A stretch of 61,572 nucleotides of DNA, filler included, from Candidatus Nezhaarchaeota archaeon WYZ-LMO8 (lineage in GTDB: Archaea > Thermoproteota > Methanomethylicia > Nezhaarchaeales > WYZ-LMO8): the NCBI GenBank assembly GCA_004347965.1. It is 16 parts of 16 records of this genome, joined end to end, with 100 filler letters (N's around TTAATTAATTAA, not from the genome) between each part and the next. Parts side by side here need not be neighbours in the genome. Positions count along the whole stretch, not along the records: positions 51,467 to 54,906 come from QNVF01000074.1; 15 more parts are not named here. The stretch is one strand, 5' to 3'. How positions within the stretch are numbered: the stretch's first letter is position 1; every line of letters begins with the position of its first letter. Shown piece by piece: positions 1-61,572 of the stretch. Under the pieces are notes generated by a model. That model had not been told where the DNA came from and did not search any database. It saw only the letters and a program-made list of their open reading frames with translations. The translations under genes were made by a program, and so were the position numbers.

Positions 1-2
1 TA

Positions 3-890
3 GTCATTAACGGTGCAAAGCGAACATACTACTACTATGTTCCTAGCACATACGACGGGAGCAAGCCAATGCCGCTAGTCTTCGACCTTCATGGGGGATG
101 GTGTAGCGGCTTAGCTCAGTGGGTTGGTACTCGTTCTGATCGTTATGCTGAGAAGGATGGCTTCATCTGTGTTGCTCCAAACTTGTTTGAGACCATGCGG
201 TTTGAAGATGACGTCGCCTTCGTCAATGCTATTATAGATAGAATGAAGTCTCAGTTCAATATAGATGCTAGGCGAATTTATGCATGGGGGGTCTCGGGAG
301 GCGGAGTATTAGCAACATACTTGCTCTATAATATTCCAGATAAGATAGCTGGTGTCGGAATTGTGAGCGCCACTCCACCTTATGAACGCGTAAAGCAATT
401 ACTATCACTAATCGCAGGTGTGGATTTCTTAAATATACGTTTGAAGCGTGGCGAGTTTCCGCCTAAACCGAGAACTATAGTCATGTTCGCTGGGACCAAG
501 GAGTCTATTCTGGGTCCACCGTGGTGGGACTTTGCCTCAGAGATGCTGGAATGCGCTAAGCTTCTCGCACAACATTATAAATGCAATCCAGAGCCTGAAG
601 TGACTAAGTGGCCCTCAACACACTTAGACTTAGATTGCCTACCTTACTGGGTCTCTCGTGAAGATGCCCTCACCATCGCTACGCAGTACCCAACGAGCGT
701 TACTCGATACTGGTGGAGTGGAGGGATCAACGGTGTTGAGGTGATAGCATACGTTATATTGGAAGGAGGCCACGTCTGGCCTGGCGGGACTCAATATGTT
801 ACTATTGGGACCGTAGGTCGTCAAACGTACGTTATAGATGCAACAGATCTTTTATGGAAACATCTGAGTAAACACGTCTTGCCAGGGTAA
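3..890 (+). CDS. LpqC/PHB-depolymerase-like alpha/beta hydrolase (5' truncated)
   Basis: Frame is open to the window start (VINGAKRTYYYYVPSTYDGSKPMPLVFDLHGG); nucleophile elbow WGVSGGG; C-terminal GGHVWPG. Confidence 0.8.
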   Translation, partial: VINGAKRTYYYYVPSTYDGSKPMPLVFDLHGGWCSGLAQWVGTRSDRYAEKDGFICVAPNLFETMRFEDDVAFVNAIIDRMKSQFNIDARRIYAWGVSGGGVLATYLLYNIPDKIAGVGIVSATPPYERVKQLLSLIAGVDFLNIRLKRGEFPPKPRTIVMFAGTKESILGPPWWDFASEMLECAKLLAQHYKCNPEPEVTKWPSTHLDLDCLPYWVSREDALTIATQYPTSVTRYWWSGGINGVEVIAYVILEGGHVWPGGTQYVTIGTVGRQTYVIDATDLLWKHLSKHVLPG

Positions 891-913
891 TGCTGTCTGC
901 TTGTTTAAGAACA

Positions 914-933
914 TCTCTTCTTTTCTTCTTTTT
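914..933 (+). terminator. Pyrimidine/T-rich archaeal terminator-like tract
   Basis: TCTCTTCTTTTCTTCTTTTT shortly after the hydrolase stop codon, between convergent genes. Confidence 0.4.
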
Positions 934-978
934 AATGGCAATCGCTTAGTACGTATTTCGCATTGCTTTAGAAGACCT

Positions 979-2127
979 TCACGTCTTATTTTTAAGTGCA
1001 TATGGAAGTAGGATTAATGCTAAGATTAATGGTAGCACCGGGGATATTGAGAAGGCTACTTGGTAACAACCGGTACTTTCAACTAAGATTCCGAAGAGCG
1101 GGGGGCCGCTCAAGTTTCCCACGTCGAGGCCCATGGTGTATATGCTTGATAGAAAACCTCTACTATTTGCTGGAGCTTTGGCAAGTGCAAGTGTCTGTGA
1201 TGATGGAATGTGTATTCCTGAGCCCAAGCCAAGTATGAGCGAGGCTATGTAGAGGAGCGGTGGCACTTCAAAGAGGTACACAGCAAAGAATGCTACTGAA
1301 ATCACGAAGAGCCCCATAGACGTCGTGAGGCATGGCCTTACGTCTGCTGCTCTTCCAGCAAAAACCCTAATCATCAAACTTGTTGCAGCTTGAATAGTCA
1401 CGAAAAGCCCTATTTCAAGATCTCCATAATTCTGAAGCTTTAAGTATGCAGATAAGAACGTCAGTAGACCCATCCACGCAACCGAGTAAATCATTAGGCT
1501 CACGAAAGCGAGGATGAAGCGAAGGCTTCTTAGTCCCACTAGGTATTCCTTAGTGAGCTTGGGGGGTACAGAATGAGGAGCTTCCTTGCATGACATTATG
1601 AGGGGGATGATGGTAAGCACAAGTAGTGCTGTAATCATAAAAGTGTTATTGTAGCCCAAGACCTCTGACATAAACCCTCCTAGAGCAGGTCCTAGTGAGA
1701 AGCCGGCTCCTATCGTTAAGCTCCTCCAACCTAAGAACTCTCCCACCCTCCCTTGAGGAGCATAGTCTATTGCGCTAGCAATTGATGACGGAATGAATAG
1801 AGCTACAGCTACACCCTCAAGTAATCTTGAGATGATTATAGTGTCTACACTCCTCGATAAGGCTAGCACGATGTAGGATGCAGAGACCAGTGCTATCCCG
1901 ATAACCATGAGGTTCTTTCTCGACCACTTATCGCTCAATAACCCTCCTATGGGCCTAAACGTTATGGCAGTTACTGAGATACTCGAAGACGCTAGACCTA
2001 TCATGAAAGGCTGGATGCCCATAGCCACTGCGTATCTTGGTATGAGTGGGACTACCACTTGAACGAAGGTAAAGAAGAGCATTGTAGCAATGTTGAGGCG
2101 CCAATTATATGAGATCATGTCAATCAC
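979..2127 (-). CDS. MFS transporter
   Basis: About 12 hydrophobic segments; motif A GGLLSDKWSRK. Confidence 0.9.
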   Translation of the reverse strand: MIDMISYNWRLNIATMLFFTFVQVVVPLIPRYAVAMGIQPFMIGLASSSISVTAITFRPIGGLLSDKWSRKNLMVIGIALVSASYIVLALSRSVDTIIISRLLEGVAVALFIPSSIASAIDYAPQGRVGEFLGWRSLTIGAGFSLGPALGGFMSEVLGYNNTFMITALLVLTIIPLIMSCKEAPHSVPPKLTKEYLVGLRSLRFILAFVSLMIYSVAWMGLLTFLSAYLKLQNYGDLEIGLFVTIQAATSLMIRVFAGRAADVRPCLTTSMGLFVISVAFFAVYLFEVPPLLYIASLILGLGSGIHIPSSQTLALAKAPANSRGFLSSIYTMGLDVGNLSGPPLFGILVESTGCYQVAFSISPVLPLILALILLPYALKNKT

Positions 2128-2263
2128 TTATCGAAGCTCTAGACCGTAGTTTACCTGCTTCGTTTTTCGATACGAGTATTTAAAACTTGACTTGAGAGTG
2201 ACTATGAGAATGCGTAAGGAATTAGCTTTATAGCCCTGTCATCCTAACCCCCTCTGGGGTGCA

Positions 2264-3493
2264 TTGAGTGTGGAAAGGATAACCATGATCAACTCAATAG
2301 TGGAGATGGACGGGGACGAGATGGCTAGAGTCGTGTGGCGATGGGTCAAGGAGAGGCTCATCGAGCCCTACGTTGAGCTTAAGGTCGAGTACTACGACCT
2401 GCACTTGAAGGTCAGGGATGAAACCAATGACGAGGTCACCGTTAGGGCTGCCGAAGCGATCAAGAGGTGGGGCGTTGGAGTTAAGTGCGCTACGATTACT
2501 CCGAACGCCGAGAGAGTTAGAGAGTACAACTTAAAGAGGGAGTGGAGGAGCCCTAACGCGACGATAAGGGAGATATTGGACGGAACGATATTCAGGGCCC
2601 CGATAATGGTCAAGAACATAGCTCCAGCCGTCAGGTTCTGGAGGAAGCCGATAGTCGTAGCTCGCCACGCCTTCGGCGACATATACTCCGGAGTCGGAAT
2701 TAGGTTTGAAGAGGCTGGTGAGGCTGAGGTAGTCTTCAGATCCTCATCAGGCAAGGAGCTTAGAGCCAAGCTACCCAAGCTTACAGGCCCGGGGGTCCTG
2801 CAAGCATACTACAACCTAGATAAGTCGATAGAGTCCTTCGCCAGGTCGTCCTTCAAGTATGCTCTTATCAACAACTTGGACGTCTGGTTCGCAGCTAAGG
2901 AGACGATATCGAAGGTCTACGACGCCAGGTTCAAGGAGGTCTTCCACGAGGTCTACGAGAGGGAGTTCAAGGAGGAGTTCGAGAGGAGAGGGTTGAAGTA
3001 CGAGTACTACCTGATAGATGACGCCTACTCTAGAGCTATGAGGTCTGAAGGGGGCTTCGTGTGGGCAACCAAGAACTACGATGGAGACGTGCTCTCAGAC
3101 ATGGTTGCATCTGCTTTTTCGGGCTCCCTAGCAATGATGACCTCAGAGCTCATGTCCCCTGAAGGGCACTACATGTCTGAAGCAGCCCACGGAACGGTTC
3201 AGAGACACTACTATCGATACCTCAAAGGTGAGAAGACGTCCACGAACCCTACAGCGATAATATTCGCTTGGTCCAAGGCCCTCAGGAGGAGGGGGGAGAT
3301 GGATGGGCTCAGGGACCTCATCACTTTCGCGGAAGCACTTGAAGCGGCAACTAAGCTCACCATAGAGGACGGAATGGTAACTCAAGACTTAGCAAGGGTA
3401 TGCGAAGGGCCCGTGAAAGCTATCCTAACGACCGAGGAGTTCATAGAGGCAGTCAGGAGCAAGCTAAATGCCCTCTTACCCCATCGACGATGA
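2264..3493 (+). CDS. icd: NADP-dependent isocitrate dehydrogenase (subfamily II, eukaryote/Thermotoga-like)
   Basis: VEMDGDEM, KCATITP, WRSPNATIR, NYDGDV and EAAHGTVQRHY motifs. Confidence 0.93.
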   Translation: MSVERITMINSIVEMDGDEMARVVWRWVKERLIEPYVELKVEYYDLHLKVRDETNDEVTVRAAEAIKRWGVGVKCATITPNAERVREYNLKREWRSPNATIREILDGTIFRAPIMVKNIAPAVRFWRKPIVVARHAFGDIYSGVGIRFEEAGEAEVVFRSSSGKELRAKLPKLTGPGVLQAYYNLDKSIESFARSSFKYALINNLDVWFAAKETISKVYDARFKEVFHEVYEREFKEEFERRGLKYEYYLIDDAYSRAMRSEGGFVWATKNYDGDVLSDMVASAFSGSLAMMTSELMSPEGHYMSEAAHGTVQRHYYRYLKGEKTSTNPTAIIFAWSKALRRRGEMDGLRDLITFAEALEAATKLTIEDGMVTQDLARVCEGPVKAILTTEEFIEAVRSKLNALLPHRR

Positions 3494-3970
3494 GGATGTC
3501 ACCCACCTCCAAAAGAGAGGACACGATTATTTCTGCAAAAGCCTTGTACTCTCCACCTCTTCCCTAACTTTTCAGCTGACCCCTCTATGCCCTAAAGGGC
3601 GACAAACCAGCAGTGGAGATGTCAGGAAATTTCGTAGCGACTCGAGTTTGGCTCATCTTCTAGAGAGCGACCTCGACAAGTATTCCTTATCTTTATCCTC
3701 TTTAGGCTTTTTTCCCTGTTAATCAATGGGCACAGATCTCTAGGCATTAATAGCATCGAGGACCTAGCTACTTAGCTTGGAGAAGCAAGCCTCTTGATAG
3801 GTGATCCGGAGGAGTGGTTTGGTGAGCGCGGTTTAGAGAGCCTATGAACTGAAGCATAACGACAATGGAGCCTCGCCTTTCTATACAGCACGGGTGGGAA
3901 TCCCCGTTACAGCACTACGATCGAAGAAAGTTGGCATCACATAAAAAGGTGTGTAAAGAAGGAGAAGGAC

Positions 3971-4258
3971 CTATATCGTCTCTATCGTTACGCTCAAGGT
4001 TTCGCCCTTCTTGATGTCTTCGCTTGCCTTAACCTTCTTCGACATGTCAGAGTACTTCGTTATCGCCCAGAGACTCGTTTTCTCACCCTTCTTCTTGGTG
4101 GTGTCAGCAGTGGTCTCAATTGTGCCGAGCTTAGCCACAGTAATCTTCAGCTTTGTCTTGTCCCTCTCAACGTCGACATCGACGGTAAACTCCTTCGTCC
4201 TCTCTGAGTAGGAGATCAGCTCAGTCGTGTCAATGAGGTTACTGTAGCATCCTTGGTC
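3971..4258 (-). CDS. Unannotated 95-codon open frame (Lys/Thr/Glu-rich small protein), no canonical start at its 5' end
   Basis: Stop-to-stop frame ...NLIDTTELISYSERTKEFTVDVDVERDKTKLKITVAKLGTIETTADTTKKKGEKTSLWAITKYSDMSKKVKASEDIKKGETLSVTIETI*; coding-like codon bias; TATA-like TTTAAATTTAA upstream. Confidence 0.5.
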   Translation of the reverse strand, partial: DQGCYSNLIDTTELISYSERTKEFTVDVDVERDKTKLKITVAKLGTIETTADTTKKKGEKTSLWAITKYSDMSKKVKASEDIKKGETLSVTIETI

Positions 4259-4300
4259 TTATAGTTTGAAATCGCATTCTTAAATTTAAACTATTCAACT

Positions 4301-4743
4301 TTAGCATTGCGCATGCCTTGCTTGCAATTTGTTCACAAGTTGACTTCTATAGAATGATCTGCTTCCCGTAAGAAAATAGCTGACAGCAGCGGAAACGATG
4401 GCGGGGATTATAAAGCTCGAGCCCATGGTTTCGGCAACCAGAGCTATACTCGTCAGAAGGCTCTTGCTCGTCGCAGCCAGCACTGCAGCCATTGATAATA
4501 TGGCATATAGAACAGGCGCCTCAAGGTTCAAAGTTTGTGCGTAAATGAGCCCAAGTGCGCCGCCAACATAAAGCGACGGAATGAATAGCCCCCCGCTTCC
4601 ACCGAAATTCAGTGTTAAGCTTGTGGCTACAATTTTTAAAATTAAAAGTGCAGTCAAGTCTGTCAAAGTTAATTCTCCTAATTTGGCTGTTGTGATCTTG
4701 TGGATGAAATCGTAACCTAGCCCAAGCGCTTCAGGGTAGAACA
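4301..4743 (-). CDS. ClC-family chloride channel/antiporter, C-terminal part (5' truncated by contig end)
   Basis: LKIVATSLTLNFGGSGGLFIPSL ClC signature. Confidence 0.85.
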
Positions 4744-4843
4744 NNNNNNNNNNNNNNNNNNNNNNNNNNNNNNNNNNNNNNNNNNNNTTAATTAATTAAN
4801 NNNNNNNNNNNNNNNNNNNNNNNNNNNNNNNNNNNNNNNNNNN
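4744..4843. other. Artificial contig linker (N-run/TTAATTAATTAA/N-run); first of 15
   Basis: Same 100-nt linker also starts at 9380, 13722, 17684, 21594, 25466, 29291, 33105, 36905, 40608, 44240, 47804, 51367, 54907 and 58334; it has stops in all six frames. Confidence 0.98.
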
Positions 4844-5167
4844 CATCACTTCTACCCAATACTTCGAGGCATCTCTTAGCACGACGCTTTGCTGAATCCT
4901 CTCTTCGAGCTCTCTAGGGGTTAGTGGTATTGCCTCTATGAATGGGGTTATGCCGGCCTTCCACTGCAACCTGTTTATCAAGTCCAGTCTCTCGGTGAAC
5001 GACATTCCTTCGAAGTTCCTTGACACGACTACTAGATCTATGTCGCTCGTCTTAATCCAAGAACCCTTAACGTAGCTCCCAAACAAGTACGCTCTCTCAA
5101 CAGCCACCCCCTCTTTCGAGAGCTCTTCTAGGAGCCTCTTAACAGCTTCAACTATGTTTCCAGGCAT
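4844..5167 (-). CDS. Minimal nucleotidyltransferase (MNT), HEPN-MNT pair
   Basis: YLFGSYVKG...SDIDLVVVS polymerase-beta motif; overlaps the HEPN gene; runs to the contig end. Confidence 0.88.
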
Positions 5168-5552
5168 GCTCTTCAACAGCTTTCACCACGCTACAAGCAA
5201 GGTTGTACGCCCTTTCAGCCTCCACCCTGTCAACGGCTTCGCTTGGAAGCCCATTAGCTGCATCAGGGTATCTCGTTATCGTGTAGTACTTGTTCAATAT
5301 GTATAGCTGCTCCTCGAGCTCTTGTGGAAGCGTAAAGCCCACTTCCTTCAGGAGCCTGTAAAGCTCGGTCACTGTGTGTATGTGTGGTGGCTCCTCCCTA
5401 CGAACTACGAAGAACATGGCCTTCAAGGCCTTCTCGACTGCTTGCTGAGAGAAGAAAGCAGCTCTAAACCACCTACCCCTCTGAATAGCGTCACCCGCAT
5501 CAACAAGGTCTTCGTGAGCAGCTTCAATCCAAAGCCTAACCTCTCTTCGCAT
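5148..5552 (-). CDS. HEPN domain protein
   Basis: AAFFSQQAVEKALKA, HIHTV and YTITRYPD motifs. Confidence 0.9.
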   Translation of the reverse strand: MRREVRLWIEAAHEDLVDAGDAIQRGRWFRAAFFSQQAVEKALKAMFFVVRREEPPHIHTVTELYRLLKEVGFTLPQELEEQLYILNKYYTITRYPDAANGLPSEAVDRVEAERAYNLACSVVKAVEEHAWKHS

Positions 5553-5871
5553 CGTCCTCCACTCTAAATGAAACCTCAACCATTATAAAGCCTACCATTA
5601 TCGAGGACCTCAATAATCACCTACACCAATTCCAGGACATCTTCTCGAACCTTAATTATAGAAGAACGAGTTGGTGTAGTCAATGCTAGCAAACTTCTCC
5701 ACGTCTATTATGCTTTTCAATTCTCTTATAACAAGGCTCTGAGCATTACCTTATGTTTCTCTCTATTCTTTCAGAGTTTTCTGATTACGGTGACATTACA
5801 GTTGCGTTTAATCTGCGCTCGCTCTACATGAAATTCCCGAAGCATCATTGACGTGGGGTTCTCATAAAGAT

Positions 5872-6114
5872 TCATGCTTCACCGCATATTTTCATGAAGC
5901 CACAGTTTCTGCGCTTCTTATAATTTCCTCTTGGGAGTTTCTCTCCTTCAATTATCGACTTTATTCTCGAGATTACGTAGAGAACGTGTCTTCTTAATTC
6001 GTCTGTCAACGGTATTTCAAACGTTTTATTGCCTTTTAGATACTTTATCACCACTTTCTTCACAAGCTTGCCTATCTTCTCCTCGACTAACATGGTGTAG
6101 GCTATCGCTTGACC
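5872..6114 (-). pseudogene. cas4: cas4 C-terminal remnant
   Basis: GQAIAY (QxxxY motif) and KKRRNCGFMKIC (CxxC...C cluster with the first Cys lost); in-frame stop just upstream; abuts CRISPR repeats. Confidence 0.7.
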
Positions 6115-6123
6115 CTAATCAAT

Positions 6124-6285
6124 CTCTCTACTCCCTTAAGGAATCTTCAGCAAGACGTTAAAAGGATGCATCGAGATGCTTAAGCAACCTTTCTTTCTAC
6201 CCCTTAAGGGATCTTCGATATTCTTAGTGATAGTAATAGTGATGATGTCGGTAATAATCTTTCTACTCCCTTAAGAGGTAGAAAG
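6124..6285 (-). CRISPR. Degenerate mini-CRISPR array: 3 repeats, 2 spacers
   Basis: Repeats close to CTTTCTACTCCCTTAAGGAATCTTC at 6124-6148, 6193-6216 and 6259-6275 (partial); spacers of 44 and 42 nt; the reverse complement ends in GAAAG as in crenarchaeal repeats. Confidence 0.75.
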
Positions 6286-6731
6286 CTGAGCTTGAAGTCG
6301 TTGCTCTCCTCTTTGCGCGCACTTAAGAGGGGCTCAATGTACCTCTAGGAATCCTTGGATTAATATTGTTTGGGTGCTTAGAGATCGGTGAGCAATAACA
6401 TTTTTGAGTGCCTACGAGAAAGGGAGCAATTCTCAAAGGTCTATAAGGAGTATAGCTTGAGGGGCTCTATCTTCTTGTAGAGGGTGTACGCATCATAGAG
6501 GTATAGGCTTTGGGCCGCTGAGCTCTTCACAGGGCTTCTTAAATGAGGGGCTCGCAACAAACCAGATAAGGTCTTAGAGAGAAGGGCAAGCTCATCACAC
6601 GTACGCGACGGAGCGTTCGCCAGTCACAGCAATCTTGATTAGTCATGCTCTTCTTGACAAAGGCTTTAAGAGACCAATTCAATCATCACGGATTTGGGAG
6701 GGCATATCTCCGATGAGCTCGTGACCGACTA

Positions 6732-7163
6732 TCAGTCTAGTATCCTGGCCTCTCTTAGCTCCCTCTCTATCAAGTTCACGTACCTTCTTACAGCTGAGAG
6801 GACTTCGGTAGCGTAGTCCCTGCTAAAGGCTTTCGATGCAGGTATCCCTTCCCTCTCGTAGCCGTAGAGGGCTGGACCTCTTATCGATGCTAGCTGAGAG
6901 ACAAGCTTAGCTAAGTCTTCGACTTCGCTTCTCAAGTTCTCTGGTAGTGCATCTCCATGATCTATGAGGACGTCGCTGACGTCGTGACTTCGAGGATACT
7001 CTATTCCAAGGGCCCTCAGTAGAGCCTTAACAGCCATTTCAAGCGCCTCCTGGCTCCTCCTAATGGAGGTTGCGTTGTCCCCTTCTACTAGAGCCATTTC
7101 AGCTTCCCTTAGGAAGCGCTTCGCTCTCATCATGTAGTCTCTCGCCATCTCTATGTTTATCAC
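6732..7163 (-). CDS. HEPN domain protein
   Basis: SQEALEMAVKALL...YPRSHDV; 4-nt overlap with the upstream MNT. Confidence 0.88.
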   Translation of the reverse strand: MINIEMARDYMMRAKRFLREAEMALVEGDNATSIRRSQEALEMAVKALLRALGIEYPRSHDVSDVLIDHGDALPENLRSEVEDLAKLVSQLASIRGPALYGYEREGIPASKAFSRDYATEVLSAVRRYVNLIERELREARILD

Positions 7164-7672
7164 ACTTTGATCACCTCACCCAACCTTGCTCCTGGCTTTA
7201 AGATCCAGTACCAGCCATGCTTGCTCTTCACCCTAATCGCTTTAAGTTCTCTAAGCCTCTCCTTGAGTCTCTCGAGCTCTTGAGCTAGGAAGCCGCCTTC
7301 ATCGATCAACGGAACGCCATCAATCACCAGGTCTAAGAGTATTGGAGGATGCCTTTGGACCTCCTCCGGCGTTAGCAGGACGTCGGATATCGTCGTCGGA
7401 AGACCCTTCTTCCTCAACGTCCTCCTCAAGTCCCAACTCCTCTTCCTAAGAAGCTCCTTTAGGCTCGAAGAGAGCTTAAGCCTCTTGCCCACATCCTCTT
7501 CAAGCCCTTTAACGACGACCAATAAGTCCACGTCGCTCTCCTCAGAGGCTTCGCTTCGCGCTACGCTGCCAAAGACGTATACTGAGACCAAATCGTCCTT
7601 AAAGAATTCCCTAAGTATTTCGAGGTAGAGATCTAGATACCTTTTAAGGTCTTCATTGAGTATCGAGGTCAT
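7160..7672 (-). CDS. Nucleotidyltransferase (MNT) domain protein
   Basis: YVFGSVARSEA..SDVDLLVV; C-terminal WYWILKP typical of archaeal MNTs. Confidence 0.88.
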   Translation of the reverse strand: MTSILNEDLKRYLDLYLEILREFFKDDLVSVYVFGSVARSEASEESDVDLLVVVKGLEEDVGKRLKLSSSLKELLRKRSWDLRRTLRKKGLPTTISDVLLTPEEVQRHPPILLDLVIDGVPLIDEGGFLAQELERLKERLRELKAIRVKSKHGWYWILKPGARLGEVIKV

Positions 7673-7803
7673 TAAGCCCTTCCAATAAATGGAGGCATAG
7701 AGTTGAAATAAGTATTACTCCTCGAACTTTTCGTGATATAGTGGTTAAAGGCATGGGTCATTAAGGACGTGCACAATGGAATAGTACGACGCCACCTCTA
7801 CCC

Positions 7804-8072
7804 CACTTCTACCAAATACTTCGAGACGTCTCTTAGCACGACCTTCGTTGAACCATCTCTTCGATCTCTTTAGGGGTCAGCGGGATTGCCTCTATGAATG
7901 GGGTTATGCCGGCTCTCACTGCAATCTATTTATCAAGTCCAGTCTCTCGGTGAACGACATTCCCTCAAAGTCTCTCGACACGACTACTAGATCTATGTCG
8001 CTCGTCTTAATCCAAGAACCCTTAACGTAGCTCCCAAACAAGTACGCTCTCTCAACAACTATCCCATATTTC
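7804..8072 (-). pseudogene. Frameshifted partial duplicate of the MNT gene at 4844-5167
   Basis: Long near-identical tracts, e.g. GACACGACTACTAGATCTATGTCGCTCGTCTTAATCCAAGAACCCTTAACGTAGCTCCCAAACAAGTACGCTCTCTCAACA, shared with ~4847-5105; contains indels and has no intact ORF. Confidence 0.85.
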
Positions 8073-8112
8073 GAGAACGGAGTTCTATGCACTTGACGAA
8101 CTCTACGAGAAG

Positions 8113-8508
8113 CTACGTGGGGAGCTCGGAAGTCGAAATGGTGCTTACGTGTTTCCTAGCTATATCGATTAGCTTGCTGTCATCGGTTACGAGCGTCAGC
8201 TTATCAGTCATCGCGATGTACAAGTAAGATGCATCGTAGACGGTTACGCCCTCCCTCACCGCCAAGTTGAAGACCTCCTCCTCAAGACCCCTTATGTTCT
8301 TCAACTCTAGAACGCTAAAAACCTTGGATAGGAGCTTTACCCACTTGTAGGCCGTTTCTACACGTACCCTCTTAAGTAGGAGACACTCCTTCCAGACAGC
8401 GTTAATGGTCTCGTAGGCAGCTAGGTCTAGCGTAGCCCCCTTTGCAAAGGCTTTAAACCTCCCTCTCTTCACGAGGTTCATGATTGCACTCGCATCGAAG
8501 AGATACAT
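8113..8508 (-). CDS. vapC: VapC-type PIN toxin
   Basis: YLFDASA, YETINAVWK, TVYDASY and LVTDD motifs. Confidence 0.9.
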   Translation of the reverse strand: MYLFDASAIMNLVKRGRFKAFAKGATLDLAAYETINAVWKECLLLKRVRVETAYKWVKLLSKVFSVLELKNIRGLEEEVFNLAVREGVTVYDASYLYIAMTDKLTLVTDDSKLIDIARKHVSTISTSELPT

Positions 8509-8510
8509 GG

Positions 8511-8738
8511 CTACCTGCCCTCCCTGTCCTCCCGTATCAACTTGACGACCTCCTCGTCGCTCACCTTGGATATTTCCTCACCCATCTCCTTGTATAGGTC
8601 CTCAAGCTCCTCGATCATCTTCTTCTTGACCTCCTCTTCAAGATATCTCCTAATGATCGGTCCAACTTCCAGCTTGTACTTATCTAAAAGCTCCTTCAAC
8701 CTCCTTGGAATCTTCGCAGATACGGTGACGTAGCCCAC
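8511..8738 (-). CDS. vapB: VapB-type (RHH-like) antitoxin
   Basis: 75 aa; VTVSAKIPRRLKELL; ends LIREDRE; 2 nt upstream of the PIN gene. Confidence 0.8.
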   Translation of the reverse strand: MGYVTVSAKIPRRLKELLDKYKLEVGPIIRRYLEEEVKKKMIEELEDLYKEMGEEISKVSDEEVVKLIREDREGR

Positions 8739-9479
8739 TTAGAGCCACCGAGTTTTTAAGTCAAGTAGACTCATATAAGGTTTACCTAAAATTGGTCTAC
8801 CACATCTTGGACATGAGGGATCTCACAGAGGGATTGAGAATAAGGCTTTTGCACTGCTTTCTTCAACGATGATCGCTAAGTGGTTACCATGTTAGCTTGA
8901 GGGTTAACTTAAAACCATGTCTTCGTGAGGTCCTAGTTAAGCTCTCTTACCTAAACTCTCTTTAGAGCGCCGTTTAGACCGATGGTTGAGGTGGAGGTTA
9001 CTTGGGCTGAAGTTAATTGTAGAGACCTAGCAAGAGAGTCTTTGTAGCAGTAGATGGCCTTAGGGCTCGCTGTTCGAGAGGCTCAAGGGATAAGGGGATG
9101 ATCGAGAAGATTGGTGAGAGAGCAATTAGAGTCGTAAAGGGATGAGGGATGAAGAGAAGGAAGGGAGGCGATCTTAAGGATATGCTTGAAGCTGTTGGAG
9201 AATTAAAGATTGTTCCTGACTTCCCACACTTTGTGATGCTCTTTCTAAATAAGGGGTTGCTGGTCATAATGGATGAGAGGCTCTCCACGTAAGCTGGAGG
9301 ATGAGTATCTAGCTTCAAGGAGCTTGTAAATGGCTGAATTCTACGAAGCGTAGTTAAGAGAGCTGAGGTTTGTATAGGGNNNNNNNNNNNNNNNNNNNNN
9401 NNNNNNNNNNNNNNNNNNNNNNNTTAATTAATTAANNNNNNNNNNNNNNNNNNNNNNNNNNNNNNNNNNNNNNNNNNNN

Positions 9480-10308
9480 ATTCAAGATTAAATATTATGG
9501 CGTTCCTCCTCTTAAGCTCATCATAGTGTCTTTGAACGAATCTCTTCGAGCCTCTCATATGCTCCTCTCCTGCAAAGATAACGATCCACACTTCGGTGTT
9601 CTCAGGTCTATCTTGATTAATGAGTCTCCCTGCCTCTATAATAGCTGCAACACCAGCTAAATCATCGTTTGCACCAAGGACACCTCTATTCGACCTCAAG
9701 GTGAAGGCTATGGTCAGAACTATTGCGAGACCTACAAGTAAAAGCGGTTTTTGGGCAAGACTTACTTCTTGAATTTTGAGAAGGCCTTCAATCAGTAAGA
9801 GAGTTATTGCTGCAAAGGATATAGCTATTGCGAGTGATACCACGTAAATGGATCTTGTCCTCAATCTTCCAAGTAGTGGAAATTCATATGCAGAGTCGTA
9901 GTGGGCTGAGATAATTACAAGTTTCTTCGCTTCTCTCTTTGGCTTGATTTTACCGATGACATGGAACTCTTTAACTCTTGGGAAAAAGATGTCTATCACT
10001 TCGTAGTGTAGACATTGTTGAAGGAAGAATATTAGGAGAGCTAATGCTATTGATATGGCAGTTATTAAAGGATAACCTAGAAAGTATAAGGCTACGCCAA
10101 TAAGGTAGAAGGCAGTTGTGAACCATATGTAATCCAAGAAGGCACGTGGTCTTGATTCAAAGTACTCTTTTTCAACTTCGTCGCAGAATGACGTTAACTC
10201 CTTGTATATCATTTCTCCAGCTTTATTCTCACCTTCACTTCCAGCAAGTCTTGGACCACATTCCTCACATACTCTCTTAACAAAATCTACGGCTCTTCTC
10301 TTCTCCAC
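9480..10308 (-). CDS. Membrane M28-family metallopeptidase (3' truncated)
   Basis: GPRLAGSEGE, SAHYDS, GANDDLAGV and GEE motifs, with transmembrane insertions. Confidence 0.85.
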
Positions 10309-10425
10309 GAAGATATGTAAGGAATAGCAGTATTTATAATCATTGAGTTCAAGATGTGGGGTGTGGGACTATGAAAGGTGTAATGTTCATCTTTAGCTTG
10401 CAGTCTTAATCTCAAGCAACGGGCT

Positions 10426-11472
10426 TTACAAGAAGTACTTCTTCATTTCAATTGCGTAGTCTTCAGGAGACTCGACTACTTCACTTTCATGGAGTAGTGT
10501 TGCTAATGCCCAGAAATCGCTTAGAAATGGCTTATTTAAGCCGAATCTAGCGCATATCCTTATTTGTGGATGGAAGGAGCAATGCGCGTCCTTAAAGGGT
10601 GGAAGGAGCAATGCGAGGTTTATGCATATGATTCCTCTGTCTTCATAAAACTCTAAGATTTTAGAAAGACCATGAGCTAATTCTCTTATATGGTCAGGCC
10701 CTATGCTTGATGGTGTAAGAGGTTCTTTGAATAGCCCCCATACTTCGAGGAACCTTAGTGGAGCGAAGGGGGCTAACCACACCCAATATTTTCCCTCAGC
10801 TATGAAACGTTCTCCAACTTTCTTCTCGTAGCTAATGAGGTCAATCCAGTAGTTCCTTGATGTCTGCACGTAGTACTCATAACTTCTTGAGAGGAGGAGA
10901 CGTTGATAGTTGAAGGGGGTGTTTGAAGCTAGTGCTTGCATGTGTGGGTGAATGATGCTTGATCCTGCAGACGGTAAGTAGTTCATAATTATTGTACCAT
11001 AAGATAGTTCCAGGTTGGCTTTGTAAGCTGCTCTCAATGCTTCAAACCCAGCTCGAAAGCCTTCTGCTAGTGTGTTAGCTCCTAGCTCCTTGGGGTAGGC
11101 AAGGTGCTTATAGCCTAGCACTATTACAGCGTTAAAGTCCGCGTGCGCATGAAGACTTGGAAATGCTATACAACTACCGATCTTAATTCTTCCCTCTGGA
11201 ACTACGTTTTCTGGAAACTTAGAAGTTAAGGACTCTATTCTTTCAGGGCAGAAGGGACAGGTTGGTTTAGTTACTTCGGCAAGCTCTTCAAGAAGATGCT
11301 TGTCTGTTTTAAAGTATTTCTCAATGTATTGAAGTCTCCCCCTAGCTATGATGGTTGAGAGTCCAGTTAAGGGATCAAACCTTCGCTCAAGTACTTGCTC
11401 TTCCAACTCAAATTTGCGCATAGGATTAAGCAAGTAAGCTTTCCTAATCTCTCTTCGAAGCTTTAGCTCCAT
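10426..11472 (-). CDS. Galactose-1-phosphate uridylyltransferase-like (GalT/HIT) protein
   Basis: RFDPLTG, CPFCP and AGSSIIHPHMQ motifs. Confidence 0.85.
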   Translation of the reverse strand: MELKLRREIRKAYLLNPMRKFELEEQVLERRFDPLTGLSTIIARGRLQYIEKYFKTDKHLLEELAEVTKPTCPFCPERIESLTSKFPENVVPEGRIKIGSCIAFPSLHAHADFNAVIVLGYKHLAYPKELGANTLAEGFRAGFEALRAAYKANLELSYGTIIMNYLPSAGSSIIHPHMQALASNTPFNYQRLLLSRSYEYYVQTSRNYWIDLISYEKKVGERFIAEGKYWVWLAPFAPLRFLEVWGLFKEPLTPSSIGPDHIRELAHGLSKILEFYEDRGIICINLALLLPPFKDAHCSFHPQIRICARFGLNKPFLSDFWALATLLHESEVVESPEDYAIEMKKYFL

Positions 11473-11646
11473 GAGGGGCCCAAAATAGATTCTAGAACTT
11501 TAGAGCCTTATATGCAGTATTATTACCATTAAAGAGGCTCAACCATTCTGTTAGAGAATTTGTTAACATATACGCGGACAATACCATTTGCAAGCTCAAC
11601 TTCCCGACTACGTAATGAAGAGGAAGGTGGGCAAAGAAGATTGAAG

Positions 11647-13440
11647 TTACGTCTCTAATTCTAGCTCTCTTAGCTTTTCTTGGCTTGGAACTCCATTAGG
11701 CCATTTTCTATATTCGTAATATTCTTGAACTTGTTTCTTCACGTCGGGCACGTTCCCAGCACTTCCACCTTCTACAGGCTGTAGTATGACTTGTGGAAGT
11801 ACGTCATCTGTCTCAGGTTTTAGCCCGCATTTGAGGTTATATAGTCTCTTGAGGGTAATGATCCTTTCACCAGTTTTTGCTAAAATGTCGACGTCAAACT
11901 CAAAGCCTGTTGCATATCTAAGCATGTCAGCGAGCATGGTTGGAGTTATGGGCATGAAGGCACACATTGTTATGTCATTGAATAGCTCAGTAAAGCTTTG
12001 AACTTTAGCAAATAGCACACCTTTTCCTTCACTTGAAAGTCTATCGGTTGACATTACATTGTACTCCTCAAGAACCTTGCCCATCTCGTAGAGGTACATT
12101 TGATGTGGTAGGTGGCATGCCCCCCTTGGGTGAACTGCATAGGCGCAAGCAAGCGAGGCGAAAGCTCTAGGATCATGCATTGGTATCTCGAGACCCTTAA
12201 CATGTGCTCCCCAACCCTTAACGCCATACTTCTCCTCTAGGAATCGAGTACCTTCAGCTAGCTCTGCACCAATACCCCTCCTGAAAGTTATTTCTCTCAA
12301 AAGCTCTTTCACTCTCTCAGCATCCCCCCACTTGACGTTGAATTCCCCTATGCCTTTATCAGTCATCCACATAGCGAACGCTATTGTAACTCCAGCTGAA
12401 ATGGTGTCCATTCCAAGATCGTTGCATAGATAGTTTATTTCTACCAGTGATTCGAGGTTATCATTCAATTGAAGCGAGCCAAATGAAGCTACGGTCTCGT
12501 ATTCGGGGCCATGTATCTTTCTTCCCTTAAGTTCAACTACTCTACCGCACCTGACGATGCAGCCTAAGCAGCCATCATTGCCTCTCAATAGCGTGTTAGC
12601 CATCGCAACACCAGATATCTCAGATGCAGCTTCAAATGTTCCTTTTGAGAAGTATTTTACTGGAAGATCTCCGAAGACCTCAGCTGTCTCGACATACCCT
12701 GAGGTGCCTAACTCTCTAAACATGTTGCAAATCATGTTACTGTTTATAGTTTCTACAAAAGAAGAGACTGTTTCCTTAAACTTCTCACTATCAGCAAGTT
12801 TGATCTCGAATCTTTCAGTAGGATCAAAGCAAACAGCGATGCCCTTCAGCTTCTTAGATCCCATTACAGCACCCATTCCAGTTCTCCCGGCATGTCTCGA
12901 ATTGTCTACATGGATACAAGCATACTTCACTAAGTTTTCTCCTGCTGGACCTATGACTGCGGTGGCAACCTTCTTCTCACCTAGCTCCTTGACCATAGCC
13001 TCTTGAGCTTCATAGCATCCCTTCCCCCAGATGCCGCTCGCATCCCTAATCTCTGCACCGTTCTCGTCTATCTTTAGGTAAACCGGCTTCTCGCTCTTCC
13101 CTTCAACTATGATGCCATCCCAACCACAGTACTTAAGATAGACGGGAGTATTTCCTCCAGAAGCTGATTCTCCCCACATTCCAGTTAGTGGGCTTCGGGC
13201 ACAGAATATCACTTTGCTTGTTCCTGGGGCAGGGGTTGCTGTAAGAGGGCCAGTCATGATTACCATGGGGTTTTCCGCTGATAGAGGATCATTTTGGTAC
13301 GTCTTTAGATTATAGTGAATCCTTACTCCTATCCCTGAACCACCGATGAATAGCTTTGCTTCCTTCTCGTCTAACGACAAAACAGAGGTGCTCTTATCGG
13401 ATAGGTTAACTCTTAAGATCTTTCCACAGTATCCAAACAT
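11647..13440 (-). CDS. aor: Aldehyde:ferredoxin oxidoreductase (W/Mo-pterin)
   Basis: RSPLTG, IGPAGEN, AGRTGMGAVMGSK, CLGCIVRC, GPEYET, GMDTIS and RGACH motifs. Confidence 0.93.
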   Translation of the reverse strand: MFGYCGKILRVNLSDKSTSVLSLDEKEAKLFIGGSGIGVRIHYNLKTYQNDPLSAENPMVIMTGPLTATPAPGTSKVIFCARSPLTGMWGESASGGNTPVYLKYCGWDGIIVEGKSEKPVYLKIDENGAEIRDASGIWGKGCYEAQEAMVKELGEKKVATAVIGPAGENLVKYACIHVDNSRHAGRTGMGAVMGSKKLKGIAVCFDPTERFEIKLADSEKFKETVSSFVETINSNMICNMFRELGTSGYVETAEVFGDLPVKYFSKGTFEAASEISGVAMANTLLRGNDGCLGCIVRCGRVVELKGRKIHGPEYETVASFGSLQLNDNLESLVEINYLCNDLGMDTISAGVTIAFAMWMTDKGIGEFNVKWGDAERVKELLREITFRRGIGAELAEGTRFLEEKYGVKGWGAHVKGLEIPMHDPRAFASLACAYAVHPRGACHLPHQMYLYEMGKVLEEYNVMSTDRLSSEGKGVLFAKVQSFTELFNDITMCAFMPITPTMLADMLRYATGFEFDVDILAKTGERIITLKRLYNLKCGLKPETDDVLPQVILQPVEGGSAGNVPDVKKQVQEYYEYRKWPNGVPSQEKLRELELET

Positions 13441-13453
13441 ATCTTCTACACCG

Positions 13454-13721
13454 CTAGAAGTCTATTCTCCTTCCTTCAAAGGCATACTCGTAGATCCTCT
13501 TGGTTTGTTCGTAGTCTGGAATTCTCGGACTCATACCGAAACTCGCATCGTTCATCGCGTCCATAACTAATCTTTCAAGGCTCCCTTCAAAATCTTCTTT
13601 GGTAATTATTTCTGAGAGCTTCGTGGGTATATTCACGTTCTGCATTAAGCTTATGATCCTCTCTATGAGCATCTCAGAATCAGCTAAACCAACCTTCCTA
13701 GCTAAAACATCCATCCTAGCC
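13454..13721 (-). CDS. Iron-containing alcohol dehydrogenase, C-terminal fragment
   Basis: IPTKLSE...AMND...SPR...IYEYAF resembles an Fe-ADH C-terminus; directly upstream of aor. Confidence 0.65.
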
Positions 13722-13821
13722 NNNNNNNNNNNNNNNNNNNNNNNNNNNNNNNNNNNNNNNNNNNNTTAATTAATTAANNNNNNNNNNNNNNNNNNNNNNN
13801 NNNNNNNNNNNNNNNNNNNNN

Positions 13822-15015
13822 GTATATAGCTAAACCCAGCGGTAGCTCAACATCTTCATTGCTGTATGGGCCCCACTCCTGACCCAAGAAAGTTATCTTC
13901 GGCATATTTAAAACTCTAACCTTAACACTATCTTTATTAAACGCTACAGCATGGCTGTATGGGTCAAAGGTCTCAACATCTCTTAGTTCAATCTTCATAA
14001 CTATTAGCCCTGTTCCTCCATGGAGCGTTCCAGGTAACCTTATCAACCTCTTGATATCGGTGGTCACTCTTTCATCTACTTCACAGCGCTTATACTCTAT
14101 GGCTTTTTCAACAGCTTTAAGCCAAATTTTGCTAGCTATACTACTTAAAGTTGAGCGGTCTCGACCTTCTTCAAGCATCTTAATTATTTTCTTTACACCC
14201 TCCTCTATTTGAGGGCTTTTCTTAAGGCCAAGTAGTCCTATCAGATTGTCCATGTCATTTGAGTTGAATAGTTCATAGACTCCTTTAGCAATTCTTCCAT
14301 GCCACCCACCTGCATTTAATGCGGGTAATAGGACCTTCCTTTTTTTATTGGGCATAGCTAACCCAATACCCTTCACGTAGTCAACGATCTCTCTCCTAGC
14401 TCTTTGATCCAAGCTTTTCACAACGTCGTTCTCCACGTGCACATGAAAGCCCCTTCTCCCAGAGAACACGATTGACACTTCTTTAGGTGAGAACCCAAAG
14501 TCTTGGACCAAGTATTCTTCAACAAGTTTCATGGTTTCTTCCTTGGCCACCTCAAGGCATTTACCACAGAACCATGCTTTGACTTCTATCCTCTTACTCG
14601 AACACTTGGGACATACCTCAGGAAGCACGCCTTTACCAACGATGCCGCAGTCCAGACACACCCATTTATCGTGCTCTTCCTTACAAGGAGTGTATATGTG
14701 ATCCACATCTATGTCAAATATTAGGTCAGCACCAATCCATACCTTGGCGTCCATATCTGGAGCTGATGGTTGAAGGTAGTAAGCTGATGAATAAAATACG
14801 TGTAGTGGAGCGTTCTTACGTAGAAACTCTCTCACCTCATTCCATGAATCAAAGGCCTTGTGCCTTATCATATCGCTCTTTCTTGAAACGATGAAAGCAT
14901 ACTCCCTCATATTATAATCTTTGGGAGGCTCACCATCCCACTTAGAGTAATACTTTTTAAACATCCTTCTTACAAAAACCTCATTACTGTCTTCGTTATC
15001 TGATCTCTCTCTCAT
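13822..15015 (-). CDS. priS: DNA primase small (catalytic) subunit (3' truncated)
   Basis: REYAF, DLIFDIDVD, FSGRRGFH and VTTDIKRLIRLPGTLH motifs. Confidence 0.95.
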
Positions 15016-15019
15016 GTCA

Positions 15020-16039
15020 TCACCTCCTAAGAATCCTAAGCTTTTTGTTGTAGTAGATCAATGGATGCTTGACTTTATGACATAACTCATCTGGTAAGCA
15101 TAGGTTGAAGGTTCTTAGCGTCGCACAGCTAGGTGGAATGTACTTCGTCCTTGAGCCTATTTCACCTGCTACATGTCTCAGATGATATAATGTCTTGTTT
15201 TCATCAAAATCTGGCATCTTACGAAAGATATCAAGTAATTCTTCAGGTCTCTTTCCTATTGATATTAAAAATGTCGCAAGAGTGAAACGAGCCATGTGAG
15301 GTAAGTTCTTGCCTCGATCAGCATCTTCAAGCAACCTTAAAATGCATGGAGGAAACGCTGCAGGATCGTATTCACCACTAATGTCAGTTATGCTGACATC
15401 AACTTTAGGTAGAGTAGCTTGTACCTCCTTATTAAGTTCTTCAACAATACCTTCAACACGTTCAGGAACTTGGGTAACCTCTTCTTGGCTGGCCTTCTCT
15501 AAAATTCTTGTTTTGTAGGCCTCGGCCATGAGCCTTGAAAAATCTCTTCTCGACAGCTCAACATAACCATTTACAAGCCTTCTATTAACAAGCTTCCAGT
15601 AAGAATCTATAATGTTTATAGAGGCTTTAAGGTAATCGTCAAACCTAATGAAAAATATATCGTTTTCTCGCCTTACGTGCCAGTTAAATCCATCAATTGC
15701 TAGCGCCAAAAGCTTCTCGTAATCTTCACTGAAGAGATTCAAAAGAACCCTATTCTTTTCAGCTTCAGCATATATGTGGAGCAACCTTAGGTTCTTCATA
15801 CTCTTTAAGAGTAATATGGCAACAGGGTGGGACAGTATCTCTACATCTAAGTCTGCTTTGTAAACTGACGTTACTCGAGAATATATAGCCTCTTTGATCC
15901 TCTCAACACTTCTTTTAAGGACTTCTGAGCCAGGAGATAAGATGGTATTTAATCCTAAATTTTCCTCCAGCTCTTTAACTATCTGTGAAGCTAAGTTTAT
16001 GAAGGGGTATATGGCGGCATCCAACTTAGAAAAAATCAT
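15020..16039 (-). CDS. priL: DNA primase large subunit
   Basis: FPPCI, LPHMARF, PDFDE, YIPPSC..L...NLC and KHPL motifs. Confidence 0.93.
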   Translation of the reverse strand: MIFSKLDAAIYPFINLASQIVKELEENLGLNTILSPGSEVLKRSVERIKEAIYSRVTSVYKADLDVEILSHPVAILLLKSMKNLRLLHIYAEAEKNRVLLNLFSEDYEKLLALAIDGFNWHVRRENDIFFIRFDDYLKASINIIDSYWKLVNRRLVNGYVELSRRDFSRLMAEAYKTRILEKASQEEVTQVPERVEGIVEELNKEVQATLPKVDVSITDISGEYDPAAFPPCILRLLEDADRGKNLPHMARFTLATFLISIGKRPEELLDIFRKMPDFDENKTLYHLRHVAGEIGSRTKYIPPSCATLRTFNLCLPDELCHKVKHPLIYYNKKLRILRR

Positions 16040-16048
16040 AGCTTCTCA

Positions 16049-16798
16049 TTACTCTTCTAATCTAGGAGCTAGATAGTACCTTATGGTTCCTCCACCTGGA
16101 ATTGGAAACGTTAAACTTAGAGGCATACCACTTGAAAATTCCAAGGTTACCACTTCAGCTGCCTTATTCGCCGTAATCATGTCCATTAAGTACTCCAAGC
16201 TATATGAAGCTATAGCCTCCTCTTTCACTTCTAGCTCTAATAATGCTCCGGTTTCAGTTGTTAGCGTAGTTTCCACTTCACCCCTATCACTTTGTCCTTT
16301 AACCACAATTGCATTGCTTCGTCCCTCTAATTTAACATAATCGCTTACCAACTCCACATCCTTTAAAGCCTCCTCAAATATATCGGCCATAGCTGTAGCT
16401 TTAACGTTGAATGAAAGCGATGGTGTAGGTAGCTCCTCGTACTCTATGTCTATTAAAGGGATTGAGAAGCTCCTTGTAGCTTTGCCTTTAAAAATTATCT
16501 TAAGTCTAGCACTACCGGGTGGTACTTCAAGTTGCACTTTCTCCTTAGCGCTTCCCCTCTTAACTACCTTCTTTACTTCATCGAAGTTTAAGCCTAGCAT
16601 CACCTCTCCGTCGCACTCATACTCGTCGAAGGCATCTCTAGGCATCTCGAAGTCTATCATAGCGATCTTGGATGGATCCATAGCCCTCAGCCTAACTCCC
16701 TCCTCGCTTGCTTTTATGGTGCCCTCGTCGATTAATGAGGCTAAGGCATCAACTATTCTATACCATAAACGCGCATCTCTAAACACTGCCTTAAACAT
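16049..16798 (-). CDS. pcn: PCNA sliding clamp
   Basis: RAMDPSKIAMI and C-terminal YYLAPR. Confidence 0.95.
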   Translation of the reverse strand: MFKAVFRDARLWYRIVDALASLIDEGTIKASEEGVRLRAMDPSKIAMIDFEMPRDAFDEYECDGEVMLGLNFDEVKKVVKRGSAKEKVQLEVPPGSARLKIIFKGKATRSFSIPLIDIEYEELPTPSLSFNVKATAMADIFEEALKDVELVSDYVKLEGRSNAIVVKGQSDRGEVETTLTTETGALLELEVKEEAIASYSLEYLMDMITANKAAEVVTLEFSSGMPLSLTFPIPGGGTIRYYLAPRLEE

Positions 16799-16864
16799 AA
16801 ACAGGTCCTCCAACTAGAGATTATGCTAGTTTCAGTATATAGCCTTACATAATGTCTCTCTTCA

Positions 16865-17203
16865 TCATTGATATTCTCTCCAGGTTCTTCCGCACTTCAC
16901 GCAACGATAAAATCTAGTCATGCCCTCATCACCCCTACGCGTCTGAACCATCCAATAGTAAGCTTCATTGTAGCCACACTCAGGACATGTGGCTGCTATC
17001 TTTGGCATCGCCTTGTATGAACTTCCTTCCTCAATCACGACAACCTTCTCTTTTTGCGTGTGGGCTATCTGCTCCTTCTTCACGACCTTTACACTTTCCT
17101 CGAAATAACCGCAGCGCTTACATATCCACAACGACTTCTCACTGCTCTTCTTTAAGGTCATTAGCGTACCACACTTTGGACATAAAGGTAGCAGAGAACT
17201 CAC
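16865..17203 (-). CDS. tfs: Transcription factor S (TFS/RpoM)
   Basis: CPKC..CKRC and CPEC..QTRRGDE..CVKC zinc ribbons; probable GTG start at 17203. Confidence 0.92.
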   Translation of the reverse strand: MSSLLPLCPKCGTLMTLKKSSEKSLWICKRCGYFEESVKVVKKEQIAHTQKEKVVVIEEGSSYKAMPKIAATCPECGYNEAYYWMVQTRRGDEGMTRFYRCVKCGRTWREYQ

Positions 17204-17208
17204 CTCAC

Positions 17209-17631
17209 TTAGTTTTTCTGAATCACTTTTCGTACTTCGTAAAAAATCTTCCTTGCAACCCTTAAAGCTTCTAAAAGATTGATTTGAGAGCATGTGTTCT
17301 CGTATTTTTTACATTCTCGAGATCGCTCATAATCCTCATCTTTTACAATTATCACATCGACTCTACCTTCCATCGACTTCAAAACTGACAGCGTCCTCTC
17401 AGGATCATCATAGCTCTTTAACAATCCTTCATCAACTAGGATTGTCCTAGCCTGGTTTAAGTACTTCGATCTTAAAGTTTCTTCTATGGAGGATTCGCAT
17501 CTTAAAACTTTTACGTCCACACTTTCAAACCACAGCTTCCCTCTGTAGAGAACGCTTACCACGATCTCCTTATCTCCGGTTATTGCTAAGACCCTTCGCT
17601 CTCTTTTCATCGAAGAATACCTTCTGATCAT
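17209..17631 (-). CDS. Hypothetical protein, possibly a divergent DUF99-like protein
   Basis: Position upstream of tfs-pcn; N-terminal RVLAI..VVSVLYRG loosely resembles DUF99. Confidence 0.4.
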   Translation of the reverse strand: MIRRYSSMKRERRVLAITGDKEIVVSVLYRGKLWFESVDVKVLRCESSIEETLRSKYLNQARTILVDEGLLKSYDDPERTLSVLKSMEGRVDVIIVKDEDYERSRECKKYENTCSQINLLEALRVARKIFYEVRKVIQKN

Positions 17632-17783
17632 CTACTTCATGGCTGATTTAATCATTGCCTTAAAGTCTTCCAGCGCACTAATANNNNNNNNNNNNNNNNN
17701 NNNNNNNNNNNNNNNNNNNNNNNNNNNTTAATTAATTAANNNNNNNNNNNNNNNNNNNNNNNNNNNNNNNNNNNNNNNNNNNN

Positions 17784-18105
17784 AACCACAATAATCTTCA
17801 GCTTAACACTTATAGGCATTGGGTTAGCACTATTCGTCTCGCCCAACACCAAGGTCATAATGAGCTCCACTCCAAGCAAATTCTATGGTGTTGCCTCTGC
17901 AATGACAGCAACGATGAGGAATCTAGGTCAAGCCATAAGCATGTCCATAATCACACTACTAATGACACTGTTCCTAGGTAAAGGCACAATCATAGAGTCC
18001 TCAACCTACAACCTATTCGTTAATTGCTCTCAACTAGCATTTCAAGTGTTTTCAGCACTATGTGTTGTAGGCATGCTCCTCTCCATCACTAGAGGAAAAT
18101 CTTGA
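17784..18105 (+). CDS. MFS (DHA2-like) transporter, C-terminal fragment
   Basis: GIGLALFVSPNT...GVASAMTATMRNLGQ; open from the contig start. Confidence 0.8.
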
Positions 18106-18635
18106 AGGCCCTTTAAGCATGTGCATTACCTAGACCTAGTTCAACAATAAAAATATTGGAAGACGAAGAAGAGGGCGTGAAAGAGGTGAACAATCACATA
18201 ATCATAGCAACAATACTTCATTTCAAGTTAATAGTGACAACATTTAATTGCAAGCTGGGAGAAAAGCCATAATCAAGGGGTTTAAAGTGACTCCTTAATG
18301 TAAAAGCTCGACTCCACAGTCCGCCATGAACTTCTAGTTGAGGTTAAGAACTAAACATTGCTTCTAAGAGTCTGAGAGATTTTAACTTAGAAATTTGATG
18401 ACCTAGCCCTAAAATAAACATGACAACCTAAAAAGATTGCTAGCTCTCAAACTATCCCTTCATCCTTATAACATTTAATGGCGGCTTCAACATGGTTCAC
18501 GTTACAAGCTCTTATTTGAACTTAAGCTTAAGGTGGAAAAAAGTCTATATCTTTAAATATTCTTAAATAATAGATGTATTCATGAATAAGGGAAGGGTAT
18601 TACCCAAGCCTTAAATCTGCAGGGGGAGAAAATAA

Positions 18636-19055
18636 TTGGAGAGGAGACTTTTGGTGTTAAGAACTATGTCTCCTAATACATCATCCTCAGATATTTCTAG
18701 CACGAGTAATGCTGAAATCCTCCGTGAATTGTTTAGGAAGATCCTCCATTCATTATTAGGTGAAAGTGCAGGAGAGACTGTGCTATTACTTTTAGAGAAA
18801 AACCTTCAGCAAGATCTGGGTAGAACTTTATGGGAGGACCCTAGAAGGATTTACTATGAATTGTTTAAGATATTCGGTGAAGGCACGAAAGTTTTGATTA
18901 ATATCATGATCTCCAGAATAAACCAAGAATTTAAGTTGAATATAGAGTCCGAGAAGATTATGAAGCTTGCGTGTAGTAAGGATCAGAGCAGCGCAGAAGA
19001 ACTACGCTCGATCATGAGGTTAATAGTTAAGCTTTATAGGGATTTCATGAACTGA
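18636..19055 (+). CDS. Small helical hypothetical protein (DUF3227/NitrOD-like)
   Basis: LLGES...WEDP...LFKIFGEG pattern; family assignment is tentative. Confidence 0.55.
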   Translation: MERRLLVLRTMSPNTSSSDISSTSNAEILRELFRKILHSLLGESAGETVLLLLEKNLQQDLGRTLWEDPRRIYYELFKIFGEGTKVLINIMISRINQEFKLNIESEKIMKLACSKDQSSAEELRSIMRLIVKLYRDFMN

Positions 19056-19537
19056 AGACAACGAACAAGCGCCAATGAACTTAAATAAAAGAAATAACTT
19101 TAATCCTAATAATTTATTGCATTTTAGAGGATCTTAATACGCTGAAAGAAAAGACGCTTAAACATTCAAGTACAGATTGTGAAGGTGTTTTACGTGCATT
19201 ACACTGTTGGTAGTCGCATTAAGTTTCTACAGCTTATCTTTCTCAATGAAGTAGAGCACCATGGCTATAACAGCACTAGTGGCAAGCATCATAACCGTCA
19301 CCATCCGATTGCGCTGTGGAGTAAGTAAAGGCATCGTGGTCTCTCGAGCCTTTCTTGACCCTCTCACAAGCCATTTACGAGCTCATGCAAACCTCTAGAT
19401 AACAATACCTCGACCTTTGTGCTACAATAAAGGCAACTTAGTTGCGGAAATGTGCAAGATGCTAATCCATCCCTCATCACCACACACTAGGCAATTCTAA
19501 TGCTGACCTTAGAGTTTGGCAACCTTAAAATTGACGG

Positions 19538-21154
19538 CTAACCAGATCTTGAGCTTACAAGCTTTAGTACCATATCTTCATACTTGGAAATCACCTTAAC
19601 TATTGGAGCTAAAACTGTTATCGTTGAGAATATGCGAGTTAAGCCATCCAGCTCCCTCTTAGTTAGTACTTGAAGGAGTGGGGCTATCGTTAGGTACGCT
19701 ATTAAGTAGATTAGTGCGCTAAACACTAAGTTAGCAATGCTTGGTAGAAGCTGGTGTAGTGAGAACGGCATGATGATGATCGAGGCTAGTAATGATGCTA
19801 GGTAGATCTTAGCTGAAGCATTCAAGTCCGGCATTAACTTATACCTTCTAACAGCTATCACTAGACTGTAAATGGTTGAAGCTGTTGCAGCCACTATAAT
19901 CGCCATCAGCATCCCCTCAACTTTAAAGGTGAAGGTTAATGGAGCAGATAAGGAAGCGAAAACGATCGTGTAGAGCACTGCTGCCTTAAAGTTTATGCTT
20001 GATGCCCCTATACCGCTGAAGAAGCTTCCTAGAACGGTTGAGCCTAATCCAGCGAGGAGGTAAGTTACGGAGTATATGGTTAAGTATAAGGGGGCATGAA
20101 CGTAGCTCTCACCATAAAGCAGGAATACGAGGTCCCTAGACATGAAGGCAACGAACATGGCTGCTGGAATTATGAGAGCAGCGGTGTACTTGACTGAGAA
20201 GCTGAATAACGTCTTCACCTCACCTCCAAGGCCGAGCTTCGAGAATGCTGGGAAGAGCGACGTCGCTACGGGAGAGGAAATGAGGGTTATCGGTATGGTG
20301 GCGCTTAAAGCAGCTCTGAAGTTCCCGATGAGCTCGTTAGTAACTGAGTAGGCTAAGACGACCCCTTGTAGAGTTGAAGTGAGACCGTGTAGGATGCCTG
20401 AGAGGTAGAGAGGTAGGCCGTAGCCTATCATGTGTGGTAGAATGCTTTGAAAGTTATCTCCTTGAACTTCTCTTACCCCCACGCTCCCTTCTCTAATTCT
20501 CCTATAATGTCTGTAAAGAAGGATTAAGCTCGTGAGTGCTCCAATGGAGAAAGCTACGACGTAGCCAGTTATCGCACCGATAACACTGAAACCTAAGATC
20601 ACTAAGAGGGGGCTTAACAGAGCTCTAAGTGCTTGGCGAACAACATCTATAGCTGCGCAAGCACGCATATCCCTAAAGCCTAGGAGGGCATTGCTAGCAG
20701 CTGCTGAGATTGGTTGAACAAGTATTAATATCATGCACATCGCTGTTAGGTACGCTATCTCTGGTCTATTGGTCAGAGTTGTTGTAAGCTGCTCAACGAA
20801 CATGATGCCTGCGATGAAAATCGCGATCGATACTGTGAAGCTAAAAGGTAAGCCAACCTTAAGGACTCTCAAGACCATGCCACCTTCTCCTCTAGATTCA
20901 TGAAGAGCAACAAAGCGAGTTAAGGCAGGGCTTACACCGTAGTCTGTAAAGAGCATTAAGAAGCTTGGGGCGACAAAAGCTAGTGCATAGATACCGTAAA
21001 GCTCTGGACCTAAAAGGCGAGCTACTATCATGGCGCATATAGCTGATAGCAACGTTGCTAAGCCTCCACCCCAAAACAAGTGAAAGGTCCCGCTAGCAAC
21101 TTCCTCAGCAGTAAGTAATAGCCTCCTTTCCAGTGAAGCACTGTCCTGCGACAT
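19538..21154 (-). CDS. Wzx-like oligosaccharide flippase
   Basis: IVARLLGPELYGIY; SLFPAFS; about 14 TM segments; divergent from a GT2 gene. Confidence 0.88.
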   Translation of the reverse strand: MSQDSASLERRLLLTAEEVASGTFHLFWGGGLATLLSAICAMIVARLLGPELYGIYALAFVAPSFLMLFTDYGVSPALTRFVALHESRGEGGMVLRVLKVGLPFSFTVSIAIFIAGIMFVEQLTTTLTNRPEIAYLTAMCMILILVQPISAAASNALLGFRDMRACAAIDVVRQALRALLSPLLVILGFSVIGAITGYVVAFSIGALTSLILLYRHYRRIREGSVGVREVQGDNFQSILPHMIGYGLPLYLSGILHGLTSTLQGVVLAYSVTNELIGNFRAALSATIPITLISSPVATSLFPAFSKLGLGGEVKTLFSFSVKYTAALIIPAAMFVAFMSRDLVFLLYGESYVHAPLYLTIYSVTYLLAGLGSTVLGSFFSGIGASSINFKAAVLYTIVFASLSAPLTFTFKVEGMLMAIIVAATASTIYSLVIAVRRYKLMPDLNASAKIYLASLLASIIIMPFSLHQLLPSIANLVFSALIYLIAYLTIAPLLQVLTKRELDGLTRIFSTITVLAPIVKVISKYEDMVLKLVSSRSG

Positions 21155-21254
21155 AAGCCTAAGAACTAACTGGACAAAGACTTATAACTTTTTACGAGCA
21201 TAAAAGAGACTCGTAACCCTAATACTAGGGCTTACCTCCTTGGGGCCCAACTTC

Positions 21255-21593
21255 ATGAACGCTAGGAATGTTAATGAAGGAGCTTTCAGCAACTCAAGGG
21301 ACTTCGCAATGAATGAGGGGTCTCGAGGAGGATCATGCGAGTACGTCGTTGATGCGTCTCCAAATCTAATTACGGTGGTCATCCCAACCCTAAATGAAGC
21401 TGAGGCTATAGGGAAAGTGATAGACGAGTTGAAATCAGAAGGTTTTACAAGCATACTTGTAGTTGATGGTTACTCTAACGATGGAACCCCTCAAATAGCG
21501 ATGGAGAGAGGGGCTAAGGTGATCTTCCAGCATGGAGGGGGGAAGGCTGGAGCATTGAGGACTGCGATAGAGCACGTTAGGACCCAATACATG
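21255..21593 (+). CDS. GT2 glycosyltransferase (3' truncated; start uncertain)
   Basis: TVVIPTLNEAEAI, VVDGYSNDGT and GKAGA motifs. Confidence 0.88.
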
Positions 21594-21694
21594 NNNNNNN
21601 NNNNNNNNNNNNNNNNNNNNNNNNNNNNNNNNNNNNNTTAATTAATTAANNNNNNNNNNNNNNNNNNNNNNNNNNNNNNNNNNNNNNNNNNNNA

Positions 21695-22738
21695 ACTAAG
21701 CACGATTATGGCATCATCGAAAGGTGCGTTGACGAGTACGAGAGAAGCATTAAGTCGAAGTTCTCATCTAGGCGCCACGTATTCTTCACCTTCTTTAGCG
21801 ACAAACCCCTACTGGATGTCGACTTCGCTGTGTATAGCATTACGACACATGTAGCCAGTTCCTACGAGGTCTTAGGAAGGCTTTGCAGGCTGATAAGTAA
21901 GGAGTATGGTTACTTGGCCGAGAGACTGGGAAGAGACAAGGTAGTTTTCCCGGTGTCTGGGGTTGAAGAACTACCTGAAAAAATGAGGTTCAACGTCGCT
22001 GGATTGGACTTGGAGCTTACCCTTCACGGCATCAAGCCTTTAAACTTCTCTAGCGCTTATGAAGCGAATTGCATTAAGAGACTTTTACATAGAGCGATAA
22101 AGATAAAGTTGAAATCCAAAGGGTTCATAGTGAAGGGGCTTCAGGCATATTGGAGCAACCCCGTAGTTGAAAGCGATAAAATCGAGGTTAGGAGGGGGTT
22201 CGAGTTCAACGTCATTGTATTTAGTGATGGGGTCGTGGCGCTGGCTCTATCTCCTAAGAGCGAAGTTTCATCAAAGTTGACCCTTTGGGAGGAGAGTGGT
22301 AAGAGCTACGAAAGTCTGCTGAAGATGTCTCGAGAGCTACATGGTAGAGCAGCCAAGAGACTCTACGATGGCGCCATCATAAGGATATTGAGAGTTGAGC
22401 CGATTAGAGTGCATGAAATTGTTAGCGGAGCCAGCGTTCTAAGCATCTATGGGACTAGGGGCATCTTAAGTGGACAGATTTCAGTTGAAGAGCCAGTAGT
22501 CGTGGGGGACCTAAAGGGAGAGGAAGTCAGAGAAGCTCCTTCTATGCTAAAACTCATCTACACCTTGAAGGACCTCAAGAGAATGAAAGTTACCAGTGAA
22601 GTTGTAAAGTTCTTGCATTCGCCACCCCAATTGTGGCTAAAATCAGCTAAGGACTTCCTCAAATCTATAGGCCACATAGAGCTAGGAAGAGAGACCATAG
22701 GCTTCATTGATGAGCCGCCAGAGGTGGAGCTTCTATGA
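21695..22738 (+). CDS. Putative Argonaute N-lobe (N-L1-PAZ-like-L2) partner protein, 5' truncated
   Basis: Frame is open to the contig start, 45 codons beyond the called GTG; IEVRRGFEFNV..FSDGVVALALSP resembles the Ago L1 region; ATGA overlap with the MID-PIWI gene. Confidence 0.65.
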   Translation, partial: TKHDYGIIERCVDEYERSIKSKFSSRRHVFFTFFSDKPLLDVDFAVYSITTHVASSYEVLGRLCRLISKEYGYLAERLGRDKVVFPVSGVEELPEKMRFNVAGLDLELTLHGIKPLNFSSAYEANCIKRLLHRAIKIKLKSKGFIVKGLQAYWSNPVVESDKIEVRRGFEFNVIVFSDGVVALALSPKSEVSSKLTLWEESGKSYESLLKMSRELHGRAAKRLYDGAIIRILRVEPIRVHEIVSGASVLSIYGTRGILSGQISVEEPVVVGDLKGEEVREAPSMLKLIYTLKDLKRMKVTSEVVKFLHSPPQLWLKSAKDFLKSIGHIELGRETIGFIDEPPEVELL

Positions 22739-23931
22739 GAAAGGGAGGGTACCTTAAAAGGCCCGTGCTTAAATTTAGGGATGGTACGGCCTTAACCCCG
22801 ATTGAGGGCTTTAAGCTGAATTTTAAGCCCTATAGAGGGGCTAAGTCAATATCTTGCTACGTAATATGTAAGGGTAACGTACTACATGCCGCCAAAGAAA
22901 TGATCAACAACTTGATCTATGGAGTCAAAGGTTATGAGGGGTTAGAAGCATGGTTCGATTGTAGCCTGAACGTCCACTCAATAGTCAAGGTCGATGCCAA
23001 TGATGAGTACGTAAAGGTAGCTAATGAAGTTTCTGAAGACCATGACATCGTAGTAGCCTTCATTCCCGACGAGATGGCGGTAGAATACGAGGAAGACCCT
23101 TACATGCCCTTAAAGAGGATCTTAGCGGCTAAGGGGTTGCCCAGTCAAATGATTGAGGAGTCGACGTGTAGGCATTTAAGAGATAACAGTTACGTACTAT
23201 TTAACGTTGCTTTGAGCCTATACTCCAAGACTGGTGGCATTCCTTGGACATTGTCAGAGCCTTTGTACTTCGACTGCGTAATAGGCCTCGATTCTATGAA
23301 CAAGGGGGTTGCTGCTACAGTGGCATATGCCACGCCCTTATCATTCAACTGGTTTATTGAGAGTGGAGGGCGTGAGGCGTTGACTGAGGCAGTGATCTCG
23401 TGCTTGAAGGAGGCTAAAACGTATAAGCCGATTAGGAGGATCGCCTTTCATAAGGATGGACCGTTGCACGAGTCGGAAGTGGAGGCTTTAAAGGCTGCAC
23501 TTAATAGGGCCGAAGAAATAGGGTTAGTACATGACCCCCTATGGTGTGCGTTTGAGGTGAAATCTCGATTCACACCTAGAATATTGGGAACTTCGGCTCT
23601 GAGGTTCTACAATCCCGAAAAGGGGGTTTACGTACAATTAGATAAGTTTAAGGCGATCGTAGCAACGACAGGCTTTCCTGAGAGACCTTTAAGTCCAGCT
23701 CAAAGTCCTGTAAGACCTATAATGGTCGAAGCCGTTGACGGTTCGTGGTGGGATTTTGACTTTGAGAGGGCTTTGACGGATGTTTATTGGCTCTCAGAGC
23801 TACATTGGGCTTCGGGATTCACGTCTACGAGACTTCCAATAACCACCCTCTATGCTAAGAGGATATGCAGTTTTTGGAGAGCTGGAGTTGAGCCTTCGAA
23901 GCAGCTGTATGGTAAGCTGTGGTTCTTATGA
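22735..23931 (+). CDS. ago: Prokaryotic Argonaute, MID-PIWI only (short/split pAgo)
   Basis: Y123xxxK127, PSQ138, K165TGGIPW (MID pocket); IGLD186, FHKD241G, LSELHWAS, RLPITTLYAK375 (PIWI); C-terminal LWFL. Confidence 0.93.
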   Translation: MRKGGYLKRPVLKFRDGTALTPIEGFKLNFKPYRGAKSISCYVICKGNVLHAAKEMINNLIYGVKGYEGLEAWFDCSLNVHSIVKVDANDEYVKVANEVSEDHDIVVAFIPDEMAVEYEEDPYMPLKRILAAKGLPSQMIEESTCRHLRDNSYVLFNVALSLYSKTGGIPWTLSEPLYFDCVIGLDSMNKGVAATVAYATPLSFNWFIESGGREALTEAVISCLKEAKTYKPIRRIAFHKDGPLHESEVEALKAALNRAEEIGLVHDPLWCAFEVKSRFTPRILGTSALRFYNPEKGVYVQLDKFKAIVATTGFPERPLSPAQSPVRPIMVEAVDGSWWDFDFERALTDVYWLSELHWASGFTSTRLPITTLYAKRICSFWRAGVEPSKQLYGKLWFL

Positions 23932-25465
23932 AGTGGGTCTATGTCACATGCCTTGGCGAGACACCAGAGGCCGTGTATGGTCCACTTTGGGCACTCGTTG
24001 AGAGGGGTATAAAGCCGTCGAAGATCCATGTACTTTACACTGAAGGGGTCAAGTGGCTTTTGGACAAGGTCAAGAAGCAGATGGCTATAGTCGCCGAGAC
24101 GAGCGACGACGTCGTTGAAGCAACTGAAGTGGATGAGACCGACATCGAAGATAATGCTAGGACTGTGAGGGAAATTGTGGAGAGGTACAAGGCTGAAGGG
24201 TTTAAGGTATCGGTTGATGTGACCCCAGGTAGAAAGCCAATGTCAATAGCAACGTTTCAAGGAGCTATAGACGGTCAAGCGGACCTGGTAACGTACCTCC
24301 ACTTGATGATGAAGGATTTTGAGAGAAAGCCCTATCCACTGATACCAAGAAGCGTAGCGAAGCTTGTCTTGCTCAAGGGAGTGGGATCGTGGGTTTCTCC
24401 AAAGCCACCATTAGTAGAAAATCATGAGTACGTGGAGATAGACCAGATGGAGATATACCCATTCATAAACCTACTTTGTGAGGTCATCGATCGAAACACC
24501 ATAGCTATCGAGATCCCCTACTTAGATCTAAAGCTTTTAACACTAAGGCTCGAGCATCCGAATCCTAAGGTAGAGTACGTAGTTGACGAGAAGACCTTCA
24601 ACGAGAACTTGAAGAACAAGGGTCTCTTGAGCGCCGAGGCCTTCCTACCATTTGGTAATGAGAGGAAGCACATATTCCTGTTATTCAGGGATGCCCTCAT
24701 AGCTTCTGGGGTCGTGGACATTGGGCATAGAGCCTTGATCGATGAAATCAAGAGAGAGGTAGAAGAAGGTGCATTAAGAAGGGGATTTGCGGCTGTGGCC
24801 GTAGACACGAATGCTTTATACATGAGGGTCGTAACTAATTACGTGCTAAGCTTCGTGGAGGCTAGTAGGCTTAAAGTGTTGGTCTCGAACATCGTTGTAA
24901 GGGAAGCTTTAGCTCCCCACACTTTAAAAGAGATGGTTAAGGAGAAGGAGTGGGTCGAAGAGAGCGATAAGATCAAGTCTTTAGCGTTAAAGGTCGGGAC
25001 TGAAGCCCTGCAATTACCAGTTAAAGCGGAGCCTCTAAGGTCAAGGTTATCAAGATTAGCCGCTATTGAGTTAAAAGAGCTCCAAGAAAGGACCAACGTA
25101 ATGATCGTTAGCTCTGTAAGCGGTAGAGGAGACCTAGCTTTAATTGAAAGTTATAAGCAAAGCCCCGATAACCCCATATTCATAACCGGTGACGTGTCTG
25201 CTGCTAATGTAGCCGAAACTGTGAAGTTGAGGACTTACTTAATATCCTATGACGTAAGTGTAAGCAGAGAGGCTCTTAAAATCACTTACACAAACTTTCC
25301 AAGACTCATATTCAACTTAGCAACACTCTTAACGATGATCTCAATAAGGGTACCGAAGACGCGAATAGAGGTCCACGTATTAGGAGCGTGGAGGGATATG
25401 ATAACCTCATGGAGTAAACCAACGATCTTAGTTAGGGCGCCAAATCCAATACACGAAAAGGCGAG
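23928..25465 (+). CDS. CARF-PIN fusion protein (3' truncated)
   Basis: N-terminal CARF (VTCLGETPEAV; VDVTPGRKPMS); C-terminal PIN (VAVDTNAL, VVRE, GDLALI, FITGD); ATGA overlap with ago. Confidence 0.8.
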
Positions 25466-25635
25466 NNNNNNNNNNNNNNNNNNNNNNNNNNNNNNNNNNN
25501 NNNNNNNNNTTAATTAATTAANNNNNNNNNNNNNNNNNNNNNNNNNNNNNNNNNNNNNNNNNNNNATAGAAAGACAAAAAAGGAAATTTGGCGAAAACTA
25601 ATTTTGTTCCAATTTAATAGCTTGGAGGCTAAAAG

Positions 25636-27411
25636 ATGAGTAAGATGCCCGACTTTGTAAGTAAGAGGATTTGGCTTGAGAAAGCTTGGGTGAAGGGCGT
25701 TCCAGCAGACGTTGAGATCCCTGAAAGACCACTACACGACGTGATAGACGAGGCTTGCCAAAAGTACCAGGATAGAACCGCTATAGTCTTTTACGGTGCA
25801 AAAATATCGTATAAGCAGTTAGGGTACCTCATTAGATGCTTTGCAACATCCCTTGCAAATATTGGAGTAAAGAAAGGCGATGTAGTTGCAATATATGCCC
25901 CCAACTGTCCTCAATTTGCAATAGCGTACTATGGAGCGATGATGGCTGGTGCGACGGTTACTGCACTATCTCCTCTCTTCGTACCTAGAGAGGTTGAATT
26001 TCAATTAAATGATAGTGATAGTAAGTACTTAGTAACTGTTGACGTTCTCTACAAAAACTTTGCAGCTGTGAGAAAGAATACTAAAATCGAGAAGGTTATA
26101 GTAGCGAGTCTCCTTGGCGAGAAGATTGAAGGGGACTTCATAGACTTCAATGCAATGCTCAAAGTTCAGCCCAACCCACCAAAAATTGAGTGGGACGTTA
26201 AGGAGGATATAGCAGTTCTACAGTATACTGGTGGAACAACAGGGCTACCCAAAGGTTGCATGCTTACACACTACAATGTGGTTTCTCAATTGTACCAGAT
26301 GATGCCCTACAACGACGTCCTCATGGAATGGATAAGATCTCATAGAGTTGTAAGGGAAGAGGGAGAGTACGTAATCCTAGATTTTGATGGCAAAGAAGTT
26401 AAAATCTTCAAAGACTACTACGAGAAGAGCTATGGTGCGAGGATAGCTTTACTTCCATGGTACCACATCTACGGGCAGACTGTCGACTTAAGCTTCGGGT
26501 TAACAGTCGGCGATGTACTCGTAGTCTTTAGCCGATTCGAACCAGATAAAATACTTGAAGCAATAGAGAAGTACAGGGTTACAACCTTTATGGGTGCTCC
26601 AGCAATCTTCGTTTACTTTGCGAATAACCCTGAACTCGTTAAGAAGTACGATCTCTCCTCCCTCGTATACGTTAACAATGGTGCAGGCCCAATAGCACCA
26701 GAAATCGTTGAGAAATGGGATGAACTGACGAGTAGTTCTGCTAGAGGGCTTCTCGTAGAAGGATATGGATTGAGTGAAGCTTCACCAGTTACTCATACAA
26801 CTTTTGGGCCACCATTCAGAAAGAGGAAGGTGGGATCAATAGGTCCACCTCTTCCGAACACTTACGCTGCAATAATCAATCCAGAAACTCTAGAATTCAT
26901 ACCAATAGGTGCGGAAGGCGAGCTCATAGTAAGTGGACCACAAGTGATGAAGGGATACTGGAAGAGACCGGAAGAAACGGAGAAAGTCTTCTTATACATT
27001 AATGGCGTAAAGTGGCTTCGAACAGGCGATGTAGCTAAGATGGATGAGGAAGGATACTTCTACATAATTGATAGGTTGAAGGATATGATCAAGTACAAGG
27101 GGCATAGCGTGTACCCAAGAGAGATAGAGGACGTCATGTATGAGCACCCAGCAATACAAGAGGTTTGCGTTGTTGGGATACCTGATCCAGAAGCTGGAGA
27201 AACGATAAAAGCCTTCGTTGTTCTAAGGCCCGAATATAGAGGAAAAGTTACTGAGCAAGACATTATAGCGTGGTGTAAGGAGAGGTTAGCTGCCTACAAG
27301 TATCCCAGGATAATCGAGTTTCGAAGTGAGCTTCCAAAAAGCGCTGCAGGTAAGTTCTTAAGGCGATTACTAAGAGAGGAGGAACTTAAGAAACTAGGTC
27401 TTAAGAAATAA
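25636..27411 (+). CDS. fadD: Long-chain fatty acid-CoA ligase
   Basis: YTGGTTGLPKG, EGYGLSE, WLRTGD and LPKSAAGK motifs. Confidence 0.92.
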   Translation: MSKMPDFVSKRIWLEKAWVKGVPADVEIPERPLHDVIDEACQKYQDRTAIVFYGAKISYKQLGYLIRCFATSLANIGVKKGDVVAIYAPNCPQFAIAYYGAMMAGATVTALSPLFVPREVEFQLNDSDSKYLVTVDVLYKNFAAVRKNTKIEKVIVASLLGEKIEGDFIDFNAMLKVQPNPPKIEWDVKEDIAVLQYTGGTTGLPKGCMLTHYNVVSQLYQMMPYNDVLMEWIRSHRVVREEGEYVILDFDGKEVKIFKDYYEKSYGARIALLPWYHIYGQTVDLSFGLTVGDVLVVFSRFEPDKILEAIEKYRVTTFMGAPAIFVYFANNPELVKKYDLSSLVYVNNGAGPIAPEIVEKWDELTSSSARGLLVEGYGLSEASPVTHTTFGPPFRKRKVGSIGPPLPNTYAAIINPETLEFIPIGAEGELIVSGPQVMKGYWKRPEETEKVFLYINGVKWLRTGDVAKMDEEGYFYIIDRLKDMIKYKGHSVYPREIEDVMYEHPAIQEVCVVGIPDPEAGETIKAFVVLRPEYRGKVTEQDIIAWCKERLAAYKYPRIIEFRSELPKSAAGKFLRRLLREEELKKLGLKK

Positions 27412-27672
27412 GGAAAGTTCTTTCTTTTCTCCTTCCACTTCTTTGAGCATACGATCTCTCTACCGCCAATTGCAAGGAAAGGATGTAAAGATGTCGGCAA
27501 TAATCCAGGACCTCCATTCAATTAGGTGTTAGACCTATTGTCATGTAATTACACATTGTGTAGTCCACATAGAAGTCCAGCTCTTCAACTAAAAATCTTG
27601 CCCCACTCCTTCAGCTTATTTACTCGTGTCGTTTCAGCAGTAAAGGACCAGTTGTATGTATCGAGATCCAGC

Positions 27673-28458
27673 TTATCTTCCCACGAAGGTTGGTCTCCTC
27701 TTTTCTAGAAACGCCCTCATGCCCTCCTCTCTATCACGTGTTTCAAAGCACTTTGAGTAAAGCAAGACCTCCTCTTCATCTATGCTCTTAACTATGCTTG
27801 AGTTTATCAGCTTCTTACAGAAGCCTATGGCTAAGGGAGCTCTTGTAAGTATTCTTTGAGCAATGTCCTTGGCCTCTTCAAGAAGCTTTTCGGGTTCAAC
27901 GACCTTGCAGACTATTCCCAATTGGTATGCTCTCTCTGCATCTAGTGTTTCACCAGTAAAGAAGAGGTACTTAGCCACTATAGGTCCTACAATCCTAGCT
28001 AATCTTTGTGTCCCTCCGAATGGAGTTATTATTCCAATAGCTGGAGGAGGTTGACCGAATATCGCTCTTCTCGATGCTATGCAAATGTCACATGCTATTG
28101 CTAGATCGAAGCCAGCTCCAAGTGCTACTCCATCGACTGCAGATATTATGGGCTTAGGGATACCCTCAATCTCTTCGAGAACCTTGTGAGCCGTTTCAGC
28201 AAACCTCTTCGCATCACTACTAGTCATCTTAATCATCTCCTTTACGTCGCCTCCAGCACAAAAGACGCCATCAACAGCACTTGTTATTATCATGACCTTC
28301 CTCTCAGGATCACTTTCAAATCGCTTTAATGCTGAGTAGATCTCAAGTAATGTTCTTTCTCTTAACGCATTCCGCACGTGAGGTCTATTCAACTTTACTA
28401 TCTGGATGTGCCCATCAACATCGATAATTATGTCTTCCAAGGATGCCAAGAGCAACAC
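27673..28458 (-). CDS. Enoyl-CoA hydratase/isomerase
   Basis: LNRP..RNAL, FCAGGD, ALGAG, GGTQRL and EGMRAFLEKR motifs. Confidence 0.9.
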   Translation of the reverse strand: MLLLASLEDIIIDVDGHIQIVKLNRPHVRNALRERTLLEIYSALKRFESDPERKVMIITSAVDGVFCAGGDVKEMIKMTSSDAKRFAETAHKVLEEIEGIPKPIISAVDGVALGAGFDLAIACDICIASRRAIFGQPPPAIGIITPFGGTQRLARIVGPIVAKYLFFTGETLDAERAYQLGIVCKVVEPEKLLEEAKDIAQRILTRAPLAIGFCKKLINSSIVKSIDEEEVLLYSKCFETRDREEGMRAFLEKRRPTFVGR

Positions 28459-28639
28459 CAGAAACGAGTTTAAGTCGTTAAGTCATTATTAATTTTCCTA
28501 TTAAGCGAAATGCTTGTAAAATTTTAGGTGAAAATTAATGATTCATGGAGCCTTTGTCGTAAAGCTATGGACTCCTCGCTATTAATAATCAATGGATTGG
28601 TAGATAAATTAAGCTCGATAGAGGGTGAGGAGAGTAAAG

Positions 28640-29290
28640 TTAGATTATTGAGGCGAGGTAGGCTGCTTGATAAACTGCATCCTTGAGCTTCCCCGGCTTA
28701 ACGCAATCGCCTATGTAGTAGCATGGCACGCTTAAGTTTAGCTTTAGCTCACGAGGGCGCATTCCGATTGCGAGCACTAGATCGTCAAACACCACTTCGA
28801 TCCTCTCTCCATCTCTATAACCTATTACTTTATTCTCCTCTACCCTCTCAACCCTAAAGTTGCATATCCACTTCACATTCCTATTCCTCAGCTCCCTTAT
28901 GAGGGCGTATCGATAGTTCCTCTCCATGTCCAAGGCTATGTCCGATAGCATCTCGAGTATCGTGACCTCTCTCCCCTTTTCAGCCAAGTAGAGGGCAGAC
29001 TCGCAGCCTATCCTCCCTCCTCCCAAGACGACGACCCTATTCCCAACATTGGCTTTTCCGAGAAGAACGTCTACCGCCTTTACTGCCCTCTCTATTCCCG
29101 GTATTGACGGTACATCGTGTTCTGATCCTACAGCAATTACCACAACATCTGGGTTTAGTTCTTTAATTCTTTCAGGAAGAGCTTCGGTGTTCAAGAGGAC
29201 CTCAACGTCTCTTAGCTGCCTCTTCAACCACTCAAGGTAGTCACGTAAATCTGATTTAAAGCGCGGTGCTGAAGCAGCTATCAAGTTCCC
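28640..29290 (-). CDS. FAD-dependent oxidoreductase C-terminus (2,4-dienoyl-CoA reductase/NADH:flavin oxidoreductase-like), 5' truncated
   Basis: VVVLGGGRIGCE and YIGDC motifs; neighbours are beta-oxidation genes. Confidence 0.75.
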   Translation of the reverse strand, partial: GNLIAASAPRFKSDLRDYLEWLKRQLRDVEVLLNTEALPERIKELNPDVVVIAVGSEHDVPSIPGIERAVKAVDVLLGKANVGNRVVVLGGGRIGCESALYLAEKGREVTILEMLSDIALDMERNYRYALIRELRNRNVKWICNFRVERVEENKVIGYRDGERIEVVFDDLVLAIGMRPRELKLNLSVPCYYIGDCVKPGKLKDAVYQAAYLASII

Positions 29291-29390
29291 NNNNNNNNNN
29301 NNNNNNNNNNNNNNNNNNNNNNNNNNNNNNNNNNTTAATTAATTAANNNNNNNNNNNNNNNNNNNNNNNNNNNNNNNNNNNNNNNNNNNN

Positions 29391-29847
29391 CTGCTCCACA
29401 ACCCGCTTCATGTTCTATAGATTCGAATAAGCTTGATCGTGGAGTGTCTGCTGCTATCACTAAAGCCTTTTCGCTCGTGCTCTTCACGTAAGTTGAGGCT
29501 GCTATTAGAGCAGAGGTCCCGCTCCTTATTGAATAGCCAAGATTCAACGTGTATGCTTTCGAGATGCCTAAGAAGGTCGTCAAAGTTGAGGCGAGCTCTT
29601 TCTCAACATAGTGAGAAGTTGTCGTGGCGAGAAATACGGCTTTAACGTCTTCTAAGTTCACAATACCTCTCTTCACAATTCCCATGCAGGCCTCAGCAGC
29701 CATAGTGATGACATCCTCATCTGGGTAACAAACAGCTTTTTCACTCACTCCCGTGCCCAGAAACTCTCCCCACGCTTTTCTAATGTCTTCAACCTTTACA
29801 CGGTATTTCGGGACATAGATGCTATAGTCCAAAATCCCTGCAATCAT
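29391..29847 (-). CDS. HMG-CoA-synthase-like protein (3' truncated)
   Basis: GILDYSIYVPKYR and DEDVITMA motifs; the position of the catalytic Cys reads GYSIRSGT. Confidence 0.75.
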
Positions 29848-29851
29848 GCTA

Positions 29852-31027
29852 TTACCTCCTCGATCCAAATATGTGTACTACACAGGTCCCACCAGAACCT
29901 CCCACATTGTGGGTTAGCCCTATTTCAGCTCCTGGTACTTGTCTGCTACGTTCTTTGGCTTCGTTTCTTAATTGCTTAAATATTTCATAGACTTGAGCTG
30001 TTCCCGTAGCACCTATTGGATGACCCTTTGCTTTCAGCCCTCCACTAACGTTTACTGGAATTTTTCCGCCAATGTAGGTTTGACCTTCCTCTATTAGCTT
30101 TCCTCCTTCTCCTTTCCTACAGAATCCGAGGTCCTCGTAAGCTAAAATTTCAGCTATTGTAAAGCAATCATGGACCTCAGCTAAATCCACATCTACCGGT
30201 TCAATTCCAGCCATTCGGTAGGCGCTCCTGCTAGCCTCTACAGTAGCTCTCAAGGTTGTTATGTCCTCACGCTCGTACACTGCTATGTAGTCTGTTGCAG
30301 CTCCAAGACCTAGAACATAGACCGGCGAGTCTGTGTACCTCCTTGCTATATTGCTTCTACATACGATTACAGCCGTAGCTCCATCGCTTGTTGGACAACA
30401 ATCGTATAGCCTAAGAGGTCCAGCAACCATGGGCGACTTTAAGGCCGTCTCCACATCTATTCTTCTCCTAAACTGCGCTTTGGGATTATCAGCTCCATAG
30501 TAATGATTCTTCACAGCTACCATAGCTAAGTGCTCAGGTTTCGTTCCATACTGCTCCATGTGTCTAGTAGCTATTAGAGCGTACATGCCTGGAAAGGTTG
30601 TACCGGCAAGTCTCTCCCAAAGAGTATCACCTGATACTCCAAGCCAGTACCTGCCTCTTAGCCCTGCAACATCCCTCATCTTTTCGACCCCACCCACTAG
30701 AACCACATCGTAAAGTCCAGAAGCTACGCTCATGATGCCGAGCATGAAGGCAAAGCCTGATGATGCGCAGGCATTTTCAACACGTACTGCTGGTATGGGA
30801 ACTATGTTGAGGTCACCAGTTATAGCGCATGAGAGGTTACCAAGTTGAGAGCCTCCTGACCCTAGAGTGCCTATGAAAACTGCTTTAATTGCCTTGGGAT
30901 CAATACCTTTATCTACGCTCTCTATTGCCTCCCAAAATGCTTCTGCAAAGAGTTGCGGATACGTCTTCTCAGGGTATTCTCCAAAAGCTGTGTGTCCAGC
31001 TCCTATGACTGCCACTTCCCCCTTCAT
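29852..31027 (-). CDS. Archaeal thiolase (acetyl-CoA acetyltransferase)
   Basis: ENACASS, AEVHDCF, SGGLKAKGHPIGATG and HNVGG motifs. Confidence 0.93.
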   Translation of the reverse strand: MKGEVAVIGAGHTAFGEYPEKTYPQLFAEAFWEAIESVDKGIDPKAIKAVFIGTLGSGGSQLGNLSCAITGDLNIVPIPAVRVENACASSGFAFMLGIMSVASGLYDVVLVGGVEKMRDVAGLRGRYWLGVSGDTLWERLAGTTFPGMYALIATRHMEQYGTKPEHLAMVAVKNHYYGADNPKAQFRRRIDVETALKSPMVAGPLRLYDCCPTSDGATAVIVCRSNIARRYTDSPVYVLGLGAATDYIAVYEREDITTLRATVEASRSAYRMAGIEPVDVDLAEVHDCFTIAEILAYEDLGFCRKGEGGKLIEEGQTYIGGKIPVNVSGGLKAKGHPIGATGTAQVYEIFKQLRNEAKERSRQVPGAEIGLTHNVGGSGGTCVVHIFGSRR

Positions 31028-31437
31028 AAATGCTCCTCCAGGAAGTCATAGAAGGTTAGCGTAAAGTTATCTAAAGAACTTTATTTCGCACCGACCTCAT
31101 AGCCTAGTAAAGACTACGTTATTGCGATAAAGCATCATGACGTGTATGACTCAATTTCACTTGCACGAGCATTACAATGAAAAATGCATTAGCTAAAGCG
31201 TTCACCTATTAAATAAATTAAAACAAGGCAGCTATTAATGCTAACTAGGAAGTAAATAAAGAAAGATGGCTTGCTATGATAAAACAAAGAGGAGGTTAAG
31301 ATGGCTTAATTCATGTCAAATAGACAGAGTAACTTGAAATGAGAGGCTAAGAGGGTTGCAGTAAGATAAAGGATTGAAAAGGATTTGGTGAAGAATCATA
31401 AAAAGGTCTTTTATTTTGCATTCTTCCTCCTTTTTCG

Positions 31438-32685
31438 CTAATACTTGTAGAAGCCTTCACCGCTCTTTTTACCTAGTTTGCCCTCTTTTACAAGCGTTAA
31501 GAGGAACTCGTCTGGATTATAGATGGCAGAGTAGGGCTCTTTTACCTTCTCAGCTTTAGCTTCAAGTACCTTAACGACGTTGTCCAAACCTATTAAATCG
31601 GCGTATTCTAGTAGCCCCATCGGGAAGTTGTAGCCTAACTTGAGCGCGGTATCGATGTCTTGTGCTGTTACTATGCGGTTCTTAATGAGCCATGCCGAGA
31701 CGTTTATTGCTGGAGCCACTACCTCAAGTGGATCTGTCTTCTCCGCGTATTTTTCTGGTATATCTGGTCTAACCCACTTTCCTGGCTCAGGATACTTGTA
31801 AAAGCCTTGCCCAGTTTTAACACCAAGCAAGCCCTTATCATAACGTTCTTTAATTAACTTGAAGGTTGCATTCTCAAATTCAAGGAGCTCTTTGTGTGGC
31901 TCCCATTCAGGATATCTCTTGAGTATCTCCTCCATTAACGTGCGAGCAGACACTCGTATATCAACGCTCCCGGTGAAATCCGATAACTCGAAGGGACCTA
32001 ATGGTAGCTTGAGCTTATATCGACATGCAGCATCTATCTCTATTGGTTCAGCCTCACCTCTCAGATACATCAATAGAGCCTCGTTCCCTATCACGCCATA
32101 AACTCGATTAGCTATGAAGCCTCTAATGTCCCTGTTCACTAGTATAGGTGTCTTGCCCAGTTTCTTCGATAACTCGAAGACCGTTCGCAAAGCATCATCA
32201 GATGAGTACTTAGTCTTTATGACCTCGACGAGCCTCATTAGTTGAGGAGGATTAAACCAGTGCATTCCAATAACTTTATCGGGCCTCTTGGTCGCTTCAG
32301 CCATGAGCGTGATAGGTAAACCGCTAGTGTTCGAGCAGAATATGCAGTGCCTTGGTGCTACAGAATCTATCTCTGCAAATATCTTGTTCTTCAAGTCTAA
32401 CTTCTCAGGAACTGCTTCGATGACAAAGTCAACATCTCTTACCGCATCAAGAAGGTTGACTGTCGTTCTTATCCTCTTCATTACTGACTCTACGTCCTCT
32501 TTAAGGACTCCCTTCTCAGCTAGCTTGCCTAAGCTCCACTTTATCTTCTCGAGAGCTTTACTTAGTATGTCATCGGATATGTCTACCAGGCTTACTTGGT
32601 ATCCATTCATAGCGAACACTTGAGCTATACCATGCCCCATAAGGCCAGCTCCTATGACGCAAACATTCCTTATTTCGAAGCCCAA
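31438..32685 (-). CDS. 3-hydroxyacyl-CoA dehydrogenase
   Basis: GAGLMGHGIA, IEAVPE, SNTS, GMHWFNPP and GFIANR motifs; duplicated C-terminal domain. Confidence 0.92.
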   Translation of the reverse strand: MGFEIRNVCVIGAGLMGHGIAQVFAMNGYQVSLVDISDDILSKALEKIKWSLGKLAEKGVLKEDVESVMKRIRTTVNLLDAVRDVDFVIEAVPEKLDLKNKIFAEIDSVAPRHCIFCSNTSGLPITLMAEATKRPDKVIGMHWFNPPQLMRLVEVIKTKYSSDDALRTVFELSKKLGKTPILVNRDIRGFIANRVYGVIGNEALLMYLRGEAEPIEIDAACRYKLKLPLGPFELSDFTGSVDIRVSARTLMEEILKRYPEWEPHKELLEFENATFKLIKERYDKGLLGVKTGQGFYKYPEPGKWVRPDIPEKYAEKTDPLEVVAPAINVSAWLIKNRIVTAQDIDTALKLGYNFPMGLLEYADLIGLDNVVKVLEAKAEKVKEPYSAIYNPDEFLLTLVKEGKLGKKSGEGFYKY

Positions 32686-33375
32686 ATTACTACCCCTCGT
32701 TAATTTGGAGTTTGATATCTTTTAAAGCTTCTTTGAGCTTGGCTTAAATGCTGAAGAGATAGAATTTTGACTCTACATGCCGTTATTGATAAAGTATCGT
32801 TGATAGCATGGAGGCGCATTCTCCTGCCCCTTACCTAGTTGCTCCTAGTTCTATCTTATTCAGGCACTTCTCTCCAGTTTAAGGCTGAGAAGGTAGAATC
32901 CTGTCAACGAGGAAAGAGGAGTTTTTCCTCGATTAGCTATATTACGTTTGCCTATTAAGTTAAGTGATACTTCATGTATAAGTGCTTTGACAATTAAAAC
33001 TTTGATATTTTGTAATGGCATAAAAAGCTTCACTACATAGTAAAGTTTTTCTACGTAAAGATTAAGAAAAGAGTGCAAGGAGGAAGACTTTTTAATGGAA
33101 AAAANNNNNNNNNNNNNNNNNNNNNNNNNNNNNNNNNNNNNNNNNNNNTTAATTAATTAANNNNNNNNNNNNNNNNNNNNNNNNNNNNNNNNNNNNNNNN
33201 NNNNCTGAGCTACGGGCCCTATCCATGCTTGACACGATCTTATATTGGTTTACACGTTTATTACTTTGGCGTCTTCAACTTGCTTATCCATAGTCGCCAT
33301 TCTCTGTGCACTAGGCTTAAGTGATTAGTAGGAACTTTAAGGGTAATAGCGAGCCTCGGCGTGGTCGAGTTTTTT

Positions 33376-34125
33376 ATGATTAAGCTAACGGAGCTTGGTG
33401 GTGTTCGTCGAGCAGTTATAGTCGAGAGACTAAATAGGTTTGTGGTTCTAGTTGAGCTTGATGGCGAGTTTGTTAAGGTTCACAACACTAATACTGGTAG
33501 GCTTCACGACGTCCTTGTTAAGGGCTTTAGGGCGATAGTTACTTCGATAAGTGGTAGGAAGCTTAAGTATAGACTTGTTGGTGTTGAGCATAGGGATGGA
33601 CTCTACGGTATAGTTGACACCATCACTCAAGAGGAGGCCTTCAGAAAGGCTTTGGAGCTAAGCTTAATCCCATATCTTAGAGGTTACGTGTTAGCCAAGA
33701 GGAATCCTAGGGTTAATGGTGTTGTCCACGACTACTTGTTAAAGCGTGGTGACGAGTATGCAGTGATTGAGATCAAGAGTGCTGAGTTTAGGGGTAAACG
33801 TGATGAAGCTATGTACCCTGACTGCCCCACGATTAGAGGAAGAAGGCACATAATGAACCTGATAAGGCTCTCTAAGGAGCTGAACGTTAAGACCTACCTC
33901 ATATTCTTGGCAGCAATGCCAAGACCGAGGTGCTTCATGCCCTTTAGAGAGGCTGACCCGGTAGTGGACGAGCTAGTTAGGGAGGCTTTGAGGAGTGGAG
34001 TTGAAGTGAGGTCGGTAGCCATGTTCATGGATCAGCAAGGTCGTATATACCTCGAGGACCCGGATCTACCAATATGTAGTGAGTGGTTAAAAGCTAGTAA
34101 CGTGCAAGCTGCTTCGAGCTCATAA
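33376..34125 (+). CDS. sfsA: SfsA-family nuclease / sugar fermentation stimulation protein
   Basis: RLNRF, HNTNTGRL, EIKS, YPDCPTIRGRRH and GVEV motifs. Confidence 0.9.
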   Translation: MIKLTELGGVRRAVIVERLNRFVVLVELDGEFVKVHNTNTGRLHDVLVKGFRAIVTSISGRKLKYRLVGVEHRDGLYGIVDTITQEEAFRKALELSLIPYLRGYVLAKRNPRVNGVVHDYLLKRGDEYAVIEIKSAEFRGKRDEAMYPDCPTIRGRRHIMNLIRLSKELNVKTYLIFLAAMPRPRCFMPFREADPVVDELVREALRSGVEVRSVAMFMDQQGRIYLEDPDLPICSEWLKASNVQAASSS

Positions 34126-34228
34126 TGTTCATTAAGCTCTTAGCGTATAGAAAGTTCTTGAGTTTGTCATTGAGTCTCCAGATTAAAGATGAAGAAGTAA
34201 AGAGGGGCTGGTGAGATGGCTATGGTTC

Positions 34229-35386
34229 TTAGGTATTGACTTGAGGAAGCTTCATTTTATGGTCTCTAGGGAGTAGTAGCGTTGATATGAACGCTATTGA
34301 TACAGGCAGGGTTATGTACGTGAAGTAGAGACTTGCATGACTTATGAAGTACATTGCCCCTAAAGTCAATGCAACAGAGATGACTCTACTAGTTAGACCA
34401 ACAAAGCCTGTAGCACTCCCTTGAACCTCTCTTGCACAGAATTTCCCGATCCAATCCATTATTATGGGGTATGCTGGTAGCATGAGAAGGCCGCTTGTGC
34501 CTATGAAGGCGAATATCATTAGGTCGTTTATCGTGAATATCATGGTTGCAAAGAGCACTGCAATTATTGGAGTTATGAGTCTCAAGTAAATGGTCCTGGT
34601 GTTTTTCTTTGCTATTCTATCTGGGATTAAGGCTACACCTATTAGACCAAGTATTATTGCAAGAGCAACTGCATCTCCAGCAATTCCTCCTAATCCAACG
34701 CTTTCCAGTGCAGGCTCAAGCCATGTTGCAAGGTTGTCAAACGTTGCTATCCCGAATCCTAGTATTGCACCGATCACCCAGAGGTCTCTCCTCTTCACTA
34801 CCGCTCTAAACTCCTTTATAACGAACTTCTCAGTTACGTGAAACCTTACTCTGCCAATCGATGTTAAGATGCATAGTATACCTATTGTGGCGATGGCTGC
34901 TGTCGGTAGGAAGAGTGTCTGTAGCTTACCTATGCCGTAAAGCTCGAGCCCCACGGCTAGCGCGAAGACCGTTCCAAGGTACATTGAGAGACTAAGTATT
35001 GAAATGATCATTGTCCTCCTCTCTTCGTAGAGCTGTGAGGCGTAAGGAACAAAAGCGTTTAACAGGAATGGCTGCCCAATAGCTCCAGATAGCTGACATA
35101 CAAGGAGCCAGTAGTAATTGAAGCTTAGGAACCTACCAACTGCTGCAAAGAATGTAGTCGTTGCACCGAAGAGAAACCATAACCTGAAGTTCTTGTCTAA
35201 GAGCATTCCACTAGGAATAGTCAAGATTAAGAAGAAGATGGGGTACGTTATTGCGAGGAAGCCGAGCATCTCAACTGGGACACCTATCTCCTGAGAAACT
35301 TGGGTTAGTACTGGTGAGAAGGTTACCCAAACTGCTTGAGATGCGAAGACTATTAGGATGAAGCCTAATGTGAGTAGCCACTTCAT
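34229..35386 (-). CDS. MFS transporter
   Basis: About 12 TM segments; 4-nt overlap with the upstream decarboxylase. Confidence 0.85.
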   Translation of the reverse strand: MKWLLTLGFILIVFASQAVWVTFSPVLTQVSQEIGVPVEMLGFLAITYPIFFLILTIPSGMLLDKNFRLWFLFGATTTFFAAVGRFLSFNYYWLLVCQLSGAIGQPFLLNAFVPYASQLYEERRTMIISILSLSMYLGTVFALAVGLELYGIGKLQTLFLPTAAIATIGILCILTSIGRVRFHVTEKFVIKEFRAVVKRRDLWVIGAILGFGIATFDNLATWLEPALESVGLGGIAGDAVALAIILGLIGVALIPDRIAKKNTRTIYLRLITPIIAVLFATMIFTINDLMIFAFIGTSGLLMLPAYPIIMDWIGKFCAREVQGSATGFVGLTSRVISVALTLGAMYFISHASLYFTYITLPVSIAFISTLLLPRDHKMKLPQVNT

Positions 35387-36789
35387 TGCTTAAACCACTC
35401 CACGACTATGCTCTTAATAAGTTCCACAGCCACTTCTTCTGGAATAGTCTCGAGAATCTTGGGGATTATGCTTGAATCGATAACTCCCTCCTGCAGCCAC
35501 TTCACTAATTGATCGAACTCGCCTCTCTCAACCATTGCATAGACTCGTGCTGCGTCTATCTCCGGCTTCATCTCAAGAGCTTTGACTACATCGTTAAGGA
35601 AGTCATTTACTACGTTAGCATGTATTGGGCTTATGACTAAGTGAATGTTGTCAGGTATTGCGTACTCCCTCAAGCCCCTTTGCAAGCTGAGGTGCCAGCC
35701 AAGCTTCCTCATATTGCTAACAAAGCTTATCAAGTCGATGTTGGCGTTGTAAAGGGCCATAACGCTGCTCTCTACCCTTCCTATGCTCTCGAAGCCCAGC
35801 TTCTTCATGCCTTGGTAAATAGAGTTCCTAGCGTAGAGGACCTTCTTCGCCAACTTCTTGTAGCCTTCAACTCCAAGGTACTTTATTACGGCAAATGCTG
35901 CAGCCAGCGGTCCTTCAGGTCTCGATGATAGAACTGCTTGATTAACGAAGACGTAGCCTGGAGAAGATACGTCTACGAACATTGAGTACTTCTTAAGCTC
36001 AGGGTTCCTAAAGAGTACGATAGAAGCTCCTTTAGGAGCATAACCGTACTTGTGAACGTCTAGAGAGATGGAGGTTACTCCTTCAATCCTAAAGTCAAAT
36101 TTGGGAACAGTTTCTCCAAGCATCTCGAAGAATGGCAGTATGAAGCCTCCTAGACACGCATCAACGTGTAAGGGGATGTTCATGTCTAAAGCTATCTCAG
36201 CTATTTCTTCTACTGGATCAATGGTTCCGAAGGGCCAGTTTGGGGCTGAAAGAGCAATCAGTGCGGTTTCTTTGTCAATTGCTTCCGCGAAGGCATTGAC
36301 GTCAGCTTTGGCATCTTTTATCGGGAGCCTTACGACCTTTAAGCCTAGGTAATCAGCTGCTTTTAAGAAGGCAGGGTGAATTGTCAATGGAGCTAAGATT
36401 TTAGGTACGGTTGCTGCTCCCTCCCTCTTCTTGTAGTGGTCTCTAGCAGCCTTCACTGCCAACATTATGCTCTCAGTACCTCCAAAGGTGAAGGAGCCCA
36501 CAACGTCAGTATCACCATGCATTAACCTTTTAGCGAAGCCGATAACTTCTCTTTCAAAGAAGATTGCACTTTTGAAGACTGTGAAATCCAGTAGGTTCTT
36601 CTCAGCGAACTGTGTGAGAGCTTTCAATGCAATTCTCCTTAAGTTCTCATCACCAGCTTCATAGACGTAAGCGAATAATCTTCCTGTCCGAGGGTCAGGA
36701 TCTTCAGATCCCACTTTCTCTAGCAGCGAGAGAAGTTCGTCAATGGGCGAATTGGTACAGTCACTATGTAAAGTATTTGATGGTTTCAT
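35383..36789 (-). CDS. PLP-dependent group II decarboxylase / sphingosine-1-phosphate-lyase-like protein
   Basis: GGTESI, HVDACLGGF and SLDVHKYGYAPKG motifs. Confidence 0.88.
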   Translation of the reverse strand: MKPSNTLHSDCTNSPIDELLSLLEKVGSEDPDPRTGRLFAYVYEAGDENLRRIALKALTQFAEKNLLDFTVFKSAIFFEREVIGFAKRLMHGDTDVVGSFTFGGTESIMLAVKAARDHYKKREGAATVPKILAPLTIHPAFLKAADYLGLKVVRLPIKDAKADVNAFAEAIDKETALIALSAPNWPFGTIDPVEEIAEIALDMNIPLHVDACLGGFILPFFEMLGETVPKFDFRIEGVTSISLDVHKYGYAPKGASIVLFRNPELKKYSMFVDVSSPGYVFVNQAVLSSRPEGPLAAAFAVIKYLGVEGYKKLAKKVLYARNSIYQGMKKLGFESIGRVESSVMALYNANIDLISFVSNMRKLGWHLSLQRGLREYAIPDNIHLVISPIHANVVNDFLNDVVKALEMKPEIDAARVYAMVERGEFDQLVKWLQEGVIDSSIIPKILETIPEEVAVELIKSIVVEWFKQ

Positions 36790-37186
36790 CTACATCACCA
36801 TAAATTCATTGCTGCTTAGAAGAGCTACGTATAATTGATTATTGGTCATTACTATTTAAGAGTTTGTTTAAGAATTACATTGCACAATGCACAAATCTCA
36901 GCAGNNNNNNNNNNNNNNNNNNNNNNNNNNNNNNNNNNNNNNNNNNNNTTAATTAATTAANNNNNNNNNNNNNNNNNNNNNNNNNNNNNNNNNNNNNNNN
37001 NNNNATGCATCTTTAAGGTTAAGGTCTAAGCTTCTTGTACCACCTCTCATGACCTTGCTCAGACTCTAAGAGAGCATAGCTGACGCTGAAGATATTTTTT
37101 CCATGAAAGAGCGGAATAGACGCGCAAAGATGCTCTCTTAAGCACCTTCTAAGAAAAAGTAAAGAAGGCAATTAACCTATTTTAAG

Positions 37187-37909
37187 GTGGGAGAGCTAAT
37201 CTTGAAGATTCGAGTAATATTACCAGTCTTAAAGAACGAGATTTTCGAGGAGATCACGTATAGAGAGTTTAAAGCAGCCAAGAGAGGAGATGTGGAGATA
37301 AGCGTTGTAAGTCTTGAGAGGGGACCGGCAACAATAGAATCGGTTTACGATGAAGAGGTAGCAGCTCCATGGATACTAGAGAAGGTGAAAGAAGCTGAGG
37401 AAAAAGGGTTCGATGCCGCCATAATCAACTGCATGGGAGATCCAGCCTTAAAGGCTGCTAGAGAGATAGTCAGGATACCGGTTATTGGACCATGTCAAGC
37501 CTCGATGGCCATAGCATCAACGATTTGCGATAAGTTCTCAGTAATAGCCGTATTAAAGAACATTGTTCCAGCATTTTGGAGGAAAGCGAGAGAGTACGGC
37601 TTTGAAGCTAGGGTTGCATCCATAAGGTCCATAGAGATTCCAGTACTAGAGCTTGAAGAGAGGAGAAGCGAGGTTAAAGCTAAGCTGCTAGCTGAAGCGA
37701 AGAAGTGCCTAGAGGATGGAGCTGACACCATAATACTAGGTTGTACTGGAATGGTTGGGATGGCTGCTGAGATACAAAATGCCTTAAACGTCCCAGTAAT
37801 AGACCCAGCAATAGCCTCGTTGAAGCTCGCTGAGTGCCTAGTAGACATGAAGCTTTCTCACAGCAAACTAGCGTATCCAGAGCCTCCAACCAAGAAGAGA
37901 ATACTATAG
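37187..37909 (+). CDS. Hydantoin/Asp/Glu racemase family protein
   Basis: INCMGDP, ILGCTGM and VPVIDP motifs. Confidence 0.9.
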   Translation: MGELILKIRVILPVLKNEIFEEITYREFKAAKRGDVEISVVSLERGPATIESVYDEEVAAPWILEKVKEAEEKGFDAAIINCMGDPALKAAREIVRIPVIGPCQASMAIASTICDKFSVIAVLKNIVPAFWRKAREYGFEARVASIRSIEIPVLELEERRSEVKAKLLAEAKKCLEDGADTIILGCTGMVGMAAEIQNALNVPVIDPAIASLKLAECLVDMKLSHSKLAYPEPPTKKRIL

Positions 37910-38089
37910 CACCCCTAAACCCCTCGTAACAATGCATGAGTTGAGACAACATCTAATCATATCCACTACCCTCAAACACTTGCAGGTGTAGACGACCTTG
38001 TAAAGGGCTTAGTGTAGCGCTAGAGATATTACGAGAAGCGGTATACACATAGCTAATGGTCTTAGCTTATAGCAAGTAGGTGCTCAACC

Positions 38090-38491
38090 ATGTCGATGCA
38101 TAAGCTAGAGGTAGAGGTTTTAAAGAAGAGATCTTCGATGTTTCTGGAGCTGTCAAAGCATGCTCTAAGTCGAGACTTCTACGACCTAGCATGCTTCCTT
38201 GCCGAACAATCTTTACAACTCTTCTTAAAGTCGCTATTACTGGAGCTGATTGGCGATTACCCTAGAACCCATAGCGTAAGGCAATTAATGAGTGAGCTAA
38301 GCAGAGTCCTTAAGTCGTGTGAGCTAGATGAGCTTGTGGCTGCGAGCAGAGTCAGGCTACTAGCTCTCGAAGATGCTTACTTGATGTCAAGGTACTACGT
38401 GAGAGAATACGAGAAGGAGGATGCTGAGGACATGATTAAGCTCGTAGAGGAGCTGCTATCCAAGATCAAGAAGATCCTGGGTGCTGACTAA
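38090..38491 (+). CDS. HEPN domain protein
   Basis: ACFLAEQSLQL, YPRTHS and AYLMSRY motifs. Confidence 0.88.
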   Translation: MSMHKLEVEVLKKRSSMFLELSKHALSRDFYDLACFLAEQSLQLFLKSLLLELIGDYPRTHSVRQLMSELSRVLKSCELDELVAASRVRLLALEDAYLMSRYYVREYEKEDAEDMIKLVEELLSKIKKILGAD

Positions 38492-38838
38492 TGAGCTCAC
38501 TCATGGATTCAGCAATTAAGCGCAGCCAGATGCTTAAAGAATGGAGAGAGTGGACTCGTAGAATAGCTTATGTAGCAAAGAAGATTATCCCAGATGTAGA
38601 GACCTATGTCATTGGTAGTGTAATTAGAGGAGATAGCGTCAGTGGAAGCGACGTGGATGTATTATTAGTTTCTAAACACGTACCAGAGAAGCTTGTTGAT
38701 AGAGCAAAGCTTAAGGCAATCATCGAGGAGGAGCTAAACCTACCATTCTACCACCCATTCGAAATACACATGCTAAAGCCCGAAGAAGCTGGATACTACA
38801 TAGAAAGATCGAGAAGCTCCATCCTTAGAATAGCTTAA
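38491..38838 (+). CDS. Minimal nucleotidyltransferase (MNT)
   Basis: YVIGSVIRG..SDVDVLL and PFEIH; TAATG overlap with the HEPN gene. Confidence 0.88.
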   Translation: MSSLMDSAIKRSQMLKEWREWTRRIAYVAKKIIPDVETYVIGSVIRGDSVSGSDVDVLLVSKHVPEKLVDRAKLKAIIEEELNLPFYHPFEIHMLKPEEAGYYIERSRSSILRIA

Positions 38839-39088
38839 TCACAACGCACTGTTTTGTTTTTAGATATTCACCACTCGTTTGTCATTCCTTCACGTCTATG
38901 TCCTCTGAGTTCATTTATTGAGCGTTTGATCGAATATCTCGCTCTTCTAAGGCTTGGAATAATGCTCCTTCAAGGCATCGGGGGCAGCTATATATCTGAC
39001 TTACACCATGATTCAACTTGTTCGAAGAGACTGAGTATCGTCAGCATGGTCGTCTAACCTACCTATATCTCTAGGAGGGGCTGAGTGA

Positions 39089-39409
39089 TTGGGGGACATG
39101 ATTAGGTTATGCAGCATTGATGAGGTTAAGGTTGGGGAGAAGAGGAGGTTTAAGCTCAAGGATTTAGGTGTAGAAGTGCTTCTAGTAAGGCTTGAAGACG
39201 GCTTTTACGCTATGGAGAATAGGTGCCCTCACGCTGGCTGCCCCCTCTCGTTCTACGGAGAGGTAAGGGAGGGGAACAAGTTGCAGTGCAATTGTCATGG
39301 AGCAGTATTCGATTTAAGGGATGGGAGGGTTATTGAGGGGCCAGCTCAAAGCCCTTTGAGGACCTATAAGGTCACGATATTCAACAACGAAGTATTCGTA
39401 GAGATCTAG
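39089..39409 (+). CDS. Rieske-type [2Fe-2S] ferredoxin
   Basis: CPH...CNCHGAVFD...GPA motifs. Confidence 0.9.
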   Translation: MGDMIRLCSIDEVKVGEKRRFKLKDLGVEVLLVRLEDGFYAMENRCPHAGCPLSFYGEVREGNKLQCNCHGAVFDLRDGRVIEGPAQSPLRTYKVTIFNNEVFVEI

Positions 39410-39608
39410 TGTTGCTTTAAACAATCAAACAAAATAGCATGAAGAAGAGCCGCAAGAGAACTAGATCAAAGGCTTGTAGTTGAAGGGCTGAATCGTGAGA
39501 TGGGATCGATAATAACGCCGTAGGCAAAGAGTTTCTTCAATTCCAAACTACTTACGTCGAGGAATATGGAGGTTAACTAGAGAGCAGACTTTGGCGAGAC
39601 CACATAAG

Positions 39609-40064
39609 TTATAGCTGAGGTGGGTGCACGATCGTGTTCTTAAGATTGTTCTTCTCCACATACTCTCTTAGTTTAGCATCTAGGGTTAGGAAATGCATGT
39701 CGTTTGCAGCGGACAATCCATATAGGAGGTTGTCGACCAAGTCTTTATGTCCCATTCGATACAGCTTTAACGCTACTTTAACAGCCTCGCCATTCAAGTC
39801 CACTTTACTAAAGGTCCCTTTGATCAAGTCGATTCCATAGGCAACTACGCTCATCTCCTCCTCGGTCTTGATGATCTTAGATATCTTCCATAAAGCTTCG
39901 ATTATACTTACATCGCTGTAATGCACTTCGTAATGACGTAGCTTAGATATTACCTCTCTTACCTCCATGTCAGTCTCAAATCCAAGCATTGGTAGAATAA
40001 ATGAAGTGTCAAGGAGAACCCTGAAGCGCCTCTTGCTCACGCTCACTCTCCTCTTCAAGCTCAT
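39609..40064 (-). CDS. vapC: PIN domain toxin (true start probably a few codons downstream)
   Basis: LLDTSF, SIIE, HKDLVDNLL and FLTLD motifs. Confidence 0.85.
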   Translation of the reverse strand: MSLKRRVSVSKRRFRVLLDTSFILPMLGFETDMEVREVISKLRHYEVHYSDVSIIEALWKISKIIKTEEEMSVVAYGIDLIKGTFSKVDLNGEAVKVALKLYRMGHKDLVDNLLYGLSAANDMHFLTLDAKLREYVEKNNLKNTIVHPPQL

Positions 40065-40275
40065 TAAAGCTTATACGTCCTATCTTAGGTCCATGAAGCG
40101 CATACCAAAAAGCATCCTTCTCAGGCTCTAAGATAACCTCATCCCCTCTAATCACGAATCTAACCCTCATACCCTCACAAATATTCAATTTATCAGTTAC
40201 AGGCTTCGGTATGGCAACCAAGTTCTTCCTACTCACCTTAGCCACAAACACTCTTTGCTCCACACTCTCACCCAC
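40009..40275 (-). CDS. AbrB/MazE-family antitoxin
   Basis: KVSRKNLVAIPK...LNICEG..V.F pattern; overlaps the PIN gene. Confidence 0.85.
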   Translation of the reverse strand: MGESVEQRVFVAKVSRKNLVAIPKPVTDKLNICEGMRVRFVIRGDEVILEPEKDAFWYALHGPKIGRISFNELEEESEREQEALQGSP

Positions 40276-40349
40276 AATAACTCCCCAAACTATTTAATAA
40301 GGTTTAACTAACTTAAAAGTTAAACATACAATTAAGTATAACTCACCTA

Positions 40350-40540
40350 GAGACTAGGTTCTCTAGGGGTTTGGGTTTCATGTTGGTTGATGTTGTTTGA
40401 TATCGACCCTTGGCTTCACGGACCTCGGGGCGCCTTTCATCGGTGCCCACGTCATCGATCTCCACCCGTTCAGGGTAACCCCGACCCACAGCTACCCTCC
40501 ATCTTGTTCGGGTTCACAGCCGTGGGGAAACCCCACATCC
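40350..40540 (-). ncRNA. Putative TnpB omega/reRNA scaffold and element right end
   Basis: GC-rich structured segment overlapping and following the tnpB 3' end (e.g. GGGCACC-GATGAAA-GGCGCCC); boundaries are approximate. Confidence 0.45.
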
Positions 40541-40607
40541 TGGAGTACTTGAGGTAGATGTTGAGAGATGCCAGCTTCTGCCTATCCAGCTTGAACCCAC
40601 ATCTTGA
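40470..40607 (-). mobile_element. tnpB: IS200/IS605-family TnpB C-terminal fragment
   Basis: Translates SRCGFKLDRQKLASLNIYLKY...: end of the zinc finger plus a RuvC-III-like motif; at a contig end, as expected for a repeated element. Confidence 0.75.
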
Positions 40608-40707
40608 NNNNNNNNNNNNNNNNNNNNNNNNNNNNNNNNNNNNNNNNNNNNTTAATTAATTAANNNNNNNNNNNNNNNNNNNNNNNNNNNNNNNNNNNNN
40701 NNNNNNN

Positions 40708-42579
40708 TCTTCATGGAGTAAAGTATACCTTAATGGAAGACTCATAGGTTACTACCCTAATGGAGTGGAGTTGGCAAACATTGTGAGGAGGATTAGGAGG
40801 TATGGTGATAGAGGAGAATATAAGATCAGAGCTGAGCTAAAGGATTTAGGCGATAGAATTCATGAAGTGAATGTAGCTTATGTAGAGACAGAGTACATTA
40901 AGGAGGTTTACATAAACTGCGATCCTGGTAGAATAAGGAGACCTCTTCTCGTAGTAGAAGACGGTCGTTTAAAGCTTACTCCTAAGCACATAGAGTTGCT
41001 TAAGAATGAGGAAATACAGTTCTCTGATTTAGTTAGAATGGGCGTAATTGAGTACTTAGATGCTGATGAAGAGGAAAATGCGTATATAGCTGTAGAGCCG
41101 AGTGAAATAACTAGTGAACACACTCATTTAGAGATCTATCCACCGGCAATCTTTGGAATAACTGCATCCATAATACCCTACCCTGAGCATAATCAAAGCC
41201 CCAGGAACTCTTATGAAGCAGCTATGGCTAAACAAGCCCTTGGATTGTATTCAGCTAACTTCCAAGTAAGATCAGATACGCGAGGGCATTTGCTACATTA
41301 CCCGCAGAAGCCCCTTGTCCAGACAAAAGTCCTTGATATAATGGGGTATAACGCAAGGCCTGCTGGGCAAAACGCTGTTGTAGCTATAATGAGTTTTACA
41401 GGCTATAACATTGAGGATGCCTTAATAATGAATAAAGGAAGTAGTGATAGAGGTTTTGGGAGAAGCACGTTCTTTAGGCTCTACACTACAGTAGCGTACA
41501 AGTATCCCGGAGGACAGGAGGATAGAATAGAGATCCCGAGCCCTAATGTTAAGGGGTTCCGTGGATTAAAGGCATATGAAAAGCTTGAAGAAGATGGAGT
41601 AATAGCTCCTGAGACGCAGGTAAGAGGTGGAGATGTATTAATAGGAAGGACTAGTCCACCTAGATTTTTCACAGTCCAGGAGTACGGTGTTGGAGCTGGA
41701 TTAGTTAGGCAAGATACAAGTATTGTAACTAGACACGGTGAGAAAGGAGTAGTTGATTCAGTGATGCTTACAAGCGATGGAGAAGGCAACTATGTAATTA
41801 AAGTAGTTGTGAGAGACTTGAGAATACCTGAAATAGGCGATAAGTTTGCAAGCAGACATGGGCAAAAAGGTGTTCTAGGCCTATTGGTTCCTCAAGAGGA
41901 TATGCCATTTACTGAGGAGGGAGTTGTACCAGATCTAATAATAAATCCACATGCTTTTCCAAGTAGAATGACTGTTGGACAGTTGATTGAGAGCATAGCT
42001 GGTAAAGTAGCATCCATGGAGGGAGTATTCATAGATGCAACTCCATTCTACAAGAAGTCCATTGATGAAATTAGGCTAGCCTTGAGGAGACTCGGTTATT
42101 CACATACGGGAGAGGAAGCAATGTACGACGGTAGGACGGGCGAATTACTGAAGAACACCATATTCATTGGTGTAGTATATTACCAGAAGCTGCACCACAT
42201 GGTTGCAGACAAAATGCATGCAAGAGCTAGAGGGCCAATACAGATCTTGACTAGGCAGCCTGTTGAAGGAAGAGCTAGAATGGGTGGCTTAAGGTGGGGA
42301 GAAATGGAGAGGGATTGCTTAATAGGCTATGGAGCCGCCTCTCTCCTCAAGGAGCAGTTAGTTGATAAAAGCGATAAGGTGACAATCTACGTCTGCAGTC
42401 TCTGTGGACATATAGGCTGGTATGACAAGAATAGGAAGGAAACAGTTTGCCCAGTTCATGGGGATAAAGGCAAGCTATACCCAGTAGAGATATCATATGC
42501 ATTTAAACTGCTTATACAAGAGCTAATAAGCATGAACATTATGCCAAGAATAGTTATTGAAGGAGTTGTAAAGAGGTGA
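40708..42579 (+). CDS. rpoB: RNA polymerase subunit Rpo2 (B), 5' truncated
   Basis: [29 protein letters not shown] and GEMERD motifs; frame open to the contig start. Confidence 0.97.
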
Positions 42580-44239
42580 AATCATTGTCAAGCCCTATGA
42601 AAATCAAGGCAGTAAAGTTTGGAATACTCAGTCCAGATGAAATCAGAAAGCTTAGCGTTACAACGATATTCTCAAGTGAGGTGTATGACAACGACGGCCT
42701 GCCAGTTGATGGAGGAGCTATGGATAGAAGGCTTGGAGCTCTTGAGCCAGGAGAGAAATGCCCTGTGTGTGGAAATACTAGGGAGAATTGCCCTGGACAC
42801 TTTGCTCACATAGAGTTAGCTAAGCCAGTTATACACGTAAACTTTGTTAAACACATACTTACGTATATTAAGACTACGTGCAGAAACTGTGGAAGGATAC
42901 TTCTAAGCCAGGAGGAGGCCCAGAGATACTTAGAGTTACTTAGTAGACTTGAGAAACTTGATGTTAAGCCTCTTAAAAGGAGGTTAGTAGAGTATGTGAG
43001 GAGGAAGGCTTCTAAGACAAGTACGTGTCCTCACTGTGGTGTTAAGCAATATAGAGTGCGTTTTGAAAAACCATATGTATTCTATGAGGATAGAGAGGAA
43101 GCAGGCTTAGTTAGGCTTAACCCAAGTGATGTAAGGAAAAGGCTTGAGAAAATACTTGATGACGATGTGAGGCTTCTAGGAGGAGATCCTAAGGATGCTA
43201 GGCCTGAGTGGATGGTGCTTACAGTATTGATTGTTCCACCTAAGACTGTGAGGCCATCAATACTCCTGGAAACAGGGATTAGGAGTGAAGATGATTTAAC
43301 GCACAAGCTAGTTGACATAATTAAAATCAATAATAGGTTGAGAGAACACGTAGATAGTGGTGCTCCAAATGCTATAATTGAGGAAGAATGGGATCTCTTG
43401 CAATACCATGTTGCAACATACTTCGATAACGAAATTCCTGGAATAGCTCCAGCTAAACATAGGTCCGGCAAAGTCCTTAAAGGTCTTGCGCAAAGGCTTA
43501 AGGGGAAGGAGGGGAGGTTTAGAGGCAGTTTAAGTGGTAAAAGAGTGGATTTCTCTGCAAGAACAGTTATATCACCTGATCCAAATTTAAGCATAAATGA
43601 AGTTGGAGTTCCAGTTGATATAGCTAAGGTTCTTACAGTACCTGAGAGAGTTACTTCATGGAACATCGATGAGTTAAGGAAGTTTGTCTTAAATGGACCT
43701 GATAAGTGGCCTGGAGCTAACTATGTAGTGCGGCCGGATGGTAGAAGAATAGATCTAAGGTTTGTCGACAGAAAAGCAGCTGCTGAATCCCTTGCCCCAG
43801 GAATGATTGTTGAAAGGCATTTAATTGATGGAGACATAGCTTTATTCAATAGGCAGCCAAGCCTCCACAGAATATCAGTTATGGCTCATATAGTTAGGGT
43901 ATTGCCCGGCAAGACATTTAGATTAAACCTATTGGTTTGCCCTCCATATAACGCTGACTTCGATGGAGATGAAATGAATCTCCACATACCGCAAAGCCCT
44001 GAAGCAATAGCTGAAGCTAGAGTTTTAATGCTAGTTGAAAAGAACGTACTTACTCCAAGGTATGGGGGTCCAATTATAGGTGGGCTGCAGGATTACGTTA
44101 GTGGAGCTTACTTATTGACTTCAAAGAGCACTATACTTACAAGAGAGGACGTAATAGACTTACTTGGAGTAGCTGGATATAGAGGTCCTCTACCTGAACC
44201 AGCAATCCTTAAGCCAAGGCATTACTGGACTGGGAAGCA
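42576..44239 (+). CDS. rpoA1: RNA polymerase subunit Rpo1N (A'), 3' truncated
   Basis: [16 protein letters not shown] and [11 protein letters not shown] motifs. Confidence 0.97.
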
Positions 44240-44340
44240 NNNNNNNNNNNNNNNNNNNNNNNNNNNNNNNNNNNNNNNNNNNNTTAATTAATTAANNNNN
44301 NNNNNNNNNNNNNNNNNNNNNNNNNNNNNNNNNNNNNNNA

Positions 44341-44415
44341 TATCATGAATATTATAATGGACGCTACAACGGCCTCAATTATCCTCACTTGCCCACTCTC
44401 TGAGCTATGTATCAC
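44341..44415 (-). CDS. Pilin-like protein N-terminus (truncated)
   Basis: MIHSSESG|QVRIIEAVVASIIIFMI class III signal-like sequence; GTGA overlap with the upstream gene. Confidence 0.6.
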
Positions 44416-45461
44416 CACGTCATCCTCCAAATCTTTAACCTGATGGTGTAGGTGGAGAAACCGATCCTTACGCTTCGTTCAAGTATGTACGCTAAGGGTG
44501 TGTAAACCTCTCCAGCAATAGTACTGTAGCTCTCTGGAATAACCTTGTATGCAGCTATGAGCTCGCCATTCTTAGTTAAAGCTACGACAGCAACTATGTT
44601 TGGCTCGACATAGCCCATATCGTATGCCTTGTAGTCTGCCACACCCACGCTGCTACTAATGCAGTACGTCACATTCCTCAACCTAAGGCCTTCATTTGAT
44701 GGTATTGCAATGATTTGGAGTGCACTTGCATCATTAACTTCGAGACTAGATTTTACTAAGAGATATTTTCCAATAAGGTAGCCGCCATGCGAGCTTATGT
44801 TCTTGAAGCCTAACATGTGCAAACCATAGTAGTTTACGATCGCTACGAGGAAGCTCGGATTAATTTGTGAACTTAGATTTATGGTGCATTCTCCATCGAG
44901 ATTCGTGATGCCAAGCTCTTCATCGAGAGCTATCCTTCCATCTCTTACATAAAGTACTCCAATAGTTACGTTTGCACCCACCACTGGTATACCTTGTTCT
45001 GAAGTAACTTTAACGCGAACCTCATTGCCATCAAAGCTGATCGCGACTCTTAGAGCTGGGATAAAGTCTATCCTAGCACCATAATATGAATATCCTGAAG
45101 AACCTAAACCTAGTAGCTCTAGGAACTTATCTGGCGGTATGTATAGGTCTGCTGGTAGATCTCTATTCAACCTTTGAACCTTATCTGGATCTAGAGAGAA
45201 TGCTTCTTGTGTAAATATGGTGCTGATTGCTAAGCCGATGGACGATATATCTGAGGACTTTACGTCTATATTTTCACCCCAGTTCTCCGGTTCACCGGGG
45301 CTTAAGAGGAGTTGAGTGACAACCTTCTGTGCAGCCATCTTCAGCTGCTCTGCTTCGGAAACGCTTCTGTAGAGAGATGGCGATATGCTCGTTAAGAATG
45401 TCGCTGCTAGTAGCATAGCGATTAGTATTATGGCTGCGAAGATGTACTCGTAAGTCTTCAC
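44412..45461 (-). CDS. Type IV pilus accessory/minor pilin-like protein
   Basis: N-terminal hydrophobic helix, LLLSPGEPENW motif, beta-rich body; operon with tadC. Confidence 0.6.
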   Translation of the reverse strand: MKTYEYIFAAIILIAMLLAATFLTSISPSLYRSVSEAEQLKMAAQKVVTQLLLSPGEPENWGENIDVKSSDISSIGLAISTIFTQEAFSLDPDKVQRLNRDLPADLYIPPDKFLELLGLGSSGYSYYGARIDFIPALRVAISFDGNEVRVKVTSEQGIPVVGANVTIGVLYVRDGRIALDEELGITNLDGECTINLSSQINPSFLVAIVNYYGLHMLGFKNISSHGGYLIGKYLLVKSSLEVNDASALQIIAIPSNEGLRLRNVTYCISSSVGVADYKAYDMGYVEPNIVAVVALTKNGELIAAYKVIPESYSTIAGEVYTPLAYILERSVRIGFSTYTIRLKIWRMTW

Positions 45462-45467
45462 TTAGAC

Positions 45468-46016
45468 TTAACCTCCTTCAAGTATTCCTAAACCAGCATA
45501 TATGATGTCTCCACTCTTATAGCACCAGACGACTACGTTCGTTAATCCCCCACTAACCCACGGTCTCGGCTTAACTTCGAAGCCTTTCAGCAAGCTTTCT
45601 GCAAGATCCAAGTTATCGTTGGTAAGTATTACTATCTTTCGCTCAGACTTTACTGTTATGGGCGACTTTGCATGAAGGTCGCTCCTACCGATGACTTCAA
45701 CGTAGACGTAGTATCCTCCATCACTCCTCAGTATTGTGAAGTTGTAGGGCTTTCCACTAACAGTCTTTGGGAGGACTAAGTGCTTTGTGACTGGATAAGT
45801 CGTATCTAGAACACCATAAGTGAAGTCTGTTAGGCTTATTACGTGCGCTAAGCTCATCGAGATGTACTCTGCTGTTTGGCTAAGCTGTGTCTTTATGACC
45901 TCTCCTTCAATGCTGCTAACAATGATGTGATATGCTAAAGCAAAAGACAGAACTAGGCCTATTAGTGCAACCGTTCCAATTATGTGCTGTATCGAGACGT
46001 GAACCAGAATCAGCAC
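45468..46016 (-). CDS. Pilin-like protein
   Basis: N-terminal hydrophobic helix followed by an amphipathic helix and beta strands; pilus operon context. Confidence 0.55.
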   Translation of the reverse strand: MLILVHVSIQHIIGTVALIGLVLSFALAYHIIVSSIEGEVIKTQLSQTAEYISMSLAHVISLTDFTYGVLDTTYPVTKHLVLPKTVSGKPYNFTILRSDGGYYVYVEVIGRSDLHAKSPITVKSERKIVILTNDNLDLAESLLKGFEVKPRPWVSGGLTNVVVWCYKSGDIIYAGLGILEGG

Positions 46017-46017
46017 C

Positions 46018-46761
46018 TCACATTATCGAAACCACTATTGGGACGATGATAAGCCTAACAGCCGACACAAACACTCCTCCCGAGTCACTTGGGTAGTATT
46101 CGACTTGGTTACCAACCTTTACGCAAACCTTCACTTGCACGCTATCGAACGTTCTCGTCTCTATTTGTGGAACACCGCTTTGCACTCTAACTGTTACTGT
46201 TCCAGTACCTCCCGTGGTTCCACGATCTAAGCTTATGATGTATATGTCCATTACTTTGAGGTTCTCGTTCATGGTTATGCGCACTCTGTTGTAATCCAGT
46301 ACCACCCATACTCCATTTTCAGTCTCTACTCGAACGTACCCTAATGGTTTTGAAGCATCAGTGACTATCAGCCCAACGGGTTGTGTAAGGTTTACTTCTG
46401 CAGCTGAAACCATTCTTCCTCCACGATACTTAATTACCCACGAACTTATCGTTCTACTCAGATTTAAGCTTGAATCGGAGTATATCATTATGTTGATGGC
46501 TTCTCCCTCATACAAACCAATTCCACCACTCCTCTGGTTAAATGGGATTGAGCTTGCTGCACCAGGTCTAAGAGCTACGTCAGCTATGGTCTTGTCCAGT
46601 ATCCTCATTGCAGTCTTAGCCTGCTCAAACTCTGAGTTTTGCACTTGAATTTCCAGCATGTCTGTTGAGAAGTAGAAGGCTATGAATAGTATCACTAACA
46701 AGGTCGTTGTTATTATCACGGTCGATATGACTGTCGATAAGCCCCTCTCCGTAGCCTCCAT
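46018..46761 (-). CDS. Archaeal type IV pilin-like protein
   Basis: MEATERG|LSTVISTVII class III signal peptide. Confidence 0.7.
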   Translation of the reverse strand: MEATERGLSTVISTVIITTTLLVILFIAFYFSTDMLEIQVQNSEFEQAKTAMRILDKTIADVALRPGAASSIPFNQRSGGIGLYEGEAINIMIYSDSSLNLSRTISSWVIKYRGGRMVSAAEVNLTQPVGLIVTDASKPLGYVRVETENGVWVVLDYNRVRITMNENLKVMDIYIISLDRGTTGGTGTVTVRVQSGVPQIETRTFDSVQVKVCVKVGNQVEYYPSDSGGVFVSAVRLIIVPIVVSIM

Positions 46762-46783
46762 GTCCTTCACTCATTAAGAAAGT

Positions 46784-47803
46784 TTAACCGAATGACAAGA
46801 AGAAACCGAATAGTTGCATGAAGATTATTGAGAGCATGGCTATTAGTGTAAGCATTATTGCATGGCTGAAGCCAGCTGAAATGTTTCCAGAACTAATCTT
46901 CCCCGTCACTATCCCCATCAAGTATGATTGAAAGACCAGAGCAGGTAGAATTACTATCAGTATCTGAGTGAATGGTATTGCTGTGCGAGCTATGGTTGAA
47001 ACGGCTGAGCGCATGAAGCTTATCGTCACTAGGGTCGAGAAGATCATTAACGCAGAGCCTATGTAAGGCATTATCATTAATGGTCGGAGAGAAGCTCTCT
47101 TCTCCTTCTCTAGAGAAGCTTGCATTTCACCGAACCTCGCCATAGTCTCAAGTGTCTCAGGGCTACCTCCACCTATCTCTATCGCGTCAACTAGTAGGTA
47201 GATGTTCATTAGAGAGAACCAAGAGCTTATCTTCTTCTTTAAGGTTTCGTAGACGACTCTTACCGGTTGACCCCATCTTAGCTGTCTTGCAACCACTCTC
47301 AGGTACTTGCTGAAGGATCCGTAAGGTCTCGATGATAGCTGTATTATGCATGCCTCTGGTGAAGCTCCAGTCTTCCTCGTCTCAGTCATGTCTCTAAGAA
47401 AGTTTGCTACCTCCCTAACTATCTTTCTTCCTCTCCTACGCTCATAATAGCTGTGAGTTATAGCTGCTGGGACCGTTCCAGCTATCAAGGCTATCCCCAT
47501 GCCTATAGAAGGTTCAACTCCATGCTCTAGACCCAGCATCAATCTAAGAGACGTTAAGAAGGACACGAATTGGCTTAGTGGGGGTATGGAAGCAAGTTCT
47601 GGTATGAGGTACGGAAGGAACATGGTGAAGACTAAGAACATCATTATTGGTAGTGAGGCCATGTATACCTTATATGGCGCCGTCTCATAGATTGGCTCTT
47701 GGAAGCTGGATAGGTCTGATAGGTACATGAAGAGTACTGAGATTACTGGTACGAGGATGTAGGAGTATAGTAGAAAGTTCTCTGCTGTGAAGCCTCCCTG
47801 CCA
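46784..47803 (-). CDS. TadC/FlaJ-type type IV pilus membrane platform protein (5' truncated)
   Basis: FLRDMTETRKTG, YGSFS, GGSPETLE and GKISSG motifs; frame open to the contig edge. Confidence 0.85.
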   Translation of the reverse strand, partial: WQGGFTAENFLLYSYILVPVISVLFMYLSDLSSFQEPIYETAPYKVYMASLPIMMFLVFTMFLPYLIPELASIPPLSQFVSFLTSLRLMLGLEHGVEPSIGMGIALIAGTVPAAITHSYYERRRGRKIVREVANFLRDMTETRKTGASPEACIIQLSSRPYGSFSKYLRVVARQLRWGQPVRVVYETLKKKISSWFSLMNIYLLVDAIEIGGGSPETLETMARFGEMQASLEKEKRASLRPLMIMPYIGSALMIFSTLVTISFMRSAVSTIARTAIPFTQILIVILPALVFQSYLMGIVTGKISSGNISAGFSHAIMLTLIAMLSIIFMQLFGFFLSFG

Positions 47804-47903
47804 NNNNNNNNNNNNNNNNNNNNNNNNNNNNNNNNNNNNNNNNNNNNTTAATTAATTAANNNNNNNNNNNNNNNNNNNNNNNNNNNNNNNNNNNNNNNNN
47901 NNN

Positions 47904-48173
47904 CTGATGCTTTACGGCTTTCTCTATTAGCTTTCCGATATTAATCGAGCTCAAGTCTCCTTGGAGCCACGCCCTATACCCCCTCATGAAGGCTTCTTTG
48001 ACGATTGGTCCTATGGCAACGGAGCCTGCAACGAAGTGCTCAAACTTCTTCCCCCATCTATCTCTAAGTCTGTGAACGTTACCTGGTTTAGGATAAGCTG
48101 ATACTTCAAGTAGTGCCGCAAGCTGAGCCTTAATCATGACGTTGCTAGCTTCCTCTTCAACCCTCAAGTTCAA
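47904..48173 (-). CDS. citG: Triphosphoribosyl-dephospho-CoA synthase CitG-like (3' truncated)
   Basis: ALLEVSAYPKPGNVHR motif. Confidence 0.85.
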
Positions 48174-48232
48174 AGCATTAACACCACGGAAGGTTAATAT
48201 TCCTACCAGCTGAGTTTGTCTTGGTGTAGTAG

Positions 48233-48571
48233 ATGGAGATAAAATTTAGGGCTGTAGTAATGAGCAAGTCCATGTACAACGATCCTCTAGGGGGAAGAGG
48301 TGTTAGAATTGAGTTATCTGAAGAGAGAGACGTTCCTCCACCAGTAGTCATGTCAAGAGGAGAGACATCTGACATACTTAAGGACGTTATGCCCATAGTC
48401 AGTCAAATAATACAATCTCTGCCCTTTACTAGAGGAGGTAAAGTTACTGTCCCAAGGATGACTCTATGGTTATCTGAGGAGGAGTGGGATAAGCTGGAGC
48501 CTAAGCCAGATGTAGGAGACGAGATTGAGGTAGTAATATCCTCCTCTAAGATCTCAATAACCATTACGTAG
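48233..48571 (+). CDS. Arcadin-1
   Basis: VMPIVSQIIQSLPF..GGKVTVPRMTLWLSEEE...DVGDEIEV closely resembles Pyrobaculum arcadin-1 as recalled. Confidence 0.8.
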   Translation: MEIKFRAVVMSKSMYNDPLGGRGVRIELSEERDVPPPVVMSRGETSDILKDVMPIVSQIIQSLPFTRGGKVTVPRMTLWLSEEEWDKLEPKPDVGDEIEVVISSSKISITIT

Positions 48572-48572
48572 G

Positions 48573-49031
48573 GTGATCGTTCTGCACAGCGATGTAGGGA
48601 TACATCAGGGAGCGTCTATAAGTCTCCAAGACCTCATAGAAGAGGTTAAGAAGGGACCTCAAGCACATAGGATAGGGTGCATCTTAACTTTCACAGGTGT
48701 CGTCAGAGGAGTAGCCAACAATGGCTCTAAGGTGGTTAAGTTAGAGTACGAGGCATACACTGAAGTAGCGAGGTTGAAATTAGAGGAGGTAGTTAGAGAC
48801 TTAAAGAAGATGCGAGGAATAGTGGACGTGAAGATACATCACTTCATAGGATCATTCTCTGTCGGCGAGGACGTTGTATACATTGTCGTTGCTGCCGAGC
48901 ATAGAGAGGAAGGCTTTAGCGCCTTAAGAGAAGCTATAGAAAGATTGAAAAGTGAAGTGCCCATATGGAAGAAAGAGCACACCGTGAATAGCTCTTATTG
49001 GGTGGGTTTGAGGGAGACTAGCTCGCTCTAA
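48573..49031 (+). CDS. moaE: Molybdopterin synthase catalytic subunit
   Basis: FTGVVR, LEYEAY, HREEGF and VPIWKKE motifs. Confidence 0.92.
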   Translation: MIVLHSDVGIHQGASISLQDLIEEVKKGPQAHRIGCILTFTGVVRGVANNGSKVVKLEYEAYTEVARLKLEEVVRDLKKMRGIVDVKIHHFIGSFSVGEDVVYIVVAAEHREEGFSALREAIERLKSEVPIWKKEHTVNSSYWVGLRETSSL

Positions 49032-49091
49032 GTGATCATGTATTGACCTTCTTAATTCCTGACCTTGAGACTACAAACTTTAAGCCTTGAA

Positions 49092-50531
49092 TTATTGAAG
49101 TGGTGTTAGCTTAGGTTGAGGATAACCATCTGATACATCTAGCTCTACAACGTGCAGGGGCTTCCTAGGTTTAATGCCGCATAACAGCAAGCAACCGTGT
49201 TCTCGAATTAATTTTAAGTGTACTTCTGCTACCGCAGCTACAGCTTTTGATAGCTCCGGAGTGCCAGGTTTAAGTATCATCAACCCTAGGTGCTGCCCCC
49301 TCCTTATAGCATTTGCAGCTATCCTGATCATGGTGAAAGCAGCTTTCTCTCCATACCAATCTACGAGAGTATCCATGCCAAACATGTATAGCGTGTTCCC
49401 TCTCCCAGTTATCTTCCTCAGCTCTCTTCCAACTAGCTCGTACTTTAGAAGGTCTGCATCAATATCTTTGCCTCCAACTGGGATTATGTAGGACTTCAGC
49501 TTACCTTCAGTAACTTCCTTAAGAAATATCCTCACGTAATCCTTTACTTCGTCTATCATGAAACCGCCATCCTCGATTAGCTTACGTATTGATGTCTCCT
49601 CCACTCCTGGTGAAGGAACTATGAACAAGCCTCTCTTCTTGGCTAAGAAGTTCCACATAGTTGGAGCCACGATGTACTTGTGATAAGGTGCCACGTTCGG
49701 ATCAACTTCTATGAGCGCTAGAGAACCCTTTGGGTAACCCCCTCCCAACAATTCATCTAATTCTTTCGAACCGCTTGAATACTTGTCATCAACTTCTGGC
49801 ATGGGTTTAAACCGAAGCTTCTCTTTAACCTCCTTAGGAGTGAAGGGCATGAAACACTTGAAGCCATCCTTAATAGTGAATAGTAAGCGAGCTTCTTGAG
49901 GTACAAGCCCCCTCGACTTAAGAATTTCAAGCTCTCTCATGGTTCTTCCTTCAAGCTCACCTCTTCTAAGTACTATCACGCAATCGGCTACGAACTCTTC
50001 TATACCTAGACCTATTCCAAGTGATCCGTAGGGTCTCTCAGTAATGATTATTGTCGTGCTTTCTCGAAATTTTATGAACCTATTGAGGAATGTGTGTAGA
50101 ATAACTCTAATCTCATGTGTTTCTCTAACTGCTTGAGCTAAGGCTGTGAAGGAGTCTAGTACTAGTCTCTTAGTCTCGAAGTCCATCATCTCCCTCAATA
50201 TAATGTTTAAGGTCTCCGGTACTCCTTCCTCTTTAACAGTCAACATCTCTAAGAACCGAAACTTACCTTCTTTCTCAAGTTCTTCGAAGTTAAAGCCTAG
50301 GGCACGCATGTTGTTCATGAAAGTTCTTCTATCCTCCATGAAGCTCACGTATATACCTCTCTCATTATAATCAACAGCTCCACGATACAGAAACTGTGCT
50401 GCAAAAGTAGTCTTCCCGGTCCCCGGTTCCCCAGCTAGCACTATCATACTGCCCTTAGGGATACCACCTCTAAAATTCAAATCTAACTCCACTATCCCAG
50501 TCGTAGTTCTTTCAATAGCTTTAATAGCCAT
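49092..50531 (-). CDS. KaiC/RAD55-like double-domain ATPase (second domain degenerate, GvpD-like)
   Basis: GEPGTGKT, LVLDS, EEFVAD and ILKSRG; second repeat SSGSKELDELLGGG lacks a Walker A motif. Confidence 0.85.
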   Translation of the reverse strand: MAIKAIERTTTGIVELDLNFRGGIPKGSMIVLAGEPGTGKTTFAAQFLYRGAVDYNERGIYVSFMEDRRTFMNNMRALGFNFEELEKEGKFRFLEMLTVKEEGVPETLNIILREMMDFETKRLVLDSFTALAQAVRETHEIRVILHTFLNRFIKFRESTTIIITERPYGSLGIGLGIEEFVADCVIVLRRGELEGRTMRELEILKSRGLVPQEARLLFTIKDGFKCFMPFTPKEVKEKLRFKPMPEVDDKYSSGSKELDELLGGGYPKGSLALIEVDPNVAPYHKYIVAPTMWNFLAKKRGLFIVPSPGVEETSIRKLIEDGGFMIDEVKDYVRIFLKEVTEGKLKSYIIPVGGKDIDADLLKYELVGRELRKITGRGNTLYMFGMDTLVDWYGEKAAFTMIRIAANAIRRGQHLGLMILKPGTPELSKAVAAVAEVHLKLIREHGCLLLCGIKPRKPLHVVELDVSDGYPQPKLTPLQ

Positions 50532-50789
50532 TTTTGCTCGTCCTCTTTTTTATTACACCTAAAGCAGATATTTTCTCCTGGAGTTAAAAGACTTACTTTG
50601 ATTGCCCTGAGCATACTAATATTGCACGGTATGGTTAATATGCTGTGTAATATCCTTCACCACTTAGAAGCTAAAAACTGTGCATTGAGAGGTCAATGGA
50701 AATATGCTTATGATTTTACTAAGACTCCAGGCTTAAGAGACATGACATGACCTCAAAGCACCCATGTTACTGAATCAGAACTTTTGAGG

Positions 50790-51293
50790 TTAGAAGTCCT
50801 TGGCATCAAAACCCTTCTCTCTCAACTTCTCCATAATCTTCTGATACCAATCAGGCAACTTTATGTTCTCCACAACTCTTGAAGGTGTATACGGCTTTAT
50901 ATCTAAGATTGGTGTTCCATCGAAGAGATCTAGACTCCTAACCTTTAGGAACCTTCCATTCACTTCTACCAGCTCAACTATGGTCAAAGCTAAAGGATTG
51001 GGTCTATGAGGTGAATCCGTGCAGAAGACACCTACTTCGGGTATATCTTTCTCATTGAGCCCAAGTAGCTTAAGGCGCTTCGGTTTTACCTTCAATGTTT
51101 TTCTTTGAGTCTCTGAAACTTTATGCAATAACGTTATGACTATTAGGTGCGAGAAGCCCTCTATTCCATGAAGACCCTCAACATACTCCTCGTAGACTTC
51201 TAATATTCCTTCAACTCCCTTTAAGCTGGCTTTAACCTCTTCATCGCTTAAATTGACGTGTACTACACCTATAGGCTTAAGTTGAAGAGTCAT
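50790..51293 (-). CDS. tsaA: TrmO/TsaA tRNA methyltransferase family protein
   Basis: LKPIGVV, GVF.TDSPHRPNP and DGTPILDIKPY motifs. Confidence 0.9.
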   Translation of the reverse strand: MTLQLKPIGVVHVNLSDEEVKASLKGVEGILEVYEEYVEGLHGIEGFSHLIVITLLHKVSETQRKTLKVKPKRLKLLGLNEKDIPEVGVFCTDSPHRPNPLALTIVELVEVNGRFLKVRSLDLFDGTPILDIKPYTPSRVVENIKLPDWYQKIMEKLREKGFDAKDF

Positions 51294-51466
51294 TCCTTCC
51301 CACCCACCAGCCTAAGCATACGAAGATTCTTCCTGAGAGTTACATATTTTTCATCGCATCTCTCTCNNNNNNNNNNNNNNNNNNNNNNNNNNNNNNNNNN
51401 NNNNNNNNNNTTAATTAATTAANNNNNNNNNNNNNNNNNNNNNNNNNNNNNNNNNNNNNNNNNNNN

Positions 51467-52071
51467 GTGAAGGAGGGTAAAATAACAAGCATAGATGAGA
51501 TATTCGCCAACAACCTAGTCATAAAGGAGCCGGAGATAGTAGATGCTCTACTACCAGATTTGAAGCATGAGGTAATCGATGTCGGCATAGTTCAAAAGCA
51601 GACAGACACCGCCTAGCGCCTGCTGGGCGGCTGTAAGCTGGCGAGACATCAAGGTTTAAAGTAGTTGTAGCTGTAGGCAACGAGTCTGGTTATGTCGGAC
51701 TAGGAGCAGCTAAAGCTAAGCAAATGAGGGAAGCAATAGACAAAGCGATAGTTGAGGCCAAGCTAAACATAATTCCCATAAGGCTGGGCTGTGGAAGCTG
51801 GGAGTGTAGGTGTGGTAGACCTCATAGTGTGCCAATAAAGACTTGGGGTAAAGCTGGAAGTGTAGAGATAACGTTGATTCCAGCTCCTAGAGGAACAGGT
51901 CTCGCTGCTGGTGATACGGCTAAAATAGTCTTGAGACTAGCTGGGGTTAAAGACGTGTGGACATTCAGCAAGGGCGAAACGCGATCCAAGGAGAATATGG
52001 CTAGAGCCACGCTTGAAGCTCTTAGAAACACGTTAAGCTTCAAGTTTACGAAGGACTGGATGAGAGCATGA
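51467..52071 (+). CDS. rps5: 30S ribosomal protein uS5, join(51467..51607,51637..52071), 5' truncated, intron-containing
   Basis: Exon 1 [13 protein letters not shown]...VGIVQKQTD; exon 2 [15 protein letters not shown]...GCGSWEC...PAPRGTGL; the frames join only after removing 29 nt. Confidence 0.93.
51608..51636 (+). other. Putative bulge-helix-bulge (tRNA-type) intron in uS5 mRNA
   Basis: CAG/CUG outer helix, ACAG/CUGU central 4-bp helix, 3-nt bulges AC^A and AA^G, 9-bp inner stem CCGCCUAGC/GCUGGGCGG with a GCCU loop. Confidence 0.88.
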
Positions 52072-52541
52072 CAAAGAAGCTGTATGCGGTCATAAGGCTT
52101 CGAGGTCGTGTTGGTCTTCCTCCAGACGTAAAGTTCACGCTTCGCTTACTAAACCTTACGAGGAGAAATCACTGCACGATAGTTGAAGCAACGCCATCAA
52201 TTGAAGGAATGCTGAAGAAGATCTCGGGCTACGTAACATATGGGGAGGTGAGTGAAGAAGTACTAGCAGCTTTATTGGAGAGGAGGGGTCGATTGAGGGG
52301 TGATGAGCACCTCACAATTGATCACATCAAGAAGCTGGGGTTTGAGAGCTTTAAGGACTTGGCTAAAGCAATACTTGAAGGCAAAGTAAGTTTACGTAAC
52401 ATACCTAACTTGAAGCCGGTCTTTAGGCTGCATCCACCTTCTGGGGGATTTAAGGGAGCAATAAAGAAGCCCTTTGAGCAAAGAGGAGAACTCGGTTATA
52501 GAGGTTCAGCAATAAACGAGCTTTTATTGAGAATGATTTAG
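52068..52541 (+). CDS. rpl30: 50S ribosomal protein uL30
   Basis: [23 protein letters not shown] and GELGYRG motifs; ATGA overlap with rps5. Confidence 0.95.
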
Positions 52542-52548
52542 CAAGTAC

Positions 52549-53109
52549 TTAATCCATTAAGGCACTAATAATGTCTCTACGCTTAACAGCGGGAACACCT
52601 AGTTGCTCTAACACTTCATGTACAAAGCTTAGCAGTCTACACTTAGCATTTAATAGCACCTTCTCTCTAGCCCTAACTTCTTGCAGCTCCTTGTCTATTA
52701 CTTTGAACACGTTCTTTATCTCAGATAGTACAGCATCAAGCTCCTTACTCTCCTCAATCCTCCTCTCCAATACCGTTAAGGTATCCTTAAAGTAGTCGGG
52801 TACCTCACCTACAACATCGTGTACCTCTATTTCGCTGTAGCCCTTAAACACGTTAACGGAGAGAGATATTGGTCTAACAAGCTCGTAGTACTTCCTTGAT
52901 GGACCTAAGGAGCCCGCCTTAACTTCATAAGACCTTATTAGCCCTGCTCGCATCAGTACATTTATGTGCTTAAGCACAGCTTGCTGGCTAACATTAAGTT
53001 CTCTTGATAACTGAAGCAAGTACTTAGGCTCTACAGCTAAAAGCTCTAATATCCTTCTACGTGTCTCATTTCCTAAGACTTCAAGTAGACTTAATATACG
53101 GCGAGCCAC
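52549..53109 (-). CDS. ArsR-like wHTH regulator (Phr/HSR1-type heat-shock repressor candidate)
   Basis: LGNETRRRILELL, LNVSQQAVLKH and RKYY motifs plus a coiled coil; divergent from hsp20-cdc48. Confidence 0.82.
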   Translation of the reverse strand: MARRILSLLEVLGNETRRRILELLAVEPKYLLQLSRELNVSQQAVLKHINVLMRAGLIRSYEVKAGSLGPSRKYYELVRPISLSVNVFKGYSEIEVHDVVGEVPDYFKDTLTVLERRIEESKELDAVLSEIKNVFKVIDKELQEVRAREKVLLNAKCRLLSFVHEVLEQLGVPAVKRRDIISALMD

Positions 53110-53170
53110 TTTGCTTCACCTTCACTATCCAAATCACTCCTTTTCTAATGAAAAGAATAGCTTAGAAAGA

Positions 53171-53213
53171 TTTAAATATTTCTCACCTCTGGTTACTAAC
53201 CAGAGGTGAGAAA
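53171..53213 (+). promoter_or_regulatory. TATA box plus 35-bp perfect palindrome (operator candidate) upstream of hsp20
   Basis: TTTAAATA (53171-53178) followed by TTTCTCACCTCTGGTTA-C-TAACCAGAGGTGAGAAA (53179-53213), which includes the SD GAGGTGA. Confidence 0.75.
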
Positions 53214-53215
53214 CT

Positions 53216-53752
53216 ATGTGGTGGAGACCTAGAAGAATCTCAAGAATCTTCGATGAAATAGAGAGGGAATTTGAGGAGATAGAGGAAATGATTGATAGAA
53301 TGTTTAGAACGTTCACGAAAGCGCCAAGAGAAGCTGGTGGGGCAGTTGTCGAAGGACCCTACTTCTATGGCTTCAGCATAACAATAGGGCCTGACGGTAA
53401 ACCAGTAATACAAGAGTTTGGCAACGTTAGACCGTCACGATGGGGTGTTGAGAGGAGCGATGTTAGAAGACCCTACGTTGAGACTCACATAGACTCGAAA
53501 GCAGGTGAGATCAAGGTTATAGCGGAGCTTCCAGGAGTAGATAAGGAGTCCATTAAAGTAAATGCTGCGGAGGATGTAGTGACGATAAGAGCTGAGCAAG
53601 GAGATAGAAAGTACTACGCTGAAGTCAAGCTACCTGAGAGGGTAGATCCGGCAACCGCTAAGGCAAGTTACAGAAACGGTGTACTCGAAGTTGTGCTAAA
53701 ACTTAAGGAGAGAGTGAAGGAAGAAAGGGGCTACGAGGTTAAGATCGAGTGA
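53216..53752 (+). CDS. hsp20: Small heat shock protein Hsp20
   Basis: GPYFYGFSITIGPDGKP, AELPGV, ASYRNGVL and terminal VKIE motifs. Confidence 0.95.
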   Translation: MWWRPRRISRIFDEIEREFEEIEEMIDRMFRTFTKAPREAGGAVVEGPYFYGFSITIGPDGKPVIQEFGNVRPSRWGVERSDVRRPYVETHIDSKAGEIKVIAELPGVDKESIKVNAAEDVVTIRAEQGDRKYYAEVKLPERVDPATAKASYRNGVLEVVLKLKERVKEERGYEVKIE

Positions 53753-53820
53753 AGTCTCTCATCCTCATTTTTGCATTTATTTACACTTATGCATTTATTA
53801 ATGCTTTAAGGTGATACCTC

Positions 53821-54906
53821 ATGAGCAGCAAGAGCTCAGCTTCAGCTACCTTGCGAGTTGCAGAAGCAAGAGCTCGCGATGTGGGTAGGGGCATAGCTAG
53901 GGTAGACCCCTCAGTAATGTCTCAACTGGGCATAAACACGGGTGACGTCATAGAGATAGTGGGAAAGAAGAAGACAGTAGCGATATGTTGGCCTGGTTAT
54001 CCAGAAGACTATGGCAAGGGAATAATTAGGATAGATGGCTATGTAAGGCGAAATGCTGGTGTCAGCATAGATGATAGGGTTACCATAAAGCTTGCATCAG
54101 TTAAAAAAGCCGAGAAGGTGGTTTTAGCGCCTACGGAACCATTGCGAATCATCGGAGCTGAGGATTACGTAAGACACTTGCTTGATGGTAGAGCCATCAC
54201 TAGAGGAGACTACGTGTCCATAGGCGTTATGGGGAGAACAGTGGACTTCGTGGTAACATCGATTAATCCACCTGCTGATGCAGTCATAGTGACGCCAGAT
54301 ACTCAAGTAGTTATAAGTGAGAAGGTAGAGAAGGTGCCCAAGGCAATACCGAGGGTGACATACGAAGATATAGGAGGACTTAAGGATGCTATTCAGAAAA
54401 TTAGGGAGATGGTCGAGCTGCCATTGAGGCACCCCGAGTTGTTCCAGAGACTTGGTATTGAGCCCCCTAAAGGGGTCCTACTTTACGGTCCTCCTGGATG
54501 TGGTAAGACGCTTCTAGCAAAAGCTGTTGCAAACGAAACTAACGCACAGTTCTATGCTATTAGTGGTCCAGAGATCATGAGCAAGTTCTACGGTGAAAGT
54601 GAGGAGAGACTAAGGCAGATATTTAAAGAAGCTGAAGAGAATGCTCCCTCCATCATATTCATAGATGAGATAGACGCCATTGCTCCTAAACGTGAAGAAG
54701 TAACTGGAGAAGTAGAGAAGAGAATAGTATCACAATTATTGACACTGATGGATGGACTTGAAAGCCGTGGTAGAGTAGTGGTAATAGCTGCTACTAATAG
54801 ACCTAATGCTATTGATCCTGCTTTAAGGAGACCTGGAAGATTTGATAGAGAGATTGAGATTGGTGTTCCAGATAAGCAAGGTAGACTAGAAATACTTCAA
54901 ATACAC
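53821..54906 (+). CDS. cdc48: CDC48/VCP AAA+ ATPase (3' truncated)
   Basis: [30 protein letters not shown] and [11 protein letters not shown] motifs. Confidence 0.95.
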
Positions 54907-55006
54907 NNNNNNNNNNNNNNNNNNNNNNNNNNNNNNNNNNNNNNNNNNNNTTAATTAATTAANNNNNNNNNNNNNNNNNNNNNNNNNNNNNNNNNNNNNN
55001 NNNNNN

Positions 55007-55501
55007 CGTGAACAGCGACGACCAGCAATTCTTGACTTTTTGTAGAACCTCCTCCTCACCTTCAACATTGAGGTATGTTTCCTGTTGCCCTGCAAAGCTT
55101 GCTCCGGGTAGGTCTTCAGCCGTGGCTGAGCTTCTAACAGCGACTGAGACCTTCACTACCCCTAGCTTCTCACAAAGCTTCTTATAGCTCTCCACGATAG
55201 CTTTTGCTATGTCTTCTGGAACTTCGTGTCCCTCTATCATCTTTCTAATTTCTACACTAACCTTCTCGAACAGCTTAGGGTCGTTACTATTCAAGACCTC
55301 CTTCAACGCTTCACCTATTCTCTCCTTAAGACCAGTTCTCTCTATGAACTCCTTGTATGCATGCGAAGTAACGATAAACCCTGGAGGTACTGGTATTCCT
55401 GCTCTTACAAGTTCTCCTAGATTAGCACCTTTACCTCCTACAAGGATTAAGTCGTTCCTGTCCACCTCTTCAAGCCATAAAACGTAAGCTTTCTCCCTCA
55501 T
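55007..55501 (-). CDS. ppsA: Phosphoenolpyruvate synthase N-terminus (3' truncated)
   Basis: GGKGANLGE and AVRSSATAEDL..ASFAGQQET motifs. Confidence 0.9.
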
Positions 55502-55578
55502 GCTTCTCCCTTAGCGTGAAGCTACTGACTGATTTTCTAAAGAAGCTTAAATTTAAGAATTAATGAAGTCTAAGTACC

Positions 55579-55908
55579 TTATATCTTCGTGTAATACTTC
55601 TTCATGTAATAGCCAAACTCTTTGTGAGGTCCAAAGCTTTCTAATCCTTGAGAGTAAAGCTGCTCCCTTAACTCCTCAGCTCTATGCTTTGATATCTGAT
55701 TGGTCTTTTCTAAGAAGCTTATAACCTCTTCAGCTTCTTGAACATTCCTGCAGCGCCTTATGTAATCTACAGCATCCGGCATGCCTACTTGAAAGCCTTC
55801 ATCACTGGATCGAGAACCTCTAACTTCAATGCACATAACTCTTTCTTCCAGCTCCTTGGCTAAGTGGGGGTACTTCCTTCTAAGCTCCTCAATATCCATC
55901 TCTACCAT
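55579..55908 (-). CDS. DUF2095-like protein
   Basis: KYPHLAKE, PDAVDYIRRC and FGPHKEFGYY motifs. Confidence 0.75.
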   Translation of the reverse strand: MVEMDIEELRRKYPHLAKELEERVMCIEVRGSRSSDEGFQVGMPDAVDYIRRCRNVQEAEEVISFLEKTNQISKHRAEELREQLYSQGLESFGPHKEFGYYMKKYYTKI

Positions 55909-55909
55909 A

Positions 55910-57130
55910 CTACTTCCTCTTCACTCTCTTAGCCGCTACGATAGATATTACGTCGTTCTCATTTAAAACGCTATCCTCGCCAAGTCTCACCTTCTTCCTT
56001 GCATCAATAGCGTAAATGAAGCTCTCACCCAGTTCCGTGTGAATGATGTATGCGAGCTCTCGAGCTGTAGTGCCACGTGGAACTAGGTAGACGTCAGGCA
56101 GCACATTACCCTCGCTATCGGTCAAACTATCGGGGTCAGCGACTGGGTATACTGGAATCATGTTCAACCTCTTAAAGTAAGTTGTGTTTAGCACCTCTTG
56201 AACTCCCGTGGAACCCCAAACGTCCAAGACCCTTTGCTTAATTAGTTCGAGAGCTTTAAGCTGTTCTCGAGTTAGCTTCTCACGATTTGCTATCTTAAAT
56301 TTGCTATCTCCAGCCGTGTACTCGATCAAGCCCTTCTCAGCTGCTCTTCGAAGAGCTAGCTCAGCTTCAGCACTACACGGAATTACAACATCGTCGCCAT
56401 AAACCTCTTTAAGCCTCCTCACGTTATTCACGCTCTCAGGCAAATCACACTTATTAGCTGCAATGACGAATGGCTTAGCTATCCTGAATAGGTGCTTGAC
56501 GAACGTTAAGAGAGTCTCTTCACTCCAAGCTCCAAGCTTCTTACTTCTCAAATCCAGCTTCTCGAGAGTCTCCCTTACATGTTTGATGGAGATCTTCAAG
56601 CCGCTAAGCCTTGAAGATACAGCTTCTTCAACACTTAGCTTGCCATGTTCTACGGACCTCGCAATCTTGGCCCAATCTTGTCTTAGCATCCCAAATATCC
56701 AGAGATCAACTTCCCTCTCTATCATCTCAACATCGAGGAGAGGATCGTGAGAACCAGGCGGGCAAGGCCTACCTTCAGCATCTGTGGATCCTGAAGCATC
56801 AACAACATGAATTATCCCATCGGCTTCCCGCATCTCGTCTAGAAACTTGTTTCCTAGCCCCCTACCCTCATGAGCTCCTGGTATGAGCCCTGCAAGATCT
56901 ATTATCTTTACGGGTATGTACCTCACGCCATCTCTACATATGGAGTTACGAGGATTATCCTTAACGCCAAGCTCTCTACACACGCACTTAACCTTGAGGT
57001 ACGCTATCCCCACATTCGGTCTTATCGTGGTGAAGGGTCTTGCCTCTATTTTGACCGGTAACATAGTCAAAGCACTGAAGAGCGTGCTCTTGCCAACGTT
57101 AGTTTTTCCAACTAACGCAACTTCTGGCAT
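55910..57130 (-). CDS. ychF: YchF/OBG-family NTPase with TGS domain
   Basis: GKTNVGKST, PFTTI, DLAGL, GLGNKFL, ANKCD and IHTEL motifs. Confidence 0.92.
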   Translation of the reverse strand: MPEVALVGKTNVGKSTLFSALTMLPVKIEARPFTTIRPNVGIAYLKVKCVCRELGVKDNPRNSICRDGVRYIPVKIIDLAGLIPGAHEGRGLGNKFLDEMREADGIIHVVDASGSTDAEGRPCPPGSHDPLLDVEMIEREVDLWIFGMLRQDWAKIARSVEHGKLSVEEAVSSRLSGLKISIKHVRETLEKLDLRSKKLGAWSEETLLTFVKHLFRIAKPFVIAANKCDLPESVNNVRRLKEVYGDDVVIPCSAEAELALRRAAEKGLIEYTAGDSKFKIANREKLTREQLKALELIKQRVLDVWGSTGVQEVLNTTYFKRLNMIPVYPVADPDSLTDSEGNVLPDVYLVPRGTTARELAYIIHTELGESFIYAIDARKKVRLGEDSVLNENDVISIVAAKRVKRK

Positions 57131-57287
57131 TTAAAGCCACAAGTATATTGTGGATTGTGAGGTAAATTTGTTATCGAGTCCCATTTTCCATCTCAGCCAT
57201 GAATGGTTAAACTATAAATACGGTTCCTCAAGATACAGAGTACCCTGATATTACGCACGCTCACAAGAAGCTCAGCAGGGTGTTTCG

Positions 57288-58235
57288 ATGACCTTTAAAA
57301 TACTGGTTACGGATGAGGTTCATGAATCGTGCGTAGCTTTCCTTAAGTCTAAGGGCTATCACGTTGATGTTAAGCTCTCATTAAGTAGAGATGAATTGAT
57401 CAAAGCTGTTAAGGAGTACGATGCCATCATAGTCAGAGGAAGAACAAAGCTTACGAGGGACATAATAATGGAGTCTCAAAGCCTCAAAGTCATAGGGAGA
57501 GCTGGTGTTGGGCTCGATAACATAGACCTCAAAGCTGCCTTAGAGAGGAACATAAAGGTTGTCTCATCACCCCAAGCCTCAACAGTCGCTGTTGCTGAAG
57601 CAACCATGGCCCTAATACTCTCGCTCGCCAGAATGATACCTGAAGCGGTTACGTCCTTGAAGGGAGGATCGTGGTTAAAAAGCAAGTTTACGGGGTTTGA
57701 ATTAAGGGGTAAGACCCTAGGAATCATAGGTTTCGGTCGAATAGGAAAGGCAGTCGCTAAGAGGGCTTTAGCATTCGAAATGAAAGTGATAGCTTACGAT
57801 ATAAGGGATGTGAGAGAGGAGGCTAGAAGCATGGGAGTCCACGTAGTCCCAACACTCGAAGAGCTTTTGAGGGAAAGTGACGTAGTAACGTTGCACGTAC
57901 CCCTTAACGAAAGCACATGGCATATGATAGGTGAAAGAGAGTTATCCCTCATGAAGAAAGGCACAATAATAGTTAATACTTCAAGAGGTGCAATAATAGA
58001 CACAAAAGCTCTTTTAAAAGCACTAAAAGAGGGTAAGCTGGCGGGAGCAGCATTAGATGTATTTGAGAATGAACCCCCCAAGACCGAAGAAGAATGGGAG
58101 CTCATAAGGCTACCAAATGTCATAGCAACACCACACATAGCTTCGCAAACATGGGAATCTCAGATGGCAGCTAGTCTCATGATAGCTGAAGAGGTCTACA
58201 AAGCTTTACGTGAAGTATCGTCTACAGTGCATTAA
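57288..58235 (+). CDS. D-3-phosphoglycerate / D-2-hydroxyacid dehydrogenase
   Basis: RAGVGLDNID, GFGRIG, NTSRG, LDVFENEP and TPHIA motifs. Confidence 0.9.
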   Translation: MTFKILVTDEVHESCVAFLKSKGYHVDVKLSLSRDELIKAVKEYDAIIVRGRTKLTRDIIMESQSLKVIGRAGVGLDNIDLKAALERNIKVVSSPQASTVAVAEATMALILSLARMIPEAVTSLKGGSWLKSKFTGFELRGKTLGIIGFGRIGKAVAKRALAFEMKVIAYDIRDVREEARSMGVHVVPTLEELLRESDVVTLHVPLNESTWHMIGERELSLMKKGTIIVNTSRGAIIDTKALLKALKEGKLAGAALDVFENEPPKTEEEWELIRLPNVIATPHIASQTWESQMAASLMIAEEVYKALREVSSTVH

Positions 58236-58273
58236 TAAGGAGATTAAGCAGTAGTTTGTGGTGGGTTCTAGTA

Positions 58274-58333
58274 ATGTCTTCCACAATAGTGGAGGTGCTC
58301 AAGAAGTCTGGTCTTACACAGCATGAAGCTGAA
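58274..58333 (+). CDS. TrmB-like regulator N-terminus (truncated)
   Basis: MSSTIVEVLKKSGLTQHEAE resembles a TrmB start; only 20 codons are visible. Confidence 0.45.
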
Positions 58334-58660
58334 NNNNNNNNNNNNNNNNNNNNNNNNNNNNNNNNNNNNNNNNNNNNTTAATTAATTAANNNNNNNNNNN
58401 NNNNNNNNNNNNNNNNNNNNNNNNNNNNNNNNNAGGGCCTGGCAACATTTGTGCTTCTTCTCTATAGTAACAAGAGATTAAGTGCAGAACCTATGAGCTG
58501 TCTATGTGAGGTGAGAGATCGAAAGCACCATAAGTTCTTAGCACTCGAAAAGAAGGAGCAAACCCTCGTTGTCTTAGTCAATCCTCCTCACTTAACAATG
58601 AATCCTCTCAGCTATCGTGAAATTTAAGAAGCAGGTGGTATAGGAAAAGTGAAGTGATGC

Positions 58661-58867
58661 TTATGCTGGAACTGCTAACTCTCGTTTCTTGCCAGCTTTT
58701 ATGATGAAGTTCTTCCTTCGGCCGCTTGGATCCACGTAGTACCTGAACCTACCATTACATCGAGGACACTCGTAGAGGTACGAGCCCCACCACCTAAACT
58801 TCCAAACTCTCAATAGTTTGTGCTCTCCATCAAACTCGCAATGAGGGCATTTGATCACCTTAACCAC
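58661..58867 (-). CDS. Small basic zinc-ribbon protein
   Basis: CPHC...CPRC; TTTAAA promoter-like element upstream. Confidence 0.7.
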   Translation of the reverse strand: MVKVIKCPHCEFDGEHKLLRVWKFRWWGSYLYECPRCNGRFRYYVDPSGRRKNFIIKAGKKRELAVPA

Positions 58868-59440
58868 CTAACCCTAAAGTCATCGAGAAACCTCTCAGAG
58901 ATTTAAAAAGAGTAGTCTTCACCCTCAATCCTCCATCAATTAATTTGTTGAAAAATCATCTAATAAACTTTGCTATGAGAAACATCATGGTAGCTGGTAT
59001 CACAAGTTTACAATGATACAGCATGTACATGCTCTTAGTTAAAAAGCGTAATGATATTGAGCGTGGAAGATTTGGAATATACGTGGAGTGGGCAGCTATC
59101 ACTTTGAAGTCTATTTGAGGTGGATTAAACTAATAACTTCTTCATGCATCTGCTTGCTAAGTTTAAACGTCCATGGCATTAACTTCTTCACGCACGTTTA
59201 GCTACGTTGCTGATATGCGTGGAGACCTAGTCTTAACTAAGCATCTCGAAGATATTGCAGTAGTCTCTAAGTTCTTAGCCACTGTTCTACATCATCTCTA
59301 TACTCCACATGATTAAGCGAAATTAACGCCAATAACGAACCTACAGCATTCCTTATTACCTTAGTAGTCTTAGACTCTAAACATACTTGTCAAGAAGAAC
59401 CTTAAAGTCTTTTACAGGAAAGTTGGGGACTAATGGTTTT

Positions 59441-60997
59441 TCATTCGTGAAATCGCTGGGTTTTGGGGAAGAGCTTCTTAGTGGTTGGGGGGACATCGTC
59501 AGCGTCAACTTCGACCTCTACTAGCAGTGGCCCCTCACTCAAGTTCTTTAGGTCATCCTCCTTCTCAACCTTGAGGTACCTCATGCCAGTAGCCTCTGCT
59601 ATCTCTCGAAAGCCCTTGAAGCCAACCTCCACATCACTTGCCAGGCCGTAATCTCTAAGCTGCTTGCTCCTAACCATCCCGTAGACCCCATTGTTAAAGA
59701 CTGCTACTATTATCGGCAACTTGAGTCTAGAGATCACATGGAGAGCTGGTAGGTTCATGAGAGCTCCTCCATCACCAGTTATCGAGAGGACCTTACTGTT
59801 AGGCTTAGCTAGCTGAGCTCCTATGGCTGCTGGTATCGAGAAGCCCATGGTCGCCAAGCCACCTGGGTAAAGTATCGGACCACTCCAGCCGTGCTTAATA
59901 GCTTCAAGAGCCCACATGCTTGATTGTCCCATATCCAAGGAGAGCACTGAGCAACCGCTTTCAATTAATAACCTCGTAATTATCTTGAAGGCCTTAGACT
60001 CGTAGAATGGCTCAGTCTCATGCTGAACCCAGCTCTTTTCTCCTCCCCTGTATTGCTTTAAAAGTGCTTTAACGAAGCTCTCACAGCTAGCTCTAACCTT
60101 AATTGAAGCTCTCTTATGCATGGGATCGTCTATGAGCACTTGGATGATAGTTGCCTCACTGTTTAAACCGTGAGCTATAGTTGCCTCAGATAGCCTAGCT
60201 CCAAGAGCTAAGAGCAGATCGCACTCTTGAAGAGCCTTGTTTGCGGTCCTAAACCCTCTAATTCCACAGAAGCCCACACTAACTGAGGGCTTGGGCCAAG
60301 CCATGCACCAGCCCATTAACGTGTAAGCCACTGGAATTTTGTGCTTCTCAGCAAGTTTAGCTACGAGTTCGTGAGCCTTAAGGCAGCCATTGCCCACCAA
60401 TATTAAGGGTTTCTTGGAGTCCCTTAGCAGCTTAACTACTTCTCTTACTTCCTCCCCAATATTCTCTTCCTCCCTCTCCTCGACCTCCTCACGCTCATAG
60501 CTTAAGCGAGATTCTTCCTCTTGCACATCGAGAGGAAAATCTATGAGCACAGGTCTTCTAGGGGCTCTCGATGAGCTCTTAGCAAGCCTTAACGCTCCAG
60601 CTATCTTCTCCTCTCCATTAATGTAGATAGCTTCCTTGCATATGGGCTTAAACACCTCCATCAACTCAACCTCCTCTACAGCCAAAGAGCCCTTCGAGTA
60701 AGTTGGCACGTCCCCAACGATCAATATCAGGGGGATGTTATCCCTGAAAGCCGTAGCGACCGGAAGTGTTGCATTAAGTGCTCCTGGTCCAGCTGAGACC
60801 ACTAAGCCAGCTGGTTTGCCAGATACCCTAGCATAACCATCAGCTGCATGACCAGCGCACCTCTCATCGGGTATCATGACCTTACCAGCACCGCTTCTCT
60901 CTAACGATATGTTTAGAGGAATGGTGAATCGACCTGGAACTGTGAAGTATACATCCAGCTTCAATGCTCTGATAAAAGCTTCAGCGACAATCATCAT
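59441..60997 (-). CDS. ThDP-dependent acetolactate-synthase-like enzyme
   Basis: DERCAGHAADGYAR, GPGALN, MGFSIPAAIGA and GDGG...NN motifs. Confidence 0.88.
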   Translation of the reverse strand: MMIVAEAFIRALKLDVYFTVPGRFTIPLNISLERSGAGKVMIPDERCAGHAADGYARVSGKPAGLVVSAGPGALNATLPVATAFRDNIPLILIVGDVPTYSKGSLAVEEVELMEVFKPICKEAIYINGEEKIAGALRLAKSSSRAPRRPVLIDFPLDVQEEESRLSYEREEVEEREEENIGEEVREVVKLLRDSKKPLILVGNGCLKAHELVAKLAEKHKIPVAYTLMGWCMAWPKPSVSVGFCGIRGFRTANKALQECDLLLALGARLSEATIAHGLNSEATIIQVLIDDPMHKRASIKVRASCESFVKALLKQYRGGEKSWVQHETEPFYESKAFKIITRLLIESGCSVLSLDMGQSSMWALEAIKHGWSGPILYPGGLATMGFSIPAAIGAQLAKPNSKVLSITGDGGALMNLPALHVISRLKLPIIVAVFNNGVYGMVRSKQLRDYGLASDVEVGFKGFREIAEATGMRYLKVEKEDDLKNLSEGPLLVEVEVDADDVPPTTKKLFPKTQRFHE

Positions 60998-61572
60998 CTC
61001 CCACTTCTTACTTTAAGAGCTATTTCCTTAACGTCATCTAGATCCAAGCAGCCTCTAACCCTTTCGAGTCTCTTGACCTCCTCCAAGACCTTTCTCGCTT
61101 CCTCTACTGATAATTCTATGCCAAAGTTCTTCAGTGCACGGATTATAGCCTTAGTGCCACTGTGCTTTCCAAACTTTATGCTCCTATCAATCCCCAAGAG
61201 CCTTGGGCTGTAGGGCTCATAGGTGAACGGGTTCTCAAAGACTGCTGCCACGTGTATTCCTGATTCGTGCGTGAAGGCGTGCGATCCAACTACAGGCTTC
61301 AATGGCCAAGGCTTTAATCCAGTAATCTCAGCAACTTTGTCAGAGAGCTTAATCAGCTTCTTGAAGTCCAAGTCCAGCTCTACTCCATAGAGGCAGTAGA
61401 GTGCTAGAGCCACCTCTTCTAGAGCTGCGTTACCACACCTCTCGCCAAGGCCGTTAACTGAAACTGATAGAGCTGTTGCTCCAGCTTCGTAGGCGGCTAG
61501 CGTGTTGGCTGTTGCGAGCCCGAAGTCGTTATGGCAGTGAACAGCTATGGGCTTATTCAAGTACTTCGAGAG
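60994..61572 (-). CDS. Homocitrate/isopropylmalate/citramalate synthase family protein, C-terminal part without regulatory domain
   Basis: HCHNDFGLA, NGLGERCGNA, FTHESGIH and GKHSG motifs; runs off the window end. Confidence 0.88.
   Translation of the reverse strand, partial: LSKYLNKPIAVHCHNDFGLATANTLAAYEAGATALSVSVNGLGERCGNAALEEVALALYCLYGVELDLDFKKLIKLSDKVAEITGLKPWPLKPVVGSHAFTHESGIHVAAVFENPFTYEPYSPRLLGIDRSIKFGKHSGTKAIIRALKNFGIELSVEEARKVLEEVKRLERVRGCLDLDDVKEIALKVRSGR

Follow-up and report, generated by a model that had tools for sequence, protein, structure and literature searches.

Why some Argonautes live in CRISPR loci has been a question since MpAgo was described, and it bears on whether innate (Argonaute) and adaptive (CRISPR) nucleic-acid-guided immunity communicate. 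The locus described here, from a Nezhaarchaeota genome, raises it again. Three linked genes appear to encode the two halves of a split prokaryotic Argonaute (pAgo) and a protein with a CARF sensor and a PIN RNase. The original prediction was of a new, self-contained pAgo defence system in which the Argonaute fires the RNase. We asked whether the Argonaute or a CRISPR-derived signal is the more probable trigger, and what the Argonaute may be doing in such a locus.

A three-gene operon on one whole contig

The window, meaning the whole stretch of 61,572 nucleotides that was analysed, contains 15 linkers of the form N...TTAATTAATTAA...N and is therefore a string of concatenated contigs, so that the sequences on either side of 21694-25465 within the window are not its true neighbours. 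This interval is one whole contig of 3,772 bp with three reading frames on the + strand. The frames and the ATGA overlaps that had been proposed to link them, at 22735-22738 and 23928-23931, were confirmed. The features of the contig are as follows.

21595..21693, no strand: assembly linker (N run, TTAATTAATTAA, N run); contig boundary, with another contig to the left
21695..22738, + strand: Ago-N gene, 5'-truncated and open at the contig start, 347 of 418 codons; predicted N-L1-PAZ-L2 lobe of a split Argonaute
22735..22738, + strand: ATGA in which Ago-N ends and MID-PIWI begins; overlap also in L041 and L042
22735..23931, + strand: MID-PIWI Argonaute gene, 398 aa, from Pfam Piwi, PADLOC pAgo, a PDB profile search and residue tallies
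23928..23931, + strand: ATGA in which MID-PIWI ends and CARF-PIN begins
23928..25465, + strand: CARF_m1-PIN gene, 3'-truncated and open at the contig end, 512 of 525 codons, from PADLOC and Foldseek
23928..24305, + strand: CARF domain, residues 1-126, with the DVTPGRK motif, from a ring nuclease profile match and invariant residues
24783..25241, + strand: PIN nuclease core, residues ~286-438, with D293/E345/D402/D422 invariant in 7/7 homologues
25466..25565, no strand: assembly linker; contig boundary

Both contig ends are truncated, as had been noted at the outset. Measured against the longer homologues, the window copy of Ago-N lacks 71 N-terminal residues of the full-length 418-aa protein encoded on metagenome contig L041, and CARF-PIN lacks 13 C-terminal residues of the full-length 525-aa protein P0004. 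The gene order Ago-N, MID-PIWI, CARF-PIN recurs with both ATGA overlaps in a second lineage (L042), in which the Ago is 71% and the CARF-PIN 52% identical to that of the window. That the ATGA coupling of MID-PIWI and CARF-PIN has been kept in two lineages so far apart in CARF-PIN sequence (only 52% identity) argues that the arrangement is more than chance adjacency. Contigs from RNA libraries span parts of all three genes; DNA carry-over is possible, and a single transcript is not provable from contigs. Our literature searches found no paper describing an operon of a split Argonaute with CARF-PIN.

The first two genes encode successive parts of an Argonaute

Ago-N matched positions 5-285 of a 666-position pAgo profile (PADLOC PDLC02428, E 7e-19), and MID-PIWI covered positions 293-665 of the same profile. 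The split-Argonaute reading was supported. The window Ago-N is 100% identical to residues 72-418 of the L041 protein. Its structural model (pLDDT 85) returned TtAgo in Foldseek (4e-15), and model residues 97-418 aligned with CbAgo over 297 positions (VIA Z 20.0, rmsd 5.0), with Z scores of 18.9 for TtAgo and 19.6 for PliAgo. In the model, then, the upstream protein has the N-lobe fold of a long Argonaute, in agreement with its earlier description as N-lobe-like, and because ~297 residues align to the full CbAgo N-lobe, a PAZ domain is probably present. An Atlas search with the N-terminal extension of Ago-N (residues 1-98) gave scores of at most 0.87 to Argonaute N/L1/PAZ clusters and serves as a lead only.

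The assignment of the second gene to a 398-aa MID-PIWI Argonaute was borne out by its length, by Pfam Piwi (PF02171, 43.2 bits against a cut-off of 28.9) and by PADLOC pAgo (PDLC02436, E 2e-62). Its best sequence matches were the long-A CbAgo (9e-38, PDB profile search) and CpAgo. All clade members that we found were 257-415 aa long, of the split form and in cas contexts, and the next matches were pAgos of ~750 aa. In residue tallies, the putative 5'-phosphate pocket of the MID domain (Y123/K127/Q138/K165), whose residues we take to be equivalent to those of the AfAgo pocket, was invariant in 36/36 clade members.

In the PIWI domain, D186, D241 and K375 line up with catalytic residues of CpAgo, and E214 is a candidate glutamate finger, placed by eye. 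Of the 36 clade members, 29 have D at the position of D186; at that of D241, 24 have D and 12 have E; at the fourth catalytic position, 22 have H, 5 have D and 3 have K. The K-bearing sequences, two of which are the same protein, are exactly those followed by CARF-PIN, and K instead of H occurs only in the CARF-PIN-linked sublineage. DEDX tetrads with X being D, H or K are counted as catalytic in the portion of Ryazansky 2018 available to us (PMC6299218). Judged by its D-E-D-K tetrad, the split Argonaute probably still cleaves its target.

The third gene encodes a putative cA4-responsive RNase

The third gene had been read as an N-terminal CARF domain followed by a C-terminal PIN domain, and the protein indeed matched PADLOC 'CARF_m1--CARF_PIN' (E 5e-42), with the quoted motifs in place (DVTPGRK at 97-103, VDTN at 292-295 and TGD at 420-422). 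Besides the four acidic PIN residues, D97, T99, P100, G101, R102 and K103 of the CARF domain were invariant among homologues. In profile searches residues 6-123 matched the ring nucleases Sis0455 (2.6e-7) and Sso2081 (5.4e-7), Foldseek matched the CARF domains of Cam1, Card1 and Sso2081, and the Pfam CARF models all scored under their cut-offs. A search of viral contigs with CARF-PIN gave no match.

The nearest solved relative of the CARF-PIN model (pLDDT 77) over its whole length was SiRe_0806 of S. islandicus (Foldseek E 4e-11, TM 0.57-0.61; profile match E 6.6e-6). This protein was crystallised with cA4 (PDB 9jxw/9jxx, the former titled 'PIN domain-containing protein'); we found no paper on SiRe_0806 and used the PDB titles instead, and a literature search for 'PprPIWI' likewise found no paper. 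The likeness to the cA4-bound fold suggests that CARF-PIN may bind, and be activated by, cA4.

The Argonaute clade is embedded in CRISPR-cas loci

Over 2,789 nt the window contig and L041 share 100% identity, and L041 continues further upstream. The merged gene order, with arrowheads giving direction, is cas4< cas6< herA> nurA> CARF_m5> cas2< AgoN> MID-PIWI> CARF-PIN>, and the operon therefore sits within a CRISPR-cas locus. Across the clade, the Ago is regularly accompanied by cas1, cas2, a cas1-like gene and CRISPR arrays, and 12 of 16 metagenome loci have an adaptation gene next to it. In five loci cas1 directly follows Ago-N, with an ATGA overlap in L045, and arrays begin ~20-500 bp from MID-PIWI in L045, L047, L049, L010 and L008. 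On several branches of a quick tree, the split Ago genes border the adaptation module beside arrays; as the backbone of this tree is poorly resolved, we claim no order of events. The loci also carry other CARF genes (Csx1, CARF7, CARF_m5 and TIGR02710), herA-nurA and ATPases.

Given these constant companions, the Ago clade belongs to the CRISPR locus and so most likely serves CRISPR, whether by helping to capture spacers or as a second, parallel arm of DNA interference; any role in adaptation is inferred from the neighbouring genes. A search of genome contigs with the single protein P0003 returned one locus only. When the cas, cmr and cas10 proteins of L041 and L050 were compared with the whole window by tblastn, Ago-N was the sole match and the other contigs of the window added nothing.

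For the window's own lineage 9.8 kb of sequence are known, and no cas10 was seen in them. Two relatives do carry it. The L050 locus holds cas1, cas2 and cas6, with cmr4, cmr1, cmr6 and cas10 at 5-10 kb from the Ago, and genome G174 encodes Cas10 with Csx7/Csx10 RAMPs 23 kb from the Ago. Searches for Cas10 with TIGR02577 and the L050 Cas10 fragment matched in G174 only and gave no match in G346, G298, G001 or G158; as these are incomplete MAGs and the queries were weak, this is no evidence that cas10 is absent from them.

CARF-PIN is associated with the Argonaute but is not its constant partner

Among 10 loci with at least 500 bp of downstream sequence, CARF-PIN directly follows MID-PIWI in two, both from the window's own sublineage. 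In three related genomes it is split into two genes (CARF_m1 and a PIN part), which lie 12.6 kb from the Ago in G174, 11.8 kb from it in G346 and on a contig other than that of the Ago in G298. In a 400-genome sample of the phylum, a CARF-PIN match was nevertheless present in 3/4 genomes of the Ago clade and in 14/396 others (Fisher p 2.5e-4, uncorrected for shared ancestry); for the PIN part at a strict cut-off the figures were 2/4 and 2/396 (p 4.5e-4, likewise uncorrected for shared ancestry). The same Ago/CARF-PIN pairing came from consecutive accession numbers in several MAGs. A decayed CARF-PIN copy in G158 had no synteny and no Ago remnant around it. Co-occurrence of CARF-PIN with this Ago clade thus exists, but with adjacency in 2/10 loci it is not that of a constant partner. 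Across the clade there is no strict linkage between effector and Ago, which sets these loci apart from the short and split pAgo abortive-infection systems of the SPARTA, SPARSA, SPARDA and SiAgo type.

A CRISPR alarm molecule is the more probable trigger of the RNase

We favour, with moderate confidence, the reading that the split Argonaute is embedded in a CRISPR locus and is co-transcribed with an ancillary RNase that Cas10/cA4 activates. The three genes would make up a single operon within a type III CRISPR-Cas locus, the host being a hot-spring archaeon. Ago-N (N-L1-PAZ-L2) and MID-PIWI would be the two halves of one long-type Argonaute, and we infer that they form a heterodimer, which would hold 5'-phosphorylated guides. 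The third gene product would be a CRISPR ancillary effector whose CARF domain senses cyclic tetra-adenylate, made by Cas10 once the type III complex meets invader RNA; this signal would turn on the fused PIN RNase and lead to growth arrest or abortive infection. The Argonaute would not be the trigger. Only in the window's sublineage would CARF-PIN have been fused into one gene and set right behind ago. The position of the operon within a CRISPR locus makes it more likely that the RNase is triggered by a CRISPR alarm molecule than by the Argonaute. Against this reading stand the ATGA coupling of MID-PIWI and CARF-PIN in two lineages, their pairing in several MAGs, the genome-level co-occurrence and the failure to see cas10 in the 9.8 kb of the window's lineage. 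The K in fourth place of the tetrad, too, would suit a slicer that had lost strength and recruited a nuclease.

Rather unlikely, in our estimation, is a closer connection in which the Argonaute of this clade is wired functionally to type III CRISPR signalling. It would work alongside Cas1-Cas2 at the arrays (spacer capture or priming), and in the window's sublineage the cA4-gated PIN would be a true Ago partner, either released when the Ago binds its target or making the 5'-phosphate guides for the Ago to load. If true, cyclic-oligoadenylate signalling would for the first time be tied directly to an Argonaute.

We consider it unlikely that the Ago heterodimer makes up a self-contained defence system together with CARF-PIN, in which guide-directed target binding by the Ago activates the PIN domain, by contact or through a Cas10-independent signal. 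The ATGA overlaps in two lineages, the genome co-occurrence (3/4 versus 14/396) and the replacement of H by K in the CARF-PIN-linked sublineage alone all speak for it, and a split or short pAgo followed by an effector gene has precedent in the part of Manakova 2024 available to us (PMC10954474). However, CARF-PIN is missing from 8/10 loci with downstream DNA and is split and ~12 kb away in G174 and G346, known CARF ligands come from Cas10, which is present in related loci, and the nearest solved CARF-PIN relative binds cA4. In addition, the PIWI tetrad counts as catalytic by the DEDX rule and is largely kept in the clade, so that no substitute nuclease is required. A complex prediction for MID-PIWI and CARF-PIN gave 'no answer' (score 0.02, mark 0.32) and informs neither way. 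The proposal that the Argonaute fires the PIN domain was not supported, given an operon within a CRISPR-cas locus, constant partners that are cas1, cas2 and arrays, and Cas10 in the loci of two relatives.

More doubtful again is mere co-location, in which the Argonaute would act on its own as an innate nuclease for DNA interference, CARF-PIN would be a CRISPR accessory in its own right, and the two would have come to share a defence island and a transcript through an accident of insertion. Defence genes do cluster, and herA-nurA, ATPases and several CARF genes are present in these loci as well, but the five loci with cas1 directly after Ago-N, the ATGA overlap in L045, the flanking of the adaptation module near arrays on several tree branches and the split form in a cas context of every clade member found argue against it.

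Least probable of all is that the RNase serves the Argonaute, with a cA4-activated PIN cutting RNA to 5'-phosphate fragments that the split Ago loads against invader DNA or RNA: PIN nucleases leave 5'-phosphates, the Y-K-Q-K pocket is invariant in 36/36 and the genes are coupled as one operon, but most clade members have no adjacent CARF-PIN and long-A relatives such as CbAgo use DNA guides. Its precedent, in the portion of the source available to us, is AmAgo, which takes 5'-OH guides from a co-encoded HEPN RNase, so that end chemistry matches pocket (PMC11162769).

Comparison with known systems

On the favoured reading of a CRISPR-embedded split Argonaute, this clade would be a second case of an Argonaute in CRISPR loci, which looks independent of the first at the sequence level. 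It is distinct in being archaeal, in its two-gene Ago, in its 5'-phosphate pocket and in the frequent translational coupling of the N-half gene to cas1, and in the window's lineage the Ago is also coupled to a cA4-type sensor RNase. As three small proteins from thermophiles, the components are well suited to biochemistry.

The first case is that of the MpAgo-like 'MID-OH' long-A pAgos, which Kaya and colleagues are said to have described in 2016 as encoded in type III-B CRISPR loci. MpAgo, looked for under what we take to be its PDB entry codes, was absent among 51 PDB matches to E 10, in which CbAgo stood at 9e-38. In both groups an Argonaute stands among cas1, cas2, cas6 and cmr genes; for the MpAgo-like group the operon has been published as Cas1-Cas2-Cas6-pAgo-Cmr (Ryazansky 2018, PMC6299218, as far as available to us). 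Unlike that group, the present clade is archaeal, its Ago is split in two genes, and it has the canonical Y-K-Q-K 5'-phosphate pocket in place of a MID-OH domain for 5'-hydroxyl guides; the accessible portion of the same source describes no CARF-PIN partner.

With the split long-B fAfAgo of Archaeoglobus fulgidus and with SiAgo/Aga1/Aga2, as covered in the available part of Manakova 2024 (PMC10954474), the clade shares adjacent N-lobe and MID-PIWI genes and, as here, a further gene immediately downstream. AfAgo-N lacks PAZ and AfAgo is catalytically dead (PMC10954474, same part), whereas in the clade PAZ is probable and the tetrad reads D-E-D-K/H; of the long-B fAfAgo features we thus found the adjacent two-gene split, and neither the inactive PIWI nor the PAZ-less N-lobe. 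The downstream effectors that this part lists are helical-domain fusions with TM, HEPN, PD-(D/E)xK, TIR or SIR2, not CARF-PIN (PMC10954474), and the word 'CRISPR' does not occur in the main text of that paper.

Like the third gene product, SiRe_0806 and the PADLOC families CARF_m1--CARF_PIN and CARF_PIN have CARF at the N-terminus, PIN with its four acidic residues at the C-terminus and a further domain between the two. SiRe_0806-type proteins are ~410-430 aa long, against 525 aa for CARF-PIN, with an identity of only ~16-17%, and unlike them CARF-PIN is here translationally coupled to an Argonaute gene. Finally, AmAgo with Agap-HEPN (PMC11162769, in the portion available) also pairs a catalytically competent pAgo, here a predicted one, with a co-encoded RNase. 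Agap-HEPN is sensor-less and makes 5'-OH guides, whereas the window's operon combines a putative CARF-gated PIN with an Argonaute whose pocket is of the 5'-phosphate type.

The operon encodes a split Argonaute and a CARF-PIN protein

The window (1-61572) comprises 16 contigs of ~3.4-4.8 kb each, sorted from large to small and joined by 15 N...TTAATTAATTAA...N linkers (0.01 expected by chance); adjacency across the linkers is therefore meaningless, and the operon's neighbours in the window are not its real ones. Exactly one contig (21694-25465, 3,772 bp) holds the operon. As originally predicted, three co-oriented genes overlap there with ATGA at both junctions, and the contig is truncated at both ends, gene 1 being open at its 5' end and gene 3 at the contig end.

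Genes of the operon
Open at contig start to 22738, + strand: gene 1 (Ago-N), reading frame
22735-23931, + strand: gene 2 (MID-PIWI), 398 codons
23928 to beyond the contig end, + strand: gene 3 (CARF-PIN), reading frame

The Argonaute N-lobe-like nature proposed for gene 1 was upheld. Gene 1 matches the positions 1-285 region of a 666-position pAgo profile (E 7e-19), of which gene 2 covers positions 293-665. Full-length Ago-N (418 aa, from an identical contig) was modelled with pLDDT 85 from an 8-row alignment, and residues 97-418 of the model superpose on the N-lobes of CbAgo (Z 20.0 over 297 residues), PliAgo (Z 19.6) and TtAgo (Z 18.9; Foldseek E 4e-15). A PAZ domain is probably present, as the length of the alignment in this model implies. 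The first ~96 residues (L041:5821-6110, on a metagenome contig identical to ours), missing in the truncated window copy, form an extra conserved domain of beta-beta-alpha-alpha-beta-beta-alpha arrangement with invariant D19, G28, Y76 and G77, which has no counterpart among the aligned Argonaute structures.

Gene 2 matches a short-pAgo profile (E 2e-62) and scores above the Pfam Piwi cut-off, confirming a 398-aa MID-PIWI Argonaute. Its profile is nearest to CbAgo (9e-38) and CpAgo (5e-32), both long pAgos with catalytic activity, and AfAgo ranks behind them (1.6e-20). All 36 full-length members of the clade have the same 5'-phosphate pocket residues (Y123/K127/Q138/K165), and 29 of them keep the first catalytic D of PIWI; the third catalytic position is D in 24 and E in 12, and the fourth is H in 22, D in five and K in three. 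The putative window tetrad, D186, (E214), D241 and K375, is predicted from its residues to fall under the DEDX rule, X being D, H or K, quoted in Ryazansky 2018 (PMC6299218). K at the fourth position (K375, window 23857-23859) occurs only in the three sequences that precede CARF-PIN, namely the window, its identical twin and the metagenome locus L042.

The assignment of gene 3 as a CARF and PIN protein likewise held: it matches PADLOC 'CARF_m1--CARF_PIN' (E 5e-42), the DVTPGRK CARF motif is kept, and the PIN acidic residues D293, E345, D402 and D422 are invariant. The full-length protein has 525 aa (P0004), and a model (pLDDT 77) resembles SiRe_0806 of S. islandicus over its whole length (Foldseek E 4e-11, TM 0.57-0.61; by profile, E 6.6e-6). 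SiRe_0806 was deposited as a 'PIN domain-containing protein', alone and with cyclic tetra-adenylate (cA4), and our literature search found no paper on it. Sis0455 and Sso2081, two cA4 ring nucleases, match the CARF domain of gene 3. A further CARF-PIN copy in the genome G158 (L039:10685-11820; G158:C2:40685-41817) is 80% identical to the window's, lacks residues 1-147 and contains an internal TAA; with no Ago-clade match in G158 and no cas genes within 10 kb of the copy, it looks like a decaying orphan.

Five contigs of one metatranscriptomic library from another study, 95-99% alike, fall on all three genes, and one of them bridges the MID-PIWI/CARF-PIN junction (23602-24093). They hint at transcription of all three genes, although such contigs cannot prove one transcript and DNA carry-over is possible. 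The stretch is also present in DNA runs from 8 hot-spring metagenome studies.

The operon is part of a CRISPR-cas locus

The identical metagenome contig (L041; 100% over 2,789 nt) adds 6 kb upstream, giving the merged order cas4< cas6< herA> nurA> CARF_m5> cas2< AgoN> MID-PIWI> CARF-PIN>, and the operon is therefore part of a CRISPR-cas locus. The extension sought for a cyclase or cas10 yielded cas4, cas6, cas2 and CARF_m5, and cas10 itself was seen in relatives: the locus L050 runs on into cas6, herA, cmr4, cmr1, cmr6 and cas10, and in the genome G174 a Cas10/Csx7/Csx10 module and an array of 45 repeats lie at distances of 11-23 kb from the Ago.

Searched with a profile, 1.84 billion representatives yielded ~20 full-length MID-PIWI family members (382-415 aa, E 1e-92 or better), after which scores drop to 1.7e-41, where ~750-aa single-chain pAgos start. 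A word-based search gave 29 clusters, all of 257-415 aa, with source names Nezhaarchaeales, Thermoprotei, Baldrarchaeia and Odinarchaeota. The family is sharply bounded and its members are short compared with single-chain pAgos, so the split form is the rule across this clade.

We sampled contexts in 16 metagenome loci and in four genomes from a 400-genome sample of the phylum, annotated with PADLOC, NCBIfam, Pfam and BLASTP to annotated ORFs. Of the 16 loci, 12 contain at least one gene for adaptation, be it cas1, a paralogue resembling cas1, or cas2; the four without one are contigs of at most 4.2 kb. In five loci cas1 lies directly 3' of Ago-N, with an ATGA overlap in L045, and the typical order is [array] AgoN> cas1> cas2< cas1-like< MID-PIWI> [array].

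Ago-N/cas1 blocks
L045:9108-12024
L048:3022-7552
L049
L050:803-5274
L051

Between cas1 and MID-PIWI, sister lineages carry cas2 plus a further gene of 259-289 aa that is cas1-like but scores weakly, and CRISPR arrays begin 18 to ~500 bp past MID-PIWI in L047, L049, L045, L010 and L008. The Ago-N/cas1 adjacency and the flanking arrays suggest a physical or functional Ago-Cas1 link. A herA (DUF87) gene and a nurA-like gene also recur beside the Ago/adaptation block (L041:2081-4742; L008:4368-7072; L050:7512-9188).

CARF-PIN adjoins the Argonaute in one sublineage

The same gene order was recovered in L042 and, as an Ago/CARF-PIN pairing, in several MAGs (with consecutive accession numbers and equal-sized contigs), but it did not extend to most relatives. 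In the MAGs, contigs of 276,445, 35,201, 29,123 and 16,093 bp bear the pair in identical or nearly identical form. Of the 10 metagenome loci that continue for 500 bp or more past MID-PIWI, two have CARF-PIN directly after it, L041 (the window's own sequence) and L042, and the other eight lack it there. L041 and L042 belong to the window's sublineage (window, L042, L001; SH-aLRT 99 in a quick tree, the rest of its backbone unresolved). L042 keeps both ATGA overlaps, and its CARF-PIN is only 52% identical. The Ago proteins P0003/P0011/P0199 and the CARF-PIN proteins P0004/P0200-P0203 are identical or >90% identical under the MAG labels Thermosphaera sp., Thermofilum sp. and Nezhaarchaeales, reflecting either inconsistent binning or recent locus transfer among hot-spring archaea.

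Three related genomes instead carry two adjacent genes, CARF_m1 (~150-170 aa) and a PIN part (~310-357 aa), so the window's single gene is a fusion or the pairs are fissions.

Split CARF_m1 and PIN genes
G174:C1:574724-576201, CARF then PIN, 12.6 kb from Ago
G298:C14:44448-45835, CARF then PIN, on a different contig from Ago, beside cas4, a ring-nuclease-like CARF7 gene and cas2
G346:C17:17696-18983, permuted (PIN then CARF), 11.8 kb from Ago

A second CARF_m1-like gene lies just downstream of the G298 pair, and a TnpB-family fragment of 176 aa, confined to the C-terminal part (L020:19064-19594), lies ~1 kb from that of G346.

In the 400-genome sample, with shared ancestry ignored, CARF-PIN matches occur in 3/4 Ago-clade genomes versus 14/396 others (p 2.5e-4), and PIN-part matches with E no higher than 1e-5 in 2/4 versus 2/396 (p 4.5e-4). 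A common type of locus accounts for these figures no less than a direct tie does.

We lean towards a reading in which CARF-PIN would be an ancillary RNase of type III systems, controlled by cA4 that Cas10 makes, the split Ago would be CRISPR-embedded with adaptation genes as its conserved partners, and the two would have been joined into a single transcript in one sublineage only. A self-contained pAgo defence system in which the Ago heterodimer fires the PIN RNase, as first proposed, draws on the translational coupling that L042 also keeps, on co-occurrence at the level of genomes and on the K confined to CARF-PIN-linked sequences; it was not sustained, given the CRISPR-cas setting and the adjacency in only two of 10 loci, and we consider it unlikely. 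Mere co-location of Ago and CARF-PIN appears slightly less probable again. PIN nucleases leave 5'-phosphates. Least probable, by a small margin, is a reversed dependence in which PIN would supply guides to the 5'-phosphate pocket of Ago, paralleling AmAgo and its HEPN RNase (PMC11162769).

Comparison with known systems

Argonautes embedded in CRISPR loci are documented in bacteria for the MpAgo-like MID-OH group, whose scheme PMC6299218 gives as 'Cas1-Cas2-Cas6-pAgo-Cmr', and that group is also listed as CRISPR-linked in a preprint (10.1101/270033). Unlike MpAgo, the Ago described here is split and has a different pocket type, and no close sequence kinship to MpAgo was detectable. Split pAgos are represented by the inactive long-B AfAgo group (PMC10954474), in whose main text CRISPR is unmentioned; in contrast to fAfAgo, the tetrad is largely kept here and PAZ is probable. 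CARF-PIN belongs to an existing ancillary protein class (PADLOC families; PDB 9jxw/9jxx). Our literature search, which included the accessible parts of PMC13477220, PMC11217426 and PMC6279821, did not find the combination of a CRISPR-embedded Ago, a split pAgo and CARF-PIN in print. The locus joins these three known kinds in an apparently unpublished way, and is of real interest for Argonaute and CRISPR specialists.

Follow-up and report, generated by a model that had tools for sequence, protein, structure and literature searches.

A very probable C-terminal subunit of a two-polypeptide, long-A-like Argonaute with lysine at the fourth tetrad position, encoded next to a CARF-PIN gene in Candidatus Nezhaarchaeota archaeon WYZ-LMO8

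The stretch of DNA analyzed here (the window; 61,572 nucleotides) is a chain of short contigs, with 15 joints spaced one per 3.4-4.6 kb and piece lengths that fall along the window. The piece of interest is bounded on the left by an assembly joint (21594..21693; 44 N, TTAATTAATTAA, 44 N) beyond which the DNA is from another contig, and on the right by a second joint (25466..25565) that leads into yet another contig, and the genomic context given here is valid only within positions 21694-25465. A complete ATG..TGA open reading frame on the plus strand (22735..23931) encodes a MID-PIWI protein of 398 residues. Directly upstream on the same strand lies the 3' part of a gene for an Argonaute N-terminal lobe (21695..22738), which retains 347 of 418 codons; its first 71 are missing at the joint, the frame staying open to the piece edge. 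Downstream on the plus strand is a CARF-PIN gene (23928..25465; 512 of 525 codons), the 3' end of which is cut by the next joint. The N-lobe stop overlaps the MID-PIWI start in an ATGA, as does the MID-PIWI stop with the ATG of the CARF-PIN gene. The full N-lobe frame (418 residues) is found on a metagenome contig (L003:4748-6004) that matches the window piece with 0 mismatches in 2789 nt, and a full-length CARF-PIN protein is given by P0237, which differs from the window copy at 2 residues. The reading frame and the residues singled out in the original prediction (Y123, K127, Q138, K165, D186, E214, D241, K375 and the C-terminal LWFL) are all present at those positions; the contig-chain nature of the window, the truncated partner gene and the tie of the family to cas genes had not figured in it. 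No CRISPR-like repeats were found within the window, and a scan of it for bacterial-type promoters and terminators, with bacterial models that are ill suited to archaea, returned matches at the level of shuffled sequence.

The MID-PIWI protein is a member of the Argonaute/PIWI superfamily and not a chance match. It is recognized by Pfam Piwi (PF02171; 43.2 bits against a cut-off of 28.9, E 3.9e-11) and by the PADLOC pAgo model PDLC02436 (E 2.3e-62), class I models of PADLOC being far weaker (E 1e-9 to 1e-17 versus 2e-62), while NCBIfam gave no family above cut-off for either Argonaute half. Searches of the PDB with phmmer return CpAgo and CbAgo (E about 1e-20), and profile searches return CbAgo (6qzk) and CpAgo (9jh7) at E 6e-41 and 6e-38, with PfAgo (1u04) and MjAgo (5g5t) distant at 3.4e-9 and 1.3e-9. 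The AF2 model (pLDDT 91.4, pTM 0.90) aligns in VIA-align with many Argonautes over residues 1-398 (Z 33-37.5), the closest being CpAgo residues 341..751 (Z 37.5, rmsd 2.6, 370 aligned) followed by CbAgo (Z 36.9); these two matches share 25-27% identity with the model. Structural comparison with TtAgo and AfAgo had been put forward as a check in the original prediction, and both align (TtAgo 310..685, Z 34.8; AfAgo, Z 36.5, and in structure 8ok9 Z 35.6 with 380 aligned).

The upstream frame corresponds to the remaining part of an Argonaute. On the 666-position PADLOC model PDLC02428 the N-lobe protein covers positions 32-285 (E 2.1e-17) and the MID-PIWI protein positions 293-665. The AF2 model of the N-lobe protein (pLDDT 86.4) aligns over residues ~100-418 with the N-terminal (N/PAZ) lobes of CbAgo, KmAgo and TtAgo at Z 18-20 (CbAgo, Z 20.1, 297 aligned; TtAgo 3dlb residues 8..313, Z 18.1, 281 aligned). 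A Pfam search of this partner found no PAZ; since the model aligns along the whole TtAgo N-terminal lobe, however, it may well include one. No effector domain was found in it with Pfam and NCBIfam, and for residues 1-98 the best Protein Atlas score is 0.87 (Argonaute N/L1 clusters), under the level that the tool treats as more than a lead. The break between the two proteins falls inside L2, residue 1 of the MID-PIWI model corresponding to about residue 338 of CbAgo and 310 of TtAgo. The N-lobe occurs as a separate protein of ~418-422 residues in 5/5 database homologues. In L002 and L003 its gene adjoins that for MID-PIWI; in L006 the distance is about 2 kb, with the N-lobe gene upstream and two cas1 genes between, and in L001, L005 and L009 the pair is separated by about 3.6 kb and lies on opposite strands.

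Two frames that span consecutive stretches of one pAgo model, in a window made of short contigs, are also what would be seen if a single long pAgo gene had been split artefactually by a frameshift or an assembly error, the metagenome bin being fragmented. We reject this explanation as exceedingly improbable: the junction recurs unchanged on an independent contig (L003), complete family representatives are all about 400 residues, the ~420-residue partners occur as separate proteins, and the gene pairs of L001, L005, L006 and L009 lie kilobases apart or on opposite strands. The split long-type Argonaute of the original prediction is borne out by the consecutive model coverage, the N-lobe alignments and the ~400-residue clade, and the MID-PIWI protein is very probably the C-terminal subunit of a two-polypeptide, tetrad-bearing, long-A-like Argonaute. 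The upstream gene, coupled through the ATGA, would supply an extra N-terminal domain of ~95 residues together with the rest of the N-terminal lobe (~100-418), and we infer by homology that the two proteins assemble as a heterodimer equal to a single-chain long pAgo.

Relatives of the window protein form a discrete family of archaeal stand-alone MID-PIWI proteins (complete representatives, 382-415 residues). A gap in score separates the lowest complete member (P0060, 356 bits) from the nearest long pAgo (189 bits); 80 of 323 relatives from the metagenome scan were kept, and among viral contigs 32 pattern matches included no relative. The family is monophyletic (32/32 tips, FastTree support 0.98). 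In an IQ-TREE tree of 84 sequences, built without named long-A or long-B references, it is sister to P0158 (785 residues) and P0151 (444 residues), both D..D..H (UFBoot 94), and together these join a clade whose three aligned tetrad positions are all Asp (UFBoot 83). The phylogeny envisaged in the original prediction tentatively groups the family with tetrad-bearing long pAgos, deeper nodes being weak (UFBoot 53-65; FastTree 0.62-0.65). Within the family, FastTree gives the window subclade a support of only 0.29; in the IQ-TREE tree the node uniting the window's group with the core group and the inner node P0004+(P0003,(P0007,P0013)) both have UFBoot 95, the node joining the window protein with P0004 carrying no printed value. 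Locus tags of the Odinarchaeota family members were absent from one supplementary file of an Asgard Argonaute paper.

The MID domain carries the residues of a 5'-phosphate pocket (codons within 23101..23229, plus strand): Y123 (23101), K127 (23113), Q138 (23146) and K165 (23227). These are invariant in 25/25 family sequences, and in the profile alignment they fall on the Y..K....Q and K of AfAgo, in agreement with the long-type YKQK pocket originally claimed. Likewise invariant is the C-terminal WFL, the window protein ending LWFL. Because the pocket residues are invariant, binding of 5'-phosphorylated guides is predicted. The 5'-phosphate of a short guide would enter the pocket, which the C-terminal carboxylate would close, while the guide 3' end would be held by the predicted PAZ of the partner. 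By analogy with thermophilic archaeal long-A pAgos, our guess is that the split protein may use a DNA guide against a DNA target.

In the PIWI domain D186, the first catalytic Asp (23290..23292, plus strand; context IGLD), lies at the end of strand b1 and aligns with Ala541 of the deposited CbAgo sequence 6qzk ('IGLAVGT') and with the Asp of CpAgo ('VGLDVGT'). The second, D241 (23455..23457, plus strand; context HKDG), ends strand b4 at a position that reads 'HRDGF' in CpAgo 9jh7 and 'HRAGF' in 9jh8 and 6qzk. We take the Ala-for-Asp replacements in 6qzk and 9jh8 to be deliberate catalytic-dead mutations. The fourth position is occupied by K375 (23857..23859, plus strand; context LYAK), which aligns with the Asp of 'GYADKIC'. 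The candidate glutamate finger E214 (23374..23376, plus strand; context GGRE) sits at the b3/a1 junction and, in a loop where the alignment is gapped, is no more than 1-2 positions away from CbAgo E577. It is kept as RE, RE or VE in the closest relatives, with a counterpart 'VE' motif in most of the family. This location agrees with the placement of the finger between b-strand 3 and a-helix 1 (PMC5435312). The D186-E214 spacing is 28 residues as against 36 in CbAgo, and the original prediction had seen a possible defect in this shortened stretch. In the AF2 model, however, the PIWI core b1-b2-b3-a1-b4 is complete and confidently placed (strands 181-188, 191-198, 203-210 and 235-241, helix 212-228; block pLDDT 87-93), which argues against such a defect.

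The fourth position varies across the family. Among 25 sequences it is H in 15, D in 4, S in 3 and N, G and K in one each, while the first Asp position has D (18), E (5), S (1) or N (1) and the second D (15) or E (10). Both Asp are kept in 24 of 37 members, 17 of which have H, 5 D and 2 K at the fourth position. Lys is confined within the family to the window lineage, where it recurs in P0002 (199/272 residues identical to the window protein), in the fragment P0064 (88/162) and in the L010 fragment (85% identity over 54 residues); a residue common to relatives as distant as 54% identity did not arise recently, contrary to the earlier suggestion of a recently inactivated enzyme. The acidic residues are whole in this lineage (P0002: D, E, D, K; P0005: D, E, D), while in sister lineages that have S or N as the fourth residue they have drifted (P0003, D/E/N; P0007, D/E/S; P0009, S/E/S; P0013, E/E/S). 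Outside the family, the 85 proteins with two Asp carry D (67), E (14) or H (4) and never K at this position, whereas K is the commonest residue (13), followed by R (8), in the 50 that lack an Asp. The original prediction had taken DEDK as a retained tetrad. Published definitions differ: one large survey counts K as canonical (D, H or K; PMC6299218), while experimentally grounded definitions give H, D or N (PMC5435312) or H/D (PMC12477606). Human AGO1, with Arg at the fourth position, has no slicer activity, and R805H alone does not restore it (PMC8874510), so that AGO1 inactivity cannot be put down to the basic residue alone. No characterized D-E-D-K Argonaute was found in a literature search in which the papers listed were judged by title. 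We propose that the ancestor of the family was a D-E-D-H slicer and that most members still look competent. For the window protein, given its identity as above, impaired slicing appears moderately more probable than intact slicing.

The family genes lie among cas1 (two copies), cas2, cas4, cas6 and CARF genes, with CRISPR arrays adjoining, and by this co-location the MID-PIWI locus belongs to a CRISPR-cas neighborhood. Cas4 is encoded in L001, L005, L007 and L009, but neither L003 nor the window piece shows it, and loci related to that of the window contain Cas4, PIN and HerA/NurA genes. The CARF-PIN gene matches the PADLOC model CARF_m1--CARF_PIN (E 1.8e-41), and the acidic residues D293, D402 and D422 of its PIN part are invariant. 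In both Lys-lineage loci for which DNA is available downstream, those of the window and L010, the gene follows the MID-PIWI gene and overlaps its stop; L007 carries CARF and PIN as separate frames. In addition, the longest contigs of P0239 (CARF-PIN, 52% identity) and P0050 (N-lobe, 62% identity) both measure 4652 nt, so these two genes may share a contig.

The whole is best explained, in our estimate at slightly better than even, by a split long-A-like Argonaute in which Lys impairs slicing and which would act mainly as a guide-dependent binder. With D186, E214 and D241 retained, Lys375, a cation unable to coordinate Mg2+, would fill the metal-A site, so that slicing would be lost or much reduced, and the destruction of nucleic acid would be left to co-encoded nucleases, the CARF-PIN protein being encoded directly downstream. 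This view draws on the distribution of Lys outside the family, present only where an Asp is lost, on the Arg of AGO1, on the experimentally grounded tetrad definitions that omit Lys, and on the overlapping CARF-PIN gene as an effector-like neighbor in both Lys-lineage loci. The Lys distribution, the inactivity of AGO1 and the search for a characterized D-E-D-K enzyme weigh against a working D-E-D-K slicer of the same split architecture, a guide-directed endonuclease like the single-chain thermophilic long-A pAgos, in which Lys375 would position or activate the attacking water or stand in for one metal. A site of D/E/D plus Lys resembles PD-(D/E)xK chemistry, and by this analogy one-metal catalysis may occur. 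We consider a working slicer a real possibility, if short of an even chance: the acidic triad of the Lys lineage stays whole while that of the S/N sisters drifts, which fits continued use of the metal site and counts against impairment; most of the family looks catalytically intact; and one survey accepts Lys as canonical. The partner also aligns along the entire long-pAgo N-terminal lobe, a lobe that inactive pAgos tend to reduce (PMC10954474), and its full length is a further point against impairment.

The coupled CARF-PIN gene raises the alternative that the Lys lineage is an effector-coupled sensor like the short and long-B pAgo systems, in which target binding would switch on CARF-PIN directly or via a signal. 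The ATGA-coupled arrangement in both Lys-lineage loci, the possible shared contig of P0239 and P0050, the separate CARF and PIN frames of L007 and the invariant PIN acidic residues are in keeping with it. CARF domains, however, normally sense the cyclic oligoadenylates that Cas10 makes rather than responding to Argonautes, and other lineages of the family have different neighbors. Split long-B pAgos likewise have a conserved downstream effector gene (PMC10954474), but proteins of the CARF-PIN kind are already known as CRISPR ancillaries (PADLOC CARF_PIN models; PMC4012209), and in a locus full of cas genes the co-location may reflect merely a shared defense island; on balance we judge a sensor quite unlikely. 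A broader alternative, which we regard as doubtful, is that throughout the family the two-subunit Argonaute, embedded in the CRISPR loci of thermophilic archaea, works in connection with the CRISPR machinery. Its guides might come from nucleic acids made by Cas6, Cas4 or Cas1, or else its cleavage products might be fed to Cas1-Cas2-Cas4 as prespacers, and the Lys lineage, coupled to CARF-PIN, would be caught on its way from self-sufficient slicer to effector-coupled sensor.

Comparison with known systems sets the split, possibly Lys-impaired Argonaute apart from each. CbAgo and CpAgo (long-A) are the best sequence and structure matches and share the YKQK pocket and a hydrophobic C-terminal xFL motif, but they are bacterial, mesophilic, single polypeptides with Asp at the fourth position and the longer D-to-E spacing; their one-chain layout of N, L1, PAZ, L2, MID and PIWI does not apply to two frames with an ATGA overlap in a family of about 400 residues throughout. 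PfAgo and MjAgo, whose tetrad is D-E-D-H, are archaeal and thermophilic and have the His that most of the family carries, but are single-chain and distant by sequence. The 'YAH' context resembles that of eukaryotic Argonautes. Short pAgo systems (SPARTA, SPARSA, SPARDA) combine an APAZ-effector partner with an HK/RK-type MID and lack the tetrad. Assignment to them is rejected because Pfam and NCBIfam find no effector domain in the partner, the MID is YK-type, the acidic triad is present and the PADLOC class I models score far lower. Like fAfAgo (AfAgo with AfAgo-N; PMC10954474), the system has an archaeal MID-PIWI protein of ~400-430 residues with a YKQK pocket and an N-terminal lobe from a separate upstream gene, broken in L2. 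Unlike the family, AfAgo belongs to long-B and its PIWI is dead, and AfAgo-N comprises N-L1-L2 only, without PAZ (PMC10954474), whereas the family partner spans the whole TtAgo N-terminal lobe and adds a domain of ~95 residues; most family members are D-E-D-H, their tentative place in the tree is with the long pAgos that bear a tetrad, and the gene pair need not adjoin. The separate subunit is thus shared with the split long-B class, while its dead PIWI and reduced PAZ are not (24/37 with both Asp; full-length N-lobe). MpAgo-type pAgos are likewise long-A-like and encoded among cas1 and cas2 (PMC6299218, PMC5435312), but the pocket of MpAgo is of the MID-OH type and takes 5'-hydroxyl guides, where this split archaeal family has invariant YKQK, so that only the setting among cas genes is common and an MpAgo-like identity was set aside. 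Human AGO1 also combines D-E-D with a basic residue (Arg805), stably kept in a non-slicing Argonaute (PMC8874510), but it is eukaryotic, single-chain, has Arg instead of Lys and has further determinants of inactivity. A cyanobacterial long-A pAgo is co-encoded with ACE1, a Cas4-family nuclease (PMC12094033), as Cas4 is in four loci here; unlike ACE1, the Cas4 of this family is accompanied by cas1 (two copies), cas2, cas6, CARF genes and CRISPR arrays and may be an ordinary adaptation Cas4.

The documented cases of split Argonautes belong to the inactive long-B (AfAgo) and short clades, and the proposed history runs from loss of catalysis through a shrinking PAZ to splitting and recruitment of an effector (PMC10954474); no split pAgo of the PAZ-bearing, long-A-like kind came up in the literature searched. 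A family that is split, yet has a full-length N-lobe and is mostly D-E-D-H, suggests that splitting needs no prior inactivation. A naturally two-part thermostable slicer would be a ready scaffold for conditional (split) nucleic-acid tools, and the window protein, as a natural H-to-K variant, would be useful for defining the role of the fourth tetrad residue. With cas1, cas2, cas4, cas6, CARF genes and arrays as steady companions of the family, a connection between Argonaute and CRISPR immunity can be put to a direct test, and the step from slicer to sensor in the Lys lineage, if true, would be the transition proposed for the origin of the long-B and short pAgos.

The MID-PIWI gene (22735..23931, + strand, ATG to TGA, 398 aa) encodes all of the residues on which the original prediction was built (Y123, K127, Q138, K165, D186, E214, D241, K375 and the C-terminal LWFL). 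Its resemblance to Argonaute is not a chance one, since the protein matches Pfam Piwi (43.2 bits, cut-off 28.9), the PADLOC pAgo model (E 2.3e-62) and, as nearest solved relatives by sequence, CpAgo and CbAgo (~1e-20). The AF2 model (pLDDT 91.4, pTM 0.90) can be aligned from end to end with CpAgo 341..751 (Z 37.5, rmsd 2.6, 370 aligned), and likewise with CbAgo, AfAgo and TtAgo 310..685, which places the break of the Argonaute within L2.

Short contigs of a fragmented assembly, ordered by descending length (16 pieces, 4.6 down to 3.4 kb), have been strung together to give the window. The fifteen joints between them read N(44)-TTAATTAATTAA-N(44) (4744-4843, 9380-9479, 13722-13821, 17684-17783, 21594-21693, 25466-25565 and nine more). 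Genes on either side of a joint are therefore not true neighbours, and the MID-PIWI ORF is in physical linkage with 21694-25465 alone. The remaining pieces encode archaeal housekeeping functions (RNA polymerase, primase, PCNA, ribosomal proteins), their genes being truncated where a piece ends. Small HEPN-domain proteins are encoded elsewhere in the bin, on other pieces (window 5151-5582, 6735-7714 and 38066-38488), one of them adjoining a nucleotidyltransferase as a HEPN-MNT-type pair.

The linked piece carries three overlapping genes, encoding an N-lobe protein, MID-PIWI and CARF-PIN. The N-lobe reading frame extends uninterrupted to the edge of the piece, retaining 347 of 418 codons, and its missing start is provided by L003, a metagenome locus identical to the window piece (0 mismatches over 2789 nt). 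The stop of the full N-lobe gene (L003:4748-6004, 418 aa) overlaps the MID-PIWI start as ATGA, and a second ATGA joins the MID-PIWI stop to the start of CARF-PIN (525 aa in full, 512 codons in the window; PADLOC E 1.8e-41). A near-identical CARF-PIN (P0237, 2 differences in 512 residues) has a Thermosphaera MAG as its named source, whereas the database protein identical to the window MID-PIWI (P0001) is named Nezhaarchaeales, which suggests a binning disagreement or a recent transfer.

On one 666-position pAgo model the N-lobe protein covers positions 32-285 and MID-PIWI 293-665. Residues ~100-418 of the N-lobe AF2 model (pLDDT 86.4) align to the N-terminal lobes of long pAgos, namely CbAgo (Z 20.1, 297 aligned), KmAgo (Z 19.3, rmsd 3.3) and TtAgo (3dlb residues 8..313; Z 18.1, 281 aligned). 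Judged by profile coverage and predicted fold, the upstream protein is the apparent missing half of the Argonaute, and the proposal of a split long-type Ago is thereby supported and extended. AfAgo-N consists of N-L1-L2 only in the available text of PMC10954474, whereas the aligned coverage of the modelled partner here leaves room for a PAZ domain. N-lobe residues 1-95 (L003:4748-5035) lie outside every listed structural match and form an extra b-b-a-a-b-b-a domain, conserved in 9/9 aligned partners with D19, G28, Y76, G77, R81 and E87 invariant.

The split is real and of long standing. Among database proteins, ~27 are close relatives (where a source is named, it is a Thermoprotei, Thermofilum, Baldrarchaeia or Odinarchaeota MAG), and those that are complete measure 390-415 aa; an exhaustive profile search returned no family representative longer than 415 aa, scores falling from 356 bits (P0060, the lowest complete member) to 189 bits (the nearest long pAgo). 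All five N-lobe partner homologues measure 418-422 aa. A partner gene is present in 6 of 10 metagenome loci (L001-L010) with a family MID-PIWI gene: it adjoins MID-PIWI in L002 and L003, lies ~2 kb upstream with two cas1 genes in between in L006, and lies ~3.6 kb away on the other strand in L001, L005 and L009. None was found in L004, L007, L008 or L010, where flanks are short. A frameshift artefact of a single long pAgo is excluded by the family length limit of 415 aa, the separate ~420-aa partners and the placement of the genes kilobases apart or on opposite strands. The N-lobe gene of L001 (11794-13040, - strand) appears as a pair of ORFs (194 and 154 aa) and may be broken or an assembly error; in the near-identical L005 and L009 it encodes 416 aa.

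The family is monophyletic in a FastTree tree of 124 sequences (32/32 family tips, support 0.98). In an IQ-TREE tree (84 sequences, LG+G4), P0107 and P0133 (~420 aa, long branches) nest within it (UFBoot 78-100); with A/H/S at the tetrad positions they have a dead site and are probably fully inactivated members. The sister of the family is P0158 (785 aa) plus P0151 (444 aa), both D..D..H (UFBoot 94), and together these group with a large clade in which each of the three aligned tetrad positions is Asp (UFBoot 83). We call the family long-A-like, short of a proven long-A member, because deeper nodes are weak (UFBoot 53-65) and named reference sequences are absent from the tree.

The pocket residues Y123, K127, Q138 and K165, together with the terminal WFL, are invariant in 25/25 family sequences, and in the alignment with AfAgo the four fall on its corresponding Y, K, Q and K. 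YK-type pockets are a property of long pAgos in the available part of PMC6299218, and the sequence supports binding of a 5'-phosphorylated guide. The pocket is uninformative on catalysis, as dead relatives in the sample also carry YKQK.

D186 and D241 align where the deposited CbAgo and CpAgo sequences have Ala for Asp, which we take to mark catalytic-dead mutants, and K375 aligns to the Asp of 'YADKI'. E214, kept in the closest relatives and matched by a 'VE' motif in most family members, sits in the AF2 model at the b3/a1 junction, where a glutamate finger is described (PMC5435312, available text). Among 25 aligned family sequences, five of them near-duplicates (P0016-P0020), the first position is D in 18, E in 5, S in 1 and N in 1, the third D in 15 and E in 10, and the fourth H in 15, D in 4, S in 3 and N, G and K in 1 each, counts from which we infer an ancestral D-E-D-H. 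Within the family, the window's lineage alone has Lys at the fourth position, shared with P0002 (199/272 positions identical to the window protein; D, E, D, K), the fragment P0064 (88/162 identical) and L010 (85% identical across the final 54 residues). Being common to all three, the Lys is not recent, and the suggestion of a recently inactivated enzyme is not borne out.

Slicing by the window protein is somewhat more likely to be impaired or lost than to be intact. Outside the family, none of 85 sequences keeping both Asp has Lys at the fourth position (D 67, E 14, H 4), and Lys (13) and Arg (8) occur with otherwise mixed residues among 50 that have lost an Asp. Human AGO1, with D-E-D and a fourth-position Arg, does not slice, and R805H alone gives no rescue (PMC8874510, available text). 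In the portions available, two papers give X as H/D/N (PMC5435312) or H/D (PMC12477606), and one survey counts K as canonical (PMC6299218); judged by their titles, the papers retrieved for 'DEDK' and 'Argonaute' include no pAgo study. That the protein does slice is a somewhat less probable reading, favoured by the acidic triad, which is retained in the Lys lineage and has drifted in sister lineages with S or N, and by the full-length N-terminal lobe of the partner.

Each of the 10 loci has one or more cas or CARF genes in the DNA examined around it. These make up ~7 independent arrangements, since L001, L005 and L009 are organised alike and L003 represents the DNA of the window itself. In L003, Cas6, HerA, NurA, CARF-wHTH and Cas2 precede the three-gene operon; L001/L005/L009 read MID-PIWI, Cas4, CARF (APE2256), Cas1-like, Cas1, N-lobe; L002 reads N-lobe, MID-PIWI, wHTH, Cas1, Cas1-like; L006 reads array, N-lobe, Cas1, Cas1-like, MID-PIWI, Cas6, unassigned ORF, HerA, RAMP; and L007 reads MID-PIWI, Cas6, CARF, PIN, Cas4, array. 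In the remaining loci the order is Cas6, MID-PIWI (L008), CARF, MID-PIWI (L004) and MID-PIWI, CARF-PIN (L010). CRISPR arrays stand beside family genes in 3 of 6 loci scanned (L001:4892-6024, 15 repeats; L006:6-513, 7; L007:6299-6660, 5), with a spacing of ~76-80 nt and a common repeat end motif, GAATTGAGAG (reverse strand in L001). Every locus with cas1 has an unusual doubled Cas1, two different cas1-like genes side by side (L001:9732-11645, L005:3247-5160, L009:1889-3769, L002:5452-7196, L006:2058-4024), one with a strong score (E 1e-46 to 1e-51) and the other with a weak one. A HerA-like ATPase is encoded near the Argonaute genes in L003 (1008-3669), followed there by an overlapping gene for a NurA-domain protein, and in L006 (7515-9188); the second-ranked PADLOC match of HerA is PDLC01055 (E 2.9e-10), labelled 'Type III coevolved'. 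The cas/CARF association may reflect either a functional link or a shared defence island.

The literature searched yielded no description of a pAgo-CARF-PIN pairing or of a split long-A-type pAgo, and the phrase 'split pAgo' appeared there in the AfAgo study only. Split Argonautes are already known; what is new here is a split in an archaeal family that is CRISPR-embedded, mostly D-E-D-H and, as its models suggest, PAZ-bearing.

What the first reader, a model, noticed from the sequence alone, without database searches (positions are those of the whole stretch)
51599..51640. Bulge-helix-bulge intron interrupting the essential ribosomal protein uS5 gene
Seen: the uS5 frame runs ...CAA AAG CAG ACA GAC (QKQTD), then ACC GCC TAG (stop). 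It resumes in another frame at 51637 with GCT GGC GAG ACA TCA AGG TTT (AGETSRF). The 29-nt insert ACCGCCTAGCGCCTGCTGGGCGGCTGTAA and its flanks fold into a canonical BHB: outer helix CAG(51599-601)/CUG(51638-640), central helix ACAG(51602-605)/CUGU(51631-634), 3-nt bulges ACA(51606-608) and AAG(51635-637), and a 9-bp stem CCGCCUAGC/GCUGGGCGG closing GCCU. Established: the archaeal splicing endonuclease EndA cuts after the second nucleotide of each bulge. That rule removes exactly 51608-51636 and restores QKQTDAGE in frame. The only well-established archaeal mRNA intron I know is in crenarchaeal cbf5. Inference: uS5 synthesis here depends on EndA/RtcB splicing, possibly coupling ribosome production to tRNA/rRNA processing, and mRNA introns may be more widespread in this lineage but hidden as apparent frameshifts.
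Basis: partly seen in the sequence, partly recalled or inferred. Interest (0 to 1): 0.95.

Follow-up and report, generated by a model that had tools for sequence, protein, structure and literature searches.

The report
tRNA-type intron in ribosomal protein uS5 gene
The only copy of an essential ribosomal protein gene (uS5) in this hot-spring archaeon is broken by a 29-base insert shaped like the introns that archaea cut out of tRNAs, so the cell very probably has to splice this messenger RNA, which is known in print for only two archaeal genes.

Summary
uS5 exon 1 ends at 51607 (..QKQTD). A 29-nt insert (51608-51636) carries an in-frame TAG. Exon 2 (AGETSRF..) starts at 51637 in another frame.

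Insert and flanks form a strict hBHBh' motif: 3-bp outer helix, 4-bp central helix, two 3-nt bulges, 9-bp inner stem. Cutting after the second base of each bulge gives QKQTD|AGE, the junction of intronless relatives.

- **Distribution:** 13 of 61 species genomes in the class of the nearest relative (a Nezhaarchaeota-labelled MAG) carry a 22-34 nt insert at this codon boundary. Forty-seven are uninterrupted there, and none of the 13 has a second uS5.
- **Covariation:** 8 of 16 base pairs show compensatory changes and 98% of cells pair.
- **Machinery:** relatives encode EndA (two subunit genes in 4 of 7 examined) and RtcB (6 of 7).
- **DNA:** contigs from three runs hold the insert.
- **RNA:** splicing is not shown. 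The one RNA run gave no bridging contig, only an odd back-join ending exactly at 51607.

Side findings: hypD has a strict BHB intron in 12 class genomes, and cbf5 is split in 3 of 4 examined.

I found no paper on a uS5 intron. Earlier notes of this scan mention a small S5 intron in another genome and a cbf5 intron in this one. Verdict: new member of a known kind.

The parts
51467..51607 (+). uS5 (rps5) exon 1, partial: the 5' end is cut off by the contig edge; ends ..VQKQTD
   Evidence: Translation. tblastn finds the same 47 residues in 157 of 160 related loci. It is the only uS5 exon 1 in the window.
51599..51601 (+). Outer helix h, 5' strand (CAG, coding), pairs with 51638-51640
   Evidence: 45 of 48 cells pair across 16 distinct sequences. 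An alternative register is nearly as good, with 42 of 48 cells paired.
51602..51605 (+). Central 4-bp helix H, 5' strand (ACAG, coding), pairs with 51631-51634
   Evidence: 64 of 64 cells pair. The third pair is A-U in 2 sequences (window and G057) and G-C in 14, a synonymous Thr codon change matched by a change in the intron.
51606..51608 (+). 5' bulge ACA; predicted cut between 51607 and 51608
   Evidence: bulge is AYA in all 16 sequences. The cut rule is checked on a tRNA intron.
51608..51636 (+). 29-nt intron, with the in-frame stop TAG at 51614-51616 of the unspliced reading
   Evidence: Present with 0 differences in DNA contigs of runs X1, X3 and X7.
51609..51630 (+). Inner hairpin h': 9-bp stem 51609-17 / 51622-30 closing loop GCCU (51618-21)
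   Evidence: 7 of 9 pairs have compensatory changes and 98.6% of cells pair.
51631..51634 (+). Central helix H, 3' strand (CUGU, inside the intron)
51635..51637 (+). 3' bulge AAG; predicted cut between 51636 and 51637
   Evidence: bulge is ANG in all 16 sequences.
51638..51640 (+). Outer helix h, 3' strand (CUG, coding)
51637..52071 (+). uS5 exon 2 ([15 protein letters not shown].. to the stop codon)
   Evidence: Translation. Pfam Ribosomal_S5 positions 17-65 and Ribosomal_S5_C. The first in-frame start codon is only at 51724.
52068..52541 (+). uL30 gene, overlapping the uS5 stop by 4 nt (context, probably co-transcribed)
   Evidence: ORF list. Pfam Ribosomal_L30, 8.7e-16.

Best explanation
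The 29 nt at 51608-51636 are an archaeal protein-spliced (bulge-helix-bulge) intron inside the coding sequence of the single uS5 gene.

Proposed mechanism:
1. In the pre-mRNA, the last nine exon-1 bases, the intron and the first four exon-2 bases fold into a strict hBHBh' motif.
2. The tRNA-splicing endonuclease EndA cuts after the second base of each 3-nt bulge, at 51607|51608 and 51636|51637.
3. The RNA ligase RtcB joins the exons.
4. This restores ..QKQTD-AGETSRF.. in one frame. Unspliced mRNA would stop two codons into the insert.

Shown: the motif, its exact fit to the reading frame, its conservation with covariation in a clade, and the enzymes in relatives.

Inferred: cleavage, ligation and translation of the spliced form.

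The intron looks inherited from the common ancestor of two sister groups (Nezhaarchaeota-like and one Methanomethylicia-labelled group). It has been lost, or was never gained, in at least one member.
For: 1. **Anatomy.** All 16 pairs and both 3-nt bulges are at the stated coordinates.

2. **Control for topology and cut rule.** The same scanner finds a 21-nt intron in a tRNA gene of relative G001. It leaves a 7-nt anticodon loop with U33 and A37, i.e. a canonical 37/38 intron.

3. **Junction.** Removal gives QKQTD|AGE. Intronless relatives read QKQTDAGE, QTQTDAGE or QKMTDAGR with no gap.

4. **Same-site inserts.**
- Of 160 related loci, 157 held both exons. Seven have a 28-31 nt insert at this boundary, 149 have no gap and 1 is odd.
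- In the class of G001, 13 of 61 genomes have the insert and 47 are uninterrupted at the junction (46 full length plus a partial copy in G027). One has no uS5 hit.
- Insert lengths are 22, 28, 29, 30, 31 and 34 nt. All carry stops, including the in-frame 30-nt ones.

5. **Covariation.**
- On 16 distinct sequences, 98.0% of cells pair, against 12-41% when partners are slid.
- 8 of 16 pairs have changes on both sides, and 0 of 500 shuffles reach this.
- A MAFFT alignment of 8 sequences gives 97.7% paired and 5 of 16 pairs with compensatory changes.

6. **No back-up copy.** Each of the 13 genomes shows only the split gene, and the window has one uS5.

7. **Coding constraint continues after the insert.** The first exon-2 codons (AGE.SRFK) are conserved with synonymous differences. 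In the window no start codon follows until 51724.

8. **Machinery in intron-bearing relatives.**
- PF01974 (EndA) is found in 7 of 7 genomes examined, with two genes in 4 of them.
- PF01139 (RtcB) is found in 6 of 7.

9. **Same kind of intron elsewhere in the lineage.** cbf5 is split in G001, G002 and G057. hypD is interrupted in 12 genomes.

10. **Not an assembly error.** DNA contigs of three runs from three studies carry the stretch with 0 differences, though they may be the source data. Independent assemblies of relatives carry their own versions.
Against: - **No RNA evidence of the spliced junction.** In the one RNA run laid (X13, assembled contigs), no contig of this strain covers 51606-51786. 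No 51607-to-51637 joint was listed.
- **The window's own genome is not held.** EndA, RtcB and single-copy status could be checked only in relatives and in the 61-kb window.
- **RtcB gap.** RtcB was not found in G001, a 1.0-Mb assembly that is probably incomplete.
- **The outer helix is weak.** It has only 3 bp, and 3 of 16 sequences have a mismatch in it. An alternative register without a clean 3-nt 3' bulge is about as well supported (42 against 45 of 48 cells), and the minimum-energy fold prefers it.
- **Alignment bias.** The larger alignment was fitted to the model structure, which favours that structure.
Confidence: 0.85

Rival explanations
1. Split or truncated gene. The insert is not removed, and uS5 is made as two polypeptides (about 70 residues ending ..QTDTA, plus a C-terminal piece started downstream) or only as a C-terminal piece, as gene callers assume.
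For: Database gene calls for the closest relatives all begin just after the insert: P0003-P0006, P0008, P0012, P0021 and P0036, of 111-141 residues. No RNA junction was seen.
Against: - In the window the first in-frame start after the insert is at 51724, 29 codons into exon 2. Yet those codons ([15 protein letters not shown]..) are conserved at protein level across relatives, with synonymous changes.
- The cut would fall inside the Pfam S5 N-terminal domain, at profile position 16/17.
- A split gene gives no reason for bulges, a 4-bp helix and covarying stems to be kept while insert length varies from 22 to 34 nt.
Confidence: 0.04
2. Translational recoding. The ribosome bypasses or hops over the hairpin, as in phage T4 gene 60, without any RNA cutting.
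For: A stop codon two codons after the take-off point and a stable hairpin are features recalled from T4 gene 60 (my recollection, not from a call). They are present here.
Against: - The codon before the gap (GAC or GAT) has no matching landing codon before exon 2. The last intron triplet is UAA, UAG or UAC.
- What is conserved is the EndA geometry: two 3-nt bulges exactly 4 bp apart, with an exon base pairing to an intron base that covaries. A landing site is not conserved.
- The same geometry is found in hypD, cbf5 and tRNA genes of the lineage.
Confidence: 0.04
3. A small palindromic DNA insertion has inactivated uS5 (pseudogene), or the insert is an assembly or sequencing artefact.
For: The window comes from a fragmented assembly of short contigs, and the gene is cut by a contig edge 141 nt upstream of the insert.
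Against: - The insert is identical in contigs of three runs from three studies and years.
- Thirteen species-level genomes and five metagenome contigs carry diverged versions at the same codon boundary.
- uS5 is single-copy in all 13 genomes and under protein-level conservation on both sides.
Confidence: 0.02

Closest known systems
cbf5 pre-mRNA intron of Desulfurococcales and Sulfolobales (Yokobori 2009, PMC2738675, passages read; Watanabe 2002 and Yoshinari 2006 seen only in reference lists)
   Same: [quoted passage not shown] It is cut by the splicing endonuclease and has a patchy gain/loss distribution. The lineage studied here also has a split cbf5.
   Different: - Different gene: a ribosomal protein rather than an RNA-modifying enzyme.
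- Different lineage: the class of a Nezhaarchaeota-labelled MAG.
- The motif is a strict hBHBh'. The cbf5 motif is described as relaxed (PMC10485636, PMC2738675), and in G001 it lacks the outer helix.
- cbf5 splicing was shown experimentally. This one is not.
HVO_1309 mRNA of Haloferax volcanii, cut by the splicing endonuclease (as summarised in PMC10485636, passages; original paper PMC7714728 seen as abstract only)
   Same: An mRNA substrate of archaeal EndA whose spliced form is reported as the main product.
   Different: A euryarchaeon with a homodimeric enzyme and an unrelated gene. I did not read where in that mRNA the excised part lies.
Canonical archaeal tRNA intron at position 37/38 (strict hBHBh'; Hirata 2019, PMC6379350, passages)
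   Same: Identical motif: two 3-nt bulges separated by a 4-bp helix and flanked by helices. The cut positions are the same, as checked on a tRNA of G001, and so is the size range.
   Different: The host RNA is an mRNA, so the 5' strands of h and H are codons (Gln-Thr-Asp). Splicing has to restore a reading frame and must precede translation of that part.
HAC1/XBP1 unconventional mRNA splicing in eukaryotes (IRE1 plus RtcB; mentioned in PMC13149111 and PMC8718801, passages and abstract)
   Same: Spliceosome-independent removal of a short mRNA intron that changes the reading frame, with ligation by RtcB in animals.
   Different: The endonuclease is IRE1, which recognises two stem-loops rather than a BHB. 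That splicing is a regulated stress switch, and no regulation is shown here.

Membership tests
Archaeal BHB (protein-spliced) intron, EndA substrate | Two 3-nt bulges on opposite strands separated by a 4-bp helix (definition from PMC6379350) | tested here: met
   Bulges at 51606-08 and 51635-37. The helix 51602-05 / 51631-34 is all Watson-Crick and is kept in 16 of 16 distinct sequences, 64 of 64 cells.
Archaeal BHB (protein-spliced) intron, EndA substrate | Flanking helices h (outer) and h' (inner), i.e. the strict hBHBh' form | tested here: met
   h' is 9 bp here and 6-10 bp in relatives, with 7 of 9 pairs covarying. h is 3 bp with 45 of 48 cells paired. It is weak, and an alternative register fits nearly as well.
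Archaeal BHB (protein-spliced) intron, EndA substrate | Cuts after the second base of each bulge give a functional mature RNA | tested here: met
   Removing 51608-51636 joins QKQTD to AGETSRF in frame, equal to intronless homologues. The rule itself is recalled knowledge, checked on a tRNA 37/38 intron.
Archaeal BHB (protein-spliced) intron, EndA substrate | Host encodes the splicing endonuclease and an RtcB-type ligase | tested here: inconclusive
   Relatives with the intron have EndA (7 of 7) and RtcB (6 of 7). The window's own genome is not held, and the window contains neither gene.
Archaeal BHB (protein-spliced) intron, EndA substrate | Spliced junction and excised (circular) intron present in cellular RNA | tested here: inconclusive
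   One RNA run was laid as contigs. No contig of this strain bridges the site and no 51607-to-51637 joint is listed. One odd record ends exon 1 exactly at 51607.
Archaeal BHB (protein-spliced) intron, EndA substrate | In vitro cleavage by EndA at both bulges | not testable with these tools
   Needs a bench assay.
cbf5-type pre-mRNA intron (protein-coding host gene) | Intron lies inside an ORF, interrupts it with a stop or frameshift, and is absent from orthologues of related lineages at the same codon | tested here: met
   A stop follows two codons into the insert. 47 of 60 class genomes with uS5 lack the insert at the same boundary. G053, inside the intron-bearing group, reads ..CAAACAGAT|GCTGGG.. 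without it.
cbf5-type pre-mRNA intron (protein-coding host gene) | Host gene is cbf5 and the site is the catalytic Asp codon | tested here: not met
   The host gene is uS5. It is therefore not the same intron, only the same kind.

The most novel reading that the evidence does not exclude
The uS5, cbf5 and hypD introns are not just tolerated passengers. They form a post-transcriptional checkpoint. Because the same endonuclease matures rRNA and tRNA, its free capacity (together with RtcB's) would set how much uS5 mRNA becomes translatable, tying r-protein supply to rRNA processing.

uS5, whose N-terminal domain is a double-stranded-RNA-binding fold (recalled), might even bind the BHB helix of its own pre-mRNA and feed back on splicing. 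The odd RNA record that joins the exact 5' cut site (51607) back to about codon 4 of the ORF would then be a trace of cleaved exon 1 being circularised in vivo.
Probability: 0.1. Interest if true: 0.9.

Novelty: new member of a known kind. Interest (0 to 1): 0.72.

Why it matters
**Known cases are few.** A 2023 review (PMC10485636) counts only two archaeal mRNAs as spliced by the tRNA-splicing enzymes, and says more probably remain to be found. This would be the first case in a ribosomal protein gene. It has a textbook-strict motif, strong covariation and a traceable gain/loss history. It also comes with a second new case (hypD) in the same class.

**Dependency on the splicing machinery.** An essential, single-copy component of the ribosome would then depend on the tRNA/rRNA processing machinery.

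**Practical cost for annotation.** Gene callers truncate uS5 in these genomes; database proteins of 111-141 residues stand in for about 210. Since uS5 is (recalled) commonly used as a marker for genome completeness and phylogenomics, this may distort both.

**A direct test looks within reach.** A highly enriched Methanonezhaarchaeia culture with metatranscriptomes has been published (PMC12700198, passages).

Tried and rejected
- **RNA run X13.** No contig of this strain covers 51606-51786, and no splice joint or intron circle is listed. Contigs cannot show absence, so this says nothing either way.
- **The 'skips 269, 240 letters between' joint.** It is seen in DNA runs X1, X3 and X7 and in RNA run X13. 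It is another organism's uS5, 29 nt shorter and under 90% alike in between. It is not a spliced form of this gene.
- **The odd back-join at 51607.** By hand I found no alternative BHB that would also cut near codon 4. It stays unexplained.
- **Own genome search.** Not possible, because no genome is held for the window.
- **ARAGORN on the window.** It found 0 tRNA genes.
- **Other BHB candidates in the window.**
  - Four more hits passed an open-frame filter: minus strand 46751-46871, 30587-30641, 11433-11535 and 11501-11534. Their flanks are off-frame junk or two separate genes.
  - A compact hit at 47466-47487 lies in a frame that is open without splicing.
- **G001 genome-wide scan (1.02 Mb).**
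  - There were 6393 strict hits. 777 passed a loose coding filter and 32 a compact-hairpin filter.
  - Only uS5 and hypD had convincing coding sequence on both sides.
  - Pfam found nothing for either flank of two further candidates tested, on L228 and L211. The rest were rejected by eye as adjacent genes or off-frame.
  - The relaxed cbf5 intron was missed by the strict scan, so the scan undercounts.
- **Outer helix register.** The alternative seen in the energy fold fits 42 of 48 cells against 45 of 48. Covariation cannot decide between them.
- **P0007.** This intact 207-residue uS5 is 90% identical to G050 over exon 2. It is either an intronless relative or a spliced transcript. I could not tell which and did not pursue its origin.
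- **Literature.** Five full-text searches gave no paper on an intron in archaeal uS5/rps5 or hypD. The Methanonezhaarchaeia cultivation paper has 0 occurrences of 'intron'.

Full report
**What is in the sequence**

The window is a chain of short contigs joined by N-linkers. The contig 51467-54906 starts inside the uS5 gene.

- The open frame reads ..VQKQTD up to 51607, then ACC GCC TAG.
- From 51637, in another frame, the sequence reads [15 protein letters not shown].. to the stop at 52069-52071.
- That second part matches Pfam Ribosomal_S5 from profile position 17 of 65, and Ribosomal_S5_C.
- uL30 follows with a 4-nt overlap. After it come an ArsR-type regulator on the other strand, an Hsp20 gene and a CDC48-type ATPase gene.

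- a 3-bp outer helix (51599-601 with 51638-640)
- a 4-bp central helix (51602-605 with 51631-634)
- two 3-nt bulges (51606-608 and 51635-637)
- a 9-bp inner stem closing a 4-nt loop

**Is the geometry the right one?**

A review defines the archaeal motif as two 3-nt bulges separated by a 4-bp helix at the exon-intron borders (PMC6379350, passages). The order here is h-H-bulge-h' on the 5' side and h'-H-bulge-h on the 3' side.

I tested that order, and the rule 'cut after the second bulge base' (recalled), on a tRNA gene of relative G001. There the same scanner finds a 21-nt intron whose removal leaves a 7-nt anticodon loop with U33 and A37, a canonical 37/38 intron. The motif in uS5 is therefore of the canonical kind.

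Thermodynamics alone is weak evidence:
- z = -2.37, and 5 of 200 shuffles fold as well.
- The minimum-energy fold draws the 3' bulge as a 2x2 internal loop with a shifted outer helix.
- Comparative counts cannot choose between the two outer registers: 45 against 42 of 48 cells paired.

**Chance**

- A loose version of the motif is common: 335 hits on both strands of the window.
- Only one hit, this one, has an inner stem of at least 8 bp and a small loop.
- In a relative's 1.02-Mb contig, 4 of 6393 hits reach that bar with an all-Watson-Crick central helix. One of them is its own uS5 insert.

**Relatives**

The closest database proteins (69-88% identical) are all truncated gene calls that begin just after the insert. 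More distant ones are full length, and P0007 reads QKQTDAGELSRF across the site.

Of 160 related loci from species genomes and metagenomes:
- 157 held both exons
- 149 have the exons adjoining
- 7 have a 28-31 nt insert at exactly this boundary
- 1 is odd

A covariance model built from 8 sequences hit exactly once in each of 13 of the 61 species genomes of the class of G001. G001's record is titled Candidatus Nezhaarchaeota archaeon. A search with the intact protein gave the same split:
- the same 13 genomes are interrupted
- 47 are uninterrupted at the junction
- 1 has no uS5 hit
- none of the 13 has a second copy

Insert lengths are 22, 28, 29, 30, 31 and 34 nt. The 30-nt ones are in frame but contain two or three stops.

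**Covariation**

On 16 distinct sequences:
- 98.0% of cells pair, against 12-41% with partners slid.
- 8 of 16 pairs have compensatory changes, and 0 of 500 shuffles reach this.
- That alignment is fitted to the model. An independent MAFFT alignment of 8 sequences gives 97.7% paired and 5 of 16 pairs.

The most telling pair is in the central helix. The third base of the Thr codon (ACA in the window and G057, ACG elsewhere) changes together with its partner inside the intron (U against C). This links a synonymous exon site to an intron base.

**History**

On a tree of exon 2 (65 rows: 46 intronless and 13 intron-bearing class genomes, the window and 5 outgroups; G027 and G015 left out):
- All 14 intron rows fall in one group of 15, with weak support (80/82).
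- That group is made of a well-supported 10-row clade and a 5-row clade.
- The 5-row clade contains the one intronless member, G053. G053 reads straight through the site.
- This fits one gain and one precise loss, or two gains. The tree is too short to say more.
- The window's nearest genome is G057, 96.5% identical over exon 2.

**Machinery and sister cases**

| Feature | Result |
|---|---|
| EndA (PF01974) | 7 of 7 intron-bearing genomes examined; two genes in 4 of them, as expected (recalled) for the two-subunit crenarchaeal type |
| RtcB (PF01139) | 6 of 7; missing only from the 1.0-Mb assembly G001 |
| cbf5 | split at the known site in 3 of 4 genomes examined; 22 nt in G001, a relaxed motif without outer helix |
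| hypD | strict hBHBh' intron of 20-28 nt inside the conserved VCG-T-HE motif, in 12 of 53 class genomes with hypD, with covarying stems |

The hypD distribution differs from that of the uS5 intron. The hypD intron is present in G005, G009, G013 and G014, which lack the uS5 intron. It is absent from G002 and G050-G052, which have the uS5 intron.

**DNA and RNA data**

- Sixteen listed runs from 8 studies hold the stretch or part of it.
- Contigs of three DNA runs from three studies carry the whole 1934 nt with 0 differences, insert included. They may be the source data.
- The single RNA run gave only short contigs. One exact contig stops at 51605, and nothing of this strain covers 51606-51786. 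No splice joint is listed.
- One record joins 51607 back, through 39 nt that encode the missing N-terminal codons of uS5, to 51467. This is what a 180-nt circle or tandem would give. Its end coincides exactly with the predicted 5' cut. I could not explain it or re-examine it (note).

**Rivals**

- **Split or truncated protein.** The conserved codons directly after the insert, and the lack of a start codon until 51724, argue against it.
- **Ribosomal bypass.** There is no matching landing codon, and what is conserved is the EndA geometry.
- **Pseudogene or artefact.** Single-copy status, protein-level conservation and independent assemblies argue against both.

**Known or new**

- A 2023 review lists two archaeal mRNAs spliced by this enzyme, cbf5 and HVO_1309, and expects more (PMC10485636, passages).
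- Yokobori 2009 says splicing was not confirmed for genes other than cbf5, though introns in other protein-coding genes had been predicted (PMC2738675, passages).
- Five searches found nothing on uS5 or hypD.
- Earlier unchecked notes of this scan report BHB introns in other protein genes of other archaea and viruses, a cbf5 intron and a two-intron tRNA in this same genome, and in passing 'the small intron in S5' of another genome.

I file this as a new member of a known kind, with high confidence in the identification (0.85). There is no direct proof of splicing.

Noticed in passing
G001:C1:997666-997687 (locus L237:17666-17687, + strand); also G005, G009, G013, G014, G054-G059, G061 (loci L298-L308): hypD (hydrogenase maturation factor) is interrupted by a strict hBHBh' intron of 20-28 nt that splits a Thr codon in the conserved ..MHVCG-T-HE.. 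motif. It occurs in 12 of 53 class genomes with hypD. The stems covary, and the distribution differs from that of the uS5 intron. I found no paper on it.
   Followed up: partly
G001:C1 about 479600-479660 (- strand, locus L182/L186); also G002 and G057: cbf5 is split at the GTL|DP catalytic-Asp site by a 22-nt insert with a relaxed BHB (H plus h', no outer helix). It is outside the Sulfolobales/Desulfurococcales range given in PMC2738675.
   Followed up: partly
window 51467-51607, RNA run X13 (table 5c): One RNA contig (depth 17.9) joins the predicted exon-1 end (51607) through 39 nt of upstream uS5 coding sequence back to 51467. A 180-nt circular or tandem RNA would give this. It is unexplained.
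   Followed up: partly
window 51490-51760, runs X1, X3, X7 (DNA) and X13 (RNA): A second, similarly abundant organism in the same samples has a uS5 gene exactly 29 nt shorter over this span (240 against 269 letters), i.e. without the insert. Its transcript is in the RNA run.
   Followed up: no
L001:2760-2830 and L081-L084:2740-2830 (upstream of uS5): The uS5 start codon is preceded by about 150 nt of non-coding DNA. It holds a conserved A/T-rich box (..AAAG.TTAAAATAA..) followed about 10 nt later by GTGTAGGTT. This looks like a dedicated promoter for uS5-uL30.
   Followed up: no
G001:C1, tRNA genes reported by ARAGORN at 388398-388495, 420054-420142, 473685-473771, 478706-478801, 511267-511365, 604225-604317, 878613-878711, 923867-923958, 1000653-1000741: Nine tRNA calls have abnormal lengths (87-99 nt) or odd anticodons (SeC, Stop, four-base), because ARAGORN was run without intron handling. 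They are probably intron-containing tRNAs. The one called Trp(CCA) is Gly(UCC) with a 37/38 intron.
   Followed up: partly
window, whole: The window is 16 contigs of about 3.1-4.7 kb in descending size, joined by 44 N + TTAATTAATTAA + 44 N linkers. Neighbouring genes across a linker are not neighbours in the genome.
   Followed up: yes
proteins P0003-P0006, P0008, P0012, P0021, P0036: Public gene calls for uS5 of this clade are N-terminally truncated (111-141 residues instead of about 210) because of the intron. This may affect marker-gene sets built from them.
   Followed up: partly
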